A stretch of DNA of 64,000 nt from Terriglobia bacterium (GTDB taxonomy: Bacteria > Acidobacteriota > Terriglobia > 20CM-2-55-15). The translations under genes and the position numbers were made by a program. The notes under the pieces are model-generated. The model was not told the DNA's origin, made no database searches, and worked only from the letters and a program-made list of their open reading frames with translations. How positions within the stretch are numbered: position 1 is the stretch's first letter; the number at the start of each line of letters is the position of its first letter. The DNA lies in contig CAXWPJ010000009.1 of assembly GCA_963664115.2 (NCBI GenBank), positions 768,001 to 832,000 on the forward strand. The letters are read 5' to 3'. Shown here in pieces: positions 1 to 64,000 of this stretch.

Positions 1-682
1 CGAACAGCCCTTCATCCACCTCGCTGGCGGCCTCAATAAGTTTTTCTCGACGTACGGCCGACTCCTCTTTAAGTTCTTCTGGGATCTCCTGAATTTCGTA
101 CTCAGCGCCGCGTGACGCATCCGAATAGACGATCGCCTTTCGCCGGATCAGATCGATAACGCCCGAAAACTTTTCTTCTTTCCCCAGCGGCAACTGGAGC
201 ACAACAGGATTTCCCCGCAATCGAGTCCGAATCATGTCGACACAGTTATCGAAATCGGCTCCGGCTCGATCCATCTTGTTGACGAAGGCAATCCGGGGAA
301 CACGATACTTGTCTGCCTGCCGCCACACGGTTTCCGATTGCGGTTCGACGCCGCCAACCGCGCAAAACACCGCCACAGCGCCGTCCAGCACTCGAAGCGA
401 TCGCTCGACCTCTGCCGTGAAATCCACGTGGCCAGGAGTATCAATTATGTTGATCCGGAAATCGTTCCAGAAACATGTCGTGGCTGCCGAGGTAATGGTG
501 ATTCCACGCTCCTGCTCCTGTTCCATCCAGTCCATGGTGGCCGTGCCTTCATGCACCTCACCCAACTTGTAATTGATTCCGGTGTAGTAGAGAATCCGCT
601 CCGTAGTAGTTGTCTTGCCGGCATCGATATGGGCCATGATGCCGATATTGCGAGTTTTCTCTAATGGTACGACTCTTGGCAT
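1..682 (-). CDS. fusA: Elongation factor G (5' part; runs off the left edge)
   Basis: Manual translation from ATG at 682 gives [35 protein letters not shown], followed by the DTPGH and NKMD GTPase motifs; lies directly downstream of rpsG. Confidence 0.98.
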
Positions 683-698
683 GATTTTCTAATTCGTG

Positions 699-1169
699 CT
701 ACCAGCGATAGTGGGCAAAGGCTTTGTTCGCCTCCGCCATCCGGTGCGTATCTTCCTTCTTTTTCACAGCATTTCCGCGATTGTTAGCAGCATCCAGCAC
801 TTCGCCAGCAAGCTTTTCTTCCATCGATCTCTCACCCCTTGCACGCGAATAACCGATGAGCCAGCGAATGCCCAGCGACGTTCGGCGGACGGTGCTTACC
901 TCCAGCGGCACCTGGTAGGTCGAACCACCCACACGGCGCGACTTCACTTCCAGAACAGGCTTGATATTCTCGATCGCCTTCTTGAACACCTTCAAGGGAT
1001 CATCGCCGGCTTTCTCTTCAACGATCTTCAGTGCTCGGTAGAAAATCTGCTGCGAAACGCTCTTTTTACCGCCCCACATCATCTGGTTGATGAACTTCGA
1101 CACGAGCGCACTCGAATAGACCGGATCCGGCAGGATCTCGCGGCGTACAACGTGAGCCTTTCTGGGCAT
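699..1169 (-). CDS. rpsG: 30S ribosomal protein S7
   Basis: [12 protein letters not shown] and C-terminal [15 protein letters not shown]; str operon position. Confidence 0.99.
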
Positions 1170-1297
1170 ACAAACCTCAAAACGACTTCCTCAAAAGCCA
1201 GGGGAAGTCGCGGCCTTTCGGCACAGTTTATTGTCGAATCACGTGGGGCCTATACCCGGGCGTAGATCCCGGTGGCAGACTCCGTACTTCGGCAGTT

Positions 1298-1672
1298 TTA
1301 ACCCTTCGGTCGCTTCGCGCCATACTTCGAACGCGATTGCTTGCGGCCCGTCACACCCGCAGCGTCCAATGTCCCACGGATCACGTGGTACCGAACGCCC
1401 GGCAAATCCTTTACTCGGCCGCCGCGTATCAAAACGATGGAGTGCTCCTGCAGGTTGTGTCCAATTCCAGGAATGTAAGTTGTAACCTCGATTCCATTCG
1501 TCAACCGGACCCGTGCCACCTTCCGCAAGGCTGAATTCGGCTTCTTTGGCGTCGACGTATAAACACGCGTGCACACGCCACGCTTTTGCGGACAATTCTG
1601 CAAAGCAGGGCTGCCCGTCTTATACTTCGGCTTCTTTCGACCCTGTCGAACCAGTTGGTTGAACGTCGGCAC
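1298..1672 (-). CDS. rpsL: 30S ribosomal protein S12
   Basis: [31 protein letters not shown]. Confidence 0.99.
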
Positions 1673-1741
1673 GATGTTTCAACTCCTGAACTATTCGTCA
1701 CTGCCCCCGGTAACAAAACCGTCCATTGGGGAAAGTCGTTA

Positions 1742-1771
1742 ATTTTATTAGATTGTGTAAGTGCTTGTCAA
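1742..1771 (-). promoter_or_regulatory. Putative sigma70 promoter of the str operon
   Basis: Minus strand TTGACA-N18-TAAAAT about 70 nt upstream of rpsL. Confidence 0.6.
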
Positions 1772-1939
1772 TCCATACACTTCCAAAAAAAACTGTGAGG
1801 TCAGGCCGCCTCTCACTTCCAAGCCAGTCCCTGGCTGATCTCGCGCCAGCCAGAGAACGTCATCGATCGAGGCTGGGAGCAGGATTAAATCCGCCCATGC
1901 TTGAACCACCAGGCACAATCCGGATTTAATTTTCACTGA

Positions 1940-6106
<4,167 letters not shown>

Positions 6107-6203
6107 AGCAATGACCTCCTCGAAGGAGTTAAGAAATCAGTGTCGATTAACAAACGCGCATCGACGAGTGCGGGGCAGTTCACCGACGACTCACCACTCA
6201 TCT

Positions 6204-9200
6204 CTAGTCTTTTCCGGCTGAAGCTGACGGTTTCCTCTTCATCAACTCGACGTCAAGACAAAGGCTCTGAAGCTCCCGAATCAGTACGTTGAAAGATTCA
6301 GGAACGCCGGGCTCAATTGCGGACTCTCCCTTAACGATCGCCTCATAGATTTTTGTACGTCCAAACACGTCATCCGACTTGGACGTCAGGAGTTCCTGGA
6401 GTATGTGAGCGGCCCCATACGCTTCCAGAGCCCAAACCTCCATCTCCCCGAAACGCTGGCCTCCAAACTGTGCTTTACCACCCAAGGGCTGTTGCGTAAT
6501 TAACGAGTACGGACCGATGGATCGGGCATGAATTTTGTCGTCAACCAGGTGAGACAGCTTGAGCATGTAAATGTATCCCACCGTTACTTCCTGCTCGAAC
6601 GGATCGCCCGACAACCCGTCATAAAGCCGCGTCTTCCCGCTGTGAGGCAGGTTGGCCTGCTCAAGCGCTGATTTGATCTCCGATTCTGTCGCGCCATCGA
6701 AAACCGGGGTCGCGTAATACAGGCCTAAGGCATGGGCGGCCCACCCGAGGTGAGTCTCGAGAATCTGGCCCACATTCATCCTCGACGGCACCCCCAGAGG
6801 ATTCAAAACGATTTCCACCGGCGTGCCATCCGGCAGGAAAGGCATATCCTCCTCGGGCAAGATCCGAGCGATCACGCCCTTGTTGCCATGCCGGCCCGCC
6901 ATCTTGTCACCAACCGAAAGCTTTCGTTTCATAGCGACATAAACCTTGACCAGTTTAATTACGCCTGGCGGCAGTTCGTCACCACGTCGCAGCTTGGAAA
7001 CACGATCTTCATGAACTTTTCGAAGTACGTCGATCTGACGCGTCGTCATGCCTTCGATTTCCTGAATCTCAGCCGCATTGTTGGAACCATCGGTGAATTT
7101 CAGCTTCAGAAGCTCCCGCATCGATAGGTTTTCGATTAATTCCCGAGTCAACACCGTCTTCTTCTCAACGATCTTCCGACCGCTCCGATCGTGAACAAGT
7201 TGATTCGAAGTCGTCTTGCCGGAAAGGATCGGCTCCAAGCGCTTGTTTCTCTCGTCTGACAGAATGCGGATTTCGTCACGCAGGTTCTTCTCCAGGCGCT
7301 GTAACTCCATCTCTTCGATCAACATCGCCCGTTCATCTTTTTCCGCACCCTTGCGAGAGAAAATATTCACGTCGACGACGATGCCTTCGATACCTGGCGG
7401 ACAAATCAGAGACGCATCACGAACGTCTCCAGCCTTTTCGCCGAAAATCGCCCGTAACAATTTCTCTTCGGGAGTGAGCTGCGTTTCGCCTTTCGGAGTT
7501 ACCTTTCCAACGAGCACGTCGCCCGGCTTTACATTCGCCCCGATTCGGATAATGCCCGCTTCATCCAGGTCGTTGAGGAAGGACTCGCTGACGTTCGGAA
7601 TATCGCGCGTGATCTCTTCGGGGCCGAGCTTGGTATCTCGCGCTTCGATCTCAAACTCTTCGATGTGAATCGATGTGTAATAGTCGTCCTTGACCAAACG
7701 CTCGGAAACCAGAATCGCGTCCTCGAAGTTGTAGCCACGCCAAGGCATGAAGGCGACGAGTATGTTGCGTCCCAGCGCAAGTTCACCCTGTTCGGTACAG
7801 GGTCCGTCTGCAAGCACTTGCCCCTTAAGAACCCGGGCTCCCTTCCGGACGACGGGCTTCTGATTAATGCAAGTATTCTGATTGGAACGTTTAAATTTGG
7901 TCAGCGAGTAAATGTCGGCGCCGACCTCCCTCGAGAAGAAGCTCTCTTCAGTTCCTTCGACCCGAACAATGATCCTCTCGGAATCGACAGAATCGACGAC
8001 ACCGCTTCGTCGGCAAATGACCACAGCGCCGGAATCACGGGCTGTAATCTCTTCCATTCCGGTACCAACAAACGGCGCGTCCGTCCGAAGCAAGGGCACG
8101 GCCTGTCGTTGCATATTCGATCCCATCAACGCACGGTTCGCATCGTCGTTCTCCAGGAACGGAATCAGCGAGGCAGCCACCGAAACCAACTGCTTGGGAG
8201 AGACATCTACATAGTCGACTTCTTCACGGTGTTTTAAAACGAAATTACCCGACTGCCGCACGTTGACCAGTTCGTCGACCATACGCCCGCGGTCATCCAA
8301 TTCCACATTGGCCTGAGCGATCAGAAATTCGTCTTCCTCCCACGCAGAGAGATAGAAGGAGTGCGGCTCGAATTCGATACGCTTCTTTCCCGTCAACGAA
8401 CGGTTTTCCTTCTCGACGACCTCTCGCTCGACGTTCGATCCGACGTCGTGCTTCGATCCACCTTTAGAGAGAATGGTCACATAATCGATGACACGACCTT
8501 TCTTTACCTTGCGATACGGGCTTTCTATAAAACCGAACTCGTTAATTCGGGCGTAGCAACTCAGGGAAGAGATCAGTCCGATGTTCGGTCCTTCCGGAGT
8601 TTCGATGGGGCATATACGACCGTAATGTGTGGGATGAACGTCTCGAACTTCAAATCCCGCGCGTTCCCGGGAGAGTCCTCCCGGGCCCAAGGCCGAAAGG
8701 CGCCGCTTGTGAGTGATCTCGGAAAGAGGATTCGTCTGGTCCATAAACTGAGAGAGCTGTGATGAACCAAAAAATTCACGAACCGCAGCGATTACAGGCT
8801 TGGCGTTGATCAAGTCGTGCGGCATTGCGGTGATCATTTCTTGATAGACCGACATCTTTTCCTTGATTGCCCGCTCCATACGAACCAACCCGATTCGGAA
8901 CTGGTTCTCCAGCAACTCTCCGACGGCGCGGACTCGGCGATTACCAAGATGATCGATGTCGTCCACTTGACCGATGGGTTTGCGCAACTTTAAGAGATAG
9001 GAAATGACGCCGAAGAAATCACTCGGTTCCAGAATCCTATTCTCCAAAGGAGTCGTCATGTCCAATTTGATATTGAACTTGAGCCTGCCGACTCTCGAAA
9101 AGTCGTACTTCCGCGCTTCGAAGAACATGCCATCAAACAGGTTGGTGGCGGTATCCAGGGTGGGGGGGTCGCCGGGTCGCAACTTACGGTAGATCTCGAT

Positions 9201-10484
9201 CAAGGCTTCCTCCGAAGTCTTGATCGTGTCCTTCTTAACCGTCTGGCTCAAAACGATGCCGATATCGTCGCGTTCAGGGAAGAACACGGTGAGTTCCGGC
9301 ACACCGGCATCGATCACCGATCGAACAATCGTCGGATTCAGCTCGCTGTTGGCCTCGGCGATTACTTCACCCGTGTTGGTGTCTACAATGTCAGCAGCCG
9401 TGAACGCGCCTTCAAGGTCTTCGGCGGCAATTTCAAACTGTTTCAACTTTGATTGCTTGATGTTCTGGAACACCGAGGCAGTGACCTTTTTGCCAGCCCC
9501 AACCAGCAGTTCTTTCGTTTTTGGGTTCCGGATCTCTTTGCTGATCCGCATTCCTAGAATCGTGGAAGAGAAAATCCAGAACAGCTTCTCCTTGACGATC
9601 TTGACCGTATCGATCGAGTAGAACTTGCGAATGATTTCTTCGTCGTTCTTCAGTCCAAGAGCCCGCAGGAAGATGGAGGCGAGAAATTTTCGTTTCCGGT
9701 CGATCCTGACGTGAAGAAGGTTCTTTGCAGTCTCGTATTCGAACTCCACCCATGAACCACGGTAGGGAATGATCTTGCCCAGGAAGTAGTCGCGAGCCGG
9801 CGTTGATTCGAAGAAGACACCGGGGCTCCGGTGTAATTGGCTGACGATGACGCGCTCGGTACCGTTTATGACGAACGTACCGTTATCGGTCATCAAAGGA
9901 ATTTCCCCGAAGTAAACCTCTTGTTCCTTGATGTCGCGAATCGTCTTGGCGCCCGTATCCGGATCCTTGTCAAAAATCGTCAGGCGGATCGTGACCTTTA
10001 GAGGCGCCGAGTACGTCATACCTCGTGCCTGGCACTCGTTGACGTTGTATTTGAGGTTTAGCTGAACGGGATCGCCGCACTTCTGGCAAAAGGTGACGAG
10101 ATTCTTGTTGATCGTGCCGCAATGCCGGCACATCACAGTGCTTTCTGCAGAAAACGGGTTCGTCGTGATCGTGCTGCCGCACGATCGGCAAGTACTGCGC
10201 AGATGGTGGAGCCCCTTCAGTGTCCCGCACTTGCACTCCCAATTCCCAATCGAATAACTGATGAATTCAAGAGTCGACACTCCCCGAAAGTCCGAGATCG
10301 GAAAAACCGAATTGAAAACTGCCTGAAGCCCCGTATCCTCGCGTTCGTCCGGCAGCATGTTCATCTGAAGAAATCGTTCGTAGGACTTCTTCTGAACCTC
10401 GATGAGATTCGGAATCTGAATCGCCGTCTTGATCTTCGAAAAGTTAGTTCTATCTCTAGAGTTATTCGTATTAATGTCTGCCAT
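6204..10484 (-). CDS. rpoB: RNA polymerase beta subunit, with a Cys-rich N-terminal insert
   Basis: [46 protein letters not shown]. Confidence 0.99.
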
Positions 10485-10651
10485 TTGTGGTGTTTACTCC
10501 TGAAATGACAACGCACCGGGCGCAAGACGAACTTCGTCCCGCGGCTCCGGCCGTCCAATTCTGCGACCCGAGACCTTCCGTTGAAAGATATTCTTTCGGT
10601 AGCGAACCGATGAGTGCTCCCGCAATCGATGCCCGATTTTCCAGAACCGAG

Positions 10652-11032
10652 TTACTTCACTTCTACAGTGGCGCCAGCATCTTCGAACTGCTTTTTGATG
10701 TCTTCCGCTTCGTCCTTGTTCACGCCCTCTTTGATCGACTTCGGAGCGGACTCGACAAGGTCTTTGGCTTCCTTCAAACCCAAAGTCGTCAGCTTTCGTA
10801 CAACCTTTATGACGGTGATCTTGTTGCCGCCGAAACTAGTCAGTACAACATCGAATTCTGTCTGTTCTTCTTCTGCGGCTCCACCACCGGCCGCGGGGGC
10901 GCCCGCCACCGCGACGGCAGCCGCAGCTACGCTGACACCGAAGGCTTCCTCGATCCCTTTAACCAACTCGGAAGCCTCGATCAACGAAAGACCTTTGATT
11001 TCCTCGATGATGCTAGCTATTTTGTCCGACAT
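10652..11032 (-). CDS. rplL: 50S ribosomal protein L7/L12
   Basis: Ala-rich hinge, [21 protein letters not shown]. Confidence 0.99.
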
Positions 11033-11152
11033 GCGATTCTCCTGATTAATGAATGCGGGGTAAATCGGGACAGAGCTCGAATTTCTGAATTCCCATAACT
11101 GGCTCGTCCCACAAACCCTATGGAAAATCAGGGCTATACCCCTGTAATTTTC

Positions 11153-11677
11153 CTACCCGAATTTCTCTCCCTCGACGGCCTGTCCTAGGGCGACGGCAAG
11201 ATTCCGACCCACAGCGTTGATTCCGACGGCAATCCTCTGCGCCGGAGCGTTAACCAAATACATCAGTTGAGCGATCAATTCATCGTGGGAGGGCAATGCC
11301 GCGATCTCAGCCAGAGTTGAGATTTCGACCACGCGGCCTTCGACCATGCCCGCTTTGAACACGAAAGCCGGATGCGACTTCGCGTAGTCGGAAAGAGCCT
11401 TCGCCAGTGAGACAGGGTCTCCGGAATTGTAGGCAATCGCGGTGGGACCCTCAAATGACGCCGTCAGCTCCTGGGCCCGAGTCCCTTCGGCGGAAAGCTT
11501 GGCGAGTCTGTTTTTTACGACTTTATATTTGCTGTCGGCCTCGCGTACCTTGTTACGAAGATCGGTATCTTGCTCGACGTTGAGTCCCTTGAACTGAACA
11601 ACAATAAGGTTTTCCGCCTCGGCCAACTCTTTCCTCAAGTGTTCAACTTCTTCCTGTTTATGTTTCTTCGACTTCAC
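11153..11677 (-). CDS. rplJ: 50S ribosomal protein L10
   Basis: [30 protein letters not shown]. Start placed at GTG 11677 behind an AAGGAG SD (the ORF track extends to 11707). Confidence 0.95.
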
Positions 11678-11687
11678 CAGATTCTCC

Positions 11688-11745
11688 TTGGCAACTGAAA
11701 AGGGCACCCTTCCGATGTGGACCCGTGCGTCTTACTGCCGTTTGT
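11688..11745 (-). promoter_or_regulatory. Possible L10-leader-type autoregulatory RNA
   Basis: Short rplA-rplJ spacer with GGCA/TGCC and GCAC/GTGC pairing around AAGAC and GAAG purine runs; position matches the L10 leader. Not model-checked. Confidence 0.3.
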
Positions 11746-11747
11746 TG

Positions 11748-12443
11748 TCACTTGGCATCAACCGAGGCAAGATCGACATCAATCCCCGGGCTCATCGTGG
11801 TTGCCACGGTTACGCGGCGGATGTATTTGCCCTTCAAAGCTACGGGCCGTGCTTTGACAATCGAATCAGCCATGGTGCGCACGTTTTCAACCAGCTTCGG
11901 ATGGTCGAACGAAACTTTTCCACACGGAACGTGTATGACTCCGGTCTTGTCGACGCGGTACTCCACTTTGCCAGCCTTGACTTCCTCGACGGCCTTCGCC
12001 ACCTCGAATGTCACCGTTCCCGTTTTCGGGTTCGGCATGAGACCTCGTGGGCCAAGAACGCGGCCCAGCTTGCCCACCAATTTCATCATGTCCGGAGTCG
12101 AAATGCAGGCATCGAAATCAAGCCAGCCACCCTGAATTTTCTTGACAAGCTCCTCGCCACCAACGAACTCAGCACCGGCTTCCTCCGCCTCTCGAATTTT
12201 TTCACCGGACGCAATGACACAAATGCTCTTGGACTTGCCCAGGCCGTTGGGCAAAACGACTGTGCCGCGCACCATCTGGTCGGCATGCTTGGGGTCAACT
12301 CCAAGCCGCATGTGCAGTTCGACGGTCTCGTCGAACTTCGCAAACTTAATCTTCTGAAGGGTCTCAATCGCCTCATCAAGAGCATAAACCCGGTCTTCAA
12401 TCTGTTCAGAGGCCTTGCCGTAATTCTTGGTTACCTTTGCCAC
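11748..12443 (-). CDS. rplA: 50S ribosomal protein L1
   Basis: [23 protein letters not shown]. Confidence 0.99.
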
Positions 12444-12446
12444 TTT

Positions 12447-12881
12447 CTAGCCTCCTACAACCTCAAGACCCATGCTGCGCGCTGTCCCTTTAACAATCTG
12501 CACAGCCGCCTCCAGGCTTGCCGCGTTCAAGTCGGGCATCTTTGTGCGGGCGATCTCTTCGACCTGCTTTTCAGTCACCTGACCCACCTTGGTCTTGTTA
12601 GGCTCCCCGGACCCTTTCGCTATCCCAGCCGAACGCTTCAGGAGTACGGCGGCGGGAGGCGTCTTAGTGATGAAAGTGAAGGATCGGTCCGCATATACCG
12701 TGATCACGGCCGGAATGATCAGTCCTTCCTGATCCTTCTCCGAAGTCCTGGCGTTGAATGTCTTACAAAAATCCATGATGGCCACACCGTGCTGCCCAAG
12801 CGCCGGGCCGACGGGAGGCGCAGGCGTCGCTTTACCCGCAGGAATCTGTAGCTTGATCAGACCAATGATTTTCTTCGCCAT
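12447..12881 (-). CDS. rplK: 50S ribosomal protein L11
   Basis: [30 protein letters not shown]. Confidence 0.99.
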
Positions 12882-12907
12882 AACCCTCTAAACCGTCTCT
12901 GCTCGTT

Positions 12908-13459
12908 TCAATTTTTCTCTACTTGCAGGAAGTCCAACTCCACCGGAGTCGAGCGCCCGAAGATCGTAACCATGATTTTCAAGGTGTTCCGATCGTCGTT
13001 CACCTCGTCCACGACGCCTGTGAAGCTGCTGAAGGGGCCGTCAATGATATTGACGGTTTCACCGTTCTCAAAGCTCAGCTTAGGTTTGGGCCGGTCCGCT
13101 GCCGCCGTCTCAACTCTATATACGATCTGCTTGACTTCTTCGTCAGACAACGGCGTCGGAGATGAACCGGAACCCACAAAACCCGTTACCCTGGGCGTGT
13201 CTTTGACCAGATGCCAGGCCTCATCGCTCGGTCCACCGGTGTCGGTGTCTTCCATCTCGACCAACACATAACCGGGATAAAACATTTTCTGGGAAATCAC
13301 GCGCTTACCGCCCTTGACCTCGATGACCTCTTCGGTCGGAATCAAAACGTCGCAGACTTGTTCTTCGAGTCCAAAGGCCGCAGCCCGTGAACGGAGGCTA
13401 TCAGCCACCTTTCGCTCGAATCCCGAATACGTGTGAACGATGTACCACTGCTTGGGCAA
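12908..13459 (-). CDS. nusG: Transcription termination/antitermination factor NusG
   Basis: [41 protein letters not shown]. Start placed at TTG 13459 after CGGAGG; the longer ORF-track start overlaps secE. Confidence 0.97.
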
Positions 13460-13466
13460 AGATCTG

Positions 13467-13697
13467 CTATCCTCCGCTACCGAAATAAGCCAAAACGCGG
13501 TTAAGCCCCAAACCGAGAACGTAGTCGACCAAGCCCAGATATACGCCGAAAAAGAAAACGGCGACAATTACGACGCCAGTCGTACCGATGATTTCGTCGC
13601 GTCCTGGCCAAGAGACCTTCTTCACCTCGCCCCGAACATCTCCATAGAACTGTGTGCTACGTTGGGACCAATCTTTGATTCTCGCAACTGGATTCAT
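13467..13697 (-). CDS. secE: Preprotein translocase subunit SecE
   Basis: [12 protein letters not shown] motif plus a single TM helix; lies between tRNA-Trp and nusG. Confidence 0.97.
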
Positions 13698-13771
13698 AGA
13701 ATCAGTAAAATCACGGTAGCCCTCAGCGTCCGCGTCGGGCTTTTACCTGCAGCCGTCTGCTGTTTTGTAGG

Positions 13772-13845
13772 CAGGCCAGGAGGGATTCGAACCCACAACA
13801 TCCGGTTTTGGAGACCGGCGCTCTGCCAATTAGAGCTACTGGCCT
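13772..13845 (-). tRNA. tRNA-Trp (CCA anticodon); 3' CCA not encoded (CCT follows)
   Basis: AGGCCAGTAGCTCTAATTGGCAGAGCGCCGGTCTCCAAAACCGG...GGTTCGAATCCCTCCTGGCCTG cloverleaf. Confidence 0.97.
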
Positions 13846-13888
13846 AGACTTAGAAAAGTCGAAAGTAGATGATTGTAACAGATTACAC

Positions 13889-14038
13889 CTACTTCGTCTC
13901 GCGATGAACGGTGTGATGCCGGCAGCGCGGGCAATATTTCTTGGTTTCCAGTCTCTCCGTGTGCTTCTTTTTGTTTTTAGTGTTCGTGTAGTTTCGTTCT
14001 TTGCACTCGGTACACTGTAAAGTAATGATATCTCGCAT
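13889..14038 (-). CDS. rpmG: 50S ribosomal protein L33 (Zn-binding C+ type); absent from the ORF track
   Basis: Manual translation [49 protein letters not shown]. An in-frame ATG at 14050, 5 nt after GGAG, is an alternative start. Confidence 0.97.
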
Positions 14039-14043
14039 GATAT

Positions 14044-14076
14044 TGACCATTGCGGCTCCACAAGTGGCGCCGTGTT
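14044..14076. repeat. Copy of a ~34-bp dispersed repeat also at 15482..15515
   Basis: TGACCATTGCGGCTCCA-CAAGTGGCGCCGTGTT versus TGACCATTGCGGCTCCAACTAGTGTCGCCGTGTT: 17 identical bases, then 1 indel and 2 mismatches. Confidence 0.85.
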
Positions 14077-14090
14077 ACGAGTTTCTGGTT

Positions 14091-15281
<1,191 letters not shown>

Positions 15282-15380
15282 GGCTTCTCTTCCTCGTCTG
15301 GTTTCTCTGTCTTCTGTTCGGGCCGTCTATGACCACCCTGCCTCTTTATGCGTTGCCATAAAACCGCACCTATTTCAAGG

Positions 15381-15452
15381 AGCGGGAGACGGGATTCGAA
15401 CCCGCGACCAACGGCTTGGAAGGCCGTGACTCTACCACTGAGTTACTCCCGC
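15381..15452 (-). tRNA. tRNA-Gly (TCC); CCA not fully encoded
   Basis: GCGGGAGTAACTCAGTGGTAGAGTCACGGCCTTCCAAGCCGTTGGTCGCGGGTTCGAATCCCGTCTCCCGCT. Confidence 0.97.
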
Positions 15453-15458
15453 CAATGA

Positions 15459-15533
15459 GACCATTGCCGTGACCATTGCGGTGACCATTGCGGCTCCAAC
15501 TAGTGTCGCCGTGTTCGTCGGCTCCAACTAGTC
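15459..15533. repeat. Compound tandem repeat: 3 x 12 bp (GACCATTGC(C/G)G(T/C)) followed by a 28-bp unit and a half unit (CGGCTCCAACTAGTGTCGCCGTGTTCGT)
   Basis: Read directly; 12-mers at 15459, 15471, 15483; 28-mer units start at 15491 and 15519. Confidence 0.9.
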
Positions 15534-17398
15534 CCAAAACAAGCGCATAACCAGTCCGCCGAGGCCCAGTTCGCGCCGATAGAATTCGAGGCATAGAATC
15601 CCGTTCCCGGATGGCCTGTTCCAGGTATCGAGTTTCTGTTGAATCTGTTTCAGTTCAGCCTCGCTGGTGTTGGACGGTTGACAGAAACCGGGACCTCGAT
15701 CGCCCGGGCTCAGAGTCATGATCGGGTCAACATCGCAGAGGCTGACGCAACACATCCACCCCGCGGAACAAGACCGGCAACCACCGGTTCCAGGCCAGGA
15801 TCCGGAACAGAATGCGCCGCCCGGTGCGCACGAGTTGGCACGGCACAAGCATGAAAGCGTTCAAGAAGGTTTTGAACTCCATGCGCAGCACGGTTTGCTT
15901 CTCAGCCTGATATTTTTGGCCCCAACGTCCGGTTTCGGGAAGCAGCAATGCAAACCACGCTTTCAGTGTCCAGGCCAGTGACGCGATCACCATGTAGGCC
16001 CAGTTGCTGGTCTGATCTCCGACCGGCATCCGCAACGCCTGAACGCCGTTCTTCAACTGCTCAATGAGATTCTCCTGATTGCACCGTTGATTGGCACGCA
16101 TCACAATCTGGTCGGCCGGATCCGAACGGTTGGTAATGTAGAAGAAGTACCGGATGTCGTCAAACAACACCTGCTCTCCTTTGGCCACCGACAGATTCTT
16201 CCGCACCACGACGACACGGTAGTCCCGATCGCAGGCTCCGGGTCGATACCGAAACTCGGCCACATCCTCACCCTGCAAGCGGATATTGTCGAAACCGCGC
16301 TGCCGAACGATCTCTTCCTTCACGTTGTCGGGACGTTGGCGCGGTTCGGTCGCCACGTCGTATTTCGCGGGCCGTTCCAGGCGCTTCCACTGGCGCGGCT
16401 CCAGTTCATCGGCCCGGGCCTTCAGGTTCGCCATCGCGTCAATCCCGAATATGAAACCCACCTGCTGGTCGTCCCATCCGTCCAGATGCCGGGTCTGGCT
16501 GAAGTCCGTGTCCCCGCGCAGCAGGATCTGGCGAAACCCCGCATGCCGGCACAATGCGATGGCTTGGTCGAACCGGACCGCGGCTCCTTCATGCGACGGC
16601 CGGTTGCCGCTACGATTGACCAGATACAGCGGTTCGGCGGTGTTGGCCAGCGAGATCATCAGCGGGTGATATCCCCACGTCCCGTCGTAGGCCACGTCCA
16701 TCCCTTGCTTGCATTCCCCCGTGGTTTCGGCCAGTGTCCCGTCCGCGTCCAACACCGCTTCTTCGAAAAACGCCGCCGGTTGCTGTCGCCAGACTCCGAG
16801 CCGGACTTGATTGGTTGCCTCCATCAGACACTCCACGTCGTCGGCCTCGAATCTCCGGCAGAAGTCTCCCGCCGTCGTCGGATCCGGAATCCGTTGCGCT
16901 CCCAGCGCATCCAGATACACCGCATCGTTGCGCCGCAGTTCGATGTCTTCCAGGCACGTTCCTCCGCTCAAGGCGTTGTAGGCGATGTTCAGCACGTGAT
17001 CCGACGTTCAGCACGTGATCCGACTCGTGATACGGCAGGTGCCGCTTCAACACATGCACGCCCTTGTCGATGGCTTCGATCAGCCCGGTCCGCCGCGCCA
17101 CCAGTTGCATCGTCCCGATACCACCAACCGATGTGCCCCGCGTCCGCTCTCCCATCTCGTACTGAATGTTGCTCGCCGAAAACATCGGCTCTACCTGATC
17201 CGTCCAATGCCGGTCCCCAAGCCGACGTTCGATTCGCCGCTTGCGGTTCCTCATGTTCTTGCGCGTATAATCGTTCATCTGAAATGCCTCCTTTTCCGAA
17301 GAATCTGTTCAAGGTTTTTTTCGCACGGAGAGGGGGCATTTCGGGTACTTCCGCTCTTATTGCACTATCATTTCCTCGTCAATCACGCTTGTTCAGGG
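15533..17398 (-). mobile_element. IS1380-family insertion sequence (~1.87 kb)
   Basis: Imperfect terminal inverted repeats CCCAAAACAAGCG / CGCTTGTTCAGGG, each abutting ACTAGT; contains an IS1380-type DDE transposase. Confidence 0.9.
15727..17278 (-). pseudogene. IS1380-family transposase, frameshifted by a 19-bp tandem duplication
   Basis: IPDPTTAGDFCRRF, LDADGT, GYHPL, LLRGDTDF, QENLIEQLK. GTTCAGCACGTGATCCGAC occurs twice (16987-17005, 17006-17024); removing one copy fuses the two ORFs into 510 aa (...YHESDHVLNIAYNAL...). Confidence 0.9.
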
Positions 17399-17433
17399 AC
17401 TAGTGTCGCCGTGTTCGTCGGCTCCAACTAGTC
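17399..17433. repeat. 35-bp direct repeat identical to 15499..15533 on the other side of the IS
   Basis: ACTAGTGTCGCCGTGTTCGTCGGCTCCAACTAGTC at both IS flanks. Confidence 0.92.
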
Positions 17434-17442
17434 TCGCCTTTA

Positions 17443-17518
<76 letters not shown>

Positions 17519-17572
17519 CGATTAAACGTCAGTTCCGAGCAGCGAGCCCTCAGTTACTGGGTGTCGCTTTGA

Positions 17573-17658
17573 TGGACAGGGGAGGATTCGAACCTCCGTA
17601 GCCCGCAAGGAGCGCCAGATTTACAGTCTGGTGCGTTTAACCGCTCCGCCACCTGTCC
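17573..17658 (-). tRNA. tRNA-Tyr (GTA), long variable arm
   Basis: GGACAGGTGGCGGAGCGGTTAAACGCACCAGACTGTAAATCTGGCGCTCCTTGCGGGCTACGGAGGTTCGAATCCTCCCCTGTCCA. Confidence 0.97.
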
Positions 17659-17720
17659 CCGCTACCAATCGAGATGCCGCTCCCTGCACAACGCTCTCGG
17701 TCAGCAGTCCTGCTGAAATG

Positions 17721-17793
17721 AGCTGGCGAAGGGAGTCGAACCCCCGACCTGCTGATTACAAATCAGCTGCTCTACCAACTGAGCTACGCCAGC
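17721..17793 (-). tRNA. tRNA-Thr (TGT)
   Basis: GCTGGCGTAGCTCAGTTGGTAGAGCAGCTGATTTGTAATCAGCAGGTCGGGGGTTCGACTCCCTTCGCCAGCT. Confidence 0.97.
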
Positions 17794-17808
17794 GGCGACA
17801 AACTTATA

Positions 17809-17837
17809 AAGCTATCACAGGGGAAATTGTGTTTCAA
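17809..17837 (-). promoter_or_regulatory. Putative sigma70 promoter of the tRNA-tuf operon
   Basis: TTGAAA-N17-TAGCTT ending 15 nt upstream of tRNA-Thr(TGT). Confidence 0.55.
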
Positions 17838-17888
17838 TCCTTTCGCCGCTCTGCGGAACTCTTTTGTGCCCCACGCTTTAGCTTGCTT

Positions 17889-18641
17889 CTAGGCACTCGA
17901 CATCCCCCTCTGACGAACGACCTCGAATAGAACCACACCTGCAGCCACGGAAACGTTGAGCGAATCGATTTTCCCCTGCATCGGGAGCCGGATTCCTGCG
18001 TCGCAGTTCTCGCGTACGAGCCGGCGAACGCCACGGTGCTCACCGCCTAACACCAGAGCCACTGGAACCGTGTAGTCAAACTCAGTCCATAAATCGGGAG
18101 CATCCGGATCGACTGCGACCACCCATATCCCATTTGTTTTCATTGTATTAATTGCAGTCACAAGGTTGGAGACCTGCGCGATGGGCAAGTACTCCAGAGC
18201 ACCGGCAGAAACGCGGGAAACTACGGCTGTCAAGCCCGCGCTCCGACGCTCGCTTACAACAAGTCCGGTGGCACCCGCTGTTTCCGCGGTTCGAATTACC
18301 GCTCCCAAATTCTGAGGGTCTTGAACACCATCGAGAACCACGATCAACGGCTTCTCAGACTCCAAAATCCGCTCGAGCGGCACGTAAGAACGTGCGCCGA
18401 CGATAGCTACGACGCCCTGGTGAGGAATGCCTCGCGCAATACGTTCCAATGCGTCCTTTCCCTCGCGGCGTATCGGGATGCCCCCCGCGTTCGCCATCTC
18501 CATGATCTGGCGAACCTTTTCCGGCATCGAACCCCTGCCCCTGCTGAGGTGTAGTCGCTGGACCGGACGCTGGGCGGACCGCAGGGCCTCGTACACGGAG
18601 TGGACACCTACAATGACGCTATCATCCGTGTCCTGTTCCAT
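17889..18641 (-). CDS. rlmB: 23S rRNA Gm2251 methyltransferase (TrmH/SpoU family)
   Basis: HQGVVA, LDGVQDPQNLGAVIRTA, LVLGGEHRG, SLNVSVAAG. Confidence 0.92.
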   Translation of the reverse strand: MEQDTDDSVIVGVHSVYEALRSAQRPVQRLHLSRGRGSMPEKVRQIMEMANAGGIPIRREGKDALERIARGIPHQGVVAIVGARSYVPLERILESEKPLIVVLDGVQDPQNLGAVIRTAETAGATGLVVSERRSAGLTAVVSRVSAGALEYLPIAQVSNLVTAINTMKTNGIWVVAVDPDAPDLWTEFDYTVPVALVLGGEHRGVRRLVRENCDAGIRLPMQGKIDSLNVSVAAGVVLFEVVRQRGMSSA

Positions 18642-18675
18642 GAAAATCTCGGTATCTCAAGCGTTAACGATCGCG

Positions 18676-20163
18676 TCAAGCGGACGCCTGTCTGGCAAGA
18701 AAGGCTTTGACGCGGGCCCGGCAATCGAGAGTGCCGGCAACTCCCAACTTCGCACCCAACTCAACCAAAGGAATCAACTTTTCCAACTCCGGCCCAGAAT
18801 CGCGCGCCGTCAGGACGACACGCAGCGGATGGAACAGATCGCGTCCCTTCCTTCCTGTCGTCTTCTTAAGCGAGGTGACAATAGCGCGAAAGTCATCGAA
18901 GCTCAGGTGGTCGTAGGCTTTCAGTTCATCCCCGAAAGCACGAATCAAATCCAACACCCCGTTGTCGCCCAGAGCCTCGGAAACAGCTTCGGAATCATCA
19001 ACAGGGAATGCAAGGACGCTCTCTAAGGCTGACGGTATGTCAGAAACAGTATCGACGCCACCGATCAAGGTCGCGCTGACCATCCGAACCCATTCGTCCT
19101 GTCCTGCATCAGGTAGCCATCCCGTCGGGTCCAGAGCCAGGCGTACCAGCGACTCGGTCCTGGGACTCTCGCGCAAATACTGACGGTTAATAAAATTCAG
19201 CTTGCCGAAATCAAAGATAGCGGGGTTTTTATTGACTTTCTCGAGCCTGAATTCCTGCACGAGACGGTTGGGGGGAACAACTTCGCTGCCTTCGGCGCCC
19301 GGGGACCATCCCAACAGCGCGATGTAGTTCATCAGCGCTTCAGGTAAATAGCCAAACTCACGAAACTGAGCCACGGCGGTCGCACCATGGCGTTTGCTCA
19401 AACGAGTCTGATCGGGCCCCAGTATCGTAGAAAGGTGCGCAAACAAAGGTACTGTGTATCCCAGTGCTTCATAGATTAAGACCTGTTTGGGTGTATTGGA
19501 CAGATGGTCATCTCCCCGAATGACGTGCGAAATTTCCATGAGGGCGTCATCGACAACAACGGCATAGTTGTACGTGGGTGTTCGGTCTGACCGTAGCAGA
19601 ATTGGATCGCTGATGACTTCAGTCGAAAACTGCATGTCGCCGTGAACAATATCGGCGAAACCAACTGTGCCTTCACGGACTTTGAGCCGAACGACGGACT
19701 CCTCTCCGTCTTTGACTTTTAGATCCACTGCGTCGCGAGTCAGGTTCCTGCAGGTGCCCGGATACGTCCAGGAAATGCCCTTTGCTTTTGCTGTCTCCGA
19801 TTGGCTGGCAAGCTCATCCGCAGAACAAAAGCAGCGAAATGCAGATCCCTCAGCAATAAGTTGAGATGCGCGCCCCCGGTATATTTCGTATCGCTCCGAT
19901 TGACGGTAGGGGCCGTACCCGCCGCCGACATCGGGCCCCTCGTCCCAATCTATCCCGAACCACTGCAGATCATCATAGATTGACTGTTCGTAGTGAGTTT
20001 CCGACCGAACGCGGTCAGTGTCTTCGATCCTCAATACGAACGTCCCACCTCTCTGACGGGTGAAAAGCCAGGCGAACAGGCCGGTCCTCAAATTCCCGAC
20101 ATGCAGCAGCCCCGTAGGGCTCGGCGCATATCGAACGCGTAAGGAATTTCCAATATCTTTCAT
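18676..20163 (-). CDS. gltX: Glutamyl-tRNA synthetase, paralog 2
   Basis: RYAPSPTGLLHVGN, LRIEDTD, CFC...C Zn motif, HVIRGDDH, LSKRHG; anticodon-binding domain present. Start at ATG 20163. Confidence 0.93.
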   Translation of the reverse strand: MKDIGNSLRVRYAPSPTGLLHVGNLRTGLFAWLFTRQRGGTFVLRIEDTDRVRSETHYEQSIYDDLQWFGIDWDEGPDVGGGYGPYRQSERYEIYRGRASQLIAEGSAFRCFCSADELASQSETAKAKGISWTYPGTCRNLTRDAVDLKVKDGEESVVRLKVREGTVGFADIVHGDMQFSTEVISDPILLRSDRTPTYNYAVVVDDALMEISHVIRGDDHLSNTPKQVLIYEALGYTVPLFAHLSTILGPDQTRLSKRHGATAVAQFREFGYLPEALMNYIALLGWSPGAEGSEVVPPNRLVQEFRLEKVNKNPAIFDFGKLNFINRQYLRESPRTESLVRLALDPTGWLPDAGQDEWVRMVSATLIGGVDTVSDIPSALESVLAFPVDDSEAVSEALGDNGVLDLIRAFGDELKAYDHLSFDDFRAIVTSLKKTTGRKGRDLFHPLRVVLTARDSGPELEKLIPLVELGAKLGVAGTLDCRARVKAFLARQASA

Positions 20164-20164
20164 G

Positions 20165-20644
20165 TTACTGGGCAAAAACGAGGGCCACCGCGTGGGCGGC
20201 AATGGCCTCTTCTTCTCCGATCGGACCCAGTTTCTCCATCGTTTTGGCTTTCACCTGAACGTCATCGCCGGAGACGCCCACCACGTTTGCAATGATCTCC
20301 TTCATCGACGGGAGGTATGGCAACAGTCTGGGACTTTCGGCCAACACGTTGGAGTCGATATTACCGATCGAGTAGCCCTTCTGATGCATCAAACTGACGG
20401 TGTCCTTCAGGAAAACCTGGCTGGCAATTCCGCGGTAGCGCGCGTCAGTGTCCGGGAATCTTTCACCGATGTTGCCCAGTCCACAGGCCCCCAATAGCGC
20501 GTCCGTGATGGCATGAAGTAATACGTCGCCATCGGAATGCCCGACGAGGCCTTTGGTGTGCGGGATTTCGATTCCCCCGAGCATGAGTTTCCGATCAGGC
20601 GCGAGACGATGAATGTCGAAACCAATACCTATCCGGACTTTCAC
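20165..20644 (-). CDS. ispF: 2-C-methyl-D-erythritol 2,4-cyclodiphosphate synthase
   Basis: RIGIGFDIH, GHSDGDVLLHAITDALLGA. Confidence 0.97.
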   Translation of the reverse strand: MKVRIGIGFDIHRLAPDRKLMLGGIEIPHTKGLVGHSDGDVLLHAITDALLGACGLGNIGERFPDTDARYRGIASQVFLKDTVSLMHQKGYSIGNIDSNVLAESPRLLPYLPSMKEIIANVVGVSGDDVQVKAKTMEKLGPIGEEEAIAAHAVALVFAQ

Positions 20645-21336
20645 TCGACTGGCGCCCTCTCTTCTTCGAGAAGGAATCTGGCTAGGGACAGATCGCTGGG
20701 TCGTGTGATCTTGATGTTGCGCTCCGAGCCCCTCACCAGGAATACGGGGTGGCCTAAACGTTCCACGAGGCTCGCCTCATCAGTTCCGTAGTAACCGTCC
20801 CGGCGCGCACTGTCGAAAGCCTCGCGGAGAATCTGAGCCTGAAATACCTGGGGCGTCTGTACCAGGACAAGGTTTTCTCTGCGCAGCGTGGACTTCACTA
20901 CGTCGCGTTCAACTTCCTTGACTGTATCCGTAATCGGGATCGCCAGAATCGCCGCGCCATTAACCGACGCCACTGCGATAACTTGTTCTATTTCCTCCAG
21001 GCTAACAAACGGTCGCACCCCGTCGTGAACTGCAACCAAGTCGGTGCCCGTCCCCAAGTGTCCCATCGCGCTCGCAACCGAGTCCTGCCGCCGTTCTCCG
21101 CCTTCAATGACAGTCACCGGCTTAATCAGTCCAGCTTCGTCGACCATCTGCCGCACCTCATCCACAGCCTCTCGCGGCGATGCAATAACAATGTGATCAA
21201 TCAAAGGAGACGCATCGAACTTACGCAAAGTCACAACCAATATCGGAACGCCTTCCAGAGCCAGAAACTGCTTCGGCCTGTCGGCTTTCATACGGCGGCC
21301 TGCTCCGGCCGCGGCAATGATCGCTCCCACCGTCAT
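20641..21336 (-). CDS. ispD: 2-C-methyl-D-erythritol 4-phosphate cytidylyltransferase
   Basis: AAAGAGRRM...KQFL, GGERRQDSV, VHDGVRPF, QTPQVF, NIKIT. Confidence 0.97.
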   Translation of the reverse strand: MTVGAIIAAAGAGRRMKADRPKQFLALEGVPILVVTLRKFDASPLIDHIVIASPREAVDEVRQMVDEAGLIKPVTVIEGGERRQDSVASAMGHLGTGTDLVAVHDGVRPFVSLEEIEQVIAVASVNGAAILAIPITDTVKEVERDVVKSTLRRENLVLVQTPQVFQAQILREAFDSARRDGYYGTDEASLVERLGHPVFLVRGSERNIKITRPSDLSLARFLLEEERAPVE

Positions 21337-21363
21337 GCGATCACTACCCGGCGGGCGATCCAT

Positions 21364-21455
21364 CCGCTGCTACGGCGTTGCGCTCGTTCGGCCATCCTCG
21401 GCGTATTAGTACATACGCCTGCGGTGTCCTCTCTTCGCGCGCCTTGTCCCGGCGG
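21364..21455. repeat. REP/MITE-like imperfect palindrome
   Basis: Outer CCGCTG/CGGCGG pairing, inner GGCGTAT-tagtac-ATACGCC hairpin; shares motifs with 43897..43978. Confidence 0.55.
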
Positions 21456-21593
21456 CGTTTCGACCGCCGTACATGTATCGATTTTTCGTCTCATACGTTT
21501 TGTTAGTACGCTTACTTCGCACCCGGGGACGTGAATAGCGACGACCGACAACTTATATTCTTGGCTCGTCACTTTCAGCTCCCAATCTATTAA

Positions 21594-22742
21594 CTATTTT
21601 GCGGGTACGCCTGCCTGTTGATGTTTTTCGGGCCGATCAGAGCGGTCGCGACCGCCCTTCTCATCACGAGACGAATGGTGATCGCGGCTCTCCTCGTAGC
21701 GACCGAAGATCATCTTTCCGGCCGTTGTTTGAAGAACGCTGGTTACGGAAGAATCTACCGTCTTGCCGATCATTTTCCGGGCATTGTCGACCACAACCAT
21801 CGTTCCGTCGTCGAGGTATGCAATGCCCTGGTTGAACTCCTTACCTTCTTTAAGGATGAACACTTTCATGATCTCTCCCGGCAGATAGACGGGTTTCAGA
21901 GCATTGGCCAACTCATTGATATTCAGCACTTCCACGCCGCGGAGCTGTGCAACTTTGTTGAGGTTGAAATCGTTCGTTACGATCTTGGCATCAATCTCAT
22001 GGGCAAGTTCGATCAACTTCAAATCGACCTCACGAACCTGGGGATAGTCGTTTTCAACCAGCTGTACGGTAATCCCAGACATCTTTTGAACTCGCTGTAG
22101 GATGTCGAGTCCGCGTCGACCACGATTGCGCTTCAAGCCGTCGGCTGAATCGGCCACTTGCTGGAGTTCCCTTAAAACGAAATGAGGGATAACCAAAATG
22201 CCATCCAAAAACCCCGTCTCGCAGATGTCCGCTATCCTTCCGTCGATGATCACGCTCGTATCGAGGATTTTGTAGTCCTCCTTTGGAGGGCGATCACTGC
22301 CAAATAGCCCGCCAAGCGCGGCGAGATTCAGTAAGTCGCCCTTGTTCGCGCCTACGACCAAACCCACGTAGACCATCAGGAAGAGGACAAACACTTTTAT
22401 GTAGGACAGAGAACTTGGATCGAAAGCTGTCTCAGTAAGCAAATTGCTGATCAGACTCGCACCGATGATGCCGAGGATCGAGCCGACAGCTGCTCCGATC
22501 AAACGCCTCAGTGAAGCGCGTCTCACACGGTGTTCGAAAAAAATGATTCCGAGTGCGCTTGCCAGTCCGAGTAAAGCGGCGTTTACACCGATCAGTCCGA
22601 AGGGGCTTATGAAATAGGCTGCCACCATCAAAATCACAGCAAAAATCGTGCGGACAAAGATGATGTCGATCAGAAAGTTCGCTTCTTCGCCTCTCAGGGT
22701 CGAATCCGCGCCCAAAGGCAACGGCTCTTCTGTTCGTTTCAT
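21594..22742 (-). CDS. Membrane-anchored PIN/TRAM domain protein (YacL-like)
   Basis: N-terminal TM helices, ILDTSVIIDGRI PIN motif, TNDFNLNKVA, YLDDGTMVVV TRAM; radA-ispD context. Confidence 0.93.
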   Translation of the reverse strand: MKRTEEPLPLGADSTLRGEEANFLIDIIFVRTIFAVILMVAAYFISPFGLIGVNAALLGLASALGIIFFEHRVRRASLRRLIGAAVGSILGIIGASLISNLLTETAFDPSSLSYIKVFVLFLMVYVGLVVGANKGDLLNLAALGGLFGSDRPPKEDYKILDTSVIIDGRIADICETGFLDGILVIPHFVLRELQQVADSADGLKRNRGRRGLDILQRVQKMSGITVQLVENDYPQVREVDLKLIELAHEIDAKIVTNDFNLNKVAQLRGVEVLNINELANALKPVYLPGEIMKVFILKEGKEFNQGIAYLDDGTMVVVDNARKMIGKTVDSSVTSVLQTTAGKMIFGRYEESRDHHSSRDEKGGRDRSDRPEKHQQAGVPAK

Positions 22743-23027
22743 CGAGCACCCTACCTTTTATGAAAGTGATCTACAAAAATACACGTTCCCATGGTGGATT
22801 ATACGGCATAGTCCCTAATAATCAGAGGTTTCCGCTTTGAAACAGGCCCAACAAAACGAGAGTAATACGAGAGGCCACGGTTGACTTGCCCCTTCCGGGG
22901 GCAAGATGAACGGTCCGGTCGGATGGAGAATTTAGATCGGGACCCATCCGTCATTTAAGGGGGCGATGGCACGAAGCCATTCTTGCGGGCGCAAAACGCC
23001 CCCGGAGGGGCCCCGCCGCAGCTTGCT

Positions 23028-24395
23028 CTACTCAGAAGCACCGTTCGCAAGGGGGCCAAACAAAACGTCAATCGCCTCGTTCAGATTAACAACCGACACC
23101 GATTCAAAGTCAGCGGGAATTTCTGAAACGGTCGGGGCAGGCAAAACAGCCCGGCGAAACCCCAGGTTTGCGGCCTCTTTGAGACGCATGCCCGGGTGCA
23201 GGCACGTCCGGATCTCGCCTCCAAGCCCGACTTCTCCGAATACGAGCGTCGCCTGGGGCATCGGTCGATTCAGAAAACTAGAAAGAATGGCGACCGCGAT
23301 TCCAAGATCGGCAGCAGGCTCCGAAATCTCAAGACCTCCGACGACATTGAGATAGATGTCCTGATCATAGAGATGGACTCCCAGGCGTTTCTCGATAACA
23401 GCGCATATAAGCGCTAGCCGTTGAGGGTCGACGCCAGTCGTGAACCGGCGCGGAGTTCCCAAGTGCGTTCGTGAAACCAAAGCCTGCAGTTCAACCAGCA
23501 GGGGCCGCGACCCCTCGACCGAGCACACCACAACTGAACCCGCGTCGGGGGTGTCCCGGTGCGACAGAAACAAGCCTCCGGGGGACTCCACCGCCACCAG
23601 ACCTCGGGCAGTCATCTCGAAAATTCCGAGCTCGTTTGCAGCGCCGAAACGATTTTTTATCGTACGCACGATTCGGTGAGGATGCTGACGCGGCCCTTCA
23701 AAATACAAGACCGTGTCCACGATGTGCTCAAGAGCCTTGGGACCGGCCAGAGCGCCATCTTTGGTGATGTGTCCGATCAAGAAGGCGGGCACCTGACGCC
23801 GTTTTGTCCAGACGAGGAACTGAGAAGCCGCTTCGCGCACCTGGCCGATACTTCCGGGAGCCATTTCGAGTTTGTCGCTGAACGTCGTCTGTATCGAGTC
23901 AACTACGACAGCAGCAGCGCCCACCTCTTCCGCTTTTGACAAGATCCGTTCAACGTTCATCTCGGCATATACGAGCAGATCTCCGCCTGCGATTCCCGTT
24001 CTCTCGCCTCGAAGCTTGATTTGTAGCGGCGACTCCTCCCCGGAAGCATAGAGAATCGGGTATCGAGTGGAAAGTTGGGCCGCAACATTCAGCATCAGGG
24101 TTGACTTGCCCACACCCGGATCACCGCCCAATAGAATCAAGGCACCGGGGACCAGGCCGCCTCCCAAAACACGATCAAACTCGGGGACGCCCGTTGGAGT
24201 CCGGGGCACCTCAGATCCTTCAATGGAATCGAAACGGACCGGAGCCGTCTCTGGAGCGAGGCTGACTTGGGCGGACGACGAACTCACGCTCTCTTCCACG
24301 AAACTATTCCACTCTTCACAGCTGGGACATCGGCCGATCCACTTGGGCGAATTATGTCCACAGTGCTGACAAAAGAACTGAGTGCGTTGTTTCAT
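23028..24395 (-). CDS. radA: DNA repair protein RadA/Sms
   Basis: C4 zinc finger, GGDPGVGKST, KNRFG. Confidence 0.98.
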   Translation of the reverse strand: MKQRTQFFCQHCGHNSPKWIGRCPSCEEWNSFVEESVSSSSAQVSLAPETAPVRFDSIEGSEVPRTPTGVPEFDRVLGGGLVPGALILLGGDPGVGKSTLMLNVAAQLSTRYPILYASGEESPLQIKLRGERTGIAGGDLLVYAEMNVERILSKAEEVGAAAVVVDSIQTTFSDKLEMAPGSIGQVREAASQFLVWTKRRQVPAFLIGHITKDGALAGPKALEHIVDTVLYFEGPRQHPHRIVRTIKNRFGAANELGIFEMTARGLVAVESPGGLFLSHRDTPDAGSVVVCSVEGSRPLLVELQALVSRTHLGTPRRFTTGVDPQRLALICAVIEKRLGVHLYDQDIYLNVVGGLEISEPAADLGIAVAILSSFLNRPMPQATLVFGEVGLGGEIRTCLHPGMRLKEAANLGFRRAVLPAPTVSEIPADFESVSVVNLNEAIDVLFGPLANGASE

Positions 24396-24433
24396 CGATA
24401 AGGTCGACTGAACATAGGGCGCTTCAAAACGAA

Positions 24434-24516
24434 AACACGGAGACCTCCCAGGACAACGATGGGATTCTTAGGGTCTTGAAACCTTCGTTCACTTCGTGTC
24501 TTCATGTCTTCGTGTT
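24434..24516. repeat. Degenerate palindromic element with ~8-9-nt periodicity (CTTCGTGT-type units)
   Basis: AACACGGAGAC... on the left pairs with ...CTTCGTTCACTTCGTGTCTTCATGTCTTCGTGTT on the right. Confidence 0.55.
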
Positions 24517-24555
24517 GAAACAGCTTCTTCGTCCGGCTCAACGAGAGGCAATACA

Positions 24556-25893
24556 CTACATGTCGAGGAGGGTCTGGAAGCGTGTATATTGCTTCTGAAA
24601 CGCTAGCTTGACCGTTCCCGTCGGGCCGTTGCGTTGCTTGGAGATGATCAGTTCCGCCAGGCCGGCGTTCTCATCGTTCGGCTTGTAGACCTCTTCCCTG
24701 TAAATGAAGGCCACAACATCCGCATCCTGTTCGATCGAACCGGACTCCCGCAGGTCCGAAAGCTGTGGCCGGTGATCCGAGCCCGCTCGCTGCTCCGGTG
24801 CCCGGCTCAACTGAGACAGGGCGACAACCGGCACATCAAGCTCCTTCGCCAGTGCTTTCAATCCGCGCGAAATGCCAGAGATCTCCTGGGTACGATTCTC
24901 CATACGCCCGAAACCGGACATCAATTGCAGGTAGTCAACCACAATGAGTCCCAATCCATGCTCAGCCTTCATTCGCCTCGCTTTGGCTCGCATCTGCATG
25001 ATTGTCAGCAACGAAGAGTCGTCAATGAAGATCGGCGCGGCCGCAATTCGGCCCAGCGAATCAATCAATTTACCAAAATCGTCCTTGGACAGGTACCCGG
25101 TCCGAACCCGGTGAGCGTCGACCATCGATTCTGCGCACAGGATCCTCATCAAGAGCTGAGCCTTGGCCATCTCCAGACTGAAAATTCCTACGGGCGCTCC
25201 TTGCCGCAGGGCAACGTGCTGGGCAATGTTAAGGGCAAGAGCGGTCTTGCCCATCGAAGGACGTGCCGCAATAATGATCAGATCGGATGACTGGAGTCCG
25301 GAAGTCATGCGGTCGAAGTCATTAAATCCAGTAGCCACACCGGTAATCATCTCTCTATCGGTGTACAGCTTCTCCAACATCCGATGCGCTTCAGGCTGGA
25401 GATCTTTGATCGGAACCAGGCCGCTTTGGATTCTCTTTTCCGACAACTCGAACATCGACTGCTCAGCCCTGTCGAGCACTTCCTCGGCATGATCCGATTG
25501 TTCGAAACACTCGGCCATAATGCGATTCGTCGAGTGAATCATCTGCCGGAACAGCGACTTTTCTCTGATGATCTGGACGTAATGCTCAATATTGACGAGA
25601 TGGGGAATGCCATCCATCAGGCTCGCCATATACGCGATTCCACCCGCCGATTCCAACAGTGAATCCCTCTCCAAGCGATCTTGAAGGGTAATCAAATCGA
25701 CGGCTTTTGACTCGTCGACGATTTCCGACATCTTTCGGAAGATAGTCCGGTGTGCCCCGAGGTAGAAGTCATCCTGCTTCAGGTTCTCAACGACAGTGTA
25801 GTAGTTCTCGTTATTAACGAGGATCGCTCCAAGAACCGACTTCTCGGCATCGACGTTGTGGGGGAGTGGACGTTCTAGTATTTCGCGGGCCAT
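24556..25893 (-). CDS. dnaB: Replicative DNA helicase
   Basis: AARPSMGKT, VDYLQLM, LSDLRESGSIEQDAD, KQRNGPTG; no intein. Confidence 0.99.
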   Translation of the reverse strand: MAREILERPLPHNVDAEKSVLGAILVNNENYYTVVENLKQDDFYLGAHRTIFRKMSEIVDESKAVDLITLQDRLERDSLLESAGGIAYMASLMDGIPHLVNIEHYVQIIREKSLFRQMIHSTNRIMAECFEQSDHAEEVLDRAEQSMFELSEKRIQSGLVPIKDLQPEAHRMLEKLYTDREMITGVATGFNDFDRMTSGLQSSDLIIIAARPSMGKTALALNIAQHVALRQGAPVGIFSLEMAKAQLLMRILCAESMVDAHRVRTGYLSKDDFGKLIDSLGRIAAAPIFIDDSSLLTIMQMRAKARRMKAEHGLGLIVVDYLQLMSGFGRMENRTQEISGISRGLKALAKELDVPVVALSQLSRAPEQRAGSDHRPQLSDLRESGSIEQDADVVAFIYREEVYKPNDENAGLAELIISKQRNGPTGTVKLAFQKQYTRFQTLLDM

Positions 25894-26061
25894 TGGGTGG
25901 ACAAAGAATACAGGCTAAAAAAAAGGAAGGACAAGCGAAAATCTAAAGGGCGGACACCTAATTCGCTACAGTCCTAAAGTGAAGAACTTACGGGTGCTGA
26001 AATCTGGCGTCCGCACAGCAATTGCGGCGGGCCTGGGGATTTCTCCAGCCGGCGCACGGAA

Positions 26062-26577
26062 CTACTCAGACTCGCTCTCAGGTTCGGATTCGGTCGGAGG
26101 AGATGTTGCCTCTCCAGTTTCGGCCCCGGCTTCGGCTTCGGCCTCTACTCTGAGTTTAACTTCTGCAACGACGTCGGCGAACAAGCGTATAGGAATGACA
26201 AACTCACCCAACTGCTTGATGTGATCATCGAGGTTGATCTTTCGTTTGTCCACCTTGAAACCCTTCTTCTCAAGTTCATCGGCAATATCACTGGTGGTCA
26301 CTGAACCGTACAGCACTTCCTGTTCGCCAACACGGCGGGTCACAGTGATCTCGACAGCGTTCATCACCTCGCGAAGCTTCTCAGCTTCACCTTTCTGTTT
26401 TGCCTCGCGGCGGAGCAGGTTGTTGCGTTCCTGCTCCATTATCTTGAGATTTCCAGGCGTCGCCGGATAAGCCAGCTTGCGGGGCACCAGGTAGTTGCGG
26501 GCGTATCCTGCCTTCACGGTCACAACGTCACCGGGATGACCAAGCCGTTCGATTGCCTCTCTCAAGATGATTTCCAT
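26062..26577 (-). CDS. rplI: 50S ribosomal protein L9 with an acidic C-terminal tail
   Basis: GDVVTVKAGYARNYLVP, LYGSVT. Confidence 0.98.
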   Translation of the reverse strand: MEIILREAIERLGHPGDVVTVKAGYARNYLVPRKLAYPATPGNLKIMEQERNNLLRREAKQKGEAEKLREVMNAVEITVTRRVGEQEVLYGSVTTSDIADELEKKGFKVDKRKINLDDHIKQLGEFVIPIRLFADVVAEVKLRVEAEAEAGAETGEATSPPTESEPESESE

Positions 26578-26621
26578 ACTGAATCCTTTTAACTGAATCG
26601 ATTTTGAAGGAACTCTTTCTG

Positions 26622-26849
26622 CTATTCCGTCGTAAACGGCAAGAGGGCGATATTACGCGCTTTCTTGATCGCATCCTTCAATTGCCGCTGATGCGGTGAA
26701 CAAACACCCGAAATCCGTCTCGGCAGAATTTTGGCGCGCTCTGGGACAAACTGGGACAGGAGCCTCGCGTCCTTATAATTAATTGAATCAATCTTTTCGA
26801 CGCAGAATTTGCAAACTTTCCTCCGTCGGTAGAACTGCTTTTGCACCAC
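26622..26849 (-). CDS. rpsR: 30S ribosomal protein S18 (Zn-binding type)
   Basis: [32 protein letters not shown]. Confidence 0.98.
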
Positions 26850-26885
26850 TCCTATTTCTCCTTAAACTGGCACCCTGTTACAGGT

Positions 26886-27284
26886 TCACTGAGATCCGTT
26901 GGCCGCGGATTGTTCAGCTGAACTTTCAGAATCCGGACTCGCGGAAGAGGATTTCTTTTGCCGGATCGCTCGCACTTTTTGCAGTTTCTTTTCTGCCTCG
27001 TCAATCCGTACCGTCAGGTATCGTAGAACCGAATCCATGACACGGAAACGCCGTTCCACTTCCTTAATGACGTTGCCGTCCGTCGCTACCGTAAACAACA
27101 CGTAGAATCCCTGGTTGTGCTTCTGGATCTCGTAAGCCAGTCTTTTTCGGCCCAACTTTTCAATGCTCTCGACCTGGCCGCCGCCATCGGTCACCAGGCC
27201 TTCGACCTGAGCATTCAGCTGGTCGATCTCGTCTTCCGGCATATTCGGATCGACGATGAACATGATTTCGTACTTTCTAATCAA
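26886..27284 (-). CDS. rpsF: 30S ribosomal protein S6
   Basis: RKYEIMFIVDP, GRKRLAYEI. Confidence 0.98.
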   Translation of the reverse strand: MIRKYEIMFIVDPNMPEDEIDQLNAQVEGLVTDGGGQVESIEKLGRKRLAYEIQKHNQGFYVLFTVATDGNVIKEVERRFRVMDSVLRYLTVRIDEAEKKLQKVRAIRQKKSSSASPDSESSAEQSAANGSQ

Positions 27285-27339
27285 TGATATTTACTCCAAC
27301 AAACAGCAAGCCGCGGCGTCAAACAGTCGCCGGACCCGA

Positions 27340-27981
27340 TCAGGTTTCCAATTCTCGCAAATCCGTACCGTTGTACTCCGACATGGCAGATCGCGCTCCC
27401 GCTCTCAGTATGTGCTCTACGGCGTCCGCAGCCAGCACTTCGGCACGTCCGAGGGCGTCGCGGTCAGCCTGAGCGACCTCCGATAGTACAAACTCTTTAC
27501 CGTCCTGCACTCCTCGTGCCGGCATTATTCCCACCCGAACTCTAAGGTATTCGTCCGAACCGTAAGCCGAAGCAATCGATTTTAGTCCATTATGTCCACC
27601 GGCAGAACCCCTTTCACGAATTCGTATCTTTCCAAGTGGCAGCGCCAAGTCATCGGAGATCAAAAGCAAACGCGAATCATAACCAAATCTTTCAAGCAGC
27701 GTCACCAGCGCGACGCCGCTCCGGTTCATGTACGTTTTCGGTTGAATAAGGACCGTTGCCACAGGTTCTCGGAGCCGCGCCACCCCCGCTTCTCCTATCC
27801 GCAAGGTCAGTCCGACATCGTAGCGGCCGGCCAGTAATTCTATCACTCGGAAACCCACGTTGTGATAGGACCGTTCGTATCCGGAACCGGGGTTCCCGAG
27901 TCCGATAATCAACCATGGGCCATCGTTTTCCGCTTCATCAGGCACGAATTCACAAAGGGCAAAGCTCCGCCAGTAGAGCAA
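27340..27981 (-). CDS. pth: Peptidyl-tRNA hydrolase (true start probably ~27945)
   Basis: IGLGNPG, HNVGF, PKTYMNRSG, GGHNGLKSI. Confidence 0.95.
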   Translation of the reverse strand: MLYWRSFALCEFVPDEAENDGPWLIIGLGNPGSGYERSYHNVGFRVIELLAGRYDVGLTLRIGEAGVARLREPVATVLIQPKTYMNRSGVALVTLLERFGYDSRLLLISDDLALPLGKIRIRERGSAGGHNGLKSIASAYGSDEYLRVRVGIMPARGVQDGKEFVLSEVAQADRDALGRAEVLAADAVEHILRAGARSAMSEYNGTDLRELET

Positions 27982-27990
27982 CAGAGGCGA

Positions 27991-28674
27991 CTACCCGCCT
28001 TCCCCTTCTTCCTTGTCGCTCTTGGCCGCGACTTGGCCATCCCCTTCTTCTCCCTCTGGGGCACCTTCCACTTCTTCGCCTTCAACCGGGACGGCCTCTT
28101 CCTCTTCTTCCGCACGTAAGGGAACAACGTGTACAACGACGCGGTCTCCATCCTCCAAGATCTCCACCCGCTCCAACACCGGGAGATCCCGGACACGCAG
28201 GCTCTCGTGCATATGCAGTTCGGAGACGTCACATTCGAAACGTTCAGGAATGTCCGCAGGCAGGCACTCGACTTCGATCTCCCGGACAACAACGTCCAGC
28301 AAACCACCTTCCGTCTTGATACCTATTGACTCACCGCGTATCACGATGGGAACGGTCACCTTCAGAACCTGATCCATCGCGACCCTCTGAAAGTCGGCGT
28401 GCAATATGGTTTCTTTAACCGGATCCACCTGCCAATCCTTGAGGATAACGTTATCCGTGTCGCCACCTTCGATCTTTAGATCCAGGATCGTATTGCGTCC
28501 CGCTTCGGATCTCAGGAGCCGAAATATCTCTTTCGGGTCGAGCGCGACGGGCACGGTCTTCCCTGAACCTCCGTACACGACCGCGGGCACCAGCCCGCTT
28601 CGTCGAATCCGCTTCGAAGCACCACTACCGAATTCGGTTCGGGCCTTCGCGTTTACTGTCGTTGTGTCTGCCAT
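27991..28674 (-). CDS. rplY: 50S ribosomal protein L25/Ctc
   Basis: VPAVVYG, HADFQR, long Ctc-type C-terminal domain with an acidic tail. Confidence 0.97.
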   Translation of the reverse strand: MADTTTVNAKARTEFGSGASKRIRRSGLVPAVVYGGSGKTVPVALDPKEIFRLLRSEAGRNTILDLKIEGGDTDNVILKDWQVDPVKETILHADFQRVAMDQVLKVTVPIVIRGESIGIKTEGGLLDVVVREIEVECLPADIPERFECDVSELHMHESLRVRDLPVLERVEILEDGDRVVVHVVPLRAEEEEEAVPVEGEEVEGAPEGEEGDGQVAAKSDKEEGEGG

Positions 28675-28722
28675 CGTTTCTCTTCCTCAAACTGTCCTCT
28701 GTTTCTTCCGGGTCGAGCAGCG

Positions 28723-29661
28723 CTATATAAACAATACACTGACCGAAGTCTCCTCGTGAATGGACACTATCGCTTGTGCCAATAGCTCTGCCACGCTGAG
28801 GACGTGAACCTTGCCACACTCTTGGGCCGCCTCATTCAACGGCACCGTATCAGTAATTACGAGTTCTGCTAATGAAGACTTATGAATTCTCTCCGCAGCT
28901 GGACCGGACAAAACACCGTGGGTTGCACAGGCATAAACCTCCCGCGCTCCGGCTTCCCGCAAAGCTTCAACGGTGTTGACGAGCGTACCGGCCGTATCCA
29001 CCATGTCGTCTACGATAAGGGCCGAGCGGCCATTGACATCCCCGATCACGTTCATCACTTCGGCAACGTTCGCCACGTTGCGACGCTTGTCGATGATCGC
29101 CAATTCGCCTTGGAGGCGCTTCGCAAACGCCCGCGCACGTTCGACTCCTCCCGCATCGGGAGAAACGACAGTCAGTTTCGGAAGACTCAGCTTCTGGAAA
29201 AAATCCACCAACACCGGTGCCGCAAAAAGGTGATCGACGGGAATGTTGAAGAAACCCTGGATCTGGGCCGCGTGCAGGTCCATCGTCAACAAACGGTCCG
29301 AATTGAGCGCCAGTACGTCGGAAACGACCTTGGATGAGATCGGAACCCGGGGTTTGTCCTTCCTGTCCTGCCGCGCGTATCCAAAATAAGGCAGGACGGC
29401 CGTGATCCGCCGGGCTGACGACCGACGAAACGCGTCGATCATCAGCATGAGTTCCACCAGATTATCGTTGACAGGCGGACAGGTGGGCTGGACCACAAAG
29501 ACGTCGGCGCCTCGAACGTTTTCCAAAATCTGAAAGTAGATTTCTCCGTCGGCGAACCGGGTCGTCGAACACTCTCCAAGTTTGCAGCCCAGGTGCTTGG
29601 AGATATCACGCGCCAGTTCCTGGTTCGCGGATCCTGCAAATACCTTCAGTTCGTTGGTCAT
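28723..29661 (-). CDS. prs: Ribose-phosphate pyrophosphokinase
   Basis: [40 protein letters not shown]. Confidence 0.98.
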
Positions 29662-29701
29662 TATCTCTGAAGTAGTCCGCTTGCTACCGTAGTCTGTCGA
29701 A

Positions 29702-29773
29702 CTGGGGCGGGAGGATTCGAACCTCCGAATGCAGGTGCCAAAGACCTGTGCCTTACCGCTTGGCCACGCCCCA
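29702..29773 (-). tRNA. tRNA-Gln (TTG)
   Basis: TGGGGCGTGGCCAAGCGGTAAGGCACAGGTCTTTGGCACCTGCATTCGGAGGTTCGAATCCTCCCGCCCCAG, with U1-A72; classic ispE-tRNAGln-prs position. Confidence 0.97.
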
Positions 29774-29785
29774 TCGGGTGTCCGG

Positions 29786-30670
29786 TCAATTCTTGAACAT
29801 CTCCCTGAAATATTCCGATCGTTTTACCGGTCGCGTCAAGCTCACATCGAGTTCCCACTCTAAAACCGAGATGGCTTTCCTGGCATCAGACTGCGCACTG
29901 AATTGCCCGAACACAGTCGCACCGCTACCCGTCAACGAAGCGAAGCGGGCCCCTGAGCCCAACAATTTCCGTTTTATCTCTGCAAGTTCAGGGAATCGGC
30001 GAAAAAGCGGCGTCTCGAAATCGTTCGGACCGGTGTCGAGCGCCAGCTCATCGTCCCTCTGCGGCGACACAAAACGAGCACAGAAACTTAACATGTTATT
30101 GAAGCTAACAGACTCGGTCAACCAGGAATACGCTTCGGCAGTATCGATGGTGAGACCGGGATTCACCAGAACGAGCCAGTAATCCGCCTCGTCTTCGAGT
30201 GGAAACAGCTTTTCTCCCCGGCCAACACCGAGCGCTCTGCCACCCACTGAAAAGAACGGAACGTCCGATCCCAAAGCCTTCAGGATGCTAAAGAGTCTTT
30301 CACCTGGAAGCCGGGTTCCGAATCTCCGATCTAGCCCCAACAGCGTTGTGGCCGCGTCCGCACTACCTCCACCCAGGCCAGCACCCGCAGGAATTCGCTT
30401 GATCAATTCCATCCGGACGGGAACCTTGATCGAAGTTTCTTCCTCAAAAGCTCGCACCGCACGTACGACAAGATTGGAGTCGTCCCCTGGCCCATGGGTT
30501 GCTGTGAATTCAAACGTTTTCGCAGGCGAAACTCGAATTTCGTCGTGCAAGGCTATGGTCTGAAGCAGCGTTCGAATTTCGTGATAGCCATCGGAGCGTT
30601 GACCAAGAACGCGCAGTTCCAAATTCACCTTGGCGAAAGCCCTCCAAATTTCGTTTCCGATTCCCGTCAC
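29786..30670 (-). CDS. ispE: 4-diphosphocytidyl-2-C-methyl-D-erythritol kinase
   Basis: [34 protein letters not shown]. Confidence 0.97.
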
Positions 30671-30918
30671 CGAATGCCCTTATCTGGAACCGTCGGATTA
30701 TCGCAATCTGTTATTATCATTGCCGTTAAGGATATACCGCACCGCTGTTAGCAGGGCAGTGTGTAGGTCAATCTGGCAGTTCCCCTAATCCGAGCGTGTG
30801 GCATAACGCGCGGCTGGAGCCGGAGAACTTCCCTCCGACTAGAAAAGCTAGGCAAGGATACGGGTGAGGTAAGAGTTCCGAACGATTGAGCACCTACGCG
30901 AACGAAATGCCACCGCCA

Positions 30919-32694
30919 TTACTCCAGGTAGAAAGTCAGGGTCAACTGAAAAGAGTACTCGGTCGATTCAAATCCCCGCCGCGCCGGCTCGAAACGCCAC
31001 CGGCCGACCGCATCGAGGGCTGCGGCGGACAACTCGGGGTCCCCGGAACTTCGAACGCGAAGTTCTGCAATCCTTCCTCGACGGTCCAGATCCACATCAA
31101 GAACGACACGTCCCGCTATACCCCGCCGCCTCAAATCAGCTGAGTAATCCGGCATGGGAGCATCCATAAGAGGCGGAGCCGTGACTCCCTGCGTTCCACC
31201 GGACGAAAGCGAGTAACTGATCCGACCCACCGGAGCCGGCGTCTCGGGAACAGGGACCGGTCGCGGATCGACCCTATCGGCAATCACCTCGACCTCGCGA
31301 CGCAGTTCCTCCACACGTTCGGCTTCTCTTAAGCGGCGCTGGGATTCCATTTTCCTGTAAAACTCGGGTACGAGCCGGTCGTAACGCTCCAGCGACGACG
31401 GGTCTGCATGGGGCAGGGAGGCGGCGATCTGAATGTAGTTGCCGGCCGTCTCATAGTCGCCGAGACTCATCTGTGCCTCGGCGAGGATTTCGTAGAAGCG
31501 ATCTCCGAGTTCGGGCTCCAAGCGCAGGGCCTGATCGACGAGCGCCGACGCCGCGCTGGGCCTTTCATCAAGAACGTACAACCAACCCAGCTCCGCACGC
31601 GCCCTTCCAGACCGTGGCATCAACTCAATTGCACGCTCGAGCGCGACTATCTGCGCCCTACGATCTTCATCCGTTTCCGGCTCGAGGATTCCCAGGTAAT
31701 AGTAGGCAAGGCCCGACTCCGGGAAGTCCTCGACGAGTCGTTCGAAGGTTCGGCGGCCTCCCGATCCGGCTCGGCCTTGTCCCAGTACAGCCAATCCGAT
31801 GCGTCCAGCTTCCAGCAGACTGTCCGCGTAGAAACTCCTGGCGCGCGGTCCGAATCCGGCGGAGACCGCAAGGTCTCCCAGCATGGCATTGAGTTCGCCT
31901 GTTCTCACAGGCCGGGACTCCGACCTTAGACGCGTCGCCAAAAACGGTAAGGAACCAACCTCATGCTGAAACAACTGGCTCTCCACGCTCTCGGTCGCGA
32001 CCCCCAGAGTGGCATCGGATCCCTCTTCTTCTCCCAACGACCGCACATAAGCGTCTAATGCTTCCGGATGCCGATCGAGGAGGATACGCAATAGGTGGTA
32101 GGACTGAAGTCGAAAGACCCCTCCCTCGACGAGGTCATCGTAATTCTGGCTGGGCACGATGGTTAGGACGTCGGAGAGAGAAAATCCGTCTTCGCGCGAT
32201 ACCGGATCGTCGTCACCACCCCGGCCCAGCCGTCTCAGGTATTCTCCGATTCCCTCCTGCAACCAGAACGGTTGCCACAACACGGATCGCGACAACAGGA
32301 GGTGTCCCAGAGCATGGCCGACGTCGTCGGCGATAGATTCGGGCGAACTATCGCGCGCGAGCACAAAGGGCCCCCCGCTACCCGGCAGGAGATAGGCGGC
32401 GAGGTTGTGGATCTTCAGGGGTTCGGGAACCCATCCAAGGAAATCCTGCCTATCGTCAATCAAGACGACACGGATGCGCAACGCCCGCGGTTCCAGCGGA
32501 TAGAAGACCTGGGAAAAGACTTGATATCGTCCTTCGAGATCATCGAGAAGCCGTCCGCCCTTATCGGGATCGGTGTCCGTGTAGAGGACGAAATGTTCCG
32601 ATTCCTGCGCGATCCATTCCGATTGTGCCCGGAGAACGGACGGCGATAACATCAGTCCGACCAGTAAGATTAGGATCGATCGCCTCTGTTTCAT
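30919..32694 (-). CDS. Secreted protein: peptidase-MA/DUF1570-like domain, TPRs and a C-terminal TonB domain
   Basis: Signal peptide (..VLRA|Q), HALGH...PFWLQEGIGEY, TPR-like helices, Pro-rich linker, TonB_C pattern PDYS..LRRRGIAGRVVLDVDLDRRG...AALDAVGRWRFEPA. Confidence 0.75.
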   Translation of the reverse strand: MKQRRSILILLVGLMLSPSVLRAQSEWIAQESEHFVLYTDTDPDKGGRLLDDLEGRYQVFSQVFYPLEPRALRIRVVLIDDRQDFLGWVPEPLKIHNLAAYLLPGSGGPFVLARDSSPESIADDVGHALGHLLLSRSVLWQPFWLQEGIGEYLRRLGRGGDDDPVSREDGFSLSDVLTIVPSQNYDDLVEGGVFRLQSYHLLRILLDRHPEALDAYVRSLGEEEGSDATLGVATESVESQLFQHEVGSLPFLATRLRSESRPVRTGELNAMLGDLAVSAGFGPRARSFYADSLLEAGRIGLAVLGQGRAGSGGRRTFERLVEDFPESGLAYYYLGILEPETDEDRRAQIVALERAIELMPRSGRARAELGWLYVLDERPSAASALVDQALRLEPELGDRFYEILAEAQMSLGDYETAGNYIQIAASLPHADPSSLERYDRLVPEFYRKMESQRRLREAERVEELRREVEVIADRVDPRPVPVPETPAPVGRISYSLSSGGTQGVTAPPLMDAPMPDYSADLRRRGIAGRVVLDVDLDRRGRIAELRVRSSGDPELSAAALDAVGRWRFEPARRGFESTEYSFQLTLTFYLE

Positions 32695-32718
32695 ATTTCC
32701 AAAGCAGGTCGTTGGTTC

Positions 32719-34632
32719 TTACGGAGCAGCCACAAATTCGACTTTATTTGGCACTCCGGCAAACTCGCCGCCTTCGGGCGCCGCCTGGAAGGTGATCACA
32801 ACCGGAGCAGGGGGGTCCAAGGGGCCACAACTCACTTCACTGCCCACGTCGGCACTGAACGTCGCAAACTCAACTCGCTCGGGTGAATCTGTATGAAACA
32901 AGTACGTGCCAGAATCCGCCTCGACGGTCAATGTCAGCCCTTCCCGGCAGTCGATCAAGCTCAGCAATCCGTTCTGTTGTTCGCCACTCACGATGCGGGT
33001 CAACTCAAACCGGTCGAACCCGAGGTTCGGAGAAACCAACTCTTCCGGAGCCGGTAGGGCGGGCTCCACGTCTGCTTCCGATGCTGCCGGTTCGGAATCG
33101 GCCCGGGTTATTTCAACAAATCCTTCTCCAATCACACCCCTGTTGCCTTCGAGCCCCTGAATCGACTGCAAAACCGACTGGGCTCGACTGCGGGTGTCCG
33201 GATGCTGAATCGCATCGAGCAGAGGAATGAGAAGCGTTCGGACATCGGAGAATCGTTCCTGCTCAATGAAGACCCTGCCAAGGCTGATTCGATAGTCAGG
33301 GTGTCGGGGTCTGAGTTCAAGCGCGACGTCGAGAAGATCGGCTGCTTCATCCAGATTTTCGTTTGCGCTCAAGTAACTGAGCGCCAATGCCTCATAGCTG
33401 TCAGCAAATCGAGGACCGATTCGTATCGCCTCCCGCAACGCGGCGCGGGCCTCATCCTGCCGATCCGGGCTGGGCTCCGCATCGCCTCTGACCAGGGAAA
33501 GCGCGTAGTAGTAATGACTGAGGAAATCAGCATCGCTTCCATTGACCACCGGCTCCAAATTGAGACGCGCCTCCTCGAATCGTGCCTGATCGATCAGGAG
33601 CCGGCTCATTACGACGCGGGGAACCCCCGAACCGGGATTCAGTTCGATCGCGCCCCGGAGCCGCTCCCGCGCCGCGTCGGTCGCGCCCTGACGAATCAAC
33701 AACTCGGCGAGTTGCGTTTCGACTTCGGCCGGAGAAATCCCCGCGGTTTCGGCCGGGCCCACTCCACGCGATGCATTTCCAACAGCCAACGTGAGGTAGG
33801 GATAGGTTCCCCGTTGCTGCACGTTGTTTTCGAATTCACTCAACAAAGTCCGAAAATTCGTGCCGAGGGCACCGCCCACGGCTTCTTCGAAAGAGATTCC
33901 CGATGCCATCAAGCGAACGAAACGGATCATCGCCGCATACCCCTGACCCTCGTTCCGCGTCATGAGAAAGTGAACGAAGGCCCAGGTCTGGGCATGGAAG
34001 ATGTCTTCCCTATCGGTCTCGTCATAGGAGTCCGAATCCGGGCTGAAGTCGAATAGCTGGTCGAAAGTCAACCGGACACGCTCGTCGCGTACGAGTCTCA
34101 CAAAGGAGTCTATCGGCCGCCCGATCTGAAGTTCTGTCCCTTCCGTCGACCACGTGGTGGTCCGATAAAACTCAGCTAATCCCTCCACAAGCCACAGCGG
34201 CGCATTGGGAATAGTTTTCTCGGCAATCGCATGGAAATAATCGTGAAGAACACGATCGAAAGGCCTCCGCCGGCTGGATTCGGTGAGCATGGCGATGTAG
34301 TTCTCACCGTCATCCGGTAAGAAATACGCATCGCTACCGGTCAGACCCAACTCTTCCAGCGAGTCGTCATCGTCCACAACCACTACGGTCATGGGTCCCG
34401 GTTCCGGATATTGACGACTGCTGAATATTTCTGTTATCGCTGAATGAAAGGCCTCAAAGCGTGTCGCCACGTCTACGAGGTCTCCGTCATCAACGTCACC
34501 GACAAACCTGTAGTTTGCTGAGCGCAGTTCAAGCCAACGCTCCTGAGCTTCGGCCACGTCGGGACCCAGCAGAAATACAACAAGTATGCCAACCACTGTA
34601 GTCCACGACCTTGCGCTAGTTTTGGCTCTCAC
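32719..34632 (-). CDS. Secreted peptidase-MA/DUF1570-like plus TPR protein
   Basis: Signal peptide (..AEA|Q), HDYFH...PLWLVEGLAEFY, AQTWAFVHFL, several TPRs, small C-terminal beta domain with two Cys. Confidence 0.72.
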   Translation of the reverse strand: MRAKTSARSWTTVVGILVVFLLGPDVAEAQERWLELRSANYRFVGDVDDGDLVDVATRFEAFHSAITEIFSSRQYPEPGPMTVVVVDDDDSLEELGLTGSDAYFLPDDGENYIAMLTESSRRRPFDRVLHDYFHAIAEKTIPNAPLWLVEGLAEFYRTTTWSTEGTELQIGRPIDSFVRLVRDERVRLTFDQLFDFSPDSDSYDETDREDIFHAQTWAFVHFLMTRNEGQGYAAMIRFVRLMASGISFEEAVGGALGTNFRTLLSEFENNVQQRGTYPYLTLAVGNASRGVGPAETAGISPAEVETQLAELLIRQGATDAARERLRGAIELNPGSGVPRVVMSRLLIDQARFEEARLNLEPVVNGSDADFLSHYYYALSLVRGDAEPSPDRQDEARAALREAIRIGPRFADSYEALALSYLSANENLDEAADLLDVALELRPRHPDYRISLGRVFIEQERFSDVRTLLIPLLDAIQHPDTRSRAQSVLQSIQGLEGNRGVIGEGFVEITRADSEPAASEADVEPALPAPEELVSPNLGFDRFELTRIVSGEQQNGLLSLIDCREGLTLTVEADSGTYLFHTDSPERVEFATFSADVGSEVSCGPLDPPAPVVITFQAAPEGGEFAGVPNKVEFVAAP

Positions 34633-34668
34633 AATGGATATGCGGTGTTTGTCGGGTAAACGCGAAAA

Positions 34669-35325
34669 CTACTTTTCTACCGGAACCTGCATCTTTTCCC
34701 AGTCCTTGAGGAATTGGGCAAGTCCCGAGTCGGTCAAAGGATGCTTCATAAGTTGCAAGAATACTTTGAAGGGCAAGGTGCAGACGTCCGCCCCAAGCCG
34801 AGCTGCTTCGACAATGTGCATGGGACCTCGAATCGAGGCAGTCAACACTTCGGTGCTGTAGTCGTAGTTGTCGAAAATTGTAACGATATCGGCAATCAAC
34901 GACATTCCTTCCTGAGAAATATCGTCCAGCCGGCCGACAAACGGACTGACGAAACGCGCACCCGCTTTCGCCGCCATAATCGCCTGCGGGACGGAGAATA
35001 TCAAAGTCACATTGATCCCGATGTTTTCGTCGCTCAACTTTTTAGTCGCTTTAAGGCCCTCCAGGGTAAAAGGACACTTGACCACTATATTCGGATGGAC
35101 CGCGGCCAGACTACGGCCTTCCGCGATCATGCCCTCAGCTTCCAGACTGACCACCTCGGCACTGACAGGACCGTCGACTATGGAGCAAATCTTAAGCAAC
35201 TGGTCTTCAAAATCGTTCCCCTCTTTCGCAATCAGCGAAGGGTTCGTGGTCACGCCGTCCAGAATGCCAGTGCTGGCGGCCTCGCGAATTTCGCCCAGGT
35301 TGGCGGTGTCGAGGAAGAATTTCAT
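34669..35325 (-). CDS. tal: Transaldolase / fructose-6-phosphate aldolase (short TalC type)
   Basis: [36 protein letters not shown]. Confidence 0.93.
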
Positions 35326-35511
35326 ACCCCGGGATCCTCCTTACATGCGGGCCCACTCCTGTGGGCTGCTGGGTGGTTACATGATCGTTGGCTATCGGCC
35401 CTATTCTACAGAATTTTTCGCGCTCTGACACGAACGCGGCAGCAGCCATTTAAACATCCGGGCAGTTGTTGCTGTTCGAAAGCAAATCGGGACCGACGGG
35501 ACCCTCCGGAT

Positions 35512-36489
35512 CTACTCGTCGATCGATGTCGAAATCGGACTTTCGTTGCCGGATCGATCCAGTGCTGTTACCGCGTATTCGAACCCGGGCTGATACTCGG
35601 GATCTTGAAACGCATTGGTCGCTTGCCCGTCGGGGCTCACCCGGCGGAAGTCTTCGTTCCCCGCAACACGCCTGAACACGTTATAACGAACGACATCGCT
35701 TTCAGGACTGAATTGCCACCGGATGAAAACGCCGCCTTGAAAGGGCGTGAGTGAGAGATCGGAGGGAGCACTCGGAGGCGTGCGATCCAGCGCCGTCACC
35801 GATACGGCCTCATAGGGCAACCCGGCCACCAAACCGGACACACCCTCGCGAACAGGGACAATTGTATAGATATAGGTCTCACCCACCCTGTAACGGGTGT
35901 CTTCGAATCGAGGAACCGAGAGTAGAGTGTCCCCCTCACCCGAGAGTAGCTCCCCGGAACGATAGATGCGATAGCCGTCGGTAATACCGGCTCCATTTTG
36001 AGGTGGCTCCCACTCCAGTGTCATTCGGTTTTGGTCAACCTCAGCACGGACACCGGAACCCGGGCCCGGGACTTCGATCACCATCACCTGTACCCGAGGC
36101 GACTGTGCGGAAATCCTTCCCCGAGTCGTCTCGAAGTGGATCGTGTACTGCTGGGTGGAACCCACGAGGTCCCGCCCCGGTAGCACTACCGTTTGGTATT
36201 CGCCTGGCCCTCGGACTTGGATTGCGGCAACTACGGTTTCGTTTTCTAAGATGACAGCCCGATCCAGATCAACCGAGGCCGATAGATCTACATTTCTGGA
36301 AGGATTCGTCCAGGCCAAGTGAAGTTCGTAGCCGACCTGCTCCACACCGAAGTCGTCAGCAGATTCCGGAATGCTCAGGAACGGTGGCTGGGGGTCCCCG
36401 ACCTTGCCGCATCCAAGGGCAAACAAGACAGGCAGTAGGGCAACAACAGACCAATCCCTTAACAGGCTTGCGATTGGTGGTCTTCTCAC
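35512..36489 (-). CDS. Fibronectin type III domain lipoprotein
   Basis: Lipobox LFALG|C, CGKVGDPQPP, FN3 signatures (LEWEPP..GYRIYR; W..SPESDVVRYNVFR; YAVTALDRSGNES). Confidence 0.8.
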   Translation of the reverse strand: MRRPPIASLLRDWSVVALLPVLFALGCGKVGDPQPPFLSIPESADDFGVEQVGYELHLAWTNPSRNVDLSASVDLDRAVILENETVVAAIQVRGPGEYQTVVLPGRDLVGSTQQYTIHFETTRGRISAQSPRVQVMVIEVPGPGSGVRAEVDQNRMTLEWEPPQNGAGITDGYRIYRSGELLSGEGDTLLSVPRFEDTRYRVGETYIYTIVPVREGVSGLVAGLPYEAVSVTALDRTPPSAPSDLSLTPFQGGVFIRWQFSPESDVVRYNVFRRVAGNEDFRRVSPDGQATNAFQDPEYQPGFEYAVTALDRSGNESPISTSIDE

Positions 36490-36501
36490 CGGGGGTTAAG
36501 G

Positions 36502-37887
36502 CTACAGAATGTAGCGACTCAAATCCTGATCCTTGACGATTTCGTTGAGCATCTTCTCAACGTAGGCGGCATCAATGTTGACGTTCTTCTCAGTCAGGTC
36601 AGGCCCTTCAAATGATATTTCGTCCAGGAGCTTTTCCATGATCGTGTGGAGACGTCGCGCTCCGATGTTTTCAGTGTTCTCGTTAACTAATGCCGCGAAT
36701 CTCGCGATCTCGAAAACGGCCTCCTCGGTGAACGACAGACGAATCCCTTCGGTCTCCATCAATGCGCGGTACTGCTTGATCAGTGCGTTCTGTGGCTCGG
36801 TCAGGATCCGGATGAAGTCTTCAACCGAAAGCGATTCCAACTCGACGCGAATTGGAAACCGTCCCTGTAGTTCAGGAATCAGGTCGGAGGGTTTACTGAC
36901 ATGAAACGCTCCGGCAGCGATAAAGAGAATGTGATCCGTCCGTATCATGCCGTATCGCGTGTTGATCGTGGTGCCCTCGACAATAGGAAGGATGTCTCTC
37001 TGGACGCCTTCGCGACTCACATCGGGTCCGTGACCGGATTCCCGGCCTGCGATCTTGTCGATCTCATCAAGAAAAACGATTCCGTTGTTTTCGACACGTT
37101 CGACAGCAATCCGAGTCACCTGTTCCATATCCACGAGCTTCTGCTCTTCTTCCTGGATGAGGTGCTCGACGGCCCCAACTACTTTCATCTTTCTCTTCTT
37201 CGTGCGCTGACCCAGAAAACCGGGAAGGATATCCTTAATATTGATATCCATCTCTTCGATACCGCTATTGGAGATGACTTCGAAAGCCGGGAAGCTCCGC
37301 TCCTTCACCTCGACTTCGACCGTGCGATCATCTAGTTTCCCGTCGCGAAGCTGAGAGCGTAGTTTCTCTCGCGTTCTATTCCATTGCGCCGCACTTCGCT
37401 CTCCCGCCTCGGGGTCAGCGTCACCGGTCGAGACAGGCAGTGGTGGCAACAGGAGATCCAGAATTCTTTCTTCGGCGTTGAGCTCGGCTTTCTCAGCGAC
37501 CTCTTCAAGTTTCTCGTTACGAACCATTTCAATGGATAGCTCGGCGAGATCCCGGATCATTGACTCCACATCACGCCCGACATAACCCACTTCGGTGAAC
37601 TTGGAGGCTTCCACTTTCACGAACGGGGAGTTCGCAAGCTTCGCCAACCGGCGTGCTATTTCAGTTTTTCCCACCCCGGTTGGCCCGATCATGATGATGT
37701 TCTTGGGCATGACCTCTTCAGCCATCTCCGGGGTGAGTTTCTGGCGGCGCACCCTGTTACGAAGCGCAATGGCAACGGCTCGCTTCGCAGCCCCCTGACC
37801 GATGACGTACTTGTCCAGTTCCCGAACGGTCTCTCGGGGAGTCAGGTCGTCAAGATGCGGTGCCGGAACTGCGTCGTACGCAAACAT
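36502..37887 (-). CDS. hslU: ATP-dependent protease ATPase subunit HslU
   Basis: [44 protein letters not shown]. Confidence 0.99.
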
Positions 37888-37910
37888 GGGATTATGGGAG
37901 TTTTTTGAGG

Positions 37911-38447
37911 CTACAGTTCCTCTATAGTCACGCTGCTGTTCGTATAGATGCAGATGTCTGCTGCGATTTTGAGGGCTTCCTCTGCGATTTGACGCGCCCC
38001 CAGATCGGAAAAACCGGAGAGCGCGCGAGCCGCGGCAAGCGCGTAAGCTCCACCCGATCCGATCCCTAACAGGCCGTCGTCGGGCTCGATCAAGTCGCCC
38101 GTCCCCGATATCAGAAAGGTCAATTTTTCGTCGGCCACGATCATCACGGCCTCAAGATGCCGCAGGCTCTTGTCCGTCCGCCAGTCTCGGGCAAGTTCCA
38201 CCGCCGCTCGACTCAGGTTGCCCTGAAACTGTTCGAGTTTCGATTCGAACCTGGCAAACAAAGCGAAACTGTCAGCTGACGAACCGGCGAAAGCCGCGAG
38301 TATCCGGTCGTTGAACAGGCGCCGGATCTTCTTCGCGCCGTGTTTAATTACGGTATCACCCAAGGTGACCTGTCCGTCACCGGCGAGTGCAACCCTTCCG
38401 TCTTTGCGAACGCAAATGATGGTGGTGGAGCGTGTCTGGACAGGCAT
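37911..38447 (-). CDS. hslV: ATP-dependent protease subunit HslV
   Basis: TTI N-terminal nucleophile, [18 protein letters not shown]. Confidence 0.99.
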
Positions 38448-38453
38448 GAAGCT

Positions 38454-39197
38454 CTATCGACCCACTTCGGACATGAAGAGTCGGTCCGAAAGATTGGAAT
38501 TGTAGGCGACGCTGTCAATCCGGATTTCCGTCGTCTTCAATCCATCGGTATAGCGGTCGATGAGCAGGGGTGTGAGCACGTTCTGAAACTCGTGGTAGTT
38601 GCTGTAAACCTCTTCGTGAATTCGTGGATCGTCCAGACGCCGTACGGTCTTTTTCATGAGGAGGCCGCTTTCCTGGTCAATATACAGATTAACCCGCGTC
38701 CGGTCTTCGTCACGGATTTCCAGGATGTCAACCCTCTTGAAGTCGATCATTTCACGGCCGACGTATTGAAGCGTGCTGTCGGGCTGCTCGACCACGACAC
38801 GAAGCACATGGTCCAGGCTCACCTTAAATTCCTCCCAGAAAACCTCGACCTGATCTTCAAGTTGAGCCTCGACTTCGCCATCGTTAACGTTCCATCCCTC
38901 AGACTGTCCGTTGTTGATCCGCACGGTGTCGCCGTCCTCTCCGAACTCTGTCCGCTCCCTGTCCGGATACCTGACGTAGTCAGCGAATATCTCCGCACCG
39001 ATGAGTTCGCCACGCTGGAACTGGTAAATACGGCCTTCTGTCGACATGTCGATCACGTCGAGATAGGCCGGACCTCCCAGAGTTTCTATAGCTCTGTCGA
39101 AAACCTCGCGCGGATCTTGCTGGGCCCCCGACACCGGCGGTTGCCACCAGAGCATGACTCCGACAGCGCACGCAATCAGCAGGTAGGTTTTTCTCAT
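38454..39197 (-). CDS. Secreted LolA-fold-like (lipoprotein-sorting-type) protein
   Basis: Signal peptide, beta-rich pattern LYIDQESGLL, YSNYHEFQNVLTP, C-terminal NSNLSDRLF. Family assigned from pattern only. Confidence 0.55.
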   Translation of the reverse strand: MRKTYLLIACAVGVMLWWQPPVSGAQQDPREVFDRAIETLGGPAYLDVIDMSTEGRIYQFQRGELIGAEIFADYVRYPDRERTEFGEDGDTVRINNGQSEGWNVNDGEVEAQLEDQVEVFWEEFKVSLDHVLRVVVEQPDSTLQYVGREMIDFKRVDILEIRDEDRTRVNLYIDQESGLLMKKTVRRLDDPRIHEEVYSNYHEFQNVLTPLLIDRYTDGLKTTEIRIDSVAYNSNLSDRLFMSEVGR

Positions 39198-39295
39198 AGA
39201 TGACCGTCCGATTATAGCGGATTCCATGTGAGCCGCGAACAAAGCTCCTCGGAGGGCGTCGATGCAGTTTTAATCATACTCTGCCGGACTCTACC

Positions 39296-40024
39296 TCACC
39301 CTTGGGCAAGAAATCGACGCCGAATGATTTCCCGAACATTACGGGCCGCCATGGCGGGCGATACAGTGTTGGACGGAACCGGGCTATCAATTGTCACCAT
39401 CACCGGTCCCCCATGCACGCATTTTGAGCCCGGTTCCAAAACGACGCGGGTGCCGTGAATCGTTATCGGGACAATCTCTGCACCTGAGCGCTGCCCAATA
39501 CTGAATGCTCCGTTTTTGAAAGAGGCAATGCCTCCGTCGATACTGGTCCGGCCCTCTGGGAAAAAGACAAGGGGCACACCTTCCCGAATTCGATCTACGG
39601 AAGGACCCAGCGCCCTCATGGCCGCCACGGGATTCTCACGATCTACCGGAAAATGTCCGGCTCTCCGCAGATGCCAGCCCAGTAACGGAACTCGAAACAG
39701 TTCTTTCTTGGCTGCGAATCGGAACTGAAACGGCAATGACGCAAGCAGGACGGGTATGTCCATATAGCTCTGGTGGTTCGCGCAAAGAACATATTTGCCG
39801 TTGGCTTCGAGCTGATCGAGTCCGTCGATCGCAAGCCGGACACCGGAAAGAAACAAGACAACATGGGACCAGGCCCTGGAACACCCATGCTGAAATCCGC
39901 CGTTCGGGTCCCGAAGCGAACCCAAAAGCGACACCAAAACGAAGACCACCGTGACCAATGATATCAAGGGAAGCCTGAGGCAGAGGGCGCCGAGGCGATC
40001 CAACTTCGTGTGTACCTGTCCCAT
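39296..40024 (-). CDS. plsC: 1-acyl-sn-glycerol-3-phosphate acyltransferase
   Basis: NHQSYMD, FFPEGRTS, FKNGAF. Confidence 0.92.
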   Translation of the reverse strand: MGQVHTKLDRLGALCLRLPLISLVTVVFVLVSLLGSLRDPNGGFQHGCSRAWSHVVLFLSGVRLAIDGLDQLEANGKYVLCANHQSYMDIPVLLASLPFQFRFAAKKELFRVPLLGWHLRRAGHFPVDRENPVAAMRALGPSVDRIREGVPLVFFPEGRTSIDGGIASFKNGAFSIGQRSGAEIVPITIHGTRVVLEPGSKCVHGGPVMVTIDSPVPSNTVSPAMAARNVREIIRRRFLAQG

Positions 40025-40112
40025 TACGCCCTTATCCGGACCGATCGATAGTGAGCTGAAGGTTCGGATCCGAACGCGGTCGGATTCTAGGAACGACCCA
40101 GGTGATTCTCAT

Positions 40113-41393
40113 TCATTTCGCGGTCTGCTCTAGAGCTTCGCTGCGGATTCGACCCTCGAGAACCGCCCGAGCCTCGCCGGCCAGGTAGAGAGATCCGGTT
40201 ATCAGAATTGTCGTCTCCGGGGCCGCATGTTCCCGGGCATAAGCAACGGCGTCTGCGATACCTTCCACGATTAAAGCATCGGGAAAATCATTGCCTAACA
40301 TTTTTGGATCCGAGGAACGAGCGTTGCTCACTCGGGTCAGAATCAGTCGCTTGGCGTGGGGCCGAAGGACGCGGATCATCGCGGCACAATCCTTCTCGCC
40401 CATTCCTCCAAAAATCAACCACACTTTCTCTGGACAATTTTCGTCAAGGTAACGACCGAGGGCCTCTGCCGCAGGTACATTGTGCCCTCCATCGACCAGG
40501 AACGTTGGCTTCCCGGCAATTCGCTCCAATCTTCCCGGCCAGCTTGCCTGGTTCACGCCGCGTATTATGCTCTCGACGTCGAGAGGCCAGCCCTGCACCT
40601 CCAGACACTCAGCCGCCCGCACGGCTACCTTCAGGTTCTCGATCTGGTGACGGCCCCCGAGCCCGGGCCGGAGACCCCCATAGGTCCGGACAGGCGTCTG
40701 CAGGTCGACACGGTAAAGGCCCTCTCCTAAATTCTGGATCTCTGCCTTAAGCCCCCCGGCGTCAACGGATCGTCCACCCGCCCGCGCCCGAATACACTCA
40801 AACTCGCACCCGGCTCCGAGAACAACGGGCTCCGAACCTTTGATGATCCCCGCCTTTTCTGCCGCGATCTCTTCGATAGTGGATCCCAGATATTCCTGAT
40901 GGTCGTACCCGATATTAGTGATCACGGACAGGTCCTGTGAAACGATGTTCGTGGCGTCGAGCCGCCCACCCAAACCGACCTCAAGAACGGCATAGCGAAC
41001 GCGTCCACTGAAATACTCGAAAGCTGAGGCTGTGACCAATTCGAAATAGGTGGGGGGATAGAGCAGCCGTGTGCGAGCGTCAGAAGCCGCAGCCTGAACA
41101 CGTGTCAAGATCTCGCCAAGTTCCAGGTCGTCGATTTCGATTCCGCCGATGGAAATCCGCTCGTTCAGCCGTTCCAGGTGAGGCGATACATACAAACCCG
41201 CCTCTCCCAGCATGGCCGAAAGCAAGTGTGCAACCGAACCCTTCCCATTGGTACCCGCGATCAGTACGGAGCGAAATTGCTCTTGAGGATTTCCGAGTGC
41301 CTCACACAGAATCTGAATATTTTTAAGGTCGTATCGGAGGGATCGGTACTCATTCCGAAGTGAGAACAAATGCTGAATGTCTGTGTCGTCCAT
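40113..41393 (-). CDS. folC: Folylpolyglutamate synthase / dihydrofolate synthase
   Basis: IAGTNGKGS, SPHL, LEVGLGGRLDATN, WPGRLE, DGGHN, TGSLYLAG; follows accD. Confidence 0.96.
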   Translation of the reverse strand: MDDTDIQHLFSLRNEYRSLRYDLKNIQILCEALGNPQEQFRSVLIAGTNGKGSVAHLLSAMLGEAGLYVSPHLERLNERISIGGIEIDDLELGEILTRVQAAASDARTRLLYPPTYFELVTASAFEYFSGRVRYAVLEVGLGGRLDATNIVSQDLSVITNIGYDHQEYLGSTIEEIAAEKAGIIKGSEPVVLGAGCEFECIRARAGGRSVDAGGLKAEIQNLGEGLYRVDLQTPVRTYGGLRPGLGGRHQIENLKVAVRAAECLEVQGWPLDVESIIRGVNQASWPGRLERIAGKPTFLVDGGHNVPAAEALGRYLDENCPEKVWLIFGGMGEKDCAAMIRVLRPHAKRLILTRVSNARSSDPKMLGNDFPDALIVEGIADAVAYAREHAAPETTILITGSLYLAGEARAVLEGRIRSEALEQTAK

Positions 41394-41496
41394 AGACTTT
41401 CCGGAAAATTCCCAACCCAGGCCTGTCTTCTCTGGATCGCTGTTTTGTACCTGCCGATTACAGTCCGCGGCACTGAAGCTGATCCCCGGATTTCCC

Positions 41497-42336
41497 CTAA
41501 CCCACGAAAAAATTCAGAGAACGCAGCAGGTATGGCGCCAGCATTCCCCGTTCGACGATTGCATCCAGCATTCCGTGCTGGAGCAGGAATTCGCTCCGCT
41601 GGAAACCCTCAGGGAGCTTCTGGCGAATGGTCTGCTCGATCACTCGTGGGCCGGCGAAACCAATCAGAGCTCCTGGCTCGGCAACGTTCAAGTCACCCAA
41701 CATCGCGAAACTGGCCGTCACGCCACCCGTCGTTGGGTCTGTCAGAAGCGATATGTAAGGCAATTTCTCACGGTCGAGTCTTGAAAGAGCAGCAGAAATT
41801 TTCGCCATCTGCATCAGGCTCAAGACTCCTTCCTGCATTCGTGCGCCGCCTGAACAGGAGACAATGACCAGGGCTGAACGCGTCCGTATCGCGCTTTCGA
41901 CCGCCCGCGTGATTTTTTCGCCGACAACAGAGCCCATCGACCCTCCGATGAAGCCATACTCCATCGCTGCCGCGACCACATCGTGACGTCCTATCCGGCC
42001 GGAACCGGTGACAACGGCTTCTAAAGGACCGGGCTCGCTTGAAAGACGCTCGAGCGTCTGTTTGTATGGCTTGGCGGCAGTAAAGTCGAGAGGATCCGTC
42101 GAGAACATCCCGGCATCCATCTCTTTCCAGGAACCATCAAAGAGGAGGTTCAATCGGTCAATGGCACCGATCTTGTAGTGATGGTTGCATTTTGGACATA
42201 CCTGGAAATTTGCATCGATGTCCTTTTTCCAGACCGGCTCTTTGCAACTGACGCACTTCTGCCAGAGGCCCTCCGGCATGACCAGACGTTCTTCACCAAC
42301 CTCGATGGACTTCTTTTCCCTTTTGAACCAGGTCAT
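41497..42336 (-). CDS. accD: Acetyl-CoA carboxylase carboxyltransferase beta subunit
   Basis: GLWQKCVSC...CPKC zinc finger, GGSMGSVVGEK, SGGARMQEG. Start at ATG 42336 (MTWFKR). Confidence 0.97.
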   Translation of the reverse strand: MTWFKREKKSIEVGEERLVMPEGLWQKCVSCKEPVWKKDIDANFQVCPKCNHHYKIGAIDRLNLLFDGSWKEMDAGMFSTDPLDFTAAKPYKQTLERLSSEPGPLEAVVTGSGRIGRHDVVAAAMEYGFIGGSMGSVVGEKITRAVESAIRTRSALVIVSCSGGARMQEGVLSLMQMAKISAALSRLDREKLPYISLLTDPTTGGVTASFAMLGDLNVAEPGALIGFAGPRVIEQTIRQKLPEGFQRSEFLLQHGMLDAIVERGMLAPYLLRSLNFFVG

Positions 42337-42346
42337 AAGGTGATGA

Positions 42347-43774
42347 TTATAACGCGGATACCGCCCTGCGCAGCCGATCGACTGTCTTGTCACGGCCCAG
42401 AACGACCATGACATCGAAGATTCCAGGCGCGACGGCTTTGCCCGTCAGCGAAACACGTGCCGCGTTAATGAGCAAACCAGCCTTGACCTCCAGTTCCGCC
42501 GCCAGAGCCCTCAGGGTCTCTTCCACGCCGTGGAGATCGAAGGGGTCTACTGTCTCTAAACGCAGGGCTAGTTCAGGCAGGTATTCCTCAAGCCTGGAAT
42601 CTGACATGAAGCGCCGAAGCGCGGCCGGCTCGTACTCCACTGAAACGCCCGAATAAGTGCGCACCTCCCGGGCCAGCGCCTGCAGGGATCGAAACCGCGG
42701 TCGAATTAACTCGATCAGGGAGAGGAACCAGGCCCGATCTGTCGTGTCAAACCGCTCCTCCCATATACCGGTATCTTCCAGGACCGGGACCAGACAGCGC
42801 GACAGGGCTTCTGGAGAAAGCGCGTTGATGTATTGACCATTGAACCACGCCAGTTTGTCGGGATCGAAGACCGCATCGGCTTTCGATATACCTTCGAGCG
42901 AAAATGCTTCGATCAAACGACGCGTGTCAAAGATTTCCTGGTCCGTACCATCGGACCAACCCATCAGTGCCAGTAAATTATCGAAAGCTTCCGGGAGGAT
43001 GCCCTGGTCGCGATAGGCAAGCACAGACGTGGCACCGTGACGCTTGCTGAGGCGGGATCTGTCGGGACCCAGGATCAGCGGCACATGAACGAACTGGGGC
43101 CTTGGGGCTTCGAGCGCATCAAAGAGAAGAATCTGTTTCGGCGTATTGGAAATGTGGTCCGCACCCCTCAGGACGTGGGTTATTTCCATGTCCAGATCGT
43201 CGGCAACTACGCTCAGATGGTAGGTCGGGTGGCCATCCGATCTCAGGAGAACGAAATCCTCGACCTCATCGAGTCCCTTCGTGATCTCACCGAAAACAAG
43301 GTCATCGAAGCGAACCCTACCATCGGGCACACGAAAGCGAAGGGCCGCGGTCTCACCACTATCCAAACGCTCACGCACCTGCTTTTTATCCAGTGACAGG
43401 CACGTCCTCGGATACTTCCAACCCACTCCCGACGCAGAAGCCTCCGCCCTCAGAGACGCGAGTTGTTCGGGCGAGCAGAAACAACGGTAGGCATGCCCGC
43501 CTTCCTCCAGGGTCTGGGCCAGATCCCTGTATCGGTCCAATCGCTCCGACTGGTAATACGGGCCTTCATCCCAGTCCAATCCCATCCATGACATCGCTTC
43601 GAGAATCCCCTTGGTCATTGCAGGATCGGAGCGCTCCCTATCGGTATCTTCGATCCGAAGAATGAAGGTGCCGCCCATTTTCCGGGCAAACAACCAATTG
43701 AACAGCGCCGTGCGTGCACCGCCCACATGAAGGTGGCCGGTCGGGGACGGAGCAAAGCGGACCCTTACAGTCAT
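42347..43774 (-). CDS. gltX: Glutamyl-tRNA synthetase, paralog 1
   Basis: RFAPSPTGHLHVGGART, HVLRGADH, LSKRHG, IRPRF in the anticodon domain. Start at ATG 43774. Confidence 0.96.
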   Translation of the reverse strand: MTVRVRFAPSPTGHLHVGGARTALFNWLFARKMGGTFILRIEDTDRERSDPAMTKGILEAMSWMGLDWDEGPYYQSERLDRYRDLAQTLEEGGHAYRCFCSPEQLASLRAEASASGVGWKYPRTCLSLDKKQVRERLDSGETAALRFRVPDGRVRFDDLVFGEITKGLDEVEDFVLLRSDGHPTYHLSVVADDLDMEITHVLRGADHISNTPKQILLFDALEAPRPQFVHVPLILGPDRSRLSKRHGATSVLAYRDQGILPEAFDNLLALMGWSDGTDQEIFDTRRLIEAFSLEGISKADAVFDPDKLAWFNGQYINALSPEALSRCLVPVLEDTGIWEERFDTTDRAWFLSLIELIRPRFRSLQALAREVRTYSGVSVEYEPAALRRFMSDSRLEEYLPELALRLETVDPFDLHGVEETLRALAAELEVKAGLLINAARVSLTGKAVAPGIFDVMVVLGRDKTVDRLRRAVSAL

Positions 43775-43794
43775 ATGGATGATATTCCCCGGCA

Positions 43795-44051
43795 AAGGGG
43801 TTCGAAATCAAGAGGGAACGCGAATCGAAGGCCCACTGTCGCACTCAATACGGTCCAGATTCAGTCCGGTGTCACGGTTCGCAGTCCCGGGCGTGGCAAG
43901 GCGCATGGTGGGAATGTCGGAGTTCGGGTGTTATGTATACCCGCGCTCAGCCGCAGGCCACCGAGCGGCGGCCGAGGAGGAAGGCGGAGGCCAACTGTCT
44001 AAAACGGCGTGGGGCCTATCACCCATGGTCGCGGGATGGCCTCGAACCCTT
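43795..44051. other. ~257-bp structured non-coding element (MITE-like or ncRNA candidate)
   Basis: Ends pair (GGGTTCGA 43798-43805 / TCGAACCC 44042-44049); several internal hairpins; no credible ORF. Confidence 0.45.
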
Positions 44052-44113
44052 CTGTCTTGAACCGATCCAAGGCTGATCCCGATGTTCGTCGAGCCGGACA
44101 AACCGCTTAATCT

Positions 44114-44521
44114 TCACTGATTGTCCGGGTTGGAGCCTCCAAGGAATATCGTGAACCCATCGGAGGCTGTGATGTTGCCGCCGTTGGCCCTCATTTCGCC
44201 GGACTTTGCCCGGTACCCTCGAACGGTGACCTTCGTGCCGACCGGCAGAGAATCCCTCGTGAAGCCGCGCCGAAACAGGGAATTCGGAGCACCGGCTTCG
44301 ATTTCCCAGATTTCGGTCGTGCCGTCGTCGGCTTCCACTTCTATGGTGAACCAACTGTGTGGGTTGATGAGTTCCACCTTGGTAATCGTTCCCTCCAACT
44401 GGACCGGCTTGGTGAAATCAAATTCCGCTGAAAACGCATGATGTGCCCAGGTAGGCAAAACCGTCAGGAGCAATAAACTGCCCACACCGGCAACCAGGAC
44501 AAGCAGTCGTTTGGTTCGCAT
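44114..44521 (-). CDS. DUF6152-like secreted small OB-fold-type protein
   Basis: Signal peptide ..PTWA|HHAFSAEFD, INPHSW, WEIEAGAPNSLFRRG, GTKVTVRGYRAK. Family recognised from pattern. Confidence 0.8.
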   Translation of the reverse strand: MRTKRLLVLVAGVGSLLLLTVLPTWAHHAFSAEFDFTKPVQLEGTITKVELINPHSWFTIEVEADDGTTEIWEIEAGAPNSLFRRGFTRDSLPVGTKVTVRGYRAKSGEMRANGGNITASDGFTIFLGGSNPDNQ

Positions 44522-44566
44522 CCGATAACCCTCCTCCTTCGTCGCACCAAATTCTAGGGACCTTTT

Positions 44567-45604
44567 TCAGTCTAGCTCAAGCATTCTGCGGGACCCTTTG
44601 AGCGTGTTCTCCATAAATCTATAGTTTCCCTCGTGACAGGCGTACTCGAATAGATCTTCCGGCCCCTTGTACTCGTCACCGCTCTCGTCACCGCCCCGCC
44701 AGGGCATGACGTACGTCCAGGGTGCAGTCCATGTCGTAGGGTCGTTGACCGTGACCTGATATTCGATGGCGTTCTCGTCGATCCGCGTCAAGCGTTCCAC
44801 AAATTCCATATTGCCCACGGGTAGCAGCGTGTTCCCCTCTATAGCGTTGGCCGTACCCCAGGAATGCCACGTCTGCTTGTCCGTCTTATTGGTCATGTGG
44901 ACCACCAGCGTAGTGCCCTCCCAGTGCCCCCGTGAACTGCCGTTCCATTGCCGGATGCTCGCGTCCAGCGCCGGACGTCCGTCCAAGGGAATGATGCGAG
45001 CGTCGTGCATGCTCTCATAGTGAATCACGACGTATCCGGGAGTCTGTAGAATCTGAATCCCGTGGTTGTACAAGGCCCAGTGTCGCGGGATGACACGTGC
45101 TATGCAACGGCGGTAATCGGAAAGGTCCAACCAGGAGTTATAAACAAGGTCATCAGTAACCGTACCACCATCCCCGACTCGCGATATGTTCCTCGAGGCT
45201 CTTTCCGCTTTTCGCTCGTCCTGCAGCTGCTGAGCTTCGGGGGTGAGCGGAGGCAAGCGACCGTTGGGTGGGTCTATGATCAACGACGTGCGGTTGGTCA
45301 CCCCTGTCTTCGGAACCCGGGGATCGAGGATGCGCGATATCGTTGCGCGGGCAGCGCGACGAGCCGCATTCTGTTCGTCAAGTTCCGCCTTCATTTCAGC
45401 TATTTCGGCCTCGGTGTAAAACTCCTTGTCGCCAAGTTGTTCAGGCCGTTCCATCGGTGTGGCCGTCTCGTACGTGTACACGCCCTGAAGGTCCGGGTCC
45501 CCCCACGGGGTGCGCTGCGTCTGGCCGGTCGCAGGTGCCTGTACGATCAAGACAAGGACAGCCACCATTGCCAGTCCGCCCAGGTTTAGAAATCGATCGC
45601 TCAT
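44567..45604 (-). CDS. Conserved secreted hypothetical protein (DUF6152-associated type)
   Basis: Signal peptide, RTPWGDPDLQG, RTSLIIDPPNGRLP, QTPG, GHWEGTTLVV, EYACHEGN. Confidence 0.85.
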   Translation of the reverse strand: MSDRFLNLGGLAMVAVLVLIVQAPATGQTQRTPWGDPDLQGVYTYETATPMERPEQLGDKEFYTEAEIAEMKAELDEQNAARRAARATISRILDPRVPKTGVTNRTSLIIDPPNGRLPPLTPEAQQLQDERKAERASRNISRVGDGGTVTDDLVYNSWLDLSDYRRCIARVIPRHWALYNHGIQILQTPGYVVIHYESMHDARIIPLDGRPALDASIRQWNGSSRGHWEGTTLVVHMTNKTDKQTWHSWGTANAIEGNTLLPVGNMEFVERLTRIDENAIEYQVTVNDPTTWTAPWTYVMPWRGGDESGDEYKGPEDLFEYACHEGNYRFMENTLKGSRRMLELD

Positions 45605-45631
45605 CTGAAACCTCCTTCCCCGGATCCTAGT

Positions 45632-46480
45632 TCAGTCGTTTGAGTCCTCGATGAAGTGTCCCCACATGAAATCTTCAACGAATTCGATGCACTTGAATTC
45701 CATAAGTTCCGCGTTCGCTTCGATCCGCCGATAGAGCGGCATGCGGATCGTCCAGGGTCGTGTAAACACGTTCGGGTCCTCGATGGTCGCTTCATACATC
45801 AGGTGGTCTGGGCTGATGGGCGTGTAGCGTTCCACCACATGCACGGCCTCACTATAGAAATTTCCCGCCCGATCGAGCCAGGACTGGCCCATCTGATCGG
45901 TGACGTCGACCACCAAAGTATCGCCCTCCCAGTGGCCGATCGACCAGCCCATCCACGATTTATTCGGACTCGGTGGCTCGCGACCTACATGGATCTGGCG
46001 AATCGCACTCGCGTACTCATAGGCGATCAAGATCTGTCCGGGAGTTTGAAAGACCTGGAACGGAAAGGGCAGGTACGTGGCGCGCGGTACTCCAGGCAGA
46101 TAGCATTTAGTCTCTGGATCTCCAGTGGTCTCGTTTGTGACCAGGTCAAGGGGGCGAGTGAAACGCCCCTCGAAGTTCTCTCTCTGTTTTTCTGCGGCCC
46201 ACGGTTGATACGGGATCTCATTGCCCTCGATGACGCTTTGACCTGGGGGCACCGCTCCGAACGCGCCGAGGAGTATCGGGAAGGCGGAAGGTGCCGCAGC
46301 ATGGGGCCGGAGGTCCCAATTCGCCGTGTTGAGAGCCTGCCAGATGCCGTTCAAATCAGGGTTTTCTGTTCCAACCAGACGGGGGGCGGTATAGGGCGCG
46401 TCCTGAGCGGCGGCCGGCGCGACCGCCACCAGGACGCTCGCAACAATCACGATGAGCAGGTTTCCAGGCGGATTTCGCAT
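45632..46480 (-). CDS. Conserved secreted hypothetical protein, paralog of the adjacent gene
   Basis: Signal peptide (..AAA|Q), PDLNGIW, DPETKC, QTPG, GHWEGDTLVV, DPNVFTRPW, EFKCIE. Confidence 0.85.
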   Translation of the reverse strand: MRNPPGNLLIVIVASVLVAVAPAAAQDAPYTAPRLVGTENPDLNGIWQALNTANWDLRPHAAAPSAFPILLGAFGAVPPGQSVIEGNEIPYQPWAAEKQRENFEGRFTRPLDLVTNETTGDPETKCYLPGVPRATYLPFPFQVFQTPGQILIAYEYASAIRQIHVGREPPSPNKSWMGWSIGHWEGDTLVVDVTDQMGQSWLDRAGNFYSEAVHVVERYTPISPDHLMYEATIEDPNVFTRPWTIRMPLYRRIEANAELMEFKCIEFVEDFMWGHFIEDSND

Positions 46481-46721
46481 GCAACTATCCCCTTTCCCTA
46501 ATGGTCGCCAGTCTACACCAAAACCTATAGTGAAGATGAGGAAGACGACCCGACCCCCCAGGTCACCAAATTTAGATAGGACCCTTCGAAAAGCGACGCC
46601 GGGTAGTGCCGCAGCGGCGGGTGGAGAGGCGATTGTCAGAGTCGAATCGAAGGGGGCTCCCGATGGGGCTTCAAACGACCACAGTGATGTGGCGAATTAC
46701 TAACGAGTAGTCGCCTTTTGT

Positions 46722-47648
46722 TTAGGAACGCGCTTTCTTAGAACTGTTCCGAAGCACTCGCTCGGTCCACGAATCCCGATCTGGGGTGAACTGAGCCGCA
46801 GCCGACCGTAAATACGGGCGAAATTGAGAGATCCAGTACCGGGCAAACCCGGCCTTGCGGATGCGTGTGAGGGTTTCCCGATAATGCGTCAGCAGGGGCC
46901 CCGCCAAAACGTAGCCCGTCCGTTGTCCGGCAACCTTGGCGGCCTGCGACAACCAGTACACCTTTTCCGGCAGGGTCCCTACTGTCGAAAGTGCCATCAC
47001 AGTAGACATCTCGAATACTGAACGGCCCTGACGTTGCGCCTCGCCGGTGATCTGGTCCCAGGTTCCCCTAACCAAAGCTAAAGCCGGAATTCTCTTCGGG
47101 GGTAGCTTGGCCAGCTCCTCCCTAAATGCGTCCCACTCATTTCGGAGATCCGCCACATCCAACGGTGGAGCATTGATCGTTTTTGCCGCCCGACCAGCGC
47201 TCTGCTCCAGAGCGTCAAGCATTTGATCGACCGTTCCAACTTCGGCATCATTCTCCATCAGTCCCTCTTCCTTCAAAGCGCCTGTGATGTCAGCCAGCAG
47301 GTGACGCCCGGCACCACTCACATCGGCCAGTGCCGCCAGCACCCAGACCGGTGAGGCACGAAAGACCAAAATGCCGATCATTTCCAGACCACCACCAGCG
47401 GTTCTTCGCAGCAGCAAGTCGTTATTCAACTCTTCCTCAGATGGGAATACCCCTTCCACTTGTCCGACCTGTTCGATCAGAAACCGGAGAGTCAACTCCA
47501 CCACGTTGACGTAAAGGCGGCTCTTGCGAACTCCGTCCGGTAAGGCTGAACGTCCGATCTCGTGTAACAGTCCACCCGCAAGCGCCGACGCAGAACACAG
47601 CACCCGCTCCGGAAGGGACAACAGATAGCGGGTAAGTCGCGACTTCAT
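46722..47648 (-). CDS. Hypothetical protein (helical)
   Basis: 308-aa ORF filling the gap between neighbours with natural composition; no motif recognised. Confidence 0.75.
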   Translation of the reverse strand: MKSRLTRYLLSLPERVLCSASALAGGLLHEIGRSALPDGVRKSRLYVNVVELTLRFLIEQVGQVEGVFPSEEELNNDLLLRRTAGGGLEMIGILVFRASPVWVLAALADVSGAGRHLLADITGALKEEGLMENDAEVGTVDQMLDALEQSAGRAAKTINAPPLDVADLRNEWDAFREELAKLPPKRIPALALVRGTWDQITGEAQRQGRSVFEMSTVMALSTVGTLPEKVYWLSQAAKVAGQRTGYVLAGPLLTHYRETLTRIRKAGFARYWISQFRPYLRSAAAQFTPDRDSWTERVLRNSSKKARS

Positions 47649-47748
47649 ATTCAGAGAATCTTAGTCGAATAGAACCTGGAACCGTCAGGAAAAGATCCTT
47701 CATCGGGAAGCTCAAAATTCTGCACGCCCCGAGCTATAATGATCCACT

Positions 47749-48909
47749 GTGAATGTACTTGCGCTGACCCTCGTGCTCCTCGCGCCGATCCTCCAGAACT
47801 CTTCCGAGGAAGCAACACTGGCCGGGGTTCGTCCCATCCTCCAAAGCTTGCGTGATCAGGCCACCGACTACTCGCCCACACGCGGCGCGACGAGTGGCTT
47901 GACTGAGGTAAAACATCAACTTCGGGACTGGATTGAGTCGAGGCTGGCTTTGCTGCCCGAAGACGGCGACGTCCGCGCCTTCGAGCGAGCGGTCAACGAC
48001 GCGCTCGATGACGCCGAACTTTTCTGCGTCGACGTCGCTGTCGAGTGCACGGACAACATCCTGGGCTATGTGGACATCGTTCGGGCGCACCGCGAACGCG
48101 ACTTCCTGGTCTTCGTGACGGCGATGGGCGTCTGGTGCGGCTACGACGAATCGGCCTACGTATACGCATGGGGAGGCCAGCGATGGGGGCGCATCTGGGA
48201 GAACGAGCAGAACACCTACACGGACGAAGGCTACCTGCCGCAAACGATACACGATGTGAAGATTTCGTCTCCCGATGCGAATGGAGACCGGCTGCTGATG
48301 ACTCTCGGTTCGCAGGCGGCCTGCGCCGGCTCGTTCAAAGACCTCTACGTTCGCGTCTGGGGGGTGGACGCCGATCACCAGACTGCCCCCGTCCTGGACT
48401 GGGCGGAATATGCCAGCGACGGGTATCCGCCGATACGAGGACAGGTCCGCCCCAACGATGTCCTCGTCCAATTCACCGTGGGCGGGATCGTTGCCGGCGA
48501 TAGCCACTCGGCCGTGCGCCACTTCGAAGTGCTTGATGGAACGGCCACACAGATCGATCCCATTGCCGTCAGGCCGCGGGATTTCGTGATCGAGTGGATC
48601 GCCGCCCCATGGCAGGAGAGCCAAACGCGCTCCGAATCGCCGTCTCTGGAAGAATGGCACACCCAACTGCACCGTGTGGATGGAGTCGGAGACTTCCCGG
48701 ATCCGACCCTGCGGTGCACGGCCGGCTCCGGTTTATGGCAGGTGGGGACAAACTTCTACGACGGACCGAAGAGATACTACCGCGTTCTCTGGCAGGGGCC
48801 TTACAGCTTCACCATGGTCGGCGTCAGCGAAACACCCTATCCGGACTGCACAATCGCAGATCCGCAGGGCGATGCCTATCCACAACTGTTCCCACCCGAT
48901 CCGGACTGA
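47749..48909 (+). CDS. Secreted hypothetical protein, beta- and Cys-rich
   Basis: Hydrophobic N-terminus, strong GC3 codon bias in this frame, six Cys. Confidence 0.8.
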   Translation: MNVLALTLVLLAPILQNSSEEATLAGVRPILQSLRDQATDYSPTRGATSGLTEVKHQLRDWIESRLALLPEDGDVRAFERAVNDALDDAELFCVDVAVECTDNILGYVDIVRAHRERDFLVFVTAMGVWCGYDESAYVYAWGGQRWGRIWENEQNTYTDEGYLPQTIHDVKISSPDANGDRLLMTLGSQAACAGSFKDLYVRVWGVDADHQTAPVLDWAEYASDGYPPIRGQVRPNDVLVQFTVGGIVAGDSHSAVRHFEVLDGTATQIDPIAVRPRDFVIEWIAAPWQESQTRSESPSLEEWHTQLHRVDGVGDFPDPTLRCTAGSGLWQVGTNFYDGPKRYYRVLWQGPYSFTMVGVSETPYPDCTIADPQGDAYPQLFPPDPD

Positions 48910-48969
48910 GTCAGGCGAGGCCTCCCAGACCATCATGGTATGGGCGATGCAATACCACCGATAGGCGTT

Positions 48970-50267
48970 CTAGGGCGCCAGGCTGCGGAGAGCTTCGACC
49001 GCCGCCTCGGCGACATCGGTGTTCGGATCCTGGGTCAGAGGCTGGATGTAAGGACGGGATTCGGGCGATCCAATTCGTCCGACAACGCCCAGGAGTTTGG
49101 CGCGAATATCAGCGATTCGGGATGAGCCCACCGGAAAACGCCATTGTCTTGTCCTGCGATTCGGAGGTGGGGATAGAGTTCCTCGAGTCTGCCTTCGTAT
49201 CGACCCAGTTCGAACAGATAGACTTCCGCAATTTGATCCCTGCGGCTATCGAGCGCATCCACGAGTTCCTGAAGATACATTGAGTTCCCGAATGCCACCA
49301 ACGCGAAAGCCTGGGCCAAACGAACCTCGGCATCACCCTCTTCAGCGAAACGCTCGACGAACGAAGATGCGTCGTAATCCAGACGGGCCAATCCCCGGGC
49401 TGAGAGTTCGCGATAGGAGTCTTCGTCACTGTCGAGCAGGGATTCGAACAGTTCGACGGCCGACGGTTCCCGCAACAAACCGATCGACTCGAGTGCCAGA
49501 TTACGCGTGTCACCGTCGTCACCAGTCCGAAACAGGTTTGATAGTGCAGGATACGCGGCCCGGTACCCCGTGCGACCCACCGATAAGATGGCCTCGCGAG
49601 CAACGCGTTCATCCTCATCACGGATAAATCGTGTCAGTGCCGGACCCGAATCCTGACTTCCAATGTCACCCATGGTCCGTATCATTGCGATCTGGACTTC
49701 CCAGTCTTCCCGATGCCGCGGTCCATCCAGCTCTTCGATCAACGCAGGCAGTTGATCTGCGGCGTTGAGGGAGCCGAGAGCATTCGCTGCAGCGACCCGC
49801 ACTTCCCAATCGAAGTCATTCTGGAGAGCCTCTACCAATACCTCTTTTGCGCTTTCGTCTACGAATACGTTCGGGCCCACGTTCAGTTGCTCGTCTTCAC
49901 TGAAGACGCGCGTCACATCGGTTATGAAGTTCCAGAACCCTTGCTCATCAGCCACAGGAATGTAGAGTCGGAGCAGAGAATCGATGGCCTGTAGTCGGAC
50001 GTCTAACTGAAAATCTGCGAGTAGCGCCTCACTGAGGGTTGGAATTGCAGATTGGTCTCGAATTCTTCCGAGTGCTCGAACAATGGATGTCCGAATCTCA
50101 CTACTCTGTTCGTTCTTGAAAGCGTCGCCCAAGAGAGGCACGGCATCCCGGTTTCCAAGCACAGCCATCGATTCGACGGCATCGCTCCTTTCTCTTGGGC
50201 TGGCACTGTCCAGGGCCGGCGTCTGCGCCAGCGCCAGGACCAGAATGAGTTGCAAGAACTGTGACAT
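48970..50267 (-). pseudogene. Secreted HEAT-repeat protein, frameshifted near its C-terminus by a 38-bp insertion
   Basis: Repeated L...D..VR..A..ALG HEAT units. Removing 49123..49160 restores ...LYPHLRSRIADIRAKLLGVVGRIGSPESRPYIQPLTQDPNTDVAEAAVEALRSLAP* (419 aa). As written the ORF ends at 49035 with a non-HEAT tail. Confidence 0.85.
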
Positions 50268-50446
50268 TTTGGATTTCCCTCTGGGTTAGCCCCTTACAAT
50301 CAATGCGCTACTTAGGAAATGCCGGGCATGTGCTTCCGACAGATTCTTCCAAACAAATACTTCGACTGTAGGGGCGTCGAAAGGTCGCGACTGCCCCGTT
50401 CATTTCCCCAAAAGTCTAGGCACAGGGTGACCCCATTCAGGTCCAT

Positions 50447-51394
50447 TCAGCGGGCGCCAAAGTGGCAATCACAGGATTCGAATTCGTCTCCATCTGGACC
50501 GCACTTCTCAATCTGAATGGTTGTGTGATCGATCTGATACCGCTTGTGCACAATCTCTCTCACACGGCTGAGAACGTCGGATCGGGCATGACTGTTCTCG
50601 CCCACCACAACATGACAGCTCATGGCCACCACTCCCGACGTCAGCGTCCACACGTGCAGATCGTGGACAGACAGAACTTCTTGCGCGCCAAGGAGATTGT
50701 CTTTCAATGACGTTAGGTTGATATGGGCGGGCGCTCCTTCGAGAAGGATGTCGACGGCGTCACAAATGAGCAGCCAAGAACTGGACAGAATTAGAACCGC
50801 AACAATCGCACTGATGATGGCGTCGGCCGAGTTCCAGTCAAAAAAGATGATAGCCAGACTCGCGAGGATTGCCCCGATCGAGCCCAGGGCATCACTCAAC
50901 ACATGAATAAAGGCGCCGCGGACATTAAGGCTTTGGGACTGACTTCCGAACAGAACGTAAGCGCTGACAAGGTTCGCCAACAGGCCTCCCGACGCGACCA
51001 ACAGCATGAGGTTGCCACGGACCGGTTGAGGCTCCATCAGCCTCTGGTAGGCCTCGTAGAAAATGAACATGGAAATCAGGACAAGAAAAACGCCGTTCAG
51101 GAGCGCGGCAAGGATTTCGACTCGGTAAAACCCGTAAGTCTTCCCCTCGGGCGCGGGTCGGCTTGCAAACCAGAACGCGAACAAACTCAGGCCCAGCGCC
51201 CCGACATCGGTGAACATGTGGCCGGCGTCGGCCAACAACGCAAGGGAATTGCTATAGATACCGCCGATTAGCTCGATCACCAGGACGGTCGCAGTGATGA
51301 CCAGGGCAATCCGCAAACTTCCGCCAGCGTCAGAGACACGCCCTTCGGGGGATTCTTGGTGGTCGTGGGTGTGGGGTCCCGCGTGGGAAGACAT
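50447..51394 (-). CDS. czcD: Cation diffusion facilitator (CzcD/ZitB-type Zn/Co/Cd exporter)
   Basis: His-rich N-terminus, SLALLADAGHMFTD, TYGFYRVEILAA, HVLSDALGS, VHDLHVW, HTTIQIE. Confidence 0.93.
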   Translation of the reverse strand: MSSHAGPHTHDHQESPEGRVSDAGGSLRIALVITATVLVIELIGGIYSNSLALLADAGHMFTDVGALGLSLFAFWFASRPAPEGKTYGFYRVEILAALLNGVFLVLISMFIFYEAYQRLMEPQPVRGNLMLLVASGGLLANLVSAYVLFGSQSQSLNVRGAFIHVLSDALGSIGAILASLAIIFFDWNSADAIISAIVAVLILSSSWLLICDAVDILLEGAPAHINLTSLKDNLLGAQEVLSVHDLHVWTLTSGVVAMSCHVVVGENSHARSDVLSRVREIVHKRYQIDHTTIQIEKCGPDGDEFESCDCHFGAR

Positions 51395-51533
51395 CGCAGA
51401 CACAATTATACTACGCGGACCCCGGCAGGGGTCAGTGCGATAACAGTTGTTTAAACAGACTGTTATAATGACCCGTTTTTTCGACACAGCCTACATCCGC
51501 GCTTCATTAGAGACGCGACATCAAGGGGAATTT

Positions 51534-52709
51534 GTGCAGGAAGATCAGGGATCCCAAGGTTCGCTCGCTCTTCCGCTGACAGTCCTGTCGGAAGATGAGA
51601 CCTTGTTCCGCGATTCTTGCCGATCCTTTGCCGAGGATCGCATCCGCCCACTCGTATCGCGAATGGATAGGGAGGGGCAACTCGACCGAGAGGTGATATC
51701 GGAATTGTTCGAACTCGGGCTGATGGGCATCCAGATCGGCGAAACACATGGCGGGCCCGGAGGCTCGTTTTTCATGTCCATCCTGGGCGTCGAAGAAATT
51801 TCACGGGTCGATGCGTCGTTCGGTGTGTTCATCGATGTCCAGAATACGCTCGTTAACAATGCAATCATGCGCTGGGGTACTGACGCGCAGCAGAACGAAT
51901 ATTTGCCGCGCCTGGTCAAAAACGTTGTCGGTGCGTACGCGTTGTCGGAGGGGGAATCGGGAAGCGATGCTTTCGCGCTTCAGTGCCGGGCCAAGGAAGA
52001 CGGCGACCAGTACGTTCTCACGGGCCGGAAGCTCTGGATAACGAACGCCTCTGAGGCGGAGCTGTTTATCGTCTTTGCGACGGTCAATCCCGAACTCGGA
52101 TATAAAGGCATTACCGCTTTCCTTGTAGATAAAGACCGACCCGGTTTCGCAATCGGCGGTAAAGAGGACAAGTTGGGAATTCGGGCTTCCAGCACATGTG
52201 AACTTTTCCTCGATGAATGCCGCATCCCGAAGTCCGCCGTACTGGGAATCGTGGGCGAAGGATACAAGATCGCGATCGAAACTCTGAACGAAGGCCGGAT
52301 CGGCATCGGCGCCCAAATGGTCGGTATTTCACAAGGCAGTTGGGATTGCGGCACAGCCTATGCCAAGGGACGCAAAGCCTTCGGAAAACCTATTACGGAA
52401 TTCCAGGCGGTTCAATTCCAACTTGCGGAAGCGGCGACGCGGATTGAAGCGGCCCGGCTAATGGTGTACAACGCGGCGCGGCTGAAAGATTACGGAAAGG
52501 ATTTTCTGACCGAAGCGGCGATGGCAAAGTATTTCGCATCCGAGGTCGCCGAAGACGTAACATCCCTAATCGTGGAAATCTACGGTGGCTACGGATATAC
52601 GAAGGACTATCCGGCGGAGAAATACTTTCGCGACTCAAAAATCGGAAAGATCTACGAAGGCACCTCAAATATGCAGTTGCAGACTATAGCTAAGCGTCTG
52701 TTGCGCTGA
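51534..52709 (+). CDS. Acyl-CoA dehydrogenase (short/branched-chain type)
   Basis: YALSEGESGSDA, GRKLWITN, KLGIRASST, GGYGY, IYEGTSNMQ. Start placed at GTG 51534. Confidence 0.95.
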   Translation: MQEDQGSQGSLALPLTVLSEDETLFRDSCRSFAEDRIRPLVSRMDREGQLDREVISELFELGLMGIQIGETHGGPGGSFFMSILGVEEISRVDASFGVFIDVQNTLVNNAIMRWGTDAQQNEYLPRLVKNVVGAYALSEGESGSDAFALQCRAKEDGDQYVLTGRKLWITNASEAELFIVFATVNPELGYKGITAFLVDKDRPGFAIGGKEDKLGIRASSTCELFLDECRIPKSAVLGIVGEGYKIAIETLNEGRIGIGAQMVGISQGSWDCGTAYAKGRKAFGKPITEFQAVQFQLAEAATRIEAARLMVYNAARLKDYGKDFLTEAAMAKYFASEVAEDVTSLIVEIYGGYGYTKDYPAEKYFRDSKIGKIYEGTSNMQLQTIAKRLLR

Positions 52710-52719
52710 CGGTCGACAA

Positions 52720-53688
52720 ATGAGTCAAACGGTACGCGTCCTACATCACGACAATTGCTTCGACGGCGTGGCCTCATCGGCCGTGTTTTCGAGTTTCTAC
52801 CGCCTTGCAGTCGATGCCGACGCGACGTTTGAATACGAAGGGCTGTCCCACGGTCCTGGAGCCTATCTCCTGGGCGACAAACTCGGAGCTGGGATCAACG
52901 CCATCCTTGATTTCAAGTACAGCGCATCGGATAGGCTGACGTGGTGGTTCGACCACCACCAAAGTGCCTTCCTCTCCCCGGAAGATGAAAGTCATTTTCG
53001 CAACGACCGGAGCGGTCGCAAGTTCCACGATCCGAACTACAAATCCTGCACGAAGTTTATTCGTTATATCAGCGAGACGATTTTCAGCACTTCACTGGAT
53101 CACCTGGACGATTTGATTTACTGGGCCGACATAATCGACGGTGCACAGTTCAAGGATGCCCAATCGGCCGTCGAATTGAAGGAGCCCGCGCTCAGGTTGA
53201 TGATGGTCATCGAATCGATTCGAGATCCGAAGCTAATCCGCGATATCATCGGCAGACTCCAAACACAAACACTGGCAGAAGTGGCGGCCCAGCCCTCCGT
53301 GAAGGGGCATTTCGATCGCCTGTATGAGAGCCATCTCGAGTCCATCGTGGTATTGAGGAAGGCCATGACCTCGACAGCGGGTGTCGTGGAATTTGACATC
53401 AGCGAATCCTCAGTTACGGGTCACAACAAGTTCATTCCGTATCATGAGTTTCCCGATTCGATGTACACCGTTGGCGTGAGTCTGGAACCATCCCGCGCGA
53501 AAGTTTCGGTCGGAACGAACCCATGGGCGAAATCTCCACTACGTCACAACGTGGCTCGGATCTGCGAACGCTATGGAGGCGGAGGCCACGCGGTGGTCGC
53601 TGCCATCTCGTTCGAGCCAGACAAGATAGACGAAGCCCGCCAGGCGGCTCGAGAAATCGCAGAAACCTTGCGACATGACCCTGAATAG
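52720..53688 (+). CDS. DHH/DHHA1 family phosphoesterase
   Basis: HHDNCFDG, ILDF, FDHH, C-terminal GGGH. Confidence 0.88.
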   Translation: MSQTVRVLHHDNCFDGVASSAVFSSFYRLAVDADATFEYEGLSHGPGAYLLGDKLGAGINAILDFKYSASDRLTWWFDHHQSAFLSPEDESHFRNDRSGRKFHDPNYKSCTKFIRYISETIFSTSLDHLDDLIYWADIIDGAQFKDAQSAVELKEPALRLMMVIESIRDPKLIRDIIGRLQTQTLAEVAAQPSVKGHFDRLYESHLESIVVLRKAMTSTAGVVEFDISESSVTGHNKFIPYHEFPDSMYTVGVSLEPSRAKVSVGTNPWAKSPLRHNVARICERYGGGGHAVVAAISFEPDKIDEARQAAREIAETLRHDPE

Positions 53689-54895
53689 CCCGAACGAGCC
53701 TCGCACGACGACGCCTTCTCTGCCACCCTACGGTTTTCCGGCGTCCGAAGCGCCAATCCATCCCGACCTGCTGTTCATTACCGATGTCCGAAGGCGCGCG
53801 ATTCCCTTCACCTACGCCCTCCTGGCCACCAATATTGTGATGTATCTGTTGATGGAGCTGTCGGGCGGCAGCATGAACGAAGCGACGCTCATGGCCTTTG
53901 GAGTGAAGTCCAATGCCGCTATCGATCAGGGAGAGGTCTGGCGCCTCATCACCCCGGTCTTCATCCATATCGGTGTCCTGCACCTGGTCTTGAACTCCTA
54001 TGCGTTATGGATTGTGGGGCAGCAGGTGGAGCGGCTCTATGGCAGTGCCCGTTTTATAACCCTGTACGTCCTGATGGGAATCTCAGGAGTGACCGGCAGT
54101 TACCTGTTTTCTCCCAACGCACTCTCCGCAGGGGCATCGGGTGCTATTTTCGGTCTATTCGGCGTGCTGTTGGTCTTCGGTATACGTCATCGCCGCAGGG
54201 TGCCTCAGTTCCTCAGCCGCGCGATCCGCGTCGGCATTCTTCCGGTTATCGGGATCAATCTGGTCATTGGCTTCCTCATCCCTGTCATCGATAACGCAGC
54301 CCATATCGGCGGGCTGCTCTCAGGAATGGCGCTGGCAGCGGTGGTCGGTTTTGAGGCCCCAGGAAGCCGAACGCCGGGCGTTTTTCAAATGGCCCGCCTC
54401 GTTGCGATTGCATCTGTTTTGCTGAGTTTTTACCTGGTCGGTGCCCGCTACGACGGGCCCGAGCTGCGAATGTCCAACCTCGCCCGCTCCTGGAACCCGC
54501 TGCTCGGGAGACAAACCACAACAGAACAGTTTATCCAGGCGGTGAATGCGGCCCAGCGAAGCTTTGGAGCAGCGCGGAGAGCGATTCGGGATGGAAATGC
54601 CGTCGCAGACAATGAAACTTTGTCATCCACGCTGGGCAACTCCATCGACCTCTTGCGGGACGTGCCCTCGTTGTCGGCTGCGTCGGATCAGCTTGTTGAA
54701 GAATTGGAAGACACAATGGAACAGTTATATGTACTCATCGAGGATATCGGGAGAAGTGGTCGCCTGAGAACCGATCACACACGCAGTCTGGAAGCAAATC
54801 TGTCCCGCTACCAAACAGTTTTCCGAAACCTGATGGACTGGATCGACACTGACGGTGAGAACTACGGCCTCCAGCGCAGCGATCGGGATGACTGA
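53675..54895 (+). CDS. Rhomboid intramembrane serine protease with a C-terminal soluble extension
   Basis: WRLITPVFIH, HLVLN, GASGAIFG, AHIGG. Confidence 0.95.
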   Translation: MTLNSPNEPRTTTPSLPPYGFPASEAPIHPDLLFITDVRRRAIPFTYALLATNIVMYLLMELSGGSMNEATLMAFGVKSNAAIDQGEVWRLITPVFIHIGVLHLVLNSYALWIVGQQVERLYGSARFITLYVLMGISGVTGSYLFSPNALSAGASGAIFGLFGVLLVFGIRHRRRVPQFLSRAIRVGILPVIGINLVIGFLIPVIDNAAHIGGLLSGMALAAVVGFEAPGSRTPGVFQMARLVAIASVLLSFYLVGARYDGPELRMSNLARSWNPLLGRQTTTEQFIQAVNAAQRSFGAARRAIRDGNAVADNETLSSTLGNSIDLLRDVPSLSAASDQLVEELEDTMEQLYVLIEDIGRSGRLRTDHTRSLEANLSRYQTVFRNLMDWIDTDGENYGLQRSDRDD

Positions 54896-55021
54896 AGATC
54901 TAAGGGACTGGTGCCTCCTTTGCGCTAGAATGAAGTATTCGTCCCGAAGCCGTATGCGGTTGCGTCGTCCCGGCTTCCTGCTGCATACTGCGAATTGCCA
55001 CCCTTTAAGCTGCTTGAACCA

Positions 55022-57370
55022 ATGACCTCTGAAATTACCCGCAGGATCAACCAGGAAGTCGGCATTTCTCTCCCGCGCATCGAAGCAACGATTCGCCTGA
55101 TCGGTGAGGGCGGCACGATCCCGTTCATCGCCCGCTACCGCAAGGAAGCAACCGGCAATCTGGACGAAGTCAAGATCCGCGAAATCGCCGATCGCTACAT
55201 CTACTACGGCGAGTTGGAAGAAAGACGCGAGACCATCCTGTCGACGATCTCGGATCTGGGCAAACTGACGGAGCAATTGCGCGAGAACATTGTCAATTGC
55301 TACTCGAAGAACGAACTGGAGGATCTCTACCTTCCCTACCGGCCCAAGCGGAAATCCAAGGCAAGCGTCGCAAGGCAGAAAGGCCTCGAACCACTCGCAG
55401 ACTGCGTTGAACAACAGGATGGTGAAGCCACACCCGAAGAGCGTGCCCTTGAATTCCTGAGTTTCGAGCGGAGGGTTCCGACCGTGGCTGCTGCCATCGA
55501 AGGCGCTCTTCATATCGTCGCCGACCGTGTATCCGAGAATACGGATTATCGGAAGTGGCTGCGGGAATCGATGTTCAAGGACGGTACGGTGCAGGCCAGG
55601 GTAAACAAGGCGAAGAAAGAGGAGAAGACCAAGTATTCGATGTACTACGAGTATGATGAGCCGGTCGCTCGTATACCCTCCCATCGAATGCTTGCAGTCC
55701 GCCGGGCGGCCCGTGAAAAGGTGCTGACATTTTCGATTCAGGTCGACCATGAAAAGGCAATTTCGGAATTGAAATCCCGATTCACGATCAAACCGGATTC
55801 GTCCTACGGGACAATGATGGAAAGGGCAATCGAGGACGGGTACCACCGGCTGATGGAATCTTCGATCCAGAACGAAGTCCGCCGGGACTTGCGCGAACGG
55901 GCCGAAAATGAAGCCATCAAGGTCTTCGAAGAGAACCTCCAGTCTCTACTTCTCGCCCCACCGGCGGGACAGATCGGAGTGGTGGGTATCGATCCCGGAT
56001 TGCGCACCGGATCCAAGATGGCGGTTGTGGACCTGACGGGAAAGTTCGTGGAGCATCAGACCATTTTCGTTGCTGAACCGAAGAAAGATCTTGAAGGAGC
56101 GGAGAAAATTCTTGTCGATGTGATCGCCAAGCACAAGGTACGCGGACTGGTCATCGGAAACGGCACAGGATCGAGGGAAACCCAGGCTTTTGTCCGTACG
56201 ATAGTCGAGAAACACGCACTGGACGTGTTCACGGTCGTCACCAACGAGGCCGGTGCTTCAGTTTATTCCGCCTCCAAAGAGGCGAGACGGGAATTCCCAA
56301 AGCTGGATGTGACGATACGGGGTGCAATATCCATCGCAAGACGGTTGCAGGACCCGCTTGCTGAACTGGTCAAAATCGATCCGAAATCTATCGGAGTCGG
56401 TCAGTATCAGCATGACGTCGACCAGAAAAAACTCAGATTCAGCCTGGGCGCATCTGTGGAATCCGCAGTCAATCGCGTCGGGGTCGATCTGAACACTGCG
56501 TCCGTGGACCTGCTGAAGTACATCTCCGGGATATCCGAGCGACTGGCTCTAACGATCGTTCAATACCGGGACGCACACGGTGCGTTTGCGAGTCGTGAGC
56601 AACTTCGTGAAATCGATGGTCTGGGAGATAAAACGTTCGAGCAGGCAGCCGGGTTTCTTAGAATCAAGAATGCAGCCAATCCTCTGGATGGAACCGCGGT
56701 CCATCCCGAGTCCTACCCCGTTGTGGCAAAGATGGCCGAATCCGTTGGACTGACGGTGAGCGATATTGTGAAAAATCCCGACAGGATCAACACGATCGAA
56801 TTTTCAAACTTCGAAAAGGAAACCGGCCGGTTGACACTCAACGATATTCGAACGGAATTGCTCAAGCCTGCGCAAGATCCCCGGAAAGCGTTTGCGGTCC
56901 CCAAATACCGGGATGACGTCCGGGAGATTGGCGATCTCAAGGAAGGGATGGATTTGGAAGGCACCGTGACGAACGTCACAGACTTTGGCGCGTTCGTCGA
57001 TCTCGGCGTCCATCAGGACGGGCTGATCCACATCTCTGAACTATCTCATCAATACATTTCAGATGCACGCCGCAGTGTCCATGTGGGTGAAGTCATGAAA
57101 GTAAAGGTGCTCAAGGTGGACGCCGCACTGAAGCGAATCAGCCTGTCGCTGAAGGCGACCTTGCCCAAACCGGAACCTCGACCGAGACCGAAACCTCGAC
57201 CGAGACCGAAACCAGTGCAGGGGCGGGGTAAGACTGGAGACAGGAAACCCAGGACCCGAGAAGCCGCCGTAGCAACCAAGAAACGGACAAAACCGCCGCC
57301 ACCACCCGAACTGTCGATGGAAGAAAAAATACGGCAGCTCCAGGAAAAATTCAAAGGCTCCAATCGGTAA
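55022..57370 (+). CDS. tex: Tex family RNA-binding transcriptional accessory protein
   Basis: TIPFIARYRKEATG, EDLYLPY, GIDPGLRTG, NEAGASVYSAS, GVGQYQHDV, C-terminal S1 domain. Confidence 0.97.
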   Translation: MTSEITRRINQEVGISLPRIEATIRLIGEGGTIPFIARYRKEATGNLDEVKIREIADRYIYYGELEERRETILSTISDLGKLTEQLRENIVNCYSKNELEDLYLPYRPKRKSKASVARQKGLEPLADCVEQQDGEATPEERALEFLSFERRVPTVAAAIEGALHIVADRVSENTDYRKWLRESMFKDGTVQARVNKAKKEEKTKYSMYYEYDEPVARIPSHRMLAVRRAAREKVLTFSIQVDHEKAISELKSRFTIKPDSSYGTMMERAIEDGYHRLMESSIQNEVRRDLRERAENEAIKVFEENLQSLLLAPPAGQIGVVGIDPGLRTGSKMAVVDLTGKFVEHQTIFVAEPKKDLEGAEKILVDVIAKHKVRGLVIGNGTGSRETQAFVRTIVEKHALDVFTVVTNEAGASVYSASKEARREFPKLDVTIRGAISIARRLQDPLAELVKIDPKSIGVGQYQHDVDQKKLRFSLGASVESAVNRVGVDLNTASVDLLKYISGISERLALTIVQYRDAHGAFASREQLREIDGLGDKTFEQAAGFLRIKNAANPLDGTAVHPESYPVVAKMAESVGLTVSDIVKNPDRINTIEFSNFEKETGRLTLNDIRTELLKPAQDPRKAFAVPKYRDDVREIGDLKEGMDLEGTVTNVTDFGAFVDLGVHQDGLIHISELSHQYISDARRSVHVGEVMKVKVLKVDAALKRISLSLKATLPKPEPRPRPKPRPRPKPVQGRGKTGDRKPRTREAAVATKKRTKPPPPPELSMEEKIRQLQEKFKGSNR

Positions 57371-57431
57371 ATTCCTCCACGATCCCGGAGTACCTGCCAA
57401 TCCCTCTCTCTATCTGCTAGCTTGGAACCAT

Positions 57432-58652
57432 ATGAATTTCCGCGAAGCGGTAAGTATCGCGATGGAATCGCTACAGGTGAATCGACTCCGTTCGGCTCTG
57501 ACATTGCTGGGCATCGTGATCGGCGTGATGACGGTCATCGTCGTGATTTCCTTTATCTCCGGTTTGAACAGCTTCGTAGCCGACGAGGTCTTCGACCTGG
57601 GCGGGGACGTCTTCATCATCAACCGCACACCAAACATCGTCATCGATCCGGACGAATGGAATACGATTCGCCAGCGCAAGAACCTCTTGCTGGTTGATGC
57701 CAACGCGGTGCGGGAATATTGTACAGATTGCCTGGCGGTCGGCGCGCGGCTTGCCTCAACGGCCCAGGTCAAATACGGCCGGGAGTTCTTACTCACAACA
57801 CAAGTGAGGGGGATCACCCCTGAAGTTCCGGAGATTCTTGCCGAGAACCTTGAGGCTGGCCGCACCATCACCGACTACGATGTGCGCCACAGCGTTCGTA
57901 TCACGGTCGTGGGCGCTGACGTGGTCGATAACCTGTTTCCGTTTGTGGATCCGATTGGCAAGACCTTGCTGGTCAACAACCGGGAGTTTGAGATTGTCGG
58001 AGTGGGGGAACGCGAGGGGTCTCTGATGGGACAGTCGCGAGATAACTGGGTCGCCATTCCGATCACTTCTTTCCAGCGTATGTGGGGGGCTCGACGATCA
58101 GTCCGAATCTACGCTAAAGCAAACGGTGAAGAGCGCATCGAATCCGCGGCAGATCAGGCACGGATGATCCTCAGGGTCAGGCGGCACGTCGACTTCGCCG
58201 ACGATGATGATTTCGCGATCTCCACGAACGAAACGTTTCTGCAAATCTGGGCGAACATCAGCCGGACTTTCTTTGCTGTAACGGTCGCCATAGCTTCGAT
58301 ATCCCTGGTGGTCGGTGGCATCGTTGTGATGAACATCATGCTGGCCTCGGTCACCGAACGGACCCGGGAGATTGGGATACGAAAAGCGACGGGAGCACGG
58401 CGGGCGGATATTCTCCACCAATTCCTGATCGAATCGGCAACGCTGGCTTTGGTCGGTGGAGTCGTCGGGGTCGTCTTGGCCATTGCCATAGCAACCGGTG
58501 TTTCTGCCCTGACCGGACTGCCGTCCGCTATCGAATGGTGGACCATCTTGCTTGGAATTGTCGTCTCGACCAGTGTGGGACTCTTTTTCGGAATCTGGCC
58601 GGCCATGAAGGCCGCGCGACTGGATCCGATTGCGGCGCTGCGGGGTGAATGA
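57432..58652 (+). CDS. MacB/FtsX-type ABC transporter permease
   Basis: RSALTLLGIVIGV, SLVVGGIVVMNIMLASVTERTREIGIRKATGA, PAMKAARLDPIAALR. Confidence 0.95.
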   Translation: MNFREAVSIAMESLQVNRLRSALTLLGIVIGVMTVIVVISFISGLNSFVADEVFDLGGDVFIINRTPNIVIDPDEWNTIRQRKNLLLVDANAVREYCTDCLAVGARLASTAQVKYGREFLLTTQVRGITPEVPEILAENLEAGRTITDYDVRHSVRITVVGADVVDNLFPFVDPIGKTLLVNNREFEIVGVGEREGSLMGQSRDNWVAIPITSFQRMWGARRSVRIYAKANGEERIESAADQARMILRVRRHVDFADDDDFAISTNETFLQIWANISRTFFAVTVAIASISLVVGGIVVMNIMLASVTERTREIGIRKATGARRADILHQFLIESATLALVGGVVGVVLAIAIATGVSALTGLPSAIEWWTILLGIVVSTSVGLFFGIWPAMKAARLDPIAALRGE

Positions 58653-59892
58653 CATCTTCGGAATGGCACTCAACTCGATTCGGGTAAACGCCGTCCGTTC
58701 GGTCCTGACGGTGTTAGGAGTCGTCATCGGAGTGACCACCGTTATTGGGATGTCATCTGTAATCAGCGGCCTCAATACCAGCGTGATGTCGCAGATCGAA
58801 TCTCTCGGGTCCAACCTGATTTTTGTCACGCGGTTCGACCCCGGAATCGGAGGGCGCCGCTCCGCAGAGGAGAGAACGCGTGAGAATCTCACCCTCGCAC
58901 ACGCAGAAGCGATTGCCCGATTGCCGTCAGTGCGCAGCGTCGCGCCGGGTCTTAGAACGACCCGGCCCAATTCTGGCAGGTCATCCTACACGCTGAGATA
59001 CGGCAACCGGACTGCCGCCAATACGATCATCGAGGGCGTAGGCCCCGACCATGAGGACGTGTTCAATCTGGACCTGAGGGCGGGACGCTGGATCAGCGAA
59101 AACGACAACCGGCGTCGTGCAAACGTTCTCGTCATGGGCTACGACGCCGCTGAAACACTGTTCGCCAATCCGGAAAGCGCGGTGGGAAGACAAATAGAGC
59201 TGGAAAGAAAGGTCTTCAGCGTCATCGGCGTCATGGAAAAAAGGTCCAGCGGTCTCAACCCGGGCGCCAACCCCGAAGACAACCTTGTAGCGCTACCGAT
59301 CAGCAGCTTTCAGAAACTTCATCCTGAAGTCGACGACTATTGGATTGCCTTGCAACCAATCAGCCGGGAAGCGATGCCGCAGGCGATCGACCAGGTGGAA
59401 GGCTTGTTGCGGCGGTTGCGGGGCGTCCGCTACAACGAGGCTAGCGACTTCGCCGTCTTTACACAGGATCTGGTTACGGATCTCTGGAATCAAATCTCAG
59501 GGGGCATCTTTGCGGTCATGCTCGCAATTTCGTCTGTGGCACTCCTGGTTGGGGGTGTCGGGGTGATGAACATCATGCTCGTCTCGGTTACGGAACGCAC
59601 CCGTGAAATCGGCATCCGTAAAGCAGTCGGTGCCACGCGAAAAAAGATCATGACCCAGTTCTTGCTTGAGGCGATGGCGTTGACTGCTCTCGGAGGCGTT
59701 CTCGGAATCCTGGCCGGGGCGGGTCTCACAGCTCTCATCCGAAACGCTGTCCCCTTCCTTCCCGCCACAATGTCACCGCTCTGGGTCGCCCTGGGATTTT
59801 CCACTTCAGTCGCCACCGGGTTAATTTTCGGCCTCTACCCCGCCTACAAAGCGGCCCGCCTGGACCCCATCGAAGCTTTACGCTACGAATAG
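58645..59892 (+). CDS. MacB/FtsX-type ABC transporter permease (second, overlapping)
   Basis: RSVLTVLGVVIGV, GGVGVMNIMLVSVTERTREIGIRKAVGA, LDPIEALRYE. GTG start overlaps the upstream stop. Confidence 0.95.
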   Translation: MNDIFGMALNSIRVNAVRSVLTVLGVVIGVTTVIGMSSVISGLNTSVMSQIESLGSNLIFVTRFDPGIGGRRSAEERTRENLTLAHAEAIARLPSVRSVAPGLRTTRPNSGRSSYTLRYGNRTAANTIIEGVGPDHEDVFNLDLRAGRWISENDNRRRANVLVMGYDAAETLFANPESAVGRQIELERKVFSVIGVMEKRSSGLNPGANPEDNLVALPISSFQKLHPEVDDYWIALQPISREAMPQAIDQVEGLLRRLRGVRYNEASDFAVFTQDLVTDLWNQISGGIFAVMLAISSVALLVGGVGVMNIMLVSVTERTREIGIRKAVGATRKKIMTQFLLEAMALTALGGVLGILAGAGLTALIRNAVPFLPATMSPLWVALGFSTSVATGLIFGLYPAYKAARLDPIEALRYE

Positions 59893-59905
59893 CCGAACAA
59901 GAAAC

Positions 59906-59995
59906 AACGCAGAGACGCAAAGAATGCAGAGGCCGCCGAGAGGACTAAAAAAATACCAAACTCTGCGTTCTGTGCGGTCTTTGCATATCCGCGTT
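59906..59995. repeat. Palindromic element with 9-nt periodicity (ACGCAGAG-type units)
   Basis: AACGCAGAG-ACGCAAAGA-ATGCAGAGG-CCGCCGAGA, A-rich spacer, CTCTGCGTT-CTGTGCGGT-CTTTGCATA-TCCGCGTT. Confidence 0.7.
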
Positions 59996-60063
59996 AGGTT
60001 CCTTCGGCTTGCTATCTATGGTGTCGCTTACTGACGTAGAATGGGTAAAACGAGGAGGCCGAA

Positions 60064-60414
60064 GTGGGACAACCTGAAATCGACAAGGAAGATCTGTTTA
60101 TCGAGGCCGTTGAAGCCTTTGGCGACAACAAGTTCGACGAGGCTATCGAACTCTACCAGAAAGCTTTAGCCATCGATCCAAACTACGCCGACGCTCTTCA
60201 CGGGCTGGCTCGAGCCCAATTCGACGGTGGAAAAGTAGACAACGCGATCACCACGGCGAAACGATTGACAGAAATTGACCCCGACGACCCTCTGGCCCAC
60301 ACCAGCCTGTCGATGTTTTACCAGTCGAAAGGCCTGATCGAAGACGCAGAACGCGAGGGCAACGTCGCGCGTGTACTCGGCTGGAAACAGGACCTCAAGA
60401 AGGGGAAGGAATAG
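60064..60414 (+). CDS. Small TPR protein
   Basis: AIELYQKALAIDPNYADALHGLA and DPDDPLAHTSLS TPRs; GAGGAGG SD. Confidence 0.9.
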   Translation: MGQPEIDKEDLFIEAVEAFGDNKFDEAIELYQKALAIDPNYADALHGLARAQFDGGKVDNAITTAKRLTEIDPDDPLAHTSLSMFYQSKGLIEDAEREGNVARVLGWKQDLKKGKE

Positions 60415-60514
60415 ACCTTCTCCCGGCGAACCGCTTTCGCCTATCTCCTCTTTTTTCTTATCGATAATCCTCCTCGCCTGCCCAGATTGAGACAAGGCTG
60501 AGACAGCGCAAACG

Positions 60515-60544
60515 TTGACATTTAAAAGCAGCGCGGAATAGACT
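60515..60544 (+). promoter_or_regulatory. Putative sigma70 promoter of the cNMP-PilB gene
   Basis: TTGACA-N18-TAGACT ending 37 nt before the ATG at 60582. Confidence 0.6.
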
Positions 60545-60581
60545 AGGTTGGTCGAATTAGGGTCTTTAGCGACAAGCACAT

Positions 60582-62672
60582 ATGTCGACAACCGTAGCCG
60601 ATACCGATCAACTCATTGGTTTTCTAAAAAACGTCAGCCTTTTCGAGGATTTGCCCGAAGAAAGCCTGGTAAAACTCGGATCCTGCCTGAAAATCACGGA
60701 GTTTCCCCCGTCTGAAAGCGTCATGCGCGAAGGGGCGCCGGGCGTCTCGATGTATATCATCAAAGACGGCATGGTGGAGGTCCGGAAAAAGGACCCGGTT
60801 ACAGGCATCGATTTCCTCGTGGCGCAGTTGGGCCCGGGAGCGGCCGTTGGCGAAATGTCCCTGTTGACGGGTAAACCGCGCTCCGCGAGCGTAAACACGG
60901 TCGAACCGACCTCGGTCTACACGCTGACCCGCACAGATTTCCGCAATCTTCTCACGCAATACCCGGAAATCTCCCTGGGCCTGGCCAGAATTCTGGCAGA
61001 GCGACTCGAAGAAGCCAACAAGCAGGTCGGCGTCGAGTTCGTCAGCCTGACGAAAAACATCAACTTCGACCCCCGGGTCGTGAGCCTGATTCCTCAGAAC
61101 ATTCTCACCCAACATAAAGTGGTGCCGATCGCATACACGAACAACGCCCTCACCCTGGCGATGGTGAATCCGTCCAACCTTGTCGCCTTCGACGATGTCC
61201 GGCGCTACGTCAAGGGAGTCATCATCGAACCCCGCGTATGTACCGACGAGGAATTCAAAAAGTTCATGGCCCAGGAATATCCGAGGCTGATGAATGTCGA
61301 CGAGGAAATCGACAAGGATAAACAGGCAGAGAAACTCAAGAGAGACCTCGAAAGAAAGAAGAAGCAGCATAAGGAAGAAGCGGCAGCTGCGGTTTCCAGC
61401 ACGCAGCAAGAAAACCTGGAAGACCTTGAAGCCGAAATTCTGAGCGGCATCGAGGTCCAGGAGGACGAAGAAGAGAAGCCGTCGGAAACGGATCTCCAGA
61501 CCGCGTCGGGAGACGCGCCTATCGTCCGGCTGGCCAACAACATCCTGGCACTGGCGATCAAGAAGGGGGCCAGTGACATCCATCTCGAGCCTCAGGAAGA
61601 GGGCGTGCGGGTGCGCCTCCGAATAGACGGTGTCCTTCGAGTGGAAAATGTCCTATCGCGCAAGATCATGCTCCCGCTGATCTCACGCTTCAAGATCCTG
61701 TCACGCCTGGATATTTCCGAAAGGCGCCTTCCGCAGGACGGGCGTATTTCGATCAAGTTCGAGGGTCGCGGCATCGACTTCCGTGTATCCACGGTGCCCG
61801 CAAAATTCGGCGAGAAGGTCGTCATGCGGATTCTCGACAAGAGCGCGGCGCTCTTGCCGCTGGACAAGATCATCAACCATCAGGAAACGATGGAAAAGGT
61901 CCGGTGGATGATCAATCAGCCTTACGGCATCATCTACGTCACGGGACCGACCGGATCAGGAAAAACAACTTCGCTATACAGCTCGCTGGGCGAGATCAAC
62001 TCCCCGGGCACCAATATCTCGACGGCTGAGGATCCCATCGAGTATGACCTGGCGGGGGTCAACCAGATCCAGACCCACAAGGATATCGGCCTCGATTTTG
62101 CCCGGGTGCTTCGAGCCTTTCTTCGACAGGACCCCGATGTCATCCTCGTCGGCGAGACCCGCGATCGGGAAACAGCCGGGATCGCCGTTGAAGCTGCCCT
62201 TACAGGCCACCTTGTGTTCACAACTTTGCACACGAACGACGCCCCGGGGGCGTTCACCCGTCTTGAAGAAATGGGCGTCGAACCCTTCCTGATGTCGAGT
62301 TCGACCATCGGCATCCTCGCACAACGCCTGGCACGCCGTATCTGCACGAAATGCAAAGAAGAAGTCAAGCCGGACGAAGCGACCGCCAAGTTCTTCGGTT
62401 ACGACATGAACGACCTGCCGACGTTCTATAAGGGCAAAGGTTGCGACAACTGCGGTGGCAACGGGTACAAGGGGCGTGTCGGTGTCTACGAAGTCCTTCT
62501 CATGAACGACGAACTCCGGCGCTTGGTTTCAGGCGGAGCCAAGTCCGATGAAGTCCGGGATTGCGCCGTGAAGCACGGCATGATGACGCTTCAAAATTAT
62601 GCGGAGTTCCTCTTGAAAGAGGGACTGACGACGATGGAAGCGGTTCTTGGTGTCATTTCGATCGCAGAGTAA
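60582..62672 (+). CDS. Cyclic-nucleotide-binding domain fused to a PilB/GspE-family assembly ATPase
   Basis: N-terminal cNMP domain (REGAPGVSMYIIKDG, VGEMSLLTGKPRSASV); ASDIHLEP, ERRLPQDGRI, Walker A GPTGSGKTT, LRQDPDVILVGETRD, TGHLVFTTLHTN, CTKC/CDNC zinc motif. Confidence 0.93.
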   Translation: MSTTVADTDQLIGFLKNVSLFEDLPEESLVKLGSCLKITEFPPSESVMREGAPGVSMYIIKDGMVEVRKKDPVTGIDFLVAQLGPGAAVGEMSLLTGKPRSASVNTVEPTSVYTLTRTDFRNLLTQYPEISLGLARILAERLEEANKQVGVEFVSLTKNINFDPRVVSLIPQNILTQHKVVPIAYTNNALTLAMVNPSNLVAFDDVRRYVKGVIIEPRVCTDEEFKKFMAQEYPRLMNVDEEIDKDKQAEKLKRDLERKKKQHKEEAAAAVSSTQQENLEDLEAEILSGIEVQEDEEEKPSETDLQTASGDAPIVRLANNILALAIKKGASDIHLEPQEEGVRVRLRIDGVLRVENVLSRKIMLPLISRFKILSRLDISERRLPQDGRISIKFEGRGIDFRVSTVPAKFGEKVVMRILDKSAALLPLDKIINHQETMEKVRWMINQPYGIIYVTGPTGSGKTTSLYSSLGEINSPGTNISTAEDPIEYDLAGVNQIQTHKDIGLDFARVLRAFLRQDPDVILVGETRDRETAGIAVEAALTGHLVFTTLHTNDAPGAFTRLEEMGVEPFLMSSSTIGILAQRLARRICTKCKEEVKPDEATAKFFGYDMNDLPTFYKGKGCDNCGGNGYKGRVGVYEVLLMNDELRRLVSGGAKSDEVRDCAVKHGMMTLQNYAEFLLKEGLTTMEAVLGVISIAE

Positions 62673-62732
62673 GGGCTTATCAACTGAAGCCTGCTGTCCT
62701 CGGATACCCACTAAACGACCTAAGATTTCGCT

Positions 62733-62865
62733 CGGTCGTTCAATCGGTCATCCTGACCGAACGACCGGCGACCCTCTCCATCATCCTTGATGGAGAGCCT
62801 TATTAAGAATCACGGAATGTTGATGCAGTTCTTAGAAATAACCCGCAGCGTTCCTCGCTGCGGGT
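62733..62865 (-). ncRNA. Candidate small RNA with three GGA-loop hairpins (CsrA/RsmA-site-like)
   Basis: Minus strand TCGGTCA-GGA-TGACCGA, CTCTCCATCA-AGGA-TGATGGAGAG, ACCCGCAGCG-AGGAA-CGCTGCGGGT. Confidence 0.35.
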
Positions 62866-62971
62866 GGACAGCTTTCGCAGTGAAGACGCGATAGCCGAGG
62901 CGTCTGAGTAATGAAATGATCGGATGGGACGGCAGCAAATGTTGATGTCGAGTACTTCTAACTCAATCCCC

Positions 62972-64000
62972 TAGTGGTCCCCGTTAAACAGACTGTAACT
63001 TATCAAGATTTCGCCGGCCGCGCTGGACTTTAGCAAGGATGTCGGAAGCCGTTGCAGTCCAGATGAAGGGTTTCGGGTCTTCATTGTGACGAGCGAGGTA
63101 GTCCTCCACGGCCTGGATCAACTCGGGGACCGAGCGGAAAACGCCACGCCGGAGTCGTTGCTCGGACAGATCCCGGAAAAAGCGCTCGACCATGTTGAGC
63201 CACGACGCACTGGTTGGCGTGAAGTGCACATGAAAACGCTTGTTACGCTTGAGCCAGTTGACGACTTTCTGATGTTTGTGAGTCGCATAGTTGTCGCAAA
63301 TAATGTGGATCTCCTTATCTTTCGGCATGGCGCGTTTGATCTGATTCAGAAACCGGATCCATTCCTGATGGCGATGCTTTGGCATGCAGGTTCCGATGAC
63401 CGAACCGTCCAGGATGTTGAGCGCGGCGAAAAGCGTGGTTGTCCCGTTACGTTTGTAATCGTGGGTCATGGTGCCACACCGCCCCTTCTTCAGAGGTAAC
63501 CCGGGTTGCGTGCGGTCCAGGGCCTGCATCTGGCTCTTCTCATCGCAGGACAAGACAATGGCGTTTTCCGGTGGGCTCAGATACAGACCGACCACATCCT
63601 CCAGCTTTTCGGCGAATCGTTTGTCGTTGGATAGTTTGAAGGTTCGTGACAGATGAGGCTTCAGTCCATGGACCCGCCAGATTTTCCCGACCGTGGACTC
63701 GCTCACGCCAACGGCCTTCGCCATCGAGGCCCGACTCCAGTGCGTCGCGTTCGGGGGCTTCTCTTCCAGTGTCTTCTTGACGATCCGGGCTCGCTTCCGG
63801 CGACTGATCGTGGGAATCCGTCCGCTTCGCGGCGCATCCTTTTCGATCCCAGCCAAGCCCTGTTCCACAAAACGATTGCGCCAGCGGCCCGCTTTCTGGC
63901 GCGTGATCTCCAAGCGGGCGGCGATCTCATAATTGTTCCGACCTTCAGCGGCCAGTAATACAATTCGGGATCGTTCCGCCAACCGGACCGATGTACTCCG
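62972..64000 (-). mobile_element. IS630-family insertion sequence (right part; truncated by the window edge)
   Basis: Transposase stop lies about 10 nt from a (C)TAGTG end typical of TA-targeting IS630 elements; the other end is outside the window. Confidence 0.88.
62984..64000 (-). CDS. IS630-family transposase (5' end outside the window)
   Basis: HTH region (DAPRSGR, THWS), DDE residues in [25 protein letters not shown]. Confidence 0.95.

What the first reader, a model, noticed from the sequence alone, without database searches (positions are those of the whole stretch)
44114..46480. Three-gene secreted module: His-His N-terminal DUF6152-like protein plus two Cys-pair beta-rich paralogs (candidate uncharacterised periplasmic metallo-system)
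Seen: three co-oriented genes with 27-45-nt gaps, each with a purine-rich SD and a Sec signal. The small protein's predicted cleavage (TWA|HH) leaves His1-His2, and it has a third His in INPHSW. The two larger proteins share PDLxG(I/V), a central Cys, QTPG, GHWEGxTLVV, DP..(W/F)T.PW and a terminal E(Y/F)xC(H/I)E. Known: an N-terminal His plus a distal His forms the copper histidine brace in LPMOs and CopC. Inference: a small Cu-binding subunit pairs with disulfide-bonded barrel subunits whose C-terminal CHE/CIE could complete a metal site, giving a heteromeric periplasmic redox enzyme or metal-handling system. No function is established to my knowledge.
Basis: partly seen in the sequence, partly recalled or inferred. 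Interest (0 to 1): 0.75.

Follow-up and report, generated by a model that had tools for sequence, protein, structure and literature searches.

The report
Massively expanded His-His plus barrel cassette
These three genes encode a small exported protein predicted to start with two histidines and two related barrel proteins; they are one of well over a hundred such modules in this genome, and they likely form an unstudied family of metal-dependent enzymes that process small organic molecules outside the cytoplasm.

Summary
In detail: three genes, gaps of 27 and 45 nt, all motifs present. The small protein is DUF6152, an OB fold. The two large ones have no Pfam family; B models as a FABP-like barrel, and A is homologous. 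This genome holds 125 small and 144 large ORFs (about 6% of genes), including 8 fusions. 100 of 125 small genes have a large gene alongside, against 4.9% at random. His1, His2 and His29 are near invariant in 861 sequences. The A+B+small triple recurs in Acidobacteriota and Gammaproteobacteria, in shuffled order. The CHE motif belongs to B-type only. Best reading (0.5): a periplasmic heteromeric metalloenzyme family with a constant metal site and a variable substrate barrel. Metal binding, copper and the interface are untested: the complex predictor was unavailable and inter-chain covariation stayed at noise. It is not an LPMO or CopC member (different fold). I found no paper on it. This scan noted the family before on other DNA (16 notes, at least 14 genomes).

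The parts
45632..46480 (-). Gene A: secreted A-type barrel protein, 282 aa, no Pfam or NCBIfam family; Cys126 and Cys264; invariant Arg161, Glu217, Asp235
   Evidence: barrel fold inferred from homology to B and to the fusion model
44567..45604 (-). Gene B: secreted B-type barrel protein, 345 aa; FABP/calycin-like barrel in its own AlphaFold2 model; Cys167 and Cys323, His200, C-H-E-G-N tail
44114..44521 (-). Gene C: DUF6152 (PF19649) small secreted protein, 135 aa, HHAF subtype; OB fold inferred from the model of a fused paralogue
44438..44443 (-). His27-His28 codons, the predicted mature His1-His2
44357..44359 (-). His55 (mature His29) of the NPH motif
44297..44299 (-). Glu75 (mature Glu49), candidate fourth ligand, a cross-strand neighbour of His29
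   Evidence: 792 of 855; strand register
44630..44638 (-). B Cys323-His324-Glu325, conserved in B-type only
45689..45691 (-). A Cys264 (pairs by conservation with Cys126 at 46103-46105)
   Evidence: both Cys present in 1044 of 1057 sequences

Best explanation
The cassette likely encodes a periplasmic heteromeric metalloenzyme, one member of a family expanded to more than 100 copies per genome, in which the small OB-fold subunit would supply a constant metal site and the barrel subunits a variable substrate pocket. Shown here: gene layout, conservation, co-location, natural fusions, co-divergence and predicted folds. Inferred steps: (1) signal peptidase exposes His1-His2; (2) the His1 amine and imidazole, His2, His29 and probably Glu49 bind a divalent transition metal; (3) the small subunit docks on the lid of a calycin barrel, whose Cys pair forms a disulfide pinning the C-terminal tail; (4) in this subtype A and B form a barrel heterodimer, and B may add His200/His324/Glu325 near the lid; (5) a small organic molecule held by the barrel is presented to the metal and cleaved or oxidised as part of periplasmic scavenging. 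I put copper-type oxidative chemistry at about half of this reading and Ni/Zn/Co Lewis-acid chemistry at the other half.
For: Constant site: H1 841 of 842, H2 843 of 843, H29 855 of 856, E49 792 of 855 non-gap positions in 861 unique sequences, while genome paralogues share a median 29% (small) and 26% (large) identity. Expansion: 125 small and 144 large ORFs here, 112 DUF6152 matches in closed genome G006, and 150 scored of 238 candidates in G169. Many diverged copies with dedicated partners suit substrate diversity better than delivery of one metal (inference). Partnership: 100 of 125 small genes have a same-strand large domain within 1.5 kb against 4.9% at random; 8 fusions; 120 fusion homologues. 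The fusion model has pLDDT 92.5 and pTM 0.88, which implies a defined domain packing. Mantel r 0.54 on 50 non-redundant pairs, null maximum 0.24. Triple: of 80 A-type loci, 73 have B, 58 a small gene and 56 both, in the orders ABS, SBA and ASB; 93 of 100 triples use an HHAF/HHSF small subunit. Context: recurrent downstream neighbours include MBL-fold (14), PQQ (6), NHL (6), amidohydrolase (4), arylsulfotransferase (4) and sulfatase (3) proteins, from 235 neighbours. 11 barrel ORFs carry an N-terminal VOC/glyoxalase domain. The barrel fold is shared with an enzyme, nanoKAZ luciferase (Z 8.7, rmsd 3.2, 116 aligned).
Against: No activity, metal or substrate is shown. The most frequent downstream neighbour is the membrane protein DUF6644 (16 of 235; 14 of 17 genome copies near modules, p 4e-11), and 1 of 17 members weakly hits CopD (E 0.011), which fits metal handling as well. 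The published secreted N-terminal-His families DUF4198 and DUF6702 bound metal with weak or no oxidase/peroxidase activity (PMC12537917, passages). 13 of 80 A-type loci are A-B only, and 22 of 80 have no same-strand small gene (some contigs are truncated). A-B distances correlate far better (r 0.70) than small-A (0.31) or small-B (0.30), so the small subunit may be optional or shared. 25 of 125 small genes lack a barrel neighbour. The Mantel signal is also expected from co-duplication alone. The best fold matches are non-enzymes (SAHS, FABP, SSB) at middling Z of 8-9. Neighbour enrichment may only reflect shared islands of secreted proteins.
Confidence: 0.5

Rival explanations
1. Metal capture and delivery: the His-His OB protein is a non-catalytic metallochaperone or 'anglerase' analogue that hands Cu, Ni or Co to the DUF6644 membrane pair (as CopC does to CopD) or to neighbouring secreted metalloenzymes.
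For: DUF6644 is the top neighbour, has an invariant TM His and Lys, and shows weak DUF2214 (4 of 17) and CopD (1 of 17) hits. Precedent: DUF4198 and DUF6702 bind Ni tightly with little activity (PMC12537917). Many neighbours are metalloenzymes. The small domain also pairs with a second, unrelated partner family (10 of 10 near modules; one fusion).
Against: The genome has only 17 DUF6644 genes for 125 small genes, and only 7 of 80 A-type loci carry one. This locus has none. One metal hardly needs about 55 clusters at 50% identity, each with its own barrel. No Cop, Cus or Nik family appeared among the 26 neighbour and fusion representatives scanned.
Confidence: 0.25
2. A metal-assisted binding or sequestering repertoire: each module captures a different small molecule (ligand in the barrel, coordinated by the metal) for uptake or detoxification, with no catalysis.
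For: The closest folds are ligand-binding FABP/SAHS barrels. Constant-plus-variable architecture and the expansion fit a receptor repertoire. TonB-type receptor-like genes (identified by inspection, not scanned) are among the neighbours (6).
Against: No ABC permease or signalling domain recurs as a neighbour or fusion. Invariant Arg161/Glu217/Asp235 and the VOC fusions would be unexplained extras.
Confidence: 0.15
3. The histidines do not bind a metal (they serve in acid-base catalysis, cofactor attachment or docking), or the A-B barrel dimer is the functional unit and C an optional accessory.
For: A-B-only loci exist (13 of 80); A and B co-diverge more tightly with each other than with C.
Against: Three invariant His at a processed N-terminus, plus a conserved Glu, is a typical metal-ligand set. 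An N-terminal His chelates regardless of fold (PMC12537917, Introduction).
Confidence: 0.1

Closest known systems
Pfam DUF6152 (PF19649)
   Same: Gene C is a member: E 6e-31, 106.8 bits against a cut-off of 27.
   Different: The family has no known function. Its barrel partner has no Pfam or NCBIfam family despite 11,586 clusters at 50% identity hit by A.
Copper histidine-brace proteins (LPMOs, CopC, pMMO CuB; PMC12537917 Introduction)
   Same: Secreted, with a predicted His1 and a further invariant His.
   Different: OB fold rather than Ig-like; an extra invariant His2 and a conserved Glu; a barrel partner; the metal is unknown.
Signal-strapping metalloproteins DUF4198, DUF6702, Ang-1, Ang-2 (PMC12537917)
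   Same: Bacterial secreted N-terminal-His proteins of unknown function.
   Different: Other families and folds. 'DUF6152' is absent from that paper's main text. His1 is conserved in 79% and 65% there against over 99% here. No barrel partner or large expansion appeared in the passages I read.
Calycin/FABP-like barrels (SAHS, FABP5, nanoKAZ luciferase, nitrobindin)
   Same: Fold of the large subunits: Z 9.2, rmsd 3.3, 115 aligned to SAHS for the fusion; Z 8.2, rmsd 3.4, 117 aligned to FABP5 for B.
   Different: 8-15% identity, long lid insertions, an invariant Cys pair, bacterial and secreted, paired with an OB-fold subunit.
CusF and CcmE (periplasmic OB-fold metal or heme chaperones; recalled, from no call)
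   Same: A small periplasmic OB fold that uses His.
   Different: No PDB sequence matched the C profile at E up to 5; their ligands are not at the N-terminus (recalled).

Membership tests
DUF6152 (PF19649) | Score above the Pfam gathering cut-off | tested here: met
   106.8 bits against 27
Histidine-brace proteins (LPMO/CopC type) | His at residue 1 after signal cleavage | tested here: inconclusive
   Strongly predicted (Ala at -1 in 111 of 125; signal features in 124 of 124), but by heuristic; cleavage not shown
Histidine-brace proteins (LPMO/CopC type) | Second His placed next to His1 to give a T-shaped 3N site | tested here: inconclusive
   His29 invariant. Couplings of residues 4-7 to 31, 51 and 85 are z 3.0-3.7, below the shuffled maximum of 4.6. 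The structure tool returns no coordinates.
Histidine-brace proteins (LPMO/CopC type) | Binds copper | not testable with these tools
   Needs ICP-MS or EPR
LPMO / CopC families | Ig-like beta-sandwich fold and family profile match | tested here: not met
   The domain models as an OB fold: Z 8.8, rmsd 2.8, 81 aligned to SSB in a fused paralogue. Pfam scan of C gave only DUF6152 and a weak DUF5666 hit.
Calycin/FABP-like barrels | Antiparallel barrel superposable on FABP, with a GxW-type first strand (motif recalled) | tested here: met
   middling Z of 8-9; PDLNGIW in A, PDLQGVY in B
FABP/lipocalin sequence families | Pfam profile match | tested here: not met
   No Pfam family at E up to 0.1 for A or B
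CopC-CopD-like uptake system | Linked CopD permease | tested here: inconclusive
   None at this locus; DUF6644 near 14 of 17 cases in the genome; a CopD hit in 1 of 17, below significance

The most novel reading that the evidence does not exclude
DUF6152 is a modular metal 'warhead' with a new His1-His2-His29-Glu49 site. It docks on hundreds of interchangeable calycin barrels (and on a second partner fold) to form a P450-scale superfamily of periplasmic oxidases or lyases, fed with electrons by DUF6644 membrane pairs. It takes up about 6% of the genes of some uncultured Acidobacteriota and Gammaproteobacteria and would be a major unrecognised route for degrading dissolved organic compounds.
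Probability: 0.25. Interest if true: 0.92.

Novelty: categorically new. Interest (0 to 1): 0.7.

Why it matters
A two-family module that fills about 6% of a genome's genes (261 ORFs of about 4,335 rough calls) and has no function in print is a large gap in the physiology of uncultured Acidobacteriota and Gammaproteobacteria. The principle of an N-terminal His chelate is known; its use on an OB fold, paired with a variable barrel, is not described in the library searched. The invariant residues, the natural single-chain fusions and this compact three-gene cassette make the question directly testable in E. coli. The score is held down because no metal, interface or activity is shown.

Tried and rejected
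Inter-chain covariation: 385 pairs gave a top Z of 5.5 against shuffled 5.9 and 6.6. 629 pairs (Neff 453) gave a top pair, small Asn54 with barrel Glu155, at Z 6.0 against shuffled maxima of 5.1-6.5, and split halves correlated at 0.09. This is no support either way. His-His couplings are artefacts of invariant columns and were dropped. Expression: 5 RNA runs held only 0.07-0.19 of the words. 4 were laid: low-depth exact contigs cover parts of B and C, but also intergenic DNA, so transcription is not shown. PDB sequence searches for A, C, the C profile and the DUF6644 profile found nothing meaningful. The Atlas gave 30 unnamed clusters for A; its automatic 'DUF1329' name has no Pfam support. 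The wide structural search of B could not be run; only Foldseek and its re-alignment were. A itself and C alone were not folded. An assembly artefact is rejected: 116 and 135 clusters remain at 90% identity, and a closed genome shows 112 copies. The HemJ-like His/Lys heme reading of DUF6644 is recalled only; one search gave no usable paper. CopC and PCuAC were not found in G000, and one DUF4198 was; this is weak. Paper searches: 'DUF6152' 0; PF19649/DUF6644/PF20349/IPR046150 0; two searches returned 0; searches listed nothing on this family (listings only).

Full report
Observation. The three ORFs lie on the minus strand: A 46480-45632, B 45604-44567, C 44521-44114. The gaps are 27 and 45 nt, and every listed motif is present; SD-like stretches precede the ATGs. 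C is DUF6152 (E 6e-31). A and B match no Pfam or NCBIfam family and are paralogues (33%). The cassette sits among housekeeping genes (gltX-, accD- and hslUV-like by inspection). A Terriglobia MAG shares the cassette at 93-95% nucleotide identity with different flanks, so the three genes stay together through rearrangement, and the host is likely a Terriglobia acidobacterium.

The genome-wide picture. G000 (4.89 Mb, 97% complete, 1% contaminated) has 125 DUF6152 matches, 124 over the cut-off. An iterated search found 125 small ORFs, 144 large ORFs (146 domains) and 8 small-large fusions: 261 ORFs of about 4,335 rough gene calls. Paralogues are old and diverse: median identity 29% and 26%, with 116 and 135 clusters at 90%. 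10 of 12 other genomes of the family carry 27-80 matches at E 1e-20 or better, against 1 of 8 genomes from other families of the class. Closed genome G006 has 112. G169, a Ca. Rariloculaceae gammaproteobacterium, has 150 scored of 238 candidates, and G170 has 21. Across the phylum only 14 of 151 genomes matched, so the trait is patchy. A alone hits 11,586 clusters at 50% identity.

The small subunit. Among 861 unique sequences, His1 is 841 of 842, His2 843 of 843, His29 855 of 856, Trp46 811 of 853 and Glu49 792 of 855 (non-gap counts). Residue -1 is Ala in 111 of 125 genome copies. All 124 HH/YH copies have signal features, and 0 of 628 other secreted-like genes yield HH (heuristic). I folded a natural fusion paralogue (L001:2447-3397, 121 sequences): pLDDT 92.5, pTM 0.88. 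Its N-terminal domain is an OB fold (Z 8.8 to SSB). The strand register from covariation (30-50, 31-47, 33-47) and the model's strands put His29 and Glu49 at adjacent ends of strands 2 and 3. Couplings that place the N-terminal helix over this face are consistent but individually below the shuffled maximum. No coordinates were available, so convergence of the His residues is inferred.

The large subunits. B's own model (pLDDT 83.8, pTM 0.82) and the fusion's C-terminal domain match FABP/SAHS/nanoKAZ barrels at middling Z of 8-9. In 1,257 unique sequences the near-invariant residues are Cys126, Arg161, Gly178, Glu217, Asp235 and Cys264. Both Cys occur in 1,044 of 1,057 sequences, as expected for a disulfide. 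The motif after the second Cys is subtype-specific: HE in 305 of 320 B-type, 7 of 291 A-type, and variable in 453 others. B-type also keeps His200 in 81%.

Partnership. 100 of 125 small genes have a same-strand barrel domain within 1.5 kb, against 4.9% for random positions; 25 do not, and 35 of 146 barrel domains have no small gene within 3 kb. Small and large distances correlate across 50 non-redundant pairs (r 0.54, null maximum 0.24), which co-duplication alone could produce. Of 80 A-type loci from Terriglobia, Vicinamibacteria and Gammaproteobacteria, 73 have B, 58 a small gene and 56 both; plain ABS order occurs 35 times, SBA 8 and AB alone 13. From the other side, all 33 small-gene loci of at least 5 kb (of 80 fetched) have a barrel, and 17 have both types. 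In 100 triples A-B distances correlate at 0.70, and small-A and small-B at about 0.3. The complex predictor was unavailable and inter-chain covariation did not exceed noise, so physical binding rests on the fusions and the fusion model.

Context. In G000 the families enriched beside modules are DUF6644 membrane proteins (14 of 17), an unnamed secreted family (10 of 10) that in 9 of 10 cases adjoins an HHxH-type small gene and is fused to it once, NHL propellers (10 of 23) and MBL-fold proteins (15 of 46; 11 of 30). In fetched loci the recurrent downstream neighbours are DUF6644, MBL-fold, PQQ, NHL, amidohydrolase, arylsulfotransferase and sulfatase proteins (26 representatives scanned, drawn from 33 neighbour clusters and the fusion list). 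11 barrel ORFs carry an N-terminal VOC domain.

Mechanism. A constant His/Glu site joined to a highly variable ligand-binding barrel, multiplied more than 100-fold among secreted catabolic enzymes, is best read as an enzyme family with diversified substrates (0.5). Rivals are metal delivery (0.25; DUF6644, and the non-catalytic DUF4198/DUF6702 precedent), a binding repertoire (0.15) and non-metal roles (0.1). Copper is not singled out by any result here.

Literature. For PMC12537917 I saw the abstract, the outline, the Introduction, 12 passages and a term search of 5 supplementary files (one cut when stored; '6152' hits shown were unrelated). It does not mention DUF6152 in its main text. All other papers were seen as listings only. 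Searches for the family names returned nothing; the library omits most subscription journals, and bioRxiv supplements are closed. The CusF, CcmE, HemJ and GxW comparisons are recalled. Earlier notes of this scan report the same family on other DNA. They were used as leads only; the signal-strapping paper came from one of them.

Verdict. The feature is real and undescribed in the library searched. It works like an N-terminal-His metalloprotein but is not an LPMO or CopC member. Interest 0.7.

Noticed in passing
G000:C10:440234-440914 (L012:735-1415) and 9 paralogues; fusion at L357:2912-3496: A second, unnamed secreted partner family with no Pfam hit. It adjoins HHxH-type DUF6152 genes in 9 of 10 cases and is fused to DUF6152 once, so the small domain pairs with two unrelated partner families.
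   Followed up: partly
L011:3289-4338; L018:6181-6666; 17 copies in G000: DUF6644 membrane proteins, often in tandem pairs beside modules, with invariant His31 and Lys99, a pattern I recall from HemJ/CopD-like proteins; could be heme-binding electron donors or permeases.
   Followed up: partly
L068:1258-3036, L072, L091, L095: B-type barrels fused behind a secreted VOC/glyoxalase region (11 cases), mostly in Gammaproteobacteria.
   Followed up: partly
G000:C2:333464-335074 (in L008): A natural two-barrel fusion followed by a DUF6152 gene, a Rosetta-stone hint for barrel-barrel dimers.
   Followed up: no
L302:6997-7395: Small secreted protein with no Pfam hit, found 7 times directly downstream of modules; once fused to a barrel (L303).
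   Followed up: no
G000:C12:439511-440074; C2:991476-991892; C9:1232064-1233994: Aberrant copies: an internal tandem duplication in a small gene, a Tyr-His start, and an apparently frameshifted barrel gene, suggesting ongoing birth and death.
   Followed up: no
G000 genome-wide: Two transposase-like families with 62 and 49 copies, and identical module copies on different contigs; the genome is heavily rearranged relative to close relatives.
   Followed up: no
window 46722-47648 (-) and 47749-48909 (+): Two flanking ORFs (308 and 386 aa) with no Pfam match; the second looks secreted and has several Cys.
   Followed up: no
window 49035-50267 (-): Secreted-looking HEAT-repeat protein next to a CDF-type metal transporter-like gene (50447-51487, by inspection).
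   Followed up: no

Follow-up and report, generated by a model that had tools for sequence, protein, structure and literature searches.

We focused on a gene for a HEAT-repeat protein (Pfam HEAT_2, E = 1.9e-41) whose reading frame is interrupted by a short, exact piece of an IS630 transposase gene, and asked how this piece came to lie there. Both the gene and a full copy of the element are located in the window, by which we mean the whole stretch of 64,000 nt analyzed here. The original prediction had described a perfect 38-bp reverse-complement match between the two loci, internal to the transposase gene at one locus and frameshifting the HEAT-repeat gene at the other, and all of this was confirmed: positions 49123-49160 are the exact reverse complement of positions 63542-63579, the match cannot be extended on either side, and ∼5e-13 matches of this kind are expected by chance in a window of this size. 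On the 1157-bp element, the fragment covers bases 549-586, within the transposase sequence (Table 1).

Table 1 Features of the HEAT-repeat gene and of the IS630 copy, in positions of the window
Feature	Position	Strand	Remark
HEAT-repeat protein gene	48970..50267	-	419 aa in the insert-free allele; 410-aa frameshifted ORF (49035-50267) in the assembly
CTAG with the HEAT stop codon; nearest IS630 target tetramer	48970..48973	.	putative site of a full IS630 copy in part of the source population
9-bp repeat, left copy	49112..49120	+	assembly only
2-bp second extra piece	49115..49116	+	not in the four runs; accounts for the apparent direct repeat of 9 bp
38 bp identical to IS630 bases 549-586	49123..49160	+ (transposase sense on +)	of this, 36 bp (49124-49159) are net extra sequence; a likely artifact of consensus
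9-bp repeat, right copy	49156..49164	+	5 IS-matching bases and 4 host bases
Full IS630 copy, 1157 bp	62971..64000	-	CTAG at both ends; extends 127 bp past the window end
IS630 stretch matching the fragment	63542..63579	-	same stretch in 27 other copies

The transposase contains a DDE_3 domain (Pfam, E = 1.5e-21), HTH_32, and other domains, and full copies of the element align from base 1 to base 1157, with imperfect terminal inverted repeats and a CTAG at both ends. In these features, the donor is like the members of the IS630/Tc1/mariner family, which uses TA as its target (PMC2170065). In the assembly (G000; 4.9 Mb in 12 contigs), the element is present in 26 full copies, and 21 of these are identical. 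Since the 38-mer occurs in 28 IS copies, its 29th occurrence being the site in the HEAT-repeat gene, the copy at 63542, to which the original prediction had matched the fragment, is not a special donor. An IS256-family element (∼47 to 49 copies) and a 1.86-kb element (∼71 to 72 copies) are also abundant, and the copies of these and of IS630 are mostly near-identical. The genome has undergone a large recent IS expansion. Related IS630 elements are multicopy in three of the four genomes of the genus. One IS630 copy in G000 (C2:208043-208815) ends at base 773 and is followed within ∼60 bp by a sequence that, by eye, is tRNA-like. Just upstream of the IS630 copy in the window, a 696-aa ORF (60582-62672) presumably encodes a relative of the pilus/secretion ATPases with an N-terminal cyclic-nucleotide-binding domain.

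The site was compared with public sequencing runs by means of their Logan contigs. No library is recorded for these runs, which may come from clones other than the source and whose contigs may drop rare variants. Twelve runs share 0.78 or more of the words in positions 47500-51500, and none exceeds 0.98, where an insert-free strain is expected to share 0.983; runs X13 to X23, which share at most 0.43 of the words, were left out of the site comparison. All four runs compared at the site (X1, X3, X4, and X9, from four studies) span it without the fragment. In each of them, a single contig joins position 49114 to position 49160 with seven letters in between and is, net, 38 bp shorter than the assembly. 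An insert-free allele was the finding that the original prediction had named as pointing to an artifact, and all four runs show it. What had been taken for one clean 38-bp insert is therefore resolved into 36 bp (49124-49159) plus a separate 2 bp (49115-49116). X1 and X3 show zero other differences over 2001 bp, and the further substitutions at the site amount to one in X4 and two in X9. An exact 26-bp host pattern gave 0 matches among JGI metagenome contigs.

The allele seen in the runs, with its stop codon at 48970, also agrees with the relatives. The gene is intact in all 11 orthologous loci compared, which are the best-scoring ones from 30 relatives searched, and the junction residues of the runs' allele are the same as those in the two closest of these 11 orthologues. 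Excision of 49123-49160, which was predicted to restore a proper final HEAT repeat, does restore the frame but leaves a wrong junction peptide that matches neither the runs nor the orthologues. The 44-bp excision between the repeats likewise restores the frame and disagrees with both. The HEAT-repeat gene is likely intact in the organism.

The 9-mer reported at both junctions (49112-49120 and 49156-49164) is present in the assembly and had been read as microhomology. It is not found in the insert-free allele, however. A near-repeat of 4 bp is native to the host, the start of the IS piece extends it, and the 2 extra bases complete it. Homology between the IS flanks and the host is limited to a single base per junction. 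Thus, the repeat does not reflect preexisting microhomology. Nor is the fragment a transposition footprint, as the original prediction had rightly concluded. It differs from an IS630/Tc1/mariner transposition product in having neither an IS end nor a TA duplication and in not lying at a CTAG, the tetramer that IS630 reportedly prefers; the nearest one is 153 bp away.

A scan of the genome for other IS-derived inserts, which the original prediction had called for, was carried out by painting G000 with the exact 18-mers of five multicopy elements. This yielded further interior pieces of IS630 at C5:309292 (31 bp), C12:36510 (27 bp), and C11:53557 (29 bp) and pieces of the IS256-family element (Transposase_mut) at C2:762792, C7:83787, C9:892177, and C9:404196, with lengths across the genome ranging from ∼20 to 249 bp. 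The piece at C9:892177 sits inside an IS630 copy, and the longest one (C9:404196-404444, 249 bp) has a duplicated flank, lies at the 3′ end of a gene for a TPR protein, and is not present in the relative G002. At the six other fragments in the genome, the junction repeats are only 3 to 5 bp long. For the three IS630 fragments in non-IS sequence, the nearest CTAG is 153, 117, and 44 bp away, and a random site lies within 160 bp of a CTAG with a frequency of 0.153. At C11:53302-53585, two pieces of IS630, one from its left end and one from its interior, are collinear, with ∼4 IS bases per host base; they are located at, and within, an IS256 copy with a 33-bp duplication, and removal of the left-end piece restores a CTAG, a reconstruction made after the fact. 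The C11 piece starts at the same IS base (773) as that at which the truncated copy at C2:208043-208815 is cut off. Three of the fragments (C5:309292-309322, C2:762792-762822, and C7:83787-83822) have end positions that coincide modulo 500 (at 322), and two of them also share length and start, while four others do not fit. This coincidence was noticed after the fact and may be due to chance or may be a trace of a window grid.

A second fragment could be compared with independent data. At C7:83787-83872, a 36-bp IS256-family piece and a 25-bp duplication break a gene for a family-2 glycosyltransferase. Neither the piece nor the duplication is found in X2, X8, or X5, which come from three studies, and relative to these runs the assembly also lacks host bases at the site, one in one place and two in another; X11 has no interpretable joint. 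Given its absence from three runs, the broken glycosyltransferase gene is likely a false pseudogene. No IS256 end was found near the C7 piece in the runs compared. As expected of a consensus artifact, the fragment in the HEAT-repeat gene is thus absent from independent data in four of four runs and the C7 fragment in three of four, the fourth being uninformative. Apart from these short pieces, the genome contains IS copies that appear moth-eaten. When aligned, two IS256 copies (C2:91080-91630 and C4:185145-185656) consist of exact pieces with many small deletions and few substitutions, a pattern that seems unlike natural decay, and more such IS copies are located at C3:7812, C5:39778, C5:43362, and C11:137509.

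We are highly confident that the fragment in the HEAT-repeat gene is an artifact of the assembly, and we consider it probable that it arose as a consensus (polishing) error from source cells that partly carried a full IS630 copy at CTAG 48970; the verdict of an artifact is firmer than the mechanism. Because this CTAG holds the stop codon of the HEAT-repeat gene, an IS inserted at this point would not damage the protein and could be maintained in a fraction of the population. Reads with the 1.15-kb IS would be aligned by edit distance to an IS-free backbone, and with no cost for opening a gap, host bases beside the CTAG could be matched singly into the IS, at a rate of ∼1 host base per 4 IS bases. 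If the reads were then cut into 500-bp windows before consensus, the partial-order consensus could retain a short exact IS piece 100 to 250 bp from the target, accompanied by small side errors, which here would be the 2 extra bases. The CTAG at 153 bp is within the ∼250 bp allowed for such an artifact. Racon, according to the available part of its description, uses edit-distance alignment only to cut reads into windows, whose partial-order consensuses are then spliced (10.1101/068122). Similarly, the accessible part of the metaMDBG paper has its authors naming a racon-like step with 500-bp windows as a source of errors (PMC13087279). The genome analyzed here may have been polished by a Racon-type step. 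If the mechanism holds, such fragments also mark sites at which an IS is carried by only some members of the population.

This type of error could be reproduced in silico, using our own reimplementation of a Racon-like polisher, which has approximate tie-break rules and may be more error-prone than the real tools. Uniform inputs were rebuilt correctly in 4/4 runs. With IS630 placed at CTAG 48970 in 10 to 40% of the reads, exact IS fragments appeared in 65 of 322 simulated mixed runs, compared with 0/20 controls without the IS. At 2% read error, 34 of 177 runs produced exact fragments of 18 to 149 bp, 18 produced moth-eaten ones, 73 had host-only errors, and 52 were clean; at 0.3% error, exact fragments were found in 31 of 145 runs. 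The observed fragment has a length of 38 bp and lies at +153 (from IS base 549); the simulated fragments nearest to this geometry were one of 39 bp (+126, from IS base 475) and one of 22 bp (+148, from IS base 598). The relation between distance and IS position was loose at 2% error, with ratios from 3.8 to 44 that occur on both sides (Spearman P = 0.2), and tighter at 0.3%; the observed ratios of 3.2 to 4.0 are at the low edge of the simulated 2%-error range. A strict one-in-four rule was rejected, since under greedy matching host base 149 falls on IS base 636 and not within 549-586, and was kept as a range only. Junction repeats were also discarded as a signature of polishing, given that they were not enriched among the simulated fragments (P = 0.67); a repeat of at least 9 bp was found in 1 of 17 simulated single fragments and is expected in 0.1% of cases under random insertion.

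An artifact could also have been produced by another route, with a chimeric or amplification-switched read serving as the backbone, or with the assembler threading a path through the high-copy IS in its repeat graph, and with polishing then failing to remove the piece. This is rather unlikely. It accounts for a fragment that is missing in all four runs and whose donors are always very high-copy elements, and indels with low or no read support are reported to be common in long-read metagenome assemblies in the accessible part of a recent study (10.1101/2025.04.22.649783). In addition, none of the four runs shows an IS end at CTAG 48970, where their contigs are unbroken, although contigs can drop rare variants. 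This route, however, predicts neither a CTAG near each IS630 fragment nor the collinear C11 pieces and the moth-eaten copies, and a piece from a single read should normally be outvoted. The original prediction had listed a chimera from amplification or assembly among its options; the assembly part of this option stands, while an amplification chimera appears to resemble the observed pattern less than a consensus error at a partly IS-occupied site does.

A real event private to the strain is very unlikely. During break repair, a polymerase or a reverse transcriptase would have copied IS DNA or RNA and slipped back, leaving 36 bp plus 2 bases and removing the last HEAT repeat. A complex insert with a local duplication does resemble template switching, slipping back could generate the 9-bp repeat that is so rare under random insertion, and the compared runs need not represent the source clone. 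The genome also has five matches to the reverse transcriptase model RVT_1 (C4:17248, C4:19121, C5:38210, C5:326582, and C11:21579), three of which have an identical score and frame length. Against this stand X1 and X3, otherwise identical over 2 kb and yet free of the fragment, and the intact gene in 11/11 orthologues. The C7 fragment is also missing elsewhere, beside lost host bases, and no Ku was found in the 96.96% complete genome. Microhomology between the donor flanks and the empty target is limited to one base per junction; the moth-eaten copies would be left unexplained, and the event would have had to recur at several sites. The broader form of this idea, in which template switching, independent of Ku and Cas1 and perhaps involving a reverse transcriptase, places short interior pieces of high-copy IS elements into genes of the strain at no fewer than seven sites and so generates private knockouts, is also highly improbable. 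Off-target integration of a spacer-sized IS fragment by Cas1-Cas2, another option originally listed, has only the length of 36 to 38 bp in its favor and can practically be dismissed, considering that the 96.96% complete genome gave no Cas1 match (the control was positive in 7/14) and no CRISPR-like array in a scan by exact 23-mer repeats, that there is no repeat-length duplication, that the fragments vary widely in length, and that the one in the HEAT-repeat gene is missing from other runs.

For the biology of this organism, a consensus error would have little consequence, since the HEAT-repeat gene is most likely intact. The locus rather serves as a warning about method: in IS-rich genomes assembled from long reads, exact interior IS pieces of 20 to 70 bp, moth-eaten IS copies, and short flank duplications can be consensus errors that look like templated insertion or the capture of a spacer and make intact genes appear as pseudogenes. 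Among titles and the beginnings of abstracts, we found no paper on IS fragments displaced by polishing or on such capture in bacteria, which is a weak negative. Microhomology-mediated templated insertion, a form of template-switch repair, leaves a short exact copy of distant DNA and a small local repeat. The fragment shares both of these features but differs in having one-base homology, a repeat that is not in the empty allele, and no counterpart in independent data. Its closest match in the polishing process is the Racon type, as reimplemented edit-distance windowing with spliced window consensuses yields such fragments. Long-read metagenome assemblies have been described as containing indels without read support, errors in haplotyping, and false duplications, and the fragment is like these errors, as far as they are covered in the accessible part of that study, in combining extra sequence and local duplications at places where subpopulations differ and in breaking reading frames (10.1101/2025.04.22.649783). 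Short interior IS pieces displaced from their target are not described in that part and rest on the simulation presented here. The fragment can be placed among the indels lacking read support that are known from assemblies of this kind.

Follow-up and report, generated by a model that had tools for sequence, protein, structure and literature searches.

The locus analysed here raises two questions, namely, which messenger would control, and which machine would be driven by, a PilB-type ATPase that carries a CRP-type cyclic-nucleotide-binding (CNB) domain at its N-terminus. The gene lies in a 64,000-nucleotide stretch of DNA from a Terriglobia bacterium (hereafter, the window), where an ORF at 60582-62672 of the forward strand, the strand of all features given below with window coordinates, encodes a 696 aa protein that we denote cNMP-PilB. 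The protein begins with a CRP-type cNMP-binding domain, continues through an N1 alpha/beta subdomain and a charged linker, and ends in an intact PilB-type ATPase. In Pfam searches, cNMP_binding spans residues 40-127 (E 1.7e-18), T2SSE covers residues 308-688 (E 7e-125), and between them only the alpha/beta part of MshEN (PF05157) is matched, by residues 162-233, which correspond to profile positions 13-84. Residues 1-150 align with the domains of CRP, PKG, and PKA, and the solved PilB proteins align from residue 145. A single-sequence AlphaFold model (pLDDT 36) was discarded; the full-length model obtained with a 56-row alignment (mean pLDDT 86, pTM 0.57) is reliable except for the first residues and the linker, where confidence is low, and its best Foldseek matches are Geobacter PilB and Thermus PilF. 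The initial annotation, which had described a cNMP-binding domain with an intact cassette at residues ~10-145, followed by an N-subdomain, a long charged linker, and an intact ATPase, thus holds, with the end of the first domain refined to residue ~149, where its C-helix merges into N1.

The CNB domain, as delineated by Pfam, the model, and the fold match, comprises residues ~8-149 (60603..61028), including the beta2-beta3 loop glycines G51 and G54. Its best fold matches are Thermus CRP (4ev0; Z 20.7, rmsd 1.6 over 133 residues), PycTIR, PKA, and Clr, which are tied at Z 20.1-20.7. The phosphate-binding cassette (residues 90-103; 60849..60890), within which GEMSLLTGKPRSA corresponds to residues 90-102, displays the GE..L....R pattern of canonical cAMP- and cGMP-binding CNB domains and aligns with the cassettes of the MlotiK1 CNBD and Thermus CRP. 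An alignment of 78 family members shows no substitution at G90, R100, or A102, and a single member departs from E91 (77/78); G54 of the beta2-beta3 loop is retained in 75, alongside the invariant Arg. The GE..L....R motif and a co-conserved beta2-beta3 glycine are described for cAMP-binding CNB domains in the portion of PMC2246266 that was available, and G54 appears to be the equivalent of PKA G169, judging from PKG alignments.

The same data bear on whether the domain binds any ligand. It could be a ligand-independent dimerization or spacing module, with the cassette conserved for structural reasons, given that a dimer is predicted to form through the C-helix (see below) and that a few distant, divergent members (P0200, P0247, and P0186) lack the cassette Arg or the ATPase motifs. 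However, the cassette is the most conserved part of the domain (0.91, against 0.80 over the whole CNB), and nucleotide cyclases co-occur with the gene in all carriers checked, so that we consider a purely structural role highly improbable.

The C-helix (residues 128-149; 60963..61028) is the predicted dimerization helix and retains a hydrophobic stripe (positions 134, 138, 142, and 145) and the invariant R141. Prediction of a homodimer from two copies of residues 8-236 together with cAMP, the ligand not being scored, yielded 0.74, compared to 0.00 for the best of three controls, with at least 82% of the contacts in agreement between runs and pLDDT of at least 83; the calibration of this score, in which the mark for calling a dimer was passed by 20 of the 30 true dimers and by 1 of the 23 single chains, holds only roughly here, because the alignment was our own and the ligand was present. 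In the predicted interface, helix 131-149 packs against itself, the cassette packs against the helix of the other copy, and N1 contributes residues 195-198 and 219-222. The result speaks for dimerization of the sensor in the manner of CRP, although the predictor may simply be reproducing known CRP structures.

How the CNB domain is joined to the motor suggests what it replaced. The C-helix takes the place of the last helix of MshEN_N: it ends where that helix ends in the MshEN-PilBs and enters the same N1 strand, so the CNB domain has replaced the c-di-GMP subdomain exactly. Consistent with the earlier remark that no RLGxxL motif is present, cNMP-PilB contains neither this motif nor the 24-residue motif of the MshEN c-di-GMP receptors, and a relaxed form of the 24-residue pattern matches 0 of the 78 family rows, compared to 6 of 8 non-family ATPase controls. 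According to the available part of PMC5013675, MshEN_N is the site of c-di-GMP binding, and cAMP is not bound by MshEN. The N1 subdomain itself (MshEN_C/N1E; residues 150-236; 61029..61289), recognized by Pfam and by structure alignment, is the predicted stator-docking part. It is followed by the charged, poorly ordered linker (residues 237-308; 61290..61505), delineated from the model pLDDT, which falls below 50 at residues 241-245, 266-276, and 290-298, and from the pN/pS values for five pairs, which are the highest among the four regions (0.18-0.37, compared to 0.08-0.14 in the CNB domain, 0.10-0.14 in N1, and 0.05-0.19 in the ATPase).

The ATPase (N2D and CTD; residues 309-690; 61506..62651), assigned to the PilB/GspE family by Pfam, structure matches, and Foldseek, contains motifs of the extension ATPases (T2SSE), namely, Walker A (residues 455-463; 61944..61970), the Asp box, Walker B (residues 519-525; 62136..62156), the His box, and four cysteines (C588, C591, C621, and C624; 62343..62453). 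K461 of Walker A, the catalytic E525 of Walker B, and each of the four cysteines are conserved in 78/78 members. Purifying selection acts on the catalytic motifs as well as on the ligand cassette. The tetracysteine zinc motif is typical of extension ATPases, and PilT lacks both this motif and the N1 domain; the pilT_fam score of cNMP-PilB is 170, with a cut-off of 319. The equivalog models are less accommodating: the NCBIfam pilB model (TIGR02538) yields 559.8 with a cut-off of 675.65, which argues against the pilus-motor reading, and gspE (TIGR02533) yields 562.3 with a cut-off of 630.25, with no gsp operon around the gene. The match to TIGR02538 begins at residue 145 because MshEN_N is missing.

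Phylogenetic analysis of the ATPase domain places the protein with the type IVa pilus motors. A quick tree of 53 rows, with 8 short fragments skipped, provided only a lead; in the final unrooted tree of 30 rows, from which 10 of the 40 candidates were left out as long-branch or redundant, 12 CNB forms, two cyanobacterial PilBs (PilB1), and the PilB of locus L163 form a clade with 100/99 support. Grouping of the CNB forms with the host-type PilB was rejected (p-AU 0.001), and a single origin of all CNB forms was not (p-AU 0.226); because the tree is unrooted, we do not claim any donor lineage. The sequence identities agree with this placement, with 57-61% in the ATPase to cyanobacterial PilB1 and the PilB of L072/L163, compared to 44-54% to host-type and myxobacterial paralogs, and with 51% in N1 to the PilB of L072/L163, compared to 27% to the host's MshEN-PilB. 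On the strength of this tree, a type IVa PilB lineage is preferred over GspE.

The host genome, which is 97% complete, offers several machines on which such a motor could act. Apart from cNMP-PilB, it encodes six full-length PilB/GspE ATPases, including a stand-alone MshEN-PilB (C6:159270) that groups with canonical acidobacterial PilB and a separate GspE (C9:585380), as well as pilMNOPQ, pilC-pilS-pilR, and pilT/pilU loci and four PilC/GspF platform genes. Three of the platform loci have their own adjacent ATPase, and the fourth, pilC-pilS-pilR, is preceded by the remnant of a deleted pilB. Thus, the platforms, the canonical PilB, and the cyclases (see below) that the initial annotation proposed to look for are all present. 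The pilM, pilT, and pilU genes are interrupted in this assembly, which counts against a pilus motor. However, the pilM frameshift, the only lesion checked in this way, is absent from contigs assembled for this species in 3 of 4 runs; X4 may be the source. The idea of a dead pilus system in this lineage is further weakened by the different positions of the lesions in G000 and G425 and by the pN/pS values of 0.04-0.26 for the pil genes in comparison with G426. In G426, the pilMNOPQ, pilT/U, and pilC genes are all intact and no pilB adjoins pilC; its six extension-type ATPases were assigned by position and length only.

These observations also bear on the possibility that the protein binds cAMP and yet powers or tunes a T2SS-like machine instead of a type IVa pilus. 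The three further PilC/GspF loci of the host, the interruption of pilM, pilT, and pilU here and in G425, two genomes in which the cNMP-PilB gene itself is intact, and the equal NCBIfam scores for gspE and pilB all fit such a role. By contrast, each of the three further loci already has an adjacent ATPase, the lineage is that of cyanobacterial PilB1, the pilM frameshift is missing from most of the runs, and the two carriers without a PilM match keep a pilB-pilT-pilC-like cluster. We therefore regard a T2SS-like partner as fairly unlikely, and a type IVa pilus as the probable one. PilM does not track cNMP-PilB in the family f3, being present in 14 of 16 carriers and 68 of 103 non-carriers (p 0.14).

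The gene belongs to a conserved orphan family of Acidobacteriota that also has members in records of Deltaproteobacteria and Planctomycetota. With residues 1-240 as the query, 743 proteins were retrieved, and all 120 that were listed carry PF00027, PF05157, and PF00437; the remaining matches may include many plain CNB proteins. Among the named records, the full architecture is seen in Terriglobia, Vicinamibacterales, Deltaproteobacteria, one planctomycete (Planctomycetota), and one genome labelled Acidimicrobiia, and there is a degenerate member from Riflebacteria; a named Terriglobia record (L039) shares 87% identity and an identical gene order with the host locus. Within the host's order, 27 of 35 genomes have the gene; it is also present in 17 of 121 genomes of f3 (the unpublished G443 being one of these), in 6 of 121 of another order, and, as judged by full-length matches, in 6 of 401 in a sample of the phylum. 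At least six relatives within the host's order (G412, G413, G418, G419, G423, and G424) carry broken copies, which argues against a uniform function, as does the loss of the cassette Arg or of ATPase motifs in P0200, P0247, and P0186.

The neighbours of cNMP-PilB encode Tex, two MacB/FtsX permeases, a small TPR protein, and a DDE_3 transposase, in agreement with the reported lack of pil or gsp neighbours. More generally, none of 37 loci of the family, which span 1.8-16.7 kb and are in many cases short, yielded a pilus gene or a prepilin motif, so that linkage to pilT or pilC, as expected of a type IVa PilB, is seen in 0/37. The upstream TPR gene was not taken as part of the system because it is restricted to the close group of the host (5 of 27 loci). 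Upstream of the start codon, by ~37 bases, lies a predicted sigma-70-like promoter, TTGACA-18-TAGACT (60515..60544), with 10/12 matches. The claim of a near-consensus promoter is weak when the site is considered by itself, with 0.5 such sites expected by shuffling, and gains weight from the conservation of the site at the same spacing in 8 of 19 relatives, compared to 1.06 expected. The RNA runs yielded only short contigs, a few of them near-identical and one beginning upstream of the predicted promoter, with DNA carry-over possible.

The invariable orphan status of the gene, together with its coexistence with a canonical MshEN-PilB in G000, G239, G391, and G404, invites another interpretation, namely, that the protein is not a working motor but a cAMP-dependent regulator that either enters the MshEN-PilB hexamer or competes with it, so that extension is primed or blocked in a TfpB-like or dominant-negative manner. 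Cooperation between PilB and TfpB is known (PMC11656802, in the part available). The CNB-N1 module also occurs without the ATPase, on kinase and cyclase proteins. Nevertheless, the catalytic residues are invariant in 78/78 members, and in G426, with no pilB next to pilC, cNMP-PilB would be left as a candidate motor; G433, however, keeps PilM, PilT, and PilC and has neither cNMP-PilB nor canonical pilB, so the loss of the latter does not require the former. Overall, a purely regulatory role seems unlikely to us, and an accessory motor remains the preferred reading.

A cAMP-gated motor would need a source of cAMP. The host encodes six full class III cyclases and one fragment, next to eight GGDEF domains. 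It has only three cNMP-domain proteins, and no CRP was found; the HTH_Crp match is, judging from its sequence, an ArsR-type methyltransferase-like protein. Lys occupies the first specificity position in each of the six cyclases, and the second position is Asp in three of them and Thr in the other three; Lys/Thr cyclases are also adenylyl-type. The combination of Lys and Asp is characteristic of adenylyl cyclases, and Glu of guanylyl cyclases (PMC4215837, in the part available). Because the host cyclases are of the Lys type, the originally proposed choice between cAMP and cGMP can be narrowed to cAMP. Other ligands could be envisaged, be it cGMP, a cyclic nucleotide with a pyrimidine base, or a different small molecule: position 101 is Ser or Thr in 71/78 members, as in the PKG alignments; the fold scores of PycTIR-cUMP and of cGMP-bound domains equal that of CRP; and in six Terriglobia loci the gene has a divergently oriented GAF-HD-GYP gene as a neighbour. 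In view of the Lys rather than Glu in six of six cyclases, and of the same cassette pattern in the MlotiK1 domain and Thermus CRP, we judge a ligand other than cAMP to be quite unlikely.

The phyletic distribution of cyclases is compatible with cAMP as the ligand. At least one class III cyclase was found in every carrier checked (27/27 in the host's order, 16/16 in f3, and 6/6 in another order). In the host's order, the background is high, with cyclases in 6 of 8 non-carriers; G423 combines one weak cyclase match with a broken cNMP-PilB copy, and a Fisher test for this order was set aside because it depends on a threshold that G423 just misses. In f3, with two unpublished genomes left out, the 16/16 carriers contrast with 27/103 non-carriers (naive p 1e-8), and in the 113 genomes included in the RpoB tree, where carriage changes 10 times, the mean cyclase count is 3.9 in carriers compared to 0.4 in non-carriers. 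After correction for kinship, three well-supported independent pairs are left, with 2.1 in the same direction and 0.0 in the opposite one, and the link is no longer significant (p 0.5). In the other order, where the background is again high, the comparison is 6/6 carriers with 72/115 non-carriers (p 0.09), and in the genus g237 the one carrier has two cyclases, compared to none or one weak match in the four non-carriers. In addition, a CHASE2 cyclase gene lies directly downstream of the family gene in L042, and P0161 is a fusion of a cyclase, a kinase, and the same CNB-N1 module. The co-occurrence fits a need for cAMP, without proving one.

Among the known systems, a close parallel is provided by the MshEN-gated extension ATPases, such as V. 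cholerae MshE, M. xanthus PilB, C. perfringens PilB2, T. thermophilus PilF, and Chloracidobacterium PilB, which likewise consist of an N-terminal second-messenger sensor, N1, a linker, and N2D-CTD, with the same junction (PMC11656802 and PMC5013675, both in the parts available). The cNMP-PilB family differs in having a CRP-type CNB domain in place of the MshEN_N four-helix bundle (0/78) and in never occurring in a pil operon (37 loci, many short). The nearest motor lineage, cyanobacterial PilB1 and the PilB of L072/L163, the latter encoded in a pilB-pilT-pilC operon, shares with cNMP-PilB the GETRD motif after Walker B. Its members start with a region resembling MshEN_N and end in a cysteine tail, whereas cNMP-PilB has the CNB domain and lacks the tail. 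CRP, Clr, Vfr, and the MlotiK1 CNBD resemble the sensor in the fold, the cassette, the long C-helix, and the predicted CRP-like dimer; however, the output of the CRP/Clr/Vfr family is a DNA-binding HTH, and cNMP-PilB has an ATPase instead, with no HTH_Crp match in Pfam.

TfpB of A. baylyi is likewise a second, phylogenetically distinct extension ATPase next to PilB, but the available text of PMC11656802 describes no CNB domain for it, and cNMP-PilB scores 430 against the cut-off of 850 for NF053534. The CNB-AAA_Atpase group of Kannan et al. 2007 (PMC2246266), compared by its published description in the portion available, often has an ABC-like membrane region and a variable cassette Arg; in cNMP-PilB, the Arg is invariant and no membrane domain was matched. 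A cNMP domain on PilB/GspE ATPases is already in print as an architecture, in the form of the Desulfobacterales MshEN-T2SSE-cNMPbind proteins (Desulfotalea psychrophila DP2226), an entry in Supplementary Table 4 of PMC5013675 (2016) that, in the available part of that paper, comes with neither reference nor experiment. Those proteins, set apart by architecture alone, retain MshEN and carry the cNMP domain at the C-terminus, whereas in cNMP-PilB the domain is N-terminal and replaces MshEN_N. We found no description of this N-terminal replacement in the freely accessible literature covered, and no CNB-bearing PilB is mentioned in the available text of a type IV pilus review (PMC11656802). The cNMP-PilB family is real, conserved, and, in the literature covered, uncharacterized. 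Its members probably operate as MshEN-gated PilBs do, in response to another messenger, although, by formal criteria, the family belongs neither to the MshEN receptors nor to the pilB and gspE equivalogs.

Taken together, these data suggest that cNMP-PilB is probably a cAMP-gated accessory type IVa pilus extension ATPase that acts in trans with a machine encoded elsewhere. The initial proposal of an alternative motor gated by cAMP or cGMP and serving a pilus or T2SS is supported in part, by the cassette, the cyclases, and the platforms, and becomes narrower in both the ligand and the motor lineage. Under the proposed mechanism, class III adenylate cyclases would produce cAMP, which would bind to the cassette (E91 and R100) and be capped by the C-helix of the partner subunit, as in CRP. 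Because the paired C-helices run straight into N1, binding would reposition the N1 domains pairwise on the long linker; if the dimer is real, the hexamer would bear three sensor pairs on flexible linkers. The N1 domains are thought to contact the stator (PMC11656802, in the available part), so their movement could alter docking to PilM and PilC or nucleotide exchange, not necessarily the hydrolysis rate. Such an effect is conceivable because, according to the same text, c-di-GMP leaves ATP hydrolysis by C. perfringens PilB2 unchanged and changes the ADP affinity of Chloracidobacterium PilB (PMC11656802). Piliation in this cell would thus respond to cAMP through cNMP-PilB and to c-di-GMP through MshEN-PilB. 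A bolder scenario, which we put forward tentatively, is that, in an old motor lineage sharing ancestry with cyanobacterial PilB1, a CRP head took the place of the c-di-GMP sensor, that cAMP clamps neighbouring subunits into CRP-like pairs and thereby licenses the hexamer at the pilus base, and that the protein is a main cAMP output in Acidobacteriota without CRP and the extension motor where canonical pilB is lost, so that cAMP would govern piliation directly, with no transcriptional step.

In the reviews covered, cAMP influences type IV pili at the level of transcription, through CyaB-cAMP-Vfr, and the motor itself responds only to c-di-GMP, via MshEN (PMC11656802); CRP is treated as the main cAMP effector (PMC11139211). 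If the preferred reading is correct, cAMP acts directly on a pilus motor, not only through gene expression, and the cAMP-type pocket at the exact position of MshEN_N would add a direct cAMP route beside that of c-di-GMP. The ligand question can be addressed cheaply with a soluble 240-residue fragment, and because CNB allostery is far better understood than that of MshEN, a CNB motor provides a handle on how N1 communicates with the ATPase ring and the stator. For the Acidobacteriota, an abundant and little-studied phylum, the family points to a CRP-independent use of cAMP.

The canonical pilB gene ahead of pilC is reduced to a deleted remnant both in the host genome (G000; C2:473426-474070) and in a related genome (G425; contig C5), and is absent before pilC in another (G426; C41:1126k). 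All three genomes retain pilC-pilS-pilR. Host pilM contains a one-base frameshift within a run of A (G000:C2:1018.2-1019.2k; L297:925) that was seen in one sequencing run and not in three others; this could be a lesion of the strain, phase variation or an assembly error. The small contigs of G426 contain more than 30 VirB11/TadA-like ATPase matches that are near-identical to one another, which suggests either a mobile element in many copies or mixed binning.

The cNMP-PilB family includes several variants. One Terriglobia subgroup possesses an extra double-CxxC zinc ribbon, N-terminal to the CRP-type cyclic nucleotide-binding (CNB) domain (L043:4786-7197, with a Pfam Zn_ribbon_4 match, and loci L044, L045, L046, L048, L049, L058 and L061); the next gene after these is usually of the BadF/BadG family. 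The ATPase is degenerate in P0200 and P0186, and P0200, from Riflebacteria, also lacks the arginine of the phosphate-binding cassette. The host also has a fragment of a second family member (62% identical; G000:C10:199487-199621); it consists of the C-terminal 45 residues and is immediately preceded by an element that reads as IS3-like.

In the window, cNMP-PilB is flanked upstream by a small TPR gene common to close relatives (60064-60414) and downstream by a DDE_3 transposase gene on the minus strand (62984-64000). At several Terriglobia loci (L002-L005, L041, L042), the family gene adjoins a divergent GAF-HD-GYP gene, hinting at cross-talk of cAMP and c-di-GMP.

Besides cNMP-PilB, the host encodes two cNMP-domain proteins, which, judging partly by sequence reading, resemble a Na+/H+ antiporter-CNB fusion (G000:C9:211396-214062) and a metallo-hydrolase-REC-CNB-GGDEF fusion (G000:C2:120468-122738). 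The CNB domain together with the alpha/beta subdomain that follows it (N1) also occurs outside the motor: without the ATPase, it forms the C-terminal part of Ser/Thr kinases (P0161, with an N-terminal class III cyclase, and P0272/P0179, P0272 being encoded on a 6.3 Mb contig). The CNB-N1 module may be a portable cAMP-sensing docking unit.
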